A stretch of 64,000 bases of DNA from Octopus vulgaris (lineage: Eukaryota), in NCBI GenBank assembly GCA_951406725.2, contig OX597814.1:73284001-73348000 (forward strand), in the 5' to 3' direction. Shown piece after piece: positions 1 to 64,000 of the stretch. The first letter of the stretch is position 1. Each line of letters starts with the position of its first letter. The position numbers were made by a program, and so were the translations under genes. The notes under the pieces are model-generated. The model worked only from the letters and a program-made list of their open reading frames with translations. It made no database searches and was not told where the DNA came from.

Positions 1-16095: not shown

Positions 16096-16403
16096 TTCGG
16101 GAAATTTCGAACCTGTGTTCTCATTCTTAAAGTATTTTTCGATGTTGTTTTTGTTGTTGTTGTTGTTATTATTATTATTCAGGTCACTGCCTGGAATCGA
16201 ACTCGGAATCTTGGGGTTAGTAGCCCACGCTTTTAACCACTACGCCATATGTCCGTGGGAATATGATGTAGTGGTTAAGAGCGCGGGCGACTAACCCCAA
16301 GATTCCGAGTTCGATTCCAGGCAGTGTCCTGGATAATAATAATAATAATAACAACATCGAAAAATACCTTAGGAATGAGAACCCAGGTTCGAAATTTTCC
16401 GAA

Positions 16404-16449
16404 GACACCTGATGAAAGCCGGAGGGTATTTCAGCCGAAACGTTGTGTT
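16404..16449 (+). ncRNA. Minimal hammerhead ribozyme (second arm, stem II partly mutated)
   Basis: GACAC CTGATGA A AGCCG GAGGGTATTT CAGCC GAAA C GTT GTGTT. Confidence 0.68.
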
Positions 16450-16599
16450 AACAACAAACAAGATGAGGACAAATATCCGTCAATTGTAAATAATGCATAT
16501 GTATGTATGTATGTCTGTCTGCTTGTCTGCCAGTCTGTCTGTCTGTCAGTTTGTCTGTCCGTCTATCTGTCTATATATATATGTATGTATGTATGTATG

Positions 16600-17175
16600 T
16601 ACGTTCGAGGGTGGGCTCAAAATTTCATAGGCTGACTATGAAAGAGTGATGCTAGAGCCATGGAATCTTGCATGCATTAATTTCACAACTTGTTAATAAC
16701 TACATTGTTTCTTTTTAGGTAAACTGACATCTGACTGTTCAGAGAACACTTCAAATATATCTAGTAGCGATTTCTCTTGAAAATCGACAAAATTTGGCAT
16801 CATGGTGTTATCAATTACCTGCAGAAAATATCCAACGATATTTATGCTGACATGGTTGCTACATTACGGGACGACGCTCCAGCTTTATAAACAGTGCAAA
16901 AGTGGGAAGCTGAACTTAGGAGGGGAAGGGAGAGTCTCGAAGATGACCCAAGGTCTGGACAGCTTGCAACTGCCACCACCAAAGAAAACATTGACCGTTT
17001 TTCACCACATGCTGATGGATGACAGGCGATTGACCACAAATCAAAAGGGCAATGCTATTAGCATATCTCTTGAGTGAGTTGAGAATATTCTGACGAAGAT
17101 TTCTGCTCGGTGGAATCCACGTCCTCTATCAAAAGCGCACCAGGCTGATCACATCACGGGAAAATCTCATATTGG
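16600..17175 (+). mobile_element. Truncated mariner relic (left end and transposase N-terminus)
   Basis: CGAGGGTGGGCTCAAAATTTCATAGGCTGAC terminus; translated pieces TVQKWEAELRRGRESLEDDPRSG, DRRLT, KISARWNPR (WVPR-like). Confidence 0.8.
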
Positions 17176-17694
17176 GAGTGAACTATTTAAGTAAAAATGA
17201 AGGGTAAATGGAATGAAAAAAAAAAAAAAAACAGCAGTAAGAATAATATGATGAGAAGGTGAAGAAAGCACCAGCAAGAGTGGATAGTAGATAGAGAATA
17301 AAATGTTTGGTTAAAAAAAGGATAAATTAAAATTTTAAAAATCAAATGAATTTACAAAAAATTACAAAAAGAAAATAATGGATTAGGTAACTTGCATTTA
17401 TCTTTTAGGCATCGTACCCATCTTGACCATTGTCTCTCACTATAGAATTAAAGTAATCTAGGGAACTTGCTGAAGAGTTCATTATAGAAATGCTATAATT
17501 TCGCTAATTCCGAACGGGTTGTGGTTGAAATAATGAAGCTTAAAAGTCGTTGCGCAACGTCCTATGTAATAGTGTTTTATTATGGGTTACTATCGTGCAT
17601 TCGTAGACTATGATCTTTTCAAAACATAATTTATTTAATGAATATTCTCTTTATCCTCCATAGTTTATCCTCATTCCTATTACTACCATTTGTG

Positions 17695-17696
17695 TG

Positions 17697-17758
<62 letters not shown>

Positions 17759-17762
17759 CATT

Positions 17763-17794
<32 letters not shown>

Positions 17795-17795
17795 T
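17695..17795. repeat. (TTA)n(TCA)n microsatellite
   Basis: Direct inspection. Confidence 0.95.
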
Positions 17796-20059
17796 GTAAT
17801 TTCTGTTTATATTGTCCTCCCTATTAGTTTTAACATTGATATTATTGTTTGCTATCGTACTTTGGTTTTCGATGCTCGTATTTTCAGTATTTCTCACAAC
17901 ATCTCCACTTCCACTCCCATCATCTTTTCCCTTAATTTTCCCATTACTACCTCTGGTCCACTCGCTACTATTGGTCTTATTACTTCTACTTTGTACCATC
18001 TTCTCATCACCGTCAGTAGATCTAGTATTTATATTCTTGTCACTATTACAATAATTATTGTTATTATTTACTGTATTGCGTAAAACAGTTACTTTCATTC
18101 CTGCCATTTCCGTGGCAAAAAGTGTTGTCTTTTGTACATACCGCACCTGAAGGTTACTCATGTCCAGTGTTTTCTTCTGGTTCGCAACATCAGTAAAAGA
18201 TTTATTGCTGTTTTTGTTGCTTTATTACTAAACTTCAAACTTTCGAGACTAGAGATTATTAAAGCGAGAATGACTTCTATACAAGTGTATGATTGTTCGC
18301 TTACATTTTTCTGTTTTTTTTTTGTTTTTCTTAAACTTTTTCAATATTATTTTCAAAATTTTTTAGATCATATTTATTACTACTACATTTATGGTCAGCA
18401 CTTCTAGCCATCAAGACTTGACCATTTCGAATCACTAGTAAATATTGTTTGCAAAAATGTATTCAATGTCTTCGATAATTGTTATTGTCTCGCCCCAGAA
18501 TAATGGGATAGCCACACAAATGTCCTAAAGCCCTTTGTGGGCAAGGTAAAAAAAATCATCAATCGCAAGTAACATCAATAGCATCATCATCAGAAGCAAC
18601 AACAACAACAAAAGTTTGTTGGGTGTAGTTAGTCGATTAAATAAACTTCTGTATTTGACTGGAAAATTTATAAAACCGATTATGACTGCACTTTAGTATG
18701 AACATAGTTGAATAATTTATCTTCTATTATTTTCTCTGTTGGACTACTTTACACACTAGCAGTATTATGGGAAGCTTCTATAAATTTCTGATTGATTAAA
18801 AATTCACGCTGGATAAAATTGTGAACGCTGACTTTGTACGCCTGTACAGAGGGGTTATATCAAATTCAAGTAAATGAATATCAGTATAAACTAACTGAAG
18901 AATTGATGCCGATTCTATCAAATCGAAATAAATATGCCCTCTATATTTAATGCTTATTGTTGAACGGAAAAGAAAATAAGATGAGATTAATGACTGGACG
19001 AAAGTTAGTGTCAGTGCGACAGAAAGAAACGGTCGATTTGGAAAGTTGAACATTAAATTGTAATGTTGTCTGCTATTCGAATTCAATATTAATTGTCTGG
19101 TGAAATAATTGATTAACATGGTTATGTTAAATGTTGAATTGCTGCCGCATAGACATCGATTGCATAATATTTGATCTTGTTAAAACTAGGTCCAAAAGTA
19201 AAACTCATAGGCATACATCAATTCCGCAGCAGATCTGTATGCCGTAGTTTGGTAAAAAATGTGCGAAGTCAATCAATAATGTGCTGCTCTACCGACCGAA
19301 AGGTCACTAACTACATTCACTGTCGCAGATACATGCGTAATAAAATGAATCGAAAATGGGGATAAGGTTAAAAGAAAGCTTAGTGGTTTCTAACGAATAA
19401 TTGTTACTAACTTTTGTGAGATTAATCTTATATCATTACACTAACTGATACCCTGGTACATAGTTTCACCATTTCAGATAGTACACTGAACAAGAATTGA
19501 TCACTGTGTGGTAAATAGTTAATGTTTGTTATTTGAGTAAAGTAGAATCGATATGAAGAACAACCAAAGTGGTGGATGTGAAGAAGTTCACTTTACATCC
19601 ACCTAGATTCGGGCTTGTTCTCACAGCGGAGCACTTTACATAAGTATCGTCTATTGAAGTCACTGATTGTCCAATGCCTTGTCAGTGAAAGTCGATGGGC
19701 GGAAGCTGTTCGTTTTGTACGTACGTACGTATGTATGTATGTATGTATGTATGTATGTATGTATGTATGTATGTATGTATGTATGTATGTACGCATGTTA
19801 TTATTCAGTTCTATTACAAGATTTCTCGCCAAGAGAGAAAGAGCCGGTTTCTAACCTAGATCCAAGGCCACTTCATTGGAATTTCAGCAACATCTATGGG
19901 GTATTTTTGTATGTATGTATATATATGTGCGGATTTGCATGTTTTGTTTTATGCATGTATTCTCATGCATAAAGTTGCATGTCTAGATATTCTCATATAT
20001 ACTTAAATGATAAACTTCTGGAAAATTTTACAGATTTTTGCAGTTCCACTGATGGCTTG

Positions 20060-24100
<4,041 letters not shown>

Positions 24101-24303
24101 ATGCATGTATAAGTGTGTGTATGTGTGTGTATATGTGTGTGGGTGTTTTCGTGTGTGTTCTCCATTTAATCATTTTATATTCTTTCTCTGAAGAATGAGC
24201 TGGTTTCTAACACAGATACAAAGCCCCATCTTTGGAATGTAGCTAACGAAAACAATGCCGTATGTATGCATGCATGTATCTAAACACGCGCGCACACACA
24301 CAC

Positions 24304-24366
<63 letters not shown>

Positions 24367-24384
24367 TGTATGTATGTATGTATG

Positions 24385-24495
<111 letters not shown>

Positions 24496-24549
24496 GTTTA
24501 AATATTTGTTGTGCAAGATTTTTTATGTGAAGTCGTGTGTTGAAACAGA

Positions 24550-24901
24550 TATTGTTATATTTCGGAATGGTCATTTTGCCAGTTTAGCCAATAAAATATT
24601 ACAGGCATCCCCCACATACACACACTAAATAAACATAAACGCACATAGAGATATAAGCATATGCAAATGAAGACATACAATAGAAATACAAAATGGCTGA
24701 CGGTTAGTAAGGAGAGACACAAATAAGAAAGAAGAAAACAAAGGACCACTGATGCAGTCACAGGAGTGTGACGAAAGAACTCTGGCCGAAATAAGATTAA
24801 GATTAATGTAAAAAATTCATAACTCTGAAGCAAAGTAACACCAAATATATAGAGCGTGTGTTTTTATTGGCTAAACTGGCAAAATGACCATTCCGAAATA
24901 T

Positions 24902-24908
<7 letters not shown>
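24550..24908. mobile_element. Short element with ~47 bp terminal inverted arms and a degenerate hammerhead
   Basis: 24550-24596 inverted at 24862-24908; at 24746-24785 (+) CCA CTGATGC A GTCAC AGGAGT GTGAC GAAA GAAC TC TGG. Confidence 0.62.
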
Positions 24909-24987
<79 letters not shown>

Positions 24988-25449
24988 ACATGTGCGTTTG
25001 TGTGCGTCGAGAACAAACACTTTCTTTACTTCAAAAGTAAACTTATTCGAAAAATATAGTTCAATAAAAGAAGTATTATATTAAGTCATAGGTTCAATGT
25101 AATCGACTCTTGCAAGCAAAGTCCCAGCTGAAGCAGTATTTTAATGGCTAAAGAAATAAATAAAAAGTATTTTAATGGCTAAAGAAAGAATAAAAAATCG
25201 AAACAATCTTTTGATCTCATAAGCCAATTGTGTTCTGTTTAACAAGAAAAAAAAAACTAGTTCAACAAAGGTTTTTGATGCATTACTTAACTTTATTACT
25301 TAATCCATATTACAGTGAATTACAGACAAAAACAGGCCTACTGTGAAATATGTATTTCAGCTGCTAATGTAATTTATCGCTTTATGTTGAGCCTTTTTGT
25401 AACGTTTCCAAATGGTCGTTTAAAGATTCCAAAGGAAGTAATTTCTAAC

Positions 25450-26190
25450 GCTTTTATAAAGGTTGGCTAATAATGTTTACATATATTCTCATTTTCTCTA
25501 TACCTCTCATATTTACTTTCTCATAATTTGGGACTGTAAAGTCAATTATCTGGCACTTTCTATTCTCTTTGTTTACTACTTCCAAATCAGGCCGTCTAGC
25601 TTCTATGTCCCTGTCAATCTGAATGTTAAAATCCCACAACATCTTATAATTCATTAGGTTCTGAGACATGGTTCTCCTGGGATATTATTTAGATGCTTCT
25701 GACATCCCTTTCTTATCATACCTAGGGCACCCACAATAGCAGGAACAGTTCTCGCTTGAAGATGCAACATCTTTTGTATTTCAATTTCCAGGTCATTATA
25801 TTTACTTAATTTGTCAAATTCCTTTACAGATATTTTTTTCATCAGTGAGAACACTTACATTTATTAGTCTATAAGTATTTTCCTCCCTGTCTTTTTCTCC
25901 CTATGTCTGGTGGATTAGCCTGGATCATTCTATTGAAACTGACTGGAAAATCCCAGAGGATATTGACATTTTTACCTTCAACGACTGGCTCAGGATGATG
26001 TTCATACTAGTAAGCAGGAGTGCTGATTTTGTAGAATTTATACATTTTCCAATGTAAATACTATCCTATCGTGGCGATTTTTGTATTCGTTTGGTGTCAG
26101 CATAGGACATCTCGAAACGAGATGGTATATTGTTTCATCAAATTTATTGCAGAATCTGCATTTAGGGTTAGAACTGTTTTGAAGACCGTT
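25450..26190 (-). pseudogene. Two RLE-domain fragments of Dong/R4-like elements
   Basis: MLWDFNIQIDRDIEARRPDLEVVNKENRKCQIIDFTVP; KEFDKLSKYNDLEIEIQKM...PAIVGALG. Confidence 0.8.
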
Positions 26191-26663
26191 AACCTATTAT
26201 TATTAAGATATGTGTATATATATGATTTGAATCATTGTGTATGTATATAATCCTTAACTAGCTATTGTTATTAATCAATAAAGTAAGGTATTAATATGTG
26301 ATCTAAACGAAAATTTTTATTTTATCTGCTATCTGGATCAATATTTTGTCAAGCGAATTACTCTAAATATTTGTTCATAATTCAAAATTTAAAATTCGAA
26401 GCTTACTTCACCTTTAATTCCTCTGATGTAATCTATTATTATTTTTTTAGAATGTAACGAATGGATTCCAAATGTCAAAGGTAGAATTCGAAATTGAATC
26501 CACATTTTCCTGCTGGTTCTCTGACTATAGTTTTCACCTGTTGCACTATGAAATTTATGAGAGAAAACTGACCTCTTAACATTATCAAGTCAAACATTGG
26601 TCAAGGCTGATTAGAGAGGGAAAATCCTTTGTCTAGCTTGACCTAATTTAGTTAGAGAAAATA

Positions 26664-27085
<422 letters not shown>

Positions 27086-28310
27086 AATGAACCTAAAATC
27101 AGTTCTGTCTGTCTTTGGTCATTTAGCCTAAGGACAAGGAGCATCTCTCTTTTTTCTTTCTTCCGGTGCCGATGGAGGAAGCGTCTTTATGCAAGGGACA
27201 ACACAGATCCTACTTTTTCTTTCTGCCTAGATTCTCTTACTCTTTCTCATAAGAAGTTGTTTTCTACATTGTAATGAAAATAATACCGATATAAATACAG
27301 GGCCATCTCATCAATTAACTGATATTGTTCTTCTCCCATTTATTCGGTGTATACTATCGTTATACTTAACCGTTACAAATTGGTGACTACCGACGTTTAT
27401 TGATTGTTATACTTAATCGTTACAAGAACGAAAAAATACCTCAAATGTCATATATTATACCGGAGAAAATTTCATTTGTTTTCACAATATCCTTGAGCAA
27501 TCTTTGAGCAGTGACGTGTATTTTTAGAAGGAAATATTAGTTGACAAATAAATAAGATCTACAAAGTTTATTGTTTGTTTAACGGACCAAAATATATATG
27601 AAATATATGTGTGAAATGCGTATGAAATAACTTAAGCTAAAATGACTAAAAGAATTTTAAAAAGATTGATTATAGTACAGTTAGTCTTACTGCAGACTTT
27701 ACATCCTTGTGTACGCTAGCTTCCAAATGGAGCGATATTTATAATTAGATATACTATAATATATGTATATATTTGTGTTATTTTGGAGAAAAAAAAACGT
27801 GATATGATGGTTATATAACAGGTTTGTTTCGTTCGAAAGAAAACTGATAAATTATTTGAAAGAAAAAATAAGGCCTGTCTGAAAACTATAGATTTAAATC
27901 AATCAAGTAATTATATTATAGCCAATAAGATAAGCAAATAATCAATGTATAAGAAAGCGAAATTGTCCAAAACTGGTGTACAATCAAAGTATGGACTATA
28001 AATTTTATTCTGACACATATGGTTCATCAAAGTGTTGCAGTGCGAAGCTCTCCGATTGATGGCTGTTAGGAGGAACTTATCCACGTCGGTTTAGATAAGC
28101 TGTCGGATACCAGTGATATGGTACTGATATCTTACAATTTCTTGGCAAAAGTCATTGTTATTAATATGGAAGACTTGAAGGTGTAAAGAGAACAGAATTG
28201 TGAGAGATGGTATAAAGCAATGGCTTTGATAGCAACAGTAACAGCATCAGCAGAACCAGCATCAACAGTACTAGCATCAACACTATCAGCAGCAGTGGCA
28301 GTATTAGTAT

Positions 28311-28352
<42 letters not shown>

Positions 28353-29107
28353 ACGAAGAAGAAAAACAACAACAACGAACGAACGAAAAGAAAGGTGAGA
28401 AAGAGGAGAGAAATGTAGTGGAGAATGATATATACACTGGAGAAAATAAGATAAAAATCAGTGAGAGTGTAAACACACACTTTGATAGTTATCGTACTTA
28501 ATATTGTTGTAACGTGTATAGGGCGAAGTGTTATTATGTGAATATAAATTCACAGCACTAGTCACCATTAATCGCTAATTAATCGGACATAAATTTTGGG
28601 GTTTAATTCATATTCGTGTCTAGATACAACAATGTATTACATTCGTAACTGAAATTTCTTAAGTTCGTGTGCAGTTGTGGGCACACCTCTGACGTACACA
28701 GAAAAGTTTTTCCTTGTATTTTGTTGGAACTCTTACGGTCTAAGGACGAAGAAAAATATTTCTTGCACTATGATTTGTTCAAAAGGACAGAAACTCTTCC
28801 CTCAATAACTTACGAAACTAAGAAACATTACAGTCTACCAAAAGTGCAAATTTCTGCCGTCGCACGCAACTACTAGTCTTCTTGGATTCTGTATTTTTTT
28901 ACTATGCATATTACGCATATTGTTTACAGGTGTTCACTATTTAACATTTTATAGTGTAAAGTAGGTGTACAAATTTCGAGATAATATATCTCCTGTTTCC
29001 CCTCACCTACCACCCTTCCACCCTGCCCCTCCAACGTACCATTCTCATATTCATTTGTTTTCTCATATTCATTTGTATGTAAACCACCTTCTTTGTAATA
29101 TTCCCTT

Positions 29108-29330
29108 ATCGGTCAAACGGGACGCCGCTTGGCTGACCGGTTCGTGGAGCACCTCCGAGACATTAGACTCGGCAATGACACCCCGGTCTCGTGCCACATT
29201 CGCTCTACTGGTCATTCATTACAACACCTGTCTGTGTTCGGATTGTCTTTGTACTGAGGCCATCCAGACTCCTGCCTTCGCCGTGAACAAGAATTAATCT
29301 TCGCTCCTTTGTGTCACATGGGCTAAACTC
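29108..29330 (+). pseudogene. GIY-YIG endonuclease C-terminal fragment of a second Penelope-like family
   Basis: Translates IGQTGRRLADRFVEHLRDIRLGNDTPVSCHIRSTGHSLQHLSVFGL..*..RREQELIF. Confidence 0.8.
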
Positions 29331-29439
29331 CCCTTCCCTTCCTTCTTCATCTGACTCCCCTCCTCTCTTCTCTTCATCTGACACCTACTTTCTCTCTTCA
29401 CTCATACCCACCTTCTCTTTTCATTGATACCCTCCATTC

Positions 29440-29700
29440 ACACCCACCCCCACTCCCACATACCTCACACCATCCTCACATCCTCACCCCATCTCCACAT
29501 TCTCACTCCATTCCCACATCCTGACCCCTCCCCACATTCTCACCTACCCCACATCCTCACCCCACATTCTCACCTACCCCACATCCTCACCCCACCCTAC
29601 ATCCTCACTCCACCCCACATCCTCACCCACCCCACATCCTTACCCACCCCACATCCTCACCTCACCCCGCCCCACATCCTCACTCTACCACACACTCCAC
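29440..29700. repeat. C/A-rich minisatellite (CCCCACATCCTCA-like units)
   Basis: Imperfect tandem units. Confidence 0.8.
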
Positions 29701-29953
29701 CATCACGAAAAAAACAAAAGACGAAGACAGGTGGAGTAGAAAACAAACAGATGTATTAGTATAACGCTCAGGAATTGAAATATATATATATATTCGAAAA
29801 AGAAGGGATGACCACTAAGTGGACATCCAATATGCTAGAAATAGATCACCTACGATCTAACCACAAAGAAAAGAATGTTCTCCAGAAAAATTCAGCAAAC
29901 ATCAGAACATAAGCGGGTAAGACAAATGAAAATATATAAAATAAAGAATTAAC

Positions 29954-30008
29954 CGTAGACCGATTTTGCCATCAACTTACGTAAAAACGTCCGTGGCTCT
30001 TCAGTACG
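29954..30008 (-). ncRNA. Degenerate minimal hammerhead
   Basis: CGTA CTGAAGA GCCA (22 nt) TGGC AAAA TCGG TC TACG; G12 is A, consistent with CpG decay. Confidence 0.65.
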
Positions 30009-30205
30009 ACCGTTCTAATTCAATATAATTTGCAGAACTACACCCGAGCTGTCCTCATAAAATTAGACGTGCGTACATTTCTACTGATTACATTGGGGTT
30101 ATTTTCAAATGTCTCAGCTCTGGCGCGCTAAATCCTGGAAACACTTCTGCAGAAGATAATTCACTGCAGTGAATGTTGCCGGTTAGGGAACATGATTATT
30201 TAAAA

Positions 30206-30275
30206 TTTAAATAATGAGGGTGATAAATTGAATATTAATTTAAATTAATATTCAATTTATCACCCTCATTATTTA

Positions 30276-30278
<3 letters not shown>
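30206..30278. repeat. Perfect ~70 bp palindrome
   Basis: TTTAAATAATGAGGGTGATAAATTGAATATTAAT TTAA ATTAATATTCAATTTATCACCCTCATTATTTAAA. Confidence 0.9.
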
Positions 30279-30329
<51 letters not shown>

Positions 30330-30377
30330 AAAGTTTTCGAAACTTTTATTATATATATATTTATTATATATTATATA

Positions 30378-30446
<69 letters not shown>

Positions 30447-30447
<1 letters not shown>

Positions 30448-31256
30448 AAAGTTTTCGAAAAAAATTCTATCAATGGCCAGCATATTAAAAAATACCTCTA
30501 AAGGTTAAATTAATAAACAAGGGCAAAAGAAAAAATTCTAATGTCAAATATGCCGAAAATAGACAAATCGTCAATATCCATATAATTTATCACTATAAGC
30601 ACGCGTATCGAAGTAAGCTGACAGAAATTTCTAAAAAATTCCGTTATTATCGTATTGTTCCCAATTTCAGAATTAATTCATAAGAATTTTCTCCTCGTCA
30701 GCGATAAATACGTATGACATAAACGAAATACTTACTCATACCCATGGAAAAAGCAAGCACTAAGTCCTGAGCAGACCTAAGTACCCCAAATATATCCAAA
30801 ATAGAAATTCTCTAGCACACCTCGAGACACGTGCGATCGGACTGAAAACTCTCATAGAGTGAGAAAGTTCGGAAGTGAACACTATTAAATTTCCATTTAA
30901 TATAGGATAAAATTTTTCGAAAAAAATTCTATCAATTGCCAGCATATTAAAAAAAAAACCCTCTAAAGGTTAAATTTATAAACAACTTATAAACAAGGGC
31001 AAAAGAAAAAAATTCTAATGCCAAATATGCCGAAAATAGACAAATCGTCAATAACCATATCATTTATCACTATAAGGACGCGTCTCGAAGTAAGCCGACA
31101 GAAATTGGGACCAATACGATAATAACAGAATTGTTTTAGAAATTTATGTCGGCTTACTTCGAGACGCGTGCTTATAGTGATAAATTATATGGTTATTGAC
31201 GATTTGTCTATTTTCGGCATATTTGGCGTTAGAATTTTTTTTCTTTTGCCCTTGAT
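30447..31256. mobile_element. Partial-tandem (~460 bp unit) plus inverted element in (TA)n
   Basis: 30447-30630 repeated at 30910-31105, then inverted at 31105-31256; junction at GAAATT microhomology; CTGACGA...CTTC GA(T/G)A CGCG on minus strand. Confidence 0.75.
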
Positions 31257-31285
31257 TATATATATGTTTATATATATATATATAC

Positions 31286-31375
<90 letters not shown>

Positions 31376-31376
<1 letters not shown>

Positions 31377-31970
31377 TGCAGGAGTGGCTGTGTGGTAAGT
31401 AGCTTGATGACTGATGAGTCCAATTCTTGCTTGGAAGTTCCTTCCACAAGTGGGATAGATGGTTCCAGTTAGAAAGTCCTTTCTTGGTTATCCTTGTTTA
31501 TTTTTTCTGCGCTTCATCTTTTCTTTTTGTTCAGCAGTCCTACTAGTCTTAAAAGTTGTTAGTCACTCTTTAATGAAGAATTTCCGCCATTCTCAAGCCT
31601 GAACATTTCTCTCTCATGGTTCCGGGTTCAGTCCCACTGCGTTGCACCTTGGGCAAGTGTCTTCTGCTATAGCCTCGGGCCGACCAAAGCCTTGTGAGTG
31701 GATTTGGTAGACGGAAACTGAAAGAAGCCCGTCGTATATATGTATATATATATATGTGTGCGCGTGTGTATTTGTGTGTCTGTGTTTGTCCCCTAGCATT
31801 GCTTGACAACCGATGCTGGTGTGTTTATGTCCCCGTCACTTAGCGGTTCGGCAAAAGAGACCGATAGTATAAGTACTGGGCTTACAAAGAATAAGTCCCG
31901 GGGTCGAGTTGCTCGACTAAAGGCGGTGCTCCAGCATGGCCACTGAAACAAGCAAAAGAGTAAAAGAGTA
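31376..31970 (+). mobile_element. SINE family B interrupted by a 213 bp inverted insert
   Basis: Head 31376-31406 resumes at CATGGTTCCGGG 31615. Confidence 0.88.
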
Positions 31971-32129
31971 TATATAAACGTATGCAGACAAAATGGTACC
32001 AGTCATTTGCAATGCTTGTCATTGGAACTTATTGAGGTGACCGAGATAGTGACATAAGGGTTGCTTAAAATTTTGTCATTTAAATCCAATGACATGTTTC
32101 ACTATTCATTTCATTTAACTTTTTCTTTT

Positions 32130-33420
32130 TTAAATCCGATGTTGCTATCAGCGTCAAGTGGAAGGAACACTTTGACGATTTGCTGAGCCAACCTGTCACT
32201 TTTGACCAACATGTAGTAAACAACGTCCCAAAAATAACCAGTGGAACATCCCTCAGCAAATGTCCAATCCTAGATGAGACCAGGAAAGTCATGAAAGGAT
32301 GCTGCAGGACCAGCTGGAATACCAACTGAGACCTTAAAATCAAGAGGGAATTTGATTCATCACCAATTTCATCAGCTCCTGACCAAAATTGTGATAAATA
32401 AGGAAATATCACCTGATCTCAGAGATTCAAACCTTACCCGATTGAGGTCCAGGAACAAAACCTCGACATGTTCCGCCATTGAGTTACAATATGCTGACGA
32501 CAAAAGCATTACGGCATTATCCGAAAAAATGAATTACAACAAACACTCAATGCCTTCCAGCAAAGTTACAGAAAATTGGAACTGACCATCCTTTGCAAGA
32601 AGACCCAAGTCATATTCCAATTGTCATCAGTCGAGACAAATGGTACGCAACCAGTTATTGGAATCGAGGGTGTAGTCTTAGAAAGCGTGAATAATTTTCT
32701 GTATCTGGAAAGTTGTCTCTCTTCCAATGATATCGACGACAAAATTCAACATCGTCTCAAAACGAGAGTGTTCTAGGATTGAGACATTCGAACTGACACG
32801 AAAATGATGGTATACAAGCTCCTAGATGGAGCTGGATTACATACAGAAGACACATGAAAGTTCTTTAAATGTACTACCAATGCTGTCTTCGAAGTATCCC
32901 CATGAAGAGGGAAAAAAATCGGTGTGTTGAAAAAAATCCACATGACCGCCATTAAAGCTGTCATCATCCAGAAACAGCTGAGATGGACTAGTCATGTTGT
33001 CCTGATGAAAAATAACCGTTTACCAAAGCAGCTTCTCTACCCTCAACTAAGAGAAAGAAAACGAAGAAGAGGAGGGCAAAAGAGAAGATTCAAAGATGTT
33101 CTGAAAGCCATCTTCAAGAAATGTAATATTGAAATGAGAGAGAAATGTTCAGGCTTGAGAATGGCGGAAATTCTTCATTAAAGAGTGACTAACAACTTTT
33201 AAGACCAGTAGGACTGCTGAACAAAAAGAAAAGATGAAGCGCAGAAAAAATAAACAAGGATAACCAAGAAAGGACTTTCTAACTGGAACCATCTATCCCA
33301 CTTGTGGAAGGAACTTCCAAGCAAGAATTGGACTCATCAGTCATCACAGAATCCATCAATAACTATACAAAGAACAAGAAAAATCCACATCAACCTCGAT
33401 CTTGAGGGATTACCACGACA
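32130..33420 (+). mobile_element. Decayed RTE LINE (RT to 3' end)
   Basis: ELQYADD, KKTQV, FLYLES, QLRWTSHVVLMKNNRLPKQLLYPQL...RRGGQKRRFKDVLK. Confidence 0.85.
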
Positions 33421-33429
33421 ATCTATCTA

Positions 33430-33508
<79 letters not shown>

Positions 33509-33885
33509 GTCTATCTATCTATCTATCTATCTACCTATCTTTCCTTCTGTGTGTGCGCGCGCGCGTCTGTGTATAATCTGAATGAAAAAAATCTATGCCT
33601 AACTCTAACCCAAGCTGCTCCTCAGGGATCCCGTTTCATAATGATCTCGACAGTTTCATTCTCACACAAACAACTCTTAAACACGTGGCCATTACAATAG
33701 TCTATGTTTGTTGTCTGAATTGATATAAAAATTTAATAGGTTTGAGAGAATCCCAACATATGGGGATATTGAACCAAAACAATATCGCTATAATCGAACT
33801 TATCTTATGATTCAGAATCAATAGCGATTGAAACATCATACAGATGTAGTCTGTTTTGTCTTTGTACAACATAAACAAAAGTACG

Positions 33886-34357
<472 letters not shown>

Positions 34358-34591
34358 TAGGGCGGACTACTTGCAGTTTCCACCTATCAAATTCCACTCA
34401 CAAATTAGTCAGCAACTCGACATAACAGTAACCTAATTTGCCGCTCAGTGGGATCGAACCCACTCGGAACCTCTTAACCACAGTTATATTGGTACCTGTG
34501 AGGGTATCTTACATTGAGACAACTATATATTTTTACATGCACACACATGTACACACACATGCATGTATATATGCATATTACTCACACACAC

Positions 34592-34673
<82 letters not shown>

Positions 34674-34837
34674 TGTTATCGCCATATTAATATGGCATTC
34701 TTATAGATATAAGAATAATCGCTGCCGCTGGTCAGCTCCATGAGGCCACCGCCATCAAGATAGCTATTGATACACGATCTGTATCCATTATAACCTTCGA
34801 ACAAGGGAGATCAGCCGCTCACACTGCCAGTCCGACA

Positions 34838-34879
34838 GCTACAGACGCGTTTCGGGGTATTGCCCCTTGTCAATGTAGC
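34838..34879 (-). ncRNA. Minimal hammerhead ribozyme (U3-A8), intact
   Basis: GCTACA TTGACAA GGGG CAATA CCCC GAAA CGCG TC TGTAGC. Confidence 0.88.
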
Positions 34880-35265
34880 GCAGTCAGACCCGCAGGTGTC
34901 GCCACTGACGTCTCTGTTCGAAGGTTTCTATTTACCTAGTTTCAGTGGAATACATCCACTTGTTTTCAATAATAGAAATATTAAAATTACTAAGTCTCTA
35001 TAAAAGAGATTACGGCAGCGTTTACTGGAAATTAATTGTTATCGCCATATTAATATGGCATTCTTATAGATATAAGAATAATCGCTGCCGCTGGTCAGCT
35101 CCATGAGGCCACCGCCATCAAGATAGCTATTGATACACGATCTGTATCCATTATAACCTTCGAACAAGGGAGGTCAGCCGCTTCACACTGCCAGTCCGAC
35201 AGCTACAGGGTAAATAGAAACCTTCGAATAGAGACGTCAGTGGCGACACCTGCGGGTCTGACTGC

Positions 35266-35307
35266 GCTACATTGACAGGGGGCAATACCCCGAAACGCGT
35301 CTGTAGC
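35266..35307 (+). ncRNA. Minimal hammerhead ribozyme (A9G variant copy)
   Basis: GCTACA TTGACAG GGGG CAATA CCCC GAAA CGCG TC TGTAGC. Confidence 0.8.
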
Positions 35308-35534
35308 TGTCGGACTGGCAGTGTGAAGCGGCTGACCTCCCTTGTTCGAAGGTTATAATGGATACAGATCGTGTATCAATAGCTATCTTGATGGCGGTGG
35401 CCTCATGGAGCTGACCAGCGGCAGCGATTATTCTTATATCTATAAGAATGCCATATTAATATGGCGATAACAATTAATTTCCAGTAAACGCTGCCGTAAT
35501 CTCTTTTATAGAGACTTAGTAATTTTAATATTTC

Positions 35535-35615
<81 letters not shown>

Positions 35616-36074
35616 TAGAAGGTTAAAAAGGAACACGAGTTGATATGTATATCTGCCGTTGATGAGACGTCTGTCCGTCAAGTTGAGGCTGCCATTTTGG
35701 AAGGTCAACGCATAACTATTCGCCAAATAACCCATAAGGTCAAGATTAGTACCGGGTCTGTCTGTTTCTTTTTTACTCTTGCGAGGGCTTGGTAGCAGGT
35801 AGCAGGTAGTAGCAGTCCTAATTTTTGATATGAGTAAAAAAGAGATAGACAGACAAACAGAAAAAAGGAAAATATCCCTTGCATTTGAAAACTTTGGAAA
35901 TATTTTAAAAAATCATTTCATTTAATTTTTCCACAATTTTATTGTTTTTCATGCTTTGCTCTAAGTTGAAAAATTCGCAAAGACCGGTACTAAAATGTTC
36001 TTCACGATAAAATTATTTTAGCATTTACACACACACGCACATACACACACATACTCGTATAATGTAACCGCACG

Positions 36075-36240
36075 AGAACTGTTGGCGATTTTTCCCTATT
36101 TTTCTTTGTTTTTCTTTGGACTTCCCTCTTTCCAACGAAGAGCTATACTCGAAACGTTAACAACCCTCTTCTTTCACCGAGCGTCAATTGATATATTACT
36201 TGCGTACGTCCTCACGTTTGTTTTTCTGTTTTTTTTTTTT
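36075..36240 (+). mobile_element. Decayed pLTR-like fragment with hammerhead remnant
   Basis: CCAACGAA GAGC TATA CTC GAAACGTTA; downstream sequence resembles the reverse complement of 61745-61850 and 29710-29780. Confidence 0.5.
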
Positions 36241-36263
36241 GCTTTTTTCGTTCTTTGAATTGA

Positions 36264-36329
<66 letters not shown>

Positions 36330-39300
36330 CGAGAGAGAGAGAGAGAGGGAGGGAGGAGATACATACACAAATGTACTAATACATGTACAAATGTGTATAC
36401 ACACATACGCATATGTATGTATATATAAAGTGTTCGTACACACACACACGTGTAATATATAGGTGCGTTTATGTGTTCGAGTAGAGAAATGTCCTCCATG
36501 CAGAAATATCTCACAAAACCTCTATTCTACCTTAACCTACCCAGCTACCCAGCTACCCACCGTATCCTCCACAACTATCAATCAATAATAAATACCTGAA
36601 TTATAACTAAACAGGAATTGCGTGGGTGTTAATGACGTCAAGGACAAGTAAACCAACGAATAAATTAATAAATGAATGATAATTATAATTATCAGCTTTA
36701 AAGTCATCAGAGATCAAGCTTAATTGCTGATACTGTAAGACATGTCCAAGTGTGTGTGACTGCATAGAAATTAGAGTTTCTGTTAATGTATTTATTTATT
36801 TATTCGCTGTCTTATCTTTCCTTTCCTTAATTAGTACCCACATATTTTCTTTGTAATTATCATTTATGTACTTTTTTTGATTGGTTATTAATTATTTCTG
36901 GGACTTGATACATTCAGGAATCCTGACAACTAGACCAGGTGGGTAAGATTGGGAGAGAGAACTTCTCTTCAGGTGGTGATGTGCATCCAGATAATGGATA
37001 GGCTCTAGATATTGGGGTTAGTGGCGAATATGGAAATATGTTCTTGACTAAACATAGCCTATCTTTTGACAAATATAGCACATGACAACAACCTGGTCTA
37101 GGATTATAGATTAAGCCATGTAAAGCGGCATGAGGGATGTGTAGTTTCGGGAAAAAAAGTTTCCCATCAACCAACGGTGACATTCAAGCGATGTTGTTCA
37201 GAAGAATCTTTGTGAGGTTAATGGCCTTGATCCATATGTTCCAATTCAGCCCAGAAAATGTCTGTAGACCTGTTCACCATAAACCTTATTAGCCAACAAA
37301 AGATTTCAACAAAAACTGATATAATCTCACATTGGCCATCCTGTGAATAACTCACGAGTGTGTTCTGCTGTTGTACTGGCTAAAGTACAGCTTTCAAACA
37401 ATCAGCTACTGAATTAAACAGAAATTCTCCTTATTAAAATGCGAACGTACACTCATAGTTTCAACTATTTTGAGTAGCATTGGCAACAGCTTGTTGCCTA
37501 ATGTAGTCTAATCTCTCTTTTTCAACAAGTCTCAAAACACCATGTCCGTATTACGCACTCGCAAAAAGGTCAAGGTAACAACCACAAATTCACCTTTCAC
37601 CATTCAACCAATTAAAATGGCCAGTCACACTAGATTTTATCATCGAAAATAACCCAAATAACAAATTTTAAGAGGTTCCACCGAACTATGGGCATATCTA
37701 TTCAAATAGTATCATGACCAAACCCGAGTTCGTGTTCGTAAAGGAGTATAAAAAAAAATAAACGAAGAAATATATAACCCAGTGCAGATAAATGAAACTG
37801 CAATAAATTAAAATAGCCGTCTGTGCATCATATTTAACGTATGTACGCCTTTATGTGTATGACACTGTCTGCCTTCTTGTCTGTCCCTTCATAAAAGTGT
37901 TAAAAATCACAATATATATTGGAGCGAGGTGAACATCATTCTAGCAGTGACTTACAAGAACGTCAAATGCATTTTGACCTCACTGGGCATTGTCAAAGAC
38001 TTGTACATAGTCATCACATGCTGCTTAAGTTACATACACCGAGTTTTACTCAACCCAGCAAACTTTTCAATAATATCAGTGGATGTATTATTCCCTGTTC
38101 TCTGTGTGTCGGAGGAGAGAAAAATGGTTTAGGCACGTGATGACTTAGCACATATCATTGACAGGGTAAAAAAAGGCCGAAACGTGCTTGTCATTCTCGT
38201 GAGTTGCGAGGTGATGTTCACCTGACACAGATATACATCATGTTTTTAGCACATGTCTACGAAAATATTTTCTTTCACAAAAACCACCTTTTAAGGTGTA
38301 TATACATTAAATATGATACACACATGGTTATTTTAAGTCGGTGTTCTGAACATTATATACTATATACCGGAATTCGACGAAGCTTACTAGAAGAAAAAAA
38401 TCACCAAGTTCTTTCATATGACTCTTCTACTTTTAACAATAAAGAAATTTGTGAAGAATACACCATTTTGGTCAAACACAGATTCAAGGCAATGTAAACA
38501 AAAACTGAAACCAAGTCTCTAGTTGTAACATATTACAATTTTACCACTTTTTATCAACAAACAGCAGGAGACTGAAATCAAGCATCAAATCCTATGGGAA
38601 ACAATAACTGAGAATCAGTTAAAGTGTGTTACCCAAAATAGTTCATCCCACAAAATAGTTCAACAAGATTTTACCCTTACGGAATCGACCAACAGAAATA
38701 GGTTTGTTTGTGCACGCAGCAGTAAGCAGCAAACAGTCGTGCCTTGGTATAACAATTTGAAAATGTAATTAGTGGCAAAGAAAGCATGAAAAGTTGAAAC
38801 TGAAAGCCACAAGCCGACAAGAGGGACTGAAAGAAACTGAAAGAAACTGAAAGAATATTTTCAAAAGTTTCTTGGTCATATCACAGCAGTTTTAGATAGA
38901 CCCATAAAAACTGTTGTTAGACATGATCTCGACCTCAAACTTGGTGTTCATTCACATTAGTTAAATTCATTGAAAAGGATCAAATAACAAGAAGGCAGCT
39001 GTCCTTAATACCATACCACCAGAAATCTGTCTTGAATACAGAAGCAACCCTTCTATTTTGTAATGCAATATGCAACCAGAACCAATTGAGAAGTGGGCCG
39101 AAGGATATAATCTTCCATTCCACACACACACACATTCACTCATTGATATTTTTGCATCCACCAATTATTCAAAAGTAGATTTTGAAATTTACTCACACCT
39201 TTGGTCTTTCATAATTTGAATAAATGCTGGCCGTTGATTCTTGTTGTCTCATGTTATACCCTTTAAAGAAATATATGTTAATACCATGTGCAAGACTATT

Positions 39301-40132
39301 GTGATGGATGAATCTGCTGTTGATCTAAGCTAGATTACATGTCTGATTTTAGAGACGATTTAATTATTTCTTTCCAGTGTTTTCCTATTTAGAATTTAAA
39401 TAATTCAGGAAAATAATATATTAAAACCCATTTCTGAGCTGCATTTTCAAACCTTTCCTAGTTTTGTACAGTTTTTTCTTGTGTCATATATACATTTCTA
39501 TTTTGCATAGCGATCGATAATACATTAATCATTCATTATGGTTTTAGTTATGTAGATTTAGTTTAAAATATTGAATGCGTGATACTTTTGGTGTTAGGCT
39601 CACGTGAAAGAGAGCAACTAATTTTCCAGTTTTTATATAACTGTATCTAATTTGACGGTAAATGTGGCGAAATGTATATTTTGTTTAAAATATCCATCTG
39701 ACATAACCTAATTTTCTAGCAAAGAGACTCATTTATTTTTTGTTACAAACTATATGTCTCTTGTCTTGTTTATTTGGACTGGACAGGAGGGTGATACCTC
39801 TCTTCTGATAGTTTAAATCACCATCCAGCTCGGAGGAACAATTAAGTGCAATCCACATGTATAAATAAACAAAACAAGATTATTATAACTCAAACAAATA
39901 CATATTTTGTTAAGAAAACTAAAATAAACGCACAAAAAATCAGACACGGAGTATTTTTAAACCAAGCATTTCACTAAACCTAACGATAAATTAGATGTTT
40001 ATATAAAAAAAACTAAACATAAAACCAAACAAAAAAAGCGATGCACTTCCTTTCCCGTAAACACTAACAGCAAAAGTAACACGCATAATATATACTTTCA
40101 ACAAAACTACCAACACATTCTTGAATAAAATG

Positions 40133-40205
<73 letters not shown>

Positions 40206-40382
40206 CACACACACACAGACACAGACACAGATATATTGATATGGCCTGGAGTTACCTGTTCGTAGGAACGCAATCAAGCCACCTAGAATAGAAATCTTTA
40301 AAGTGGTTGTTTTAAGTGTTAATATATTAAAAAATCATTGAATCTTTGCTGAAACATTGCTTATGATTAAAACACGCACACA

Positions 40383-40439
<57 letters not shown>

Positions 40440-40484
40440 TCATATACACACACAGACATATATATTTGCACATACACATAGTCA

Positions 40485-40540
<56 letters not shown>

Positions 40541-41046
40541 CATATATGCTCATCTGTAGAAATGTATTCAATCTTCCATTTTTATTTCGATGGGAATTGA
40601 ATTTTAGCCGGACTGTATTAACTGTGAATTAGTCACCCGGGAAACTGCATACACAACAAAGCATTTATTTTAGAATTTATCTTCACACACACACACGCAC
40701 ATACACACACACACAGAGTAATTCTTGTGTACGACTGCCAATGGTGAATTCGAGCTCCACAAAGAGTATCATCATTCAATATACGTTAATGAATCGAGTG
40801 TGTTATGAAGTTGTTCTCCAATGATGAAGCACCACTGCATATTAACGTTCGAACCTGACGAAGCGTATTAAGAATAAATATGCTAGTCGTCGTCGGTATC
40901 TCTCTCTCTCTCAATGTATGTGTATATATAATATATATGCATGCACAAACGCACATACACATACACATCTATGTATGTATATGTATATTTGTATGTATGT
41001 ATGTATGTATGAATGTATGTATATATATATATGTATATATATATAT

Positions 41047-41137
<91 letters not shown>

Positions 41138-42479
41138 GAGTTCGCTCTTACTTTTTGCACGATTTTATCGTATACGTCATAAGTATATAAAGCCTGTAAT
41201 GTGTGTGTAAGGGTTATTACATCCACGAACATTCTACAAAATAAAGTAAAGCGCAATACGTTTGTTGGAATAAATGTTTAGTACATAGAATTATAGTTTA
41301 TAGTTCAACTATAAGTTTCATATCCGCGTCCTTTGATAATCCTCGCATGAGGCTGGTAAAACATATTCTTCCCTCGGTGTTTCGATGAAGCACGCTGATA
41401 ACACCGCATGCGTTCAATCTGACGTTTTTGAAACGGCATGAATATCAAACTCTCAGTAACAGAAAGTTGTAAGTTAGAATCTATTGAAATGGAATATAAC
41501 GTCTATTTTGTGTACATGTATGGATGTAATATACACCTATATTCAACATATTCATTCTACAACAACCCAATTTCATGTTTGTTTATTATTATTACAAAGA
41601 ATTTCTCATCTGCCAGAGGCTGATATGTTTATTTCATATGAATTGTATATTTAGATCAAACTGTTTAATGTACAAACATCCACCTACGACTTAAATATGA
41701 TTTTATCAAATAGCTGACAGTTTTACTGAAATCTGAATAAACATACATACATACAAACATACATACATACATACATACATACATACATACATACATACAT
41801 ACATACATACATACACAAATGTGAACACATCAACAGGAGCACATACAAACGCATCCATATACAGCCGTACTTCCGTTAATATGTCTATACAGATATCTAT
41901 ACACCCACACACAATTACACGTACGCGCACACACATACACACACAAACACACACAAACACACACATACATGCACATACATACATACATACATACATACAT
42001 ACATACATACATACTTATTCATACATAAATATATATATACATATATATGAACATACATGTTGTACATAAAATTTATGTACATACACCTACATGCATTTTA
42101 CACTAATATAATTTATTTAGACATATACTCTCAGTTTTTAATATAAATATATAATAACCAAAGAACATATTGGCATTAATTGTTAAAATTCTTTTGTGTG
42201 TATGAAAAGTGGGTATTTGTTCTCAGCATGATAGAAACAGGAAGCGGAAGTTTGTAGCAAGAGAGACAACCGAGATTAGATATGGTATCCTGAAGGAAAT
42301 GTAATGGCTGACGTAGTCATAAATCAGTGATTACTTGATTGCCCTATGTATTTTTCTTCTCACACTGCAGTTTGTATGTATGTATGTATGTATGTATGTA
42401 TGTATGTATGTATGTATGTATGTATGTGTGAATATATGTATGTATGTACGTATGTATGTGTGTATGTATTTTTTTTCTA

Positions 42480-44310
42480 TCGTCCTTATGGTAACGGATG
42501 ATAGTCTATTCAAAAGTGGGAAAAATGTTCTACCCAACGCTTATGAATAGAAGCGGTGTCAGTCAGAAGAAAATGTCCATTTGTTGTTCTCACTGGAGCT
42601 ATTGAAGAAGATTTTGGGTCATATACCTCCTTAACACAAAAGTACAAACCCTTGGCTTCATTTCTATCAGCTGCTTCTTGTGCCCCTTTTGCTCTATCAT
42701 TCCACCGTTCCTGTTTAATTTTCCTTAGAGCAGTCTGCACTTTTCAGCTTTCTGTAGGCTTTGTTTGAGTTGGGGTTCAAGGAGTGAGAAAGAAGTGTAT
42801 TGCCTAAGTTGTTTTTCTAAAAGTAGATTATGAATTTCTGCTGATCTTTCTTAGAACCAGTCACTGGATTTATGAGATTTAAATCCCACTGACGAACTTG
42901 CAGCCTGAAATACTTTTGTTTTGAAATCTTCCCATAGATTGTTTGGGCCAAGACCGATCCTTTCTATAGCATCGTAGAATCTTTGCAAGTTGCTAGATAA
43001 TTTAAAGTTTGCAACATTTAACATTTTGGGTACCTTAGGACCATACTGTCGATTTTTAGGCATTATCGAAAAAACTATTTTTGCATGCACTAGATGATGG
43101 TCAGTTCAACTCTCTGCCCATCTCATGGCCCGAACACTAGAAACGTCTTTTATATCTCGTCTTCTGATCAGAATATAATCTATCAGATGCCAGTGCTTAG
43201 ATCTTGGGTGCATCAAGGTGGTTTTATATGTATTTTTCCGCTTAAACAGAGTGTTGGTGACAACCAGATTATTCTCAGTACAAAACGTGAAAAGAGCTAC
43301 TTCATTTTTATTGCATTTTCCAATCCCATGTCAACCTAAAACAGGCAATGAAACATAGTCCTTTCCAACTCTTTCACTAAAATCTCCCAATATTACTAGC
43401 TTGTCAGAAATTGGTACTTTTCTCAATAATTGTGCTAGATCATCATAAAACTGTCCTACAGTTTCATCAGAATGGGACATTGTTGGTGCATAAATACTGA
43501 CAATGGTAAGAAACCTACCTTTTGTCAGTTTAATATGGCATGACATGATCCGCTCAGATATACCACTTGGAAGCTCTGCAATGGAGGATACTAATGTATT
43601 CTTGGGAGCAAACCCAACACCAGATTCTCTACACTGACCCTTAGGTAGGCCTCTCCAAAAGATACTATATCATAAGTAGGTTCATTTATTTGACCCTCAC
43701 CAGAGAGATGAGTTTCAGAGAGCGCAAATAGTTGCACTCTCAAAGGAATATTTCTTAAGCTTAGATGCAACAAGTGCAGTATGCCTTTCTGGCCTCTTGT
43801 TGAAATTATCATCAAGAAGTGTGCGCACATTCCAACAACCAAAATTCAAAGGATGTTTATTTTACTTTTTCTTGAAGATTGTTTGACCATAGTGGCAGGA
43901 GGACGACCGGGTTCAGCCGGTGATACACTGGGACACCTGCCGAGCCAGACCTGTTCCCCTAACGTTCCCAAGCCTTTTTTTGCCATTTACTGAATATGTT
44001 TGAGACATTTTAGAGTAAGTTACAAGTGCATTTTTAGGTTTCTGCCAACCAATTCAATGCTTTTACCAAGATTTCGAGTACAGGAAGTACCTGTATAGAT
44101 GAATAATTTTCAGTCGGTGTAGCTTGCACTGCACTATTGGCCCAAGAAGACTTTCGCCGGTGTGACATGGGAATTGACAAAACCAGGTACTTTCAAGGCC
44201 TCAGGTTTTATTTCAGAGATTTCCTTCTTCTAAGTAGATAACCAACCAAGGTTAAAGAGCTTCTACCTGCCCATGAGGTAAGCTATTCCATTCCAGACAC
44301 CAAACCGACA
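42480..44310 (-). mobile_element. 5' half of an RTE LINE (5' UTR and APE endonuclease)
   Basis: ALSETHLSGEGQ, TIVSIYAPTMSH..FYDDL, LVILGDF, HPRSKHWHLID-like, RWVEHF. Confidence 0.85.
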
Positions 44311-44465
44311 CTCAAACACTCTATAAAGTGATAAAATATCACTCTGGTGATCGACGTGGAGTAGCTCATTCATAAAAAAAAATGTACGATATGTGATTTG
44401 CAAATGTAAATAAGAATTATATATATATGTATCAAAAAGTAAAATATATGCAATAAATATAAATA

Positions 44466-44688
44466 TACTCTTTTACTCTTTTACTTGTTTCAGTCATTTG
44501 ACAGTGGCCATGCTGGAGCACCGCCTTTAGTCGAGGAAATCGACCCCAGGACTTATTCTTTGTAAGCCTAGTACTTATTCTATCGGTCTCTTTTGCCGAA
44601 CCGCTAAGTTACGGGGACATAAACACACCAGCATCGGTTGTCAAGCGATGTTGGGGGAACAAACACAACACACACACACACACATACA

Positions 44689-44746
<58 letters not shown>

Positions 44747-44912
44747 CATATATACGACGAGCTTCTTTCAGTTTCCGTCTACCAAATCCACTCACAAGGC
44801 TTTGGTCGGCCCGAGGCTAAAGTAGAAGACACTTGCCCAAGGTACCACGCAGTGGAACTGAACCCGGAACCATGTGGTTCGTAAGCAAGCTACTTACCAC
44901 ACAGCCACTCCT
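44466..44912 (-). mobile_element. SINE family B nested in or next to older repeats
   Basis: Full head-to-tail match to family B. Confidence 0.88.
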
Positions 44913-46388
44913 ACGCTTATGTATATAAAAGTAAAAATATACATACATATATATATATACATATAAAAAAGGTACGATGTGTGAATAAGAATTACATATA
45001 AATAATATTGTATAAAGAAAGGGTAAAATTAAAAGATATAAAATAATATATAAGTATATATATGTATAAACTAGCAGAGATACCCGGCGTTGCCCGGTTA
45101 CATTCAAGTGAAGAATTAAACTTCTCTGTTATATTTTCTATAATGAACTGGAATATCTATGTTTCAAATTTCATCAAAATTGCAGATGAGGGTTATTTCC
45201 CTCTTTACACACCCTAAAAAAATTGTAATCGTGCCACATGTATCCCATACTACTAATTTTTATGCGCATATTCCAAAATTCCAGTCTTATTGAACCTGTT
45301 AAAAAGATTTTGCTCCTGAAAAATGAATGTCATGGAGCTCTAAAATGTGAGAGTTAAGGCCCCTGTTGGGGGTGGGCATCTTAATGTCAACCAGAGAAGT
45401 TGAATTGTTGAGAATCTTTTTAACTTGGGGCTTATATCTATTGTTTGAATTTCTTTGAAATAGGAAATATATGTTCACGGGGTTTGTAAAAGAGAGCAAA
45501 GCTACAGGAGACCAAAAGACGAATGGTCACAATAAGCAGTCAGTTACCCTACCATAGTCGTTACCACTCCCAATGTAGGATTCCTCACCATCCAGGTGAC
45601 AGGCACAGCCGTAAGATGCATTACGAATTTATAGAAATTGGAAGGGCGTGACCCAACTGAAATCAACATTAACAACTGTGTGACGTGAGGGCTAAGGAGA
45701 AATGAAAGTGTCACCACTGGAGTTTGCAAATGACCACTATACTGATACGTAACTGGACAGAATAAATTTACAATCTATAAATGTCTTTGAATAACCAGTC
45801 ACTCATCTGGGAAGGGCTTGAAATCAATGTTACCATCTGGAGACTATGTGTGACCCAGTGATAATAAAAAAGACTGAAAGGAGGTCTGCAATCAAATAAC
45901 TTTATTCAATACTTTGCAACTGAATTAGTGGAGGCAAAGATACCTCTCATTTACTTGACAATTTATGCACCACATTGCAGAAATGACAATGTAAGTGTAT
46001 GTCAAAGCAAACTGTTACACTGTTGTACCATTGAATTGGAAATAATGCTCAACTTTTATGCTCGGGTAACCCTACAGCTTCCAAGAGCACAACTGTATTC
46101 GTTTTAGCTTAGATAAAATGACAAAATTGTGGGTGTTAAGTCCCCATGGAGGGGGTCTTTCTAACTTGTAAGAAGATGAAATTTTATAAATATTACTTCA
46201 TTTGTGTCTAATATCTATGGTTAAAATTTCATCAACAGCAAAAATATATGAATTGTCATGGGGGTAATGGCCCTTATGTATAGAATATAATTTCCAAATT
46301 TCATAAAGATCCATTCAGTACTTTTGACCTAGTTTTGGATCATAAAAGAAGTGACTAAAATTTTGGAGTTAAGGCTCCCATATGATGT

Positions 46389-46477
<89 letters not shown>

Positions 46478-46747
46478 AGACAAAGATAAATTGATAGATA
46501 CAAATGAGGGGGCAAATAAAAATATGAGACACAGCCTAGAGCTTTTTTTATGTTGATAAGCCTGGTACTGATTCTATTGGTTTGTTCTTGAGAAACCAGT
46601 AAGTTATGTGGATATAAATAAATGAAGAGCAGTTGTGAAGCAGTGATGAGGGAGAAACATAAAGATACACACATAGACTTACATATATATACATACATAT
46701 ATATACGATTGATTTGTTTCAGTTCCTGTCTACGAAATCCATATATA

Positions 46748-49455
46748 TTGTTGTTGGCATCCTTTTGGTCTCGGGAGACAATGGAATTACACGTAAAATA
46801 ATCTAGTCCGGCTTTTACATTTCATGTCCTAATACATCTGCTGCTGTGGTTGTGTAGTCCTATCCTGGACAAACACTCCCTCTGGCAGGTGCCGCAAATG
46901 TAGCGAAGACTTTGCCTGGCTGGTTGTAATGTCATAGTTTCTTGTTGACGTATTTTCTTGTCTTTCCATTTCTCCTCTCTCTCTATGTCCCTCCTTTGTG
47001 TTCCCTCTTTTACGGTACGTCGCCAATATCCACGGTTGCTGGCAACTGCTTCCCAGTTGGTAATATTGATGTTGCAGGCATTCACGTCCCTTTTGCAAAC
47101 ATCCTTGTATTGTAAGAACGGTCTTCCCACAGACCTAGTGCCTCTAGCAAGCTCTCCGTTGAGTATGTCCTTGGGGATTCTGTCATCTTCCATACGGCTA
47201 ACATGTCCAAGCCATCTCATACGTCTTTGTGTGAGGAGTGCAAACATGCTTGGTATCCCTGCTTGCTTGATGACGTCTTTGTTGGGGACATGATTCTGCT
47301 ATTTGATGCGAAGGATTTTCCGGAGGCAGCGCAGGTGAAAGATATTTAGGCGACGCTCTTGGCGTGTGTATGGCGTCCAAGTCTCACTTCCATACAGTAG
47401 AGTGCTAAGTACACATGTCTGGTAAATCTTCATTTTTGTGGTCTTGGTCAGCTTATTGTTGTCCCATGCCCGTTTGGAGAGTTGGGCTATCACAGCAGCT
47501 GCCTTGCCAATGCGTATATTGAGCTCAGCATCAATGGATAGGTTGTAGGTGACGGTAGAGCCAAGATAGGTAAACTTCTCCACCTCCTGTAGTCTGTGGT
47601 CTCCAATATGTATGTTTGGGATGTCCGATATAGCCTGATCCATGATGTTGGTCTTCTTGAGGCTGATAACTAAGCCAAAGTTGCCACATACTTGCTCAAA
47701 ACAGTTGATGAGCCTTTGTAGGGCTTCTTCTGTGTGTGATACCAGAGCGGCATCGTCAGCAAATAGCATCTCCTTGATCAAGACGCTTCTGATTTTGGTC
47801 TTGGCATGCAGACGCGAGAGATTGAACAGTTTCCCGTCACTTCTACTGTGCAGAAACACTCCATCATCTGATGTCTCAAAGGCATGTGACAGCAGCAGCG
47901 AGAAGATGCCAAATAATGTAGGAGCAAGGACACAACCTTGCTTTACCCCATTTTTTATTTGGAAGGTGGCTGATGTTGAACCATTGTGCTGTATGGTGCC
48001 TTGCATATCATCATGGAAAGATTTGATGATTCTCAGCAGCTTTGGTGGACATCCGATGTTTTGGAGCAGGATGAATAGGTCTTTTCTACTTACCAAGTCA
48101 AAGGCCTTTGTCAGATCAATGAAGGCCATATATAATGGTATTTTCTGTTCTCTGGACTTCTTCTGAAGTTGGCGTATGGAGTTGATCTGCTTCTTCTAAA
48201 GCCACACTGCGATTCTGGATAAATTCGAGAAGCAAGCAGTTGTAGTCTGGACAGGATAACGCAAGCAAAGGCCTTTCCAACAGTGCTTAGAAGAGATAGT
48301 CCACGGTAATTGTTACAATCACCACAGTCACCTTTGTTTTTGTAAAGCGTATTGATGTTAGCATCCCGCATATCCTAAGGGATTGTACCCTCTTCCCAGC
48401 TCTGACACAGAAGCTCATGAAGGTGCCGCAGCAGGATGGTGTTTTTGCCGGTTTTGATGATCTCTAAGGGGATGCCGTCTTTTCCCGGAGCTTTGTTACT
48501 TGCTAGGGAGTCAATAGCCTTGGTGAGCTCTGCTATAGATGGCAGACTGTCAAGTTCGCACATGACTGGCAAGATCTTGACACCCTCGATTGCAGCCTCA
48601 GTTACCGTGGTCTCCCGTGAGGAGAGATCCTGGTAGTACTCCACACATCTATCCATTTGCTTGCTTTGGTCCTTGATGAGATCTCCAGTAGTTGATTTCA
48701 GAGGGCTGACTTGGTTGCGGATGGACCGAGGGTCTTATTCAAACCGGCATACATCCCACGGGTGTCGCCACTGTCAGCAGCTGACTGGATACTCTGACAA
48801 ATTTCTTGCCAATACCTATTTGTATAGCGTCTGGCAGTCAGTTGGGTTTTATTTCTTGCCTTTCTGAGTTCTTCGAGTGACTTTGTAGAAGAATCACTCT
48901 TGTATTGCATCAGAGCTGCACGCTTTGCTTCGATAACTGTTTCCAGCTCTGAGAGCCCAGCACTGAACCAATCTGGGTTTTGCCTTTCTTTCATGCCGAA
49001 GGTATCTGTTGATGTGGTATACAAAGCTTCCCTGATATAATGCCACCTACTTTCAGCAGAGGAGGTTCGGCAGCTACTGAGGGCAACCTTGATAGAAACA
49101 GCAGAACATTGTCGCAGTGTAGGGTCCGAGGTTTTGGCAGCGTTAATGCGTGGTCGGCGGCCCATTTTCTTGAAGTGATGGACTTTTTTAGGCAGAATCC
49201 TCACCCTGCTTCTTATTAGTGAATGATCTGTGTCACAATACGCGCTGTGATAACTACGGGCCAGTTGAACAGAATTCAGAAAGGATATTCGTGTAATGAT
49301 GAGATCTAGCTGATGCCAGTGGTGAGATCTTTGATGTCTCCAAGATGCCTTGTGGGATGTCTTGTTGGCAAAGAATGTGTTAGTGATGCACAGGTTATGG
49401 TATGTGCAAAATTCAAGTAGTCTCTGACCATTGTCATTCATGTTGTCAATACCAA
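46748..49455 (-). mobile_element. 5'-truncated RTE LINE (APE C-term, RT, C-terminal zinc finger)
   Basis: NGQRLLEFC, TDHSL, KAPGKDGIP, NNYRGLSLL, FIDLTKAFD, GVKQGCVLAP, MLFADDAAL, FTYLGS, RWLGHVSRM, CGTC..HNHSSRC. Confidence 0.93.
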
Positions 49456-49529
49456 AACACATACACTTACATATATACATACATACATATATATACGATT
49501 GATTTGTTTCAGTTCCTGTCTACGAAATC

Positions 49530-49579
<50 letters not shown>

Positions 49580-49583
<4 letters not shown>

Positions 49584-49810
49584 GCAGTGATGAGGGAGAA
49601 ACACAAAGACACACACATAGACTTACATATATACATACATATACATACAATTGATTTCTTTCAGTTTCTGTCTACAAAATCCGCTGACAAGGCTTGGGTT
49701 GGTCTCAGGCCATAGCAGAAGACACCTGCTAAGTTACCACACAGTGGGACTGAACTGAGGACCATGTGTTTTGGAACCAAGTTTGTTACCACACAGCTAC
49801 ACCTGCACCT
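49580..49810 (-). mobile_element. Diverged SINE family B head; the remainder lies at ~46530-46745
   Basis: GGTCCTCAGTTCAGTCCCACTG head on minus strand. Confidence 0.7.
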
Positions 49811-49814
49811 ATGT

Positions 49815-50505
<691 letters not shown>

Positions 50506-50849
50506 TATATATATATATATATATATACATATACATCTATATACAAACAATAGAGGGATGTTCTTGTTTCACTTTTAACACGTAAGACTGAAATAGTGAA
50601 GATATAATATTGCTGTGGGCTCGCCCTAGGCAAGAAGTTAAACATTTTTTTGCCCATGACACTCAATGGACCCTAAGTAAGGCATGTGTAAAATTTGAAT
50701 GATATTGGTTGTGTAGATCTCAAGTTTTAGGGATTCACACAGACAGACAGACACACATTCTCAGTTTTATATATATATAGATAAACATATACAAGTAAAA
50801 ATATACATATAAGAAAAAAAGATATATATATATATATATATTTACAGAC

Positions 50850-51035
50850 ATTTTGCTGGATGGCCGTTGACTGTTCAGGAGTTAATCTACCCTTTGACGG
50901 GTCTTATTTTTCATCACGCAGGGTGTTCAAAAACACCCTCCTCAGCAAGCAAGCCTGTGGGGTTGCCAGTTTAGTCGCCGACGACCCGACCATGCGTCAG
51001 GGTGTACTGGATTACATGTTACCAGTAGCACACTA
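50850..51035 (-). mobile_element. Probable RTE 5' UTR fragment
   Basis: GGCGACTAAACTGGCAACCCC motif and an HDV-like fold; abuts the plus-strand RTE body. Confidence 0.5.
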
Positions 51036-51039
51036 CTGA

Positions 51040-53200
51040 ATAGACCATCCTCCGTTGACATGAGAACGATACAAAAAAATTGAACACCTTCCAGTTACAG
51101 AAGAGATGGCATTTGAACCAACTCTAAATGACATTTATTTTGCTGTGAATAAGCTGAATAACAAGTCTCTGGGTCTGATGGAATCTGTGCAGAAGTCTTG
51201 AAATATAGGGATGACAAAATGCTTGAGCTCTTAAATATATTAATTTGTCACTGTTGGAGAACTTGAGAAAGTGCCTCAAGACTGGATTGATACCATTTTA
51301 GTCTCCTTGTATAAACCGGGGCTAAAAGATCTGTGTGGTAATTTTCGTGGGATTTCGCTTTTGTCTGTGGTTGGAAAGGTACTTACCCGCATTAATGTTT
51401 AAATACCTTTATGGTTCCAAATATAGTGTATGAGTCTCAGTGTGGTTTTCGTTCCTCCAGGAGCACAGCTGATTGTATTTTTACTGTCAGACAAATACAA
51501 GAAAAGTGCATTGAACCGAATCTTGTTCTATGCCATTGCTTTGTTGATTTGAGAAAAGCATTCGATAGTGTTAATCAAAATGCTCTGTGGCTAATTCTAA
51601 GGAAAATAGGTTGCCCAGAAAAGAAAATTGTAAACTTGATAGGGCTTTGCATCAAGATATGAAAGCTAAAGTTAATTTTGGTGGTAGGCTCTCTGAATCT
51701 TTCGCTGTGGAAAATGGAATAAAGCAAAGAGACCTTGCTGCACCAACCCCTTTGCAATATATTTTGCTGTTGTGTTGTCACATGCTTTTCAAAACTCTGA
51801 GGAGGGTATTTACATAAAATTATATCGAATAAAATAAAAATTATATCGAGCAACATAAAAGTTATATCGAACAACAGGGAATGTTTTCAATCTGACCAGA
51901 CTGAAATTCAAAACGAAAGTTTTTACTTCACTCATTTGGGAACTTTTGTACTCTGACGATTGCGATCTTGTCACTCATTCTGAAACAGATCTGCAATCTC
52001 TTGTATCTGCATTTGACTCGGCGTGTGATGATTTTGGCTTGAGCATCAACTTGAAAAAAAAAACAAAAAAAACAGTTGTAATGCATCAACCTGTGTGTGG
52101 TGCTGTTTGTAACCCACCTAAAAGTTTTGTTAAGGGAAAGTTACTTGAGGTTGTCGATTCGTTCGTCTACCTTGGAAGCTCTGTTCAAAATGATGGAAAT
52201 CTTGATACAGAAATACAGCTGCGAATTCAAAGGGTAACAAAAGCATTTAGTGGCTTGGAGTCACGTGTTTGGTGCCAGCGACATACAAATAAGAATACAA
52301 AGCTGGCTCTTTACTAATCATTTGTCTCACCATCCCTGTTGTATTCCTGTGAAACTTGGACTTGTTATGTAAGGCATTTTAAATTGTTAGAACAATTCCA
52401 CCAAAAATTGTTTTCATCGTATTTTAAAAATTAAACGGAGTTCTTTTACTCCAAACACAGATGCCCTTGCATCTGCAGGCATCACCTCAATTAAAGCTAT
52501 GATTTTGAGGAACCAATTGAAATAGTGTGGTTATATTGTTCGAATGGCAGATGAACGCATGCCGAAACAGCTGTTTTATGGTGAGCTTGCAGAGGGGAAA
52601 TACCTTCGGTGTAAACCTAAAAAAAGGTTTAAGGACGGCATAAGGACTACTATGAAGTCACTTGGAATGGTTTCAGAAGATATAGAAACCTTTGCTTCGG
52701 ATCGAGTTGGATGGCAAACAAAGGTGTGGAGTGGAGTGAAGTCATTTGAATAGACCAGGATAACACAAGTAAAACTCAAAAGAGATCTAAGGAAGAATGT
52801 AACGATCGAGATGGTGAATGACAATGACCTTTTTGTGTGCAGTCTGTGACAGACCATGCCTGTCTTTTGCTGGCCTCAAATCTCATCTGCAAACGCATGG
52901 AAAACAAACCTCCACCAACTATTCTGCCTATGTGTCTATGCACACCTTTGAATGCAATGTATGCCAGAAGGTTTGCAAATCCAACGGAGGCTTCAAGAGA
53001 CATTTTAAGATCCACAAAGAGCAGAACTTATCTGCAGCTCTTGGTGGTCCAAATCGGAGATGCAATCTACGTGGGTGTCTTTTTAGAACATTGTCTGGTT
53101 TAAAAAGCCACATCAGATGCCATGATGGTGCTAAGGTGTAGGCATAGGAGGTGGTCAAATTCTGCATAAGGAGTAGACAACCACGATGATGTATGTTTAT
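51040..53200 (+). mobile_element. 5'-truncated RTE LINE with three C-terminal C2H2 fingers
   Basis: NFRGISLL, ESQCGFR, FVDLRKAFDSV, YSDDCDL, FVYLGS, RMPKQLFYGEL, CAVC..HLQTH, CNVC..HFKIH, CNLR..HIRCH. Confidence 0.9.
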
Positions 53201-53206
53201 TGATGT

Positions 53207-53208
<2 letters not shown>

Positions 53209-53262
<54 letters not shown>

Positions 53263-53285
53263 TAATAATAATAATAATAACGATG

Positions 53286-53364
<79 letters not shown>

Positions 53365-53372
53365 TGATGATG

Positions 53373-53425
<53 letters not shown>

Positions 53426-53426
53426 C
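53209..53426. repeat. (TAA)n microsatellite
   Basis: Direct inspection. Confidence 0.97.
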
Positions 53427-53437
53427 CGTTCTAGTAA

Positions 53438-53634
53438 AGGCACAAGGCTTGACATTTTTGGGGAGGGGATTAATCGGTTACATCGACCCCAGTACACAAG
53501 TGGTACTTAAATTATCGACCCCGAAAGGATGAAGGAAAAAGTCGACATCGGTGGAATTTGAACTCAGAACGTAAAAACGGACGAAATACCGCTAAGCATT
53601 TTGCCTGGCGTGCTAGCGATTCTGCCAGCTTGCT

Positions 53635-53667
<33 letters not shown>

Positions 53668-53840
53668 AATAATGGTTTCAAAGACCAGCAAATTTGTGGA
53701 AAGGGACCAGTCGATTACATCGACCCCAGTGCTCAATTGGTACTTATCGATCCTGAAAGGATGAAAGGCAGAGTGAACATCGGCGGAATTTAAACGTAAA
53801 CGCGGACAAAAGGCCGCTAAGCATTTTCTCCGACGTTGAT
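53438..53840 (-). mobile_element. Two SINE family C copies
   Basis: Match 13936-14130. Confidence 0.8.
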
Positions 53841-54629
53841 AAAATGAACAATTCAAATTGAAAGATTAAGAAAAATAACTTTGAAATTATATACACGGTA
53901 TAAAATATTAACAAAAAGAAATGAAACACATGTACAAATGGTATATAGCTTAAAACAAAGTTAGAATGTTGATGCGATCCTCAGGATAAAGGAGAACCTT
54001 TAGAGTAAATCACGGATACCTTGAGCACCAAAGACGTGTGCCCTCTCAAGTTTTCCCTCCCTGATTTACAGGCTTATTACTTTGAGTGCCATTTCACTAC
54101 TCTCGTGGATTTTTCAGTAATTTCACTCGACGACAGCACATTTCTTTCCTCCCTCAACTTCCTATTCAAGCGAAATTTCTAAAAGTCAAGGAGTTCTCAT
54201 ACTTTTCAAACTCATCCGCCGCACAACCATTTTTTCTATAGCCACTAGACAGAAGAAAGCTGCCTCCGTGCTCGCTTAAGCAATGGCGGTGGAGTAATCA
54301 TTACGACAGACTCAACTGATAACCGCATCCATTCCTAACGCGGCAGCATTTGTTCAACATATCTCTAGAAGTCAGCAATACCCGAACACTAAGAGAGTGC
54401 CAGCAAAATTGTCTTAACTCTTGGTGTGCATCTCAGACAGGCCCATCTGACGGCATTTGTATACCTGTAGATTTTATCTCGAATCTGGAGCTCCGCTTAC
54501 CCCTCATTTACACTACCAGGTCATGGCTTTTAGAAATTATCCTTCGTAGTTTCCTATCCGAAAGGCCTCTGGGAAACATTAGCAAATTCGTTTTCATCGA
54601 CGAGAAAATTAGAGAAAGCTATACTTCTA

Positions 54630-55963
54630 TAGGGCGTCTCAAAAAATGTACTCACATTTTGACTCCCCATAACTCATTGAATTTTTAATTTCTATTCAGA
54701 TCAATTTGACCCTAATTATAGCAAAAGTACGATTAAATTTTGAAGAAAGAAAATTTGTCATTAAGTGCTATTGGAAGCACGAAAATATGGAAGTGCAGAG
54801 AAATATTGTATATACAAAGACCCACCGACACAAAGCACCATTGCTCGCACACGAGATGAGTTTGAATCTGATGGAACTGTGCATAACGTCCATAAGGAGT
54901 GTTCAGGAAGACCACAGTTATCAACCAGCCCGCAAAGAAAGAACAATTGCTGGAAACACTACGGCAATCTCCACAGAAATCTCCACGACAAATGGCTCAT
55001 GAGATGAGAATCCCAAAATCATACACCCATCTTATTTTACAGCGAGCTGGTTGCAAATGTTACACTCCAACATTAATCCATGCTTTAAATGAAGACGATC
55101 CTGACCGGAGAGTTGAATTTTGTGAGTGGTATCTAGGCAAATGCAAGGAAGATACAGTATGCAGCATTTACATGCAAGATTGTTTGGACTGAAAAGGTTA
55201 GTTTTAAGTTACATGGCTCAATTAACCGACGCATTTGCATCTACTGGGCCACTGAAAATCCGCATAATACCAAGCAACACCATTTGAACTTACCAGGTAT
55301 TATAATGTGGGTGGGGATATCAGTATTGGGTATCCTAGGGCCTTTTTTTTTTTTTACCAAACTGTCACTGGTGATGCTTATCTAAACTTGCTGCAGGAAT
55401 CCGTCGTTCCATGTGTCGAAGAGCTATTTACTGATGAAGAGATTTACATTCAGCAAGACGGAACACCTCCCCATAACCATCGTAATGTAAGGACCTATCT
55501 CGATGAAACTTTTACGAACAGACGGATTGGGCGAAGAGGTAATGTTGAATCCCCTGTGCGTTAACCAGACTTCTTTTGGACTTTCTTTTTATGGGGCTAC
55601 CTCAAAGATAAGGTTTACCGCTCAAAACCAGCAACAGTAAATAACCTGAGAGAGGACATTGAAAGACAATGTCTCGCAGTTCCAAATAAAATGATGCGCA
55701 ACGTTTTTGAGTCCATCGGTCCGCGGTATCGGTTGTGTTTGGAGAGCGGTAATCATCAGTTTGAACATTTACAAAAATGCTTTTATCCATTTTGCGTTTA
55801 ACCATTAATCATTGTCAATAAACAATGTATTTATTGTCATTTAAAGAGTGAGAACATTTTTGACCATGTATTTGCAAATTTGAACTATTAATCCTGTTTC
55901 TATGTCAATAAACACTGCATTAATTGTCATTTAAAGTGTGAGTACATTTTTTGGGACACGACG
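54630..55963 (+). mobile_element. IS630/Tc1/mariner DNA transposon relic, full span
   Basis: Imperfect TIRs TAGGGCGTCTCAAAAAATGTACTCACA / TGTGAGTACATTTTTTGGGACACGACG flanked by TA; transposase pieces [64 protein letters not shown]. Confidence 0.9.
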
Positions 55964-56267
55964 TATAATCATGACAATTCGCATGCCCCACCAAAAGACA
56001 TAAATGGACACGTGCAGGCTTAGCGTAACTAATATATATATTATATATATATAGCAATAATAATTCTCTAAATGAGATATAGACAGTGACTGCTCCATAA
56101 TATAAGGGATATTAGCCAACTGAATATGGCTAGGGACAGGGCAGGGTGGTGGGGGTGTCACTGTTGCATTTAGCCCCAGGCGAACATCAACGTCACCAGA
56201 TAGGCCGACGCCATCACGGCGTCCTCTATCTTGCAAAGGGAGATCATCCACCAAGAAGCGGATACCA

Positions 56268-56313
56268 CACACGGACCTAGGTTTCAAGGTGTATTGCCTA
56301 TTATCAACGTGTG
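56268..56313 (-). ncRNA. Minimal hammerhead ribozyme (U3-A8)
   Basis: CACACG TTGATAA T AGG CAATACA CCT T GAAA CCTAGG TC CGTGTG. Confidence 0.82.
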
Positions 56314-56812
56314 GTAGGCATCGCTTCTCGATGAACGACCAACCGTGCAAGATATCTATAAAGATTTTCAAGTAAATACATTTACTGATTTCGAAAATCT
56401 GTTCGACAGCAATAATAATTCTCTAAATGAGATATAGACAGTGACTGCTCCATAATATAAGGGATATTAGCCAACTGAATATGGCTAGGGACTGAATATG
56501 GCTATGTATCCGCTTCTTGGTGGATGATCTCCCTTTGCAAGATAGAGGACGCCGTGATGGCGTCGGCCTATCTGGTGACGTTGATGTTCGCCTGGGGCTA
56601 AATGCAGCAGTGACACCCCCACCACCCTGCCCTGTCCCTAGCCATATTCAGTTGGCTAATATCCCTTATATTATGGAGCAGTCACTGTCTATATCTCATT
56701 TAGAGAATTATTATTGCTGTCGAACAGATTTTCGAAATCAGTAAATGTATTTACTTGAAAATCTTTATAGATATCTTGCACGGTTGGTCGTTCATCGAGA
56801 AGCGATGCCTAC

Positions 56813-56858
56813 CACACGTTGATAATAGGCAATATACCTTGAAACCTAGGTCCGTGTG
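56813..56858 (+). ncRNA. Minimal hammerhead ribozyme (U3-A8)
   Basis: CACACG TTGATAA T AGG CAATATA CCT T GAAA CCTAGG TC CGTGTG. Confidence 0.82.
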
Positions 56859-57149
56859 TGGTATCCGCTTCTTGGTGGATGATCTCCCTTTGCAAGATAG
56901 AGGACGCCGTGATGGCGTCGGCCTATCTGGTGACGTTGATGTTCGCCTGGGGCTAAATGCAACAGTGACACCCCCACCACCCTGCCCTATCCCTAGCCAT
57001 ATTCAGTTGGCTAATATCCCTTATATTATATATATATATATAATCAGAAAATGGAGAAAACCTCAGATGAACAAGCACATTGATTGGACGACATTTATAG
57101 CTTATTTTCTAATACAAAGCATGGCATAACAAAAAGGCAACGTAACATA

Positions 57150-57223
57150 TCTTACGGCCGTTTCCGTAAACCAAAATGCTGTCTATAAATAAATGCGACA
57201 ATAAAATCCTTCATCTTCAGAGG
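57150..57223 (-). ncRNA. Degenerate hammerhead with long loop II
   Basis: CCT CTGAAGA TGAA...TTTACG GAAA CGGCCG TA AGA; palindrome ACGGCCGT; stems I and II weak. Confidence 0.5.
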
Positions 57224-59263
57224 ACATTCTAATTAAGGCACGGAGCTTCATCAGAGTAAAAAATAAGAGCATGCAATATAAAGAAATGGAAGAAGGAAAA
57301 GGAAAGAAAACATGGCCTAGAAAAAATGTCTAGAAGTCCAATATGTTAAAAGCATATAATTTACCATCTAGGGGCTACGAGGTTCGTAGGTAAAAGACTG
57401 AACTAGTAATGGTCGAGGAATACTACAATTTATTAACAAGTAGATGCAATTTAAAGTGTGTGTGTGTGTGTGGGGGGGGGGGGCAAGCATAAGTCCAGCG
57501 ATCTCTACAATTGGTCTGTTATAATTTGAACCGAGGTCACAGGTTAAAACCGTTACAATGGATTTGTCTATAAAATAAACAAGTAAAGAAAAAGTTCCGG
57601 GGAAGAAGTCAATGATATAGGTGGTGTGGGGTCGCTTATGTCCTTCAACATCTTAATGTTATAACCTGCATGAGGGAAGAGTGAACAGAGAAAGAATCTA
57701 CGGGTTGTGGTTAAGGGGAGGCAACTAATACTGGTAATTCAGCGATTCAATTAAGGCTACTAGAAAATGAAATTGTGGTAATAATTAGATATGTGCCTGT
57801 ACGCAAGAAAAATCCATCTTATAGGTACACTACAATGCACAAAGAAAAAGGCACTTACAATTAGGCGGTTAATATTTAAGACCAAACCACAAGTTGAATA
57901 TTATCAAATAATAAAACTCCCTAGTTGTCACAGTATACTAAATATGCTCAATAAGCATTGCATAGTCATTAAAGTTATATAGTTCCTATTATGGTAAAAC
58001 AATTTAAAAGAGTATATTAGCACTATATGAGTACAGTTAATGCAGATTAGTACTCTGGGAAAAGTTACCTTAAATCAAACAATTTACTAAACATACTTAA
58101 AAAGCAATAACAAATACCCTAAGATAAGAATGAAATGCTAATTAAACCTAATCATTAAAATTATAAACATGCATATTAACTGAAAGTGGGTGCAAAAAAT
58201 ACTATTACAACCAACAGGCTCTGCTTATATTACATTACCCTCAAAATAGATATTCCTATCAGTAAAATCTAATAATTTAAAAATTATAGTCAAATAACTC
58301 TAAGTGGGTGCAGCCATACAATATCAATTAACGGGCAACACATACCGCTCTACATAGTACAACAAATTTTTACAAATATCTCCTGGTAAGCCCAACTAAC
58401 ATAGTTCCACAAACAAACAGACATATACAATGTTAGGTGGGGGAGGGTGGACATAGAATACAATAAAATAAAGAAAAAATAATATATAATAAAAAATAAA
58501 ATGAAAAAGATGAATAAATCAAACATGGGGGAAATATTGTTCGCATATATGTAGGGCTAATAATGTACATTAAAATGGAGGAAGGGCAGTGAATGGAAGA
58601 AAGAACAAAAAGTTAGTAGCGAAATAAGTCCAAATTCCTGCAGGTGTCGACAAATTCATCCATGGTATAAAAGGTGCTAGAGGGTAAAGAAAACAAGTAA
58701 GATAGGAAAAGCTAAAATTTAAATTTAAATAAGATTTAGGATTTGAAGTGGTTATTAGGGGTAAAAGACTATATGGTAGGAAACCTAAGGTCTTTGTGTT
58801 CTCGAATCAGTTATGATAGACATAATAGGCATTAATACAAGGGGTTAGGTGATGATAAAATGGGGGAAAGGTTAGTTGGTATAAGAAATAGGTAATAGAT
58901 ATGGGGGAATAACATTTAAAACTTAGGAAAAGGGTAAGAGGAAGGGCTGGTTATTTGAATACCTACAAGAGCCTCGGTTATTCCTAACAAGACCCACTAT
59001 AAATTAAGGAGTAATATATATATAACCTACATTAAACTATCAGGGGCTACTATTTGTATACTGTGGGGGTTATAAATACTATTATGGGGTAGTATAAGTA
59101 TTTCTAGTGTTATTTATATTTATCGAAAGCAGACCTCGCTTTGTGTAGGCAAGCTACACTTCATTAATCTCCTTGAAGTGTTCTTAGGAGGAATTGGTAT
59201 GTCTCCTTTAGGGGTGGGTCAGTCATAATTTTCTCCATATTACCGATAGTATTAATTTTACTA

Positions 59264-59302
<39 letters not shown>

Positions 59303-59788
59303 CTGAAATGCGAAAAAGTTGTTTGTCTCATTTTGGGATGGGAATAGTTTAAGGGGCAGTAGATGGGGTTGGATTGGCTCAAAAATTTACAGAGACATGT
59401 AAAAAGAGGCGAGGAAGCGACGGACTAGGTTAGAAACCCCTATCTCAAAAGCTGTGGTTACTAGGGCAACAAAACCCAGACTTTGACACGTGTTTGTCGT
59501 CTGTCTTCCTCCATCTCTCTCTTTCCTTCCTTCCTTCCAATTTCTCTCTATAACGACGTTTGACAGCTTCGTCTCTCTCTCACTCTTTCTCCCACCACCT
59601 CTCTCACTGTTGGTCTGTCTGTATCTATAGAGAGGAAGCGTTTAAATATTCCCGCCACAGGTCTTTTAGAACTGTGAATTATTATCTCCCACCACCACTT
59701 CACAATCATAACAGATATTATTAATTAGATATATTGTATGAATTTATATATATATATATGTGTGTGTATATATCTATATATATGTGTG

Positions 59789-59842
<54 letters not shown>

Positions 59843-59884
59843 CATGTATATATATAATGCGTATATATGTACATATTTAATGCG

Positions 59885-59919
<35 letters not shown>

Positions 59920-61203
59920 ACAAGGGGGACCTCCGTCGAACGAAAGCTGTTACGGAATCCCCCACACAGGCCCGTTCGATCAGCGAATATTTTCGCCACG
60001 GAAACTCGGAGAGGAGAGAGACAACGACAACAACAGCAGCAGCACAGAGATACAGCGGAGGCAATCGAGAGAGACACAAAGAGGCAAGGCAATTGGCTCA
60101 CATTTAATAACTAGTTTATATGACTATTACAATTGTTACAACATCAATTACATATCAAGATACATCAAAGCATTTAAACATGCAAGTAACAACACATCAA
60201 CACATCACAGCATTTAAAGAAAACAACATGCAGATACAATATATCAAATGCAATAACAACAGCATTTCAAGAGTACACATCGAATTAAACAACAAGTCAA
60301 TACATCATACCACAGATCAAAGCATTTAAACTGTCCGGAGACAACAGTTCTGTTTCAAAACATATTAAAGGCATATACAATGTTCGTAGACAAATAAGTT
60401 CACGTTACAAATCAATGTTCAATTCACAACAGTTCACATTGTTCATTAAATTCCTTTTTAACAACTCTGTACACAATGTCTTTACACATTTCAATACATC
60501 GCTCTTTTCACTGTCTCATTTCTTTTCAACAGTCTCTTTACATCGATTCTTTTTCCTTCTTTTTCTTCACATATCAATACACAATTAACGTACCTTAGTT
60601 CCTACTAGAATAGCCAGTGTCTCATATTGCACCTCATCTCTCTCAGTACCGCTAACTCCAACTTGCTAAACGCTTGCCCTGAATTCCAAAATCCTCGCTC
60701 CTAAATCCAACCGCTCACCTTGACGACCAAATACCGACTGCCTCTCAATCTCTCCGGCCGGAACTGATCTACAGACTCCCAGCTCTTTTTTATAAGGTAG
60801 TTTCCCTGACCCTTTCTTGACCGGCAAAAGGGGTAGGGGTCCCTCCAAAAGCCATCCCTCTTCCGTGAACAAAGGACTATAACTTTTTATTCCAGACTTT
60901 GAGTCGCCAAGCCAGCAAAGTAGGTCAAGAAGTACTGTACCAGCCGAACCACAACAATATATATATATATAATGTGTGCATATGTGGTCGGATTGAGCTG
61001 AAAATATGCACACCTATGTTAAAAGTGCTAGCGAGTTTGCATGCCAACTTTGAGTTTGTTCAGTTGAAAGGCATGGCCTCTAGGCCAAAATTCCTCATCT
61101 TTTAAAATGTGGCCCGCGTAGACCCGAAAGAAATCAGGTTATAATACTGGAACAAGTAAAACAATAAACTATTTTAATCCCGAGCAAGGCCGGGTATATC
61201 TGT
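59264..61203 (+). mobile_element. Probable non-autonomous Helitron containing a solo LTR
   Basis: (TA)nAAGCTGAAATG start; CCCGAGCAAGGCCGGGTATATCTG end resembles the 45071 terminus but lacks CTAG. Confidence 0.45.
59916..60956 (-). mobile_element. Solo LTR (~1040 bp)
   Basis: TGTT...AACA termini, ATAT on both sides, TATAAAA on minus strand near 60790, no internal coding sequence. Confidence 0.65.
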
Positions 61204-61207
61204 CAAA

Positions 61208-61697
61208 TCTATAAAATGAAGAAGGCGAGCGTTGATACAAGTTGGATTTTTATGTAAAAAGGGGTCTAAAGGGGCTGGAAGGGGATTAAAATTTACAGGA
61301 GGGTAAATTGAGGTGAAAAATTGATTGGGAGACGTTTTGGAGCGCTACAGTGGTTGTTTTGATGTGAAAACGGGGATTTTATTGATTTTTGGGGACACTT
61401 GGAGGTTTAGATTGGACACCTTTTGCTCAATTTCAATCAAATTTTCAACATGGTAAAGTGGAAACAGATTTGTAATTTAAGCGCAGAAATGTATTTTTTT
61501 TATAAATGGGAGATAGATTGATAGAAAAAGATAGAGAGTAAGAGAAAGCGAGGGAGAGTCCGAGAGAAAGGAAGAGTAAGAGAGTGGGAAAGTGAGAGAG
61601 AAAGGAGAGAGAAACAAAGAGGGAGAATGTGGTGATAAGAAACAGAAAGTAACAACCACACTCTCACCCGCGCGTAGAGCGGGTCACCCTAATCTAG
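61208..61697 (+). mobile_element. Short non-autonomous Helitron
   Basis: A|TC start; ACCCGC GCGTAGA GCGGGT hairpin 9 nt before CTAG|T. Confidence 0.7.
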
Positions 61698-61732
61698 TAT
61701 ATATATATATATATATAAATATATATATATAG

Positions 61733-61850
61733 TTGAAATTTACAGAAAAACAAAAGACGAAGACAGGTGAATAAACAACAAGCAGGTGTATTAGTTTGAC
61801 GCCCGGGAAGGTAAGAAAGACTTTTACGTTTCGAGCCTACGCTCTTCAAC
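61733..61850 (-). mobile_element. pLTR-like fragment starting inside a hammerhead core, in (TA)n
   Basis: Minus strand GTTGAA GAGC GTAG GCTC GAAA CGTA AAAG; related piece at 29710-29780. Confidence 0.55.
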
Positions 61851-62322
61851 ATATATATATATATAAACATACATTAAGCATGTTTTTAGAGATAAGAAGA
61901 AGTAGGCGCCACTCATGATGTATGTGCAAGTAAAATAGACGTATCAGTTAAACATTGGTATTGTATCATATTTATCATCAACTTATGGGATTTGAGAAAT
62001 GAAGAAATGAAAGGAAAATAATATAATACGCGTGGAAGATAGAAATAATATACAAGATGATTCCTTTTAACTGCTGATCAACCTTGCCATATACTCTATA
62101 ATAACTACTTGTATGAAGCAGAAATTCTATACTAATTTCTTGTTGCCCTTGGGTGATATGTTGCCCGAGCTTTCAAAAGAGAAATAAATGTTCTAACCGA
62201 ACTGGTAGTTAGTATGGAAACAATCAAATAGTAATTGGAATACACGCAATATTATCTATATGTATTTATTTGTATTGCGTGTGTTTATGTGTATATGTGC
62301 ATGTACGTGTAACGTGTTTGTA

Positions 62323-62411
<89 letters not shown>

Positions 62412-62491
62412 GTCCGTCTGTCTGTCTGCCTGCCTGCCTTCCAGCCTGTCTGTCTGTCTGTCTATCTAGCTATCTATCTATCTATCTATCA

Positions 62492-62554
<63 letters not shown>

Positions 62555-62555
62555 A
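62323..62555. repeat. (TATC)n/(TGTC)n microsatellite
   Basis: Direct inspection. Confidence 0.95.
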
Positions 62556-63549
62556 ATGTTTGTGTGTGCGAAGTCACATAAAATGTAATATATTTCCATG
62601 CTTAACGGCGGATGTATGACTTTACATGATATTTGATATTGACCAGTAAATTATTATTCTTTCATAAACATTATTTATGTGTGCCAGCCGTCATTCTCGG
62701 ATGTTTTGTACAATAACGAGCTTTAAGTAGTATGCACTCGGTTAATATGGTCTGTGCAAATATAAACGTAATGTATGGATATCTATTTATGTTTAATTTT
62801 GGGGAAAATATACAAACATACCAAAATACCGAGAATGTCTATAAAATATACGTGTACACTCAATATATATACAACAAAATAAGCCTTTTATTGATGAATA
62901 TGAATGCTGAAACTATTTTGTTAGAAACCAAAATCTGCACAATAGAATCGACCTAGTGTATTACTGGTACTTATTCTATTGATAGATCACAATGGAAAGT
63001 TAACTCCGTACGTAAAAGGGTTTGATTTAATACTATGAGGCATCTTATCGGGTAATCTACACTATCCGCTATTCGTTCGCACTTACAGATGTTGATACGG
63101 TAACGTCTTTTATATGTAAAGCAGTTAGTTGAGAAAGCTCGATTTACTGTGATTATCCATGTAATTCATAGGCCAGGAAACAGCGCACAATATACGCAAG
63201 ACACTGTCAATTCAGTAGTACAACCCAAATAAAACAATCCACAAAATCAAGACACTCTATACAGCCAATAATCAATAAAATAAACAACGCCTTCACAAGA
63301 TGTAGTCCATAGGTCGGCCACCCACCAGAAGAACACAACTCGCATTACATACGCAAAACAAAATACAAACACTCATACAACAAAAGACTCAAACCAAAGC
63401 CCATAAAACAAACTGATGCAATGCAATATCTGGAAGAGTTTGTACACCCCCACCAAAAAAAAATGAATAAAAGAACGCACAATGCTGCTCACACCTTAGC
63501 AACACGGAGGTGTTGCAGGTGATACAGTAGAAATTTATCAGAAATTATC

Positions 63550-63605
<56 letters not shown>

Positions 63606-64000
63606 TCTTTTATTAGCCACAAGTGCTTTACATAAAATAACATTAAAGGACATGCAACAACAATGGGTTTTACAGCGTGTAAACATTTAAAAACAATAAA
63701 GAATTAAACAAATCAAAACTCCCAATAGAGGAGGCGCTTTAAGGTCCTCTTGGAAAACTCCACAAAAACCACGGGTTCCTGATCAACAGATCAAGAGCCC
63801 TTTTCCTTTAATTCTTTTTCACAGGTGTATACTTTTTTATTTTAAGCAAAACGGATTAAAGCAGATTGCAAAAAGAACTGGCAGAAACAAATTGAGGAGC
63901 GGTGGAGCCAGAAGCTTCGTAGCCGAAATGCTGATGTAGACCAAGCAACAACCCATCAGTGGCTGAGAAGCTCAGGACTGAAAGCTGAGACTGAAGGTTT
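63550..64000 (-). mobile_element. Possible LINE 3' end with (TAA)n tail
   Basis: AATAAA on minus strand directly before the (TTA)n tract; no ORF in view. Confidence 0.35.

What the first reader, a model, noticed from the sequence alone, without database searches (positions are those of the whole stretch)
56053..57030. 355 nt tandem ribozyme unit copied more than once on both strands
About 1.3 units on minus and 1.5 units on plus, nearly identical, meet head-to-head with a short ACTGAATATGGCTA stutter at the joint. The plus array begins ~8 nt downstream of the predicted cut (GUC|CGUGUGUGGUAUCC). Greater-than-unit copies with no ORF fit reverse transcription of a circular or multimeric RNA, as in retrozymes.
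Basis: partly seen in the sequence, partly recalled or inferred. Interest (0 to 1): 0.72.

Follow-up and report, generated by a model that had tools for sequence, protein, structure and literature searches.

The report
Penelope-pasted hammerhead retrozyme, head-to-head copy
This is one of hundreds of scattered copies of a 355-base non-coding repeat carrying a predicted self-cutting RNA; its two back-to-back arms end at two fixed points in TA microsatellites, so it was likely pasted in by a borrowed Penelope-type retrotransposon enzyme, probably from a small RNA circle, which makes it a new example of a known kind of animal parasite.

Summary
Observation confirmed: 1.24 units on minus and 1.48 on plus, over 99% identical, head-to-head around a 14-nt stutter. 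The unit holds a type I hammerhead with a U3-A8 core and a palindromic loop III; pairing covaries across sister subfamilies. 1,127 related cores occur genome-wide against 0 for the control. This is the Penelope-like (PLE) one-sided tail. Intact Neptune-type PLEs with the same end geometry exist in the genome, but none sampled shares the unit's sequence. The '8 nt after the cut' start is chance: 52 of 54 arms reaching the cut read through, pointing to a circular or uncut template. This locus has one ribozyme per strand, so it is predicted not to release a monomer. Cleavage, expression and circles are untested. Verdict: new member of the animal non-LTR retrozymes, whose PLE link is already proposed in print; this scan noted the same pattern earlier in other families.

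The parts
56053..56492 (-). Left arm, 1.24 units; 5' end at unit position 129, outer 3' end at position 213 (long end, with tail)
56506..57029 (+). Right arm, 1.48 units; 5' end at unit position 1, outer 3' end at position 169 (short end, no tail)
56506..56860 (+). One full 355-nt period; folds as a circle at -118.5 kcal/mol, z -6.5 (antisense z -2.7)
56491..56505 (.). Head-to-head joint: 14-nt stutter repeating 56474-56487, inferred slip of the copying enzyme before the two cDNA ends were joined
   Evidence: untemplated or stuttered joints of 21-34 nt also in L007, L009, L017
56804..56866 (+). Type I hammerhead: 6-bp stem I with 3x1 internal loop and outer helix, U3 (56819) paired with A8 (56824), short stem II with a U.U mismatch at its base, 2-bp stem III with palindromic tetraloop; predicted cut after 56852
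56260..56322 (-). Second copy of the hammerhead, in the left arm; predicted cut after 56274 on the minus strand
56053..56096 (-). 44-nt tail (unit positions 170-213), present at the left outer end and absent at the right outer end; inferred interval between two reverse-transcription start sites
   Evidence: PMC11167929
56030..56052 (.). Left TA-rich target tract
57022..57043 (.). Right TA tract; 57022-57037 equals 56037-56052 (possible 16-bp target duplication, low complexity, overlapping the unit end by 8 nt)

Best explanation
The locus is one insertion of a non-coding 355-nt hammerhead-bearing repeat (an animal non-LTR retrozyme), likely copied into a TA microsatellite by the reverse transcriptase and GIY-YIG endonuclease of a Neptune-type Penelope-like element, probably from a circular monomer RNA. 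Steps: (1) inferred: loci with two ribozymes on one strand (24 of 97) are transcribed, cut through a dimeric hammerhead and ligated to a 355-nt circle; (2) inferred from PLE biochemistry: the enzyme nicks both strands of (TA)n and starts copying at two internal sites, positions 213 and 169, one from each target end; (3) shown in the sequence: each copy runs a variable distance, often more than once round and straight through the cut site; (4) inferred: the two cDNA ends are joined 5'-to-5' by microhomology, slippage or fold-back, giving the head-to-head form with a tail on one arm only. This locus has one ribozyme per strand and is predicted to be a dead-end product.
For: Ends: 62 of 64 head-to-head insertions pair one long and one short end and none pairs like with like; 150 of 161 outer ends abut TA-rich DNA. 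Among the loci chosen by similarity alone it is 17 of 18. The same inverted form with a one-sided 30-40 bp tail is described for PLEs (PMC8557442 passages; PMC3846280 passages), and the tail was tied in vitro to two RT start sites with nicking and extension of both strands (PMC11167929). Driver present: 16 of 150 scored GIY-YIG matches lie in 781-aa open frames; RT plus GIY-YIG, CxxxxCxxC linker, U3-A8 hammerhead-like core, two ends 38 nt apart at (TA)n, tail on one arm only in L056. Ribozyme: 88.6% of cells paired, 9 of 16 pairs with two-sided change, position 3-8 is C-G 30, U-A 21, U-G 2 of 53 rows. Circle: 69 of 168 arms exceed one unit, longest 1,056 nt; 52 of 54 read through the cut; period stays 354-362 nt across subfamilies 58-99% identical; no array above about 4 units in any locus mapped or row listed, so long copies must be regenerated.
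Against: No cleavage, RNA or circle shown. The ribozyme looks weak: the base pair of stem II next to the core is unpaired in 43 of 53 rows, the lone motif folds into a non-hammerhead centre, and 8 of 9 predicted Xenopus retrozyme dimers did not cleave in vitro (bioRxiv 2026.07.22.740005). In the one PLE studied in vitro uncut RNA was the main template, so read-through of the cut does not need a circle. No sampled PLE shares sequence with the unit (35 loci, 16) and tail similarity to the 781-aa family is not significant (p 0.2-0.43), so the partner is not identified. Covariation counts rest on few independent changes between related subfamilies, and rows were collected with a hammerhead-shaped pattern. 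Only the first 100 rows of each pattern search were listed.
Confidence: 0.6

Rival explanations
1. Same element and same borrowed PLE enzyme, but the template is an uncut linear tandem transcript of 2-4 unit loci; the hammerhead cuts rarely or serves another step.
For: Read-through of the cut fits this equally. Uncut RNA was the dominant substrate of the anole PLE in vitro. Weak stem II base and minimal stem III.
Against: Copies can be no longer than their source, so random 5' truncation should erode the family; yet arms up to 3 units persist and no long master array was seen. Period and hammerhead pairing are kept across subfamilies as far apart as 58% identity.
Confidence: 0.27
2. The unit is the pseudo-LTR of an autonomous PLE that was not sampled, and these loci are its 5'-truncated stubs.
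For: Ends, tail and target are those of PLEs. Xenopus retrozymes are related to PLE terminal repeats. One sister-family copy is directly joined to an RT fragment (L085).
Against: Arms continue into further copies of the unit, not into a shared body. Of 147 loci tested with three PLE proteins, 10 hold PLE pieces; 9 lie 600 nt or more away or tail-to-tail across a TA tract. The PLE family of the L085 fragment has a different 3' end.
Confidence: 0.08
3. A local DNA-level inverted duplication, small satellite or assembly artefact.
For: Near-perfect inverted repeat in a microsatellite-rich region.
Against: The same two outer ends recur at dozens of unlinked loci with different inner joints; the hammerhead covaries; contigs of runs labelled as four organisms hold parts of it.
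Confidence: 0.03

Closest known systems
Animal non-LTR retrozymes (Cervera and de la Pena 2020, PMC7229834; parts 2-3 of 6 and passages read), e.g. mussel 350-390 nt and axolotl 330/350 nt
   Same: Non-coding head-to-tail unit of similar size, under 50% GC, canonical-size type I hammerhead with short palindromic helix III, highly self-paired predicted circle, no LTR; U.U at the base of stem II as in axolotl HHR_Amex2; PLEs proposed there as the likely mobilisers.
   Different: U3-A8 core; short dispersed insertions (at most about 4 units) instead of long arrays; fixed two-end PLE signature and (TA)n targeting (the words inverted, microsatellite and target site are absent from that main text); circles not shown here.
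Li, Clavereau and Pollet 2026, bioRxiv 10.64898/2026.07.22.740005 (parts 1-3 of 5 read)
   Same: [quoted passage not shown]
   Different: Here the link is the insertion anatomy; no sequence similarity to a sampled PLE terminal repeat was found. No mollusc is among the classes named in the part read.
Insertions of endonuclease-bearing Penelope-like elements (PMC8557442 passages; PMC3846280 passages; PMC11167929 parts 1-2 of 4)
   Same: Head-to-head inverted copies, tail on one arm, palindromic joints (18 of 58 joints have both 5' ends within 20 unit positions, p 6e-5), AT-rich or (TA)n targets, two internal RT start sites.
   Different: No RT or endonuclease ORF; the repeating unit is 355 nt, not several kb; tail 44 nt against the 30-40 described.
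U3-A8 hammerhead variant of Schistosoma Cercyon PLEs (PMC4209133, parts 1-2 of 4 read)
   Same: Compensated C3-G8 to U3-A8 core; palindromic helix III expected to work as a dimer.
   Different: Here it sits in a canonical-size motif of a tandem non-coding unit, and sister subfamilies with C3-G8 exist in the same genome.

Membership tests
Animal non-LTR retrozyme | Head-to-tail unit of about 150-450 nt with no coding frame | tested here: met
   355 nt; longest ATG frame 25 aa; 354-362 nt in 30 natural full periods
Animal non-LTR retrozyme | Type I hammerhead in each unit | tested here: met
   Core, three stems and covariation; not detected by Rfam
Animal non-LTR retrozyme | Two consecutive hammerheads on one strand (criterion for an active copy in the 2026 preprint) | tested here: not met
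   This locus has one per strand; the family meets it at 24 of 97 insertions. It bears on this copy's activity, not on family membership.
Animal non-LTR retrozyme | Many dispersed genomic copies, no LTR | tested here: met
   primer-binding site and polypurine tract were not searched for
Animal non-LTR retrozyme | Highly self-paired predicted circle | tested here: met
   z -6.5 for this unit; -2.4 to -7.0 for 6 others; 22 of 75 consensus pairs with two-sided change in 8 diverse units
Animal non-LTR retrozyme | Self-cleavage in vitro | not testable with these tools
   none
Animal non-LTR retrozyme | Expressed as linear and circular monomer RNA | tested here: inconclusive
   Only contigs of runs guessed to be RNA were available
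Autonomous Penelope-like element | RT plus GIY-YIG ORF between pseudo-LTRs | tested here: not met
   No ORF in the unit; no coding body upstream in 146 of 147 loci, the exception being a broken fragment
PLE-type insertion (works like) | Inverted 5'-truncated copy joined head-to-head, tail on one end only | tested here: met
   62 of 64; this locus 213 left, 169 right
PLE-type insertion (works like) | AT-rich or (TA)n target | tested here: met
   150 of 161 outer ends
Derivative of a named PLE terminal repeat | Sequence similarity to the pseudo-LTR of an autonomous family in the same genome | tested here: inconclusive
   None in 51 PLE loci or in tail alignments; only 150 of 6,136 GIY-YIG candidates were scored

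The most novel reading that the evidence does not exclude
A viroid-sized circular RNA is copied twice in one event by a Neptune-type PLE enzyme, once from each side of the cut chromosome and from two fixed internal start sites, and it recruits that enzyme by RNA shape rather than by shared sequence, having evolved as its own lineage of circles (58-99% identity, constant length, C3-G8 and U3-A8 cores) independent of any PLE terminal repeat. The 355-nt unit would then be a minimal substrate for PLE transposition.
Probability: 0.4. Interest if true: 0.6.

Novelty: new member of a known kind. Interest (0 to 1): 0.35.

Why it matters
How animal retrozymes move has been inferred from co-occurrence with PLEs and from terminal-repeat similarity. 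This family shows the enzyme's footprint directly (two fixed ends, one per arm, in 62 of 64 insertions) and shows that copying runs through the ribozyme cut site. It offers a short, young template and an intact candidate enzyme in one genome, enough to test circle versus linear template and the two-start-site model in vitro. The class, the PLE link and the tail mechanism are each in print, which caps the surprise.

Tried and rejected
1) Start of the plus arm near the cut as evidence of a cut linear template: rejected. 2) Rfam: nothing. 3) Search for the autonomous partner: GIY-YIG search gave several Neptune-type families, none with similarity to the unit; the one match (L062) was an unrelated neighbouring insertion of a sister retrozyme. 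The family of the RT fragment in L085 has another 3' end. A pattern for other loop-III variants gave 2 places without tandem structure. 4) Tail likeness to the 781-aa Neptune tail (hairpin then TATTAT) looked suggestive but is not significant. 5) Same RNA molecule for both arms: within-locus differences 1.3% across arms and 1.5% within arms against a median 6.2% between loci, but the nearest other locus was as close or closer in 52 of 63; inconclusive. 6) Expression: no RNA holder on record was listed. Contigs of runs only guessed to be RNA cover the unit, and one 390-nt contig of a diverged subfamily spans about a whole period and joins back on it; a tandem genomic copy would give the same, so this is no evidence. 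7) The 16-bp target duplication cannot be told from chance in a TA tract. 8) The bacterial promoter scan is not applicable and was at chance level. 9) Literature on this family in cephalopods: none seen (one search listed 15 of 4,262 papers, none with the word retrozyme); supplements, which may list such motifs, were not read.

Full report
Observation. The window holds two arms of one 355-nt unit: 56506-57029 on plus (1.48 units) and 56492 down to 56053 on minus (1.24 units), each with two mismatches to the unit, 99-100% complementary to each other. Their 5' ends face each other across 13 extra bases, in which 56491-56504 repeats 56474-56487. Both outer ends abut TA tracts. There is no coding frame above 25 aa. 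The genome is 2.8 Gb in 227 contigs; that it is an octopus-like animal is my inference from recalled features and from wording in earlier scan notes, not a call result.

The ribozyme. Rfam finds nothing, but each arm holds a type I hammerhead (plus 56804-56866, predicted cut after 56852). A degenerate pattern for its core gives 1,127 exact genomic matches against 0 for the reversed pattern, and shows subfamilies from 58% to 99% identity with a period of 354-362 nt. On 53 distinct motifs (55 found by a hammerhead-shaped pattern; two with a truncated or shortened stem left out), 88.6% of cells pair, 9 of 16 pairs change on both sides, and slid controls reach at most 41.8%. Position 3-8 is C-G in 30, U-A in 21, U-G in 2; this unit has U3-A8, a variant reported from Schistosoma PLEs (PMC4209133). 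Loop III is palindromic in 36 of 55 with six different palindromes, the design that paper links to dimeric cleavage. Against strong activity: the pair at the base of stem II is broken in 43 of 53 rows (U.U here), and the lone motif folds with a non-hammerhead centre. The rows are related, so the counts overstate independent events. The sense unit folds as a circle at z -6.5, the antisense at -2.7 (40 shuffles each).

The insertion signature. Mapping 120 fetched loci gave 97 distinct insertions of the close family (hits of 83% identity or more). Outer 3' ends fall in two classes, near unit position 169 (160-172) or 213 (205-225). Of 64 head-to-head insertions 62 have one of each and none has two alike; of 33 single arms 16 are short, 15 long, 2 other; 150 of 161 outer ends abut TA-rich DNA. 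Sixty of the loci were picked from pattern lists that include these ends, which builds in one end but not its partner; among loci chosen by similarity alone the count is 17 of 18. Sister subfamilies end at the homologous places (by eye). This is the PLE structure of an inverted 5'-truncated copy with a tail on one end (PMC8557442; PMC3846280). In vitro, an anole PLE nicks and extends both target strands and starts at two internal RNA sites whose interval is the tail (PMC11167929). In 18 of 58 simple joints the two 5' ends lie within 20 unit positions (p 6e-5), like the palindromic joints described for PLEs; this locus is not one of them.

Template. 69 of 168 arms exceed one unit and the longest is 1,056 nt. 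5' ends are not enriched at the cut: 5 of 149 within 10 nt (8.8 expected), and among 101 outer arms of L143-L202, 2 of 54 arrivals at the cut stop there (1.9 expected). A circle or an uncut multimer both fit. I favour the circle because randomly truncated copies of linear transcripts should shrink over time, no long array appeared in any mapped locus or listed row (only 100 rows of each pattern list were shown), and length is constant over deep divergence. This is inference. Only 24 of 97 insertions have two hammerheads on one strand; this locus does not and is predicted to be a product, not a source.

The driver. The genome has intact PLEs: 16 of 150 scored GIY-YIG matches (6,136 candidates) lie in 781-aa open frames; 11 fetched copies are all open and the one scanned has RT and GIY-YIG domains. 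They carry a CxxxxCxxC linker, which marks Neptune or Nematis clades, a U3-A8 hammerhead-like core, and two ends 38 nt apart at (TA)n; L056 is head-to-head with the tail on one arm. So the enzyme class and geometry match. The exact partner is not identified: no similarity of the unit to 51 PLE loci and no significant tail similarity. Three PLE proteins against 147 retrozyme loci hit 10; nine are 600 nt or more away or tail-to-tail across a TA tract. In L085 a broken RT fragment is joined directly to the 5' end of a sister unit, the whole between two TA tracts; a template jump between PLE mRNA and retrozyme RNA would explain it, but so would insertion with deletion, and it is one case.

Expression is open: no listed run is on record as RNA and only contigs were available.

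Comparison and verdict. The element meets the sequence features of animal non-LTR retrozymes (PMC7229834), for which PLEs were proposed as mobilisers and a 2026 preprint argues PLE origin. It is not an autonomous PLE. I saw no paper on this family (supplements not read). Earlier notes of this scan describe the same pattern in other families and genomes, and none matched this sequence. New member of a known kind with an unusually clean mechanistic footprint; interest 0.35.

Noticed in passing
window 5577-8908 (+): Broken Neptune-type PLE, 55-58% amino-acid identity to the 781-aa family, frame change near 7670, weak RT and GIY-YIG Pfam hits.
   Followed up: partly
window 57044 to about 58300 (-): 3' part of an older repeat family (about 85% identity, 717 candidate places, inverted copies, longer-ended copies) whose 3' end shares the right-hand TA tract with the retrozyme; it has hammerhead core halves about 100 nt apart and no hit to the Neptune proteins. 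May be one of the split-core elements in earlier scan notes; not tested.
   Followed up: partly
L085:886-1745: Broken PLE RT fragment joined directly to the 5' end of a sister retrozyme, the whole between two TA tracts; possible template-switch chimera.
   Followed up: partly
L054:768-2204 and L058:781-2217: The 781-aa Neptune-type family has an upstream 479-aa frame overlapping the start of the RT frame, with no Pfam family above cut-off.
   Followed up: partly
L066-L090, L093-L122: Several sister retrozyme subfamilies (58-90% identity, 3,022 candidate places for one of them) with C3-G8, U3-G8 or U3-A8 cores and different palindromic loops.
   Followed up: yes
window about 54700-55950: Frame-broken remnant that looks by eye like a Tc1/mariner transposase with a 64-nt direct repeat near its end; no Pfam hit for the one piece scanned. 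The label is recalled.
   Followed up: partly
window 53456-53836: Two diverged tandem copies, about 235 nt apart, of a common short repeat that also recurs in the flanks of many fetched loci; probably a SINE (recalled).
   Followed up: no
unit positions about 60-150 (window 56560-56650 and 56120-56210): Contig depth in laid runs is far higher here than on the rest of the unit, suggesting a more abundant related subfamily shares this part.
   Followed up: no
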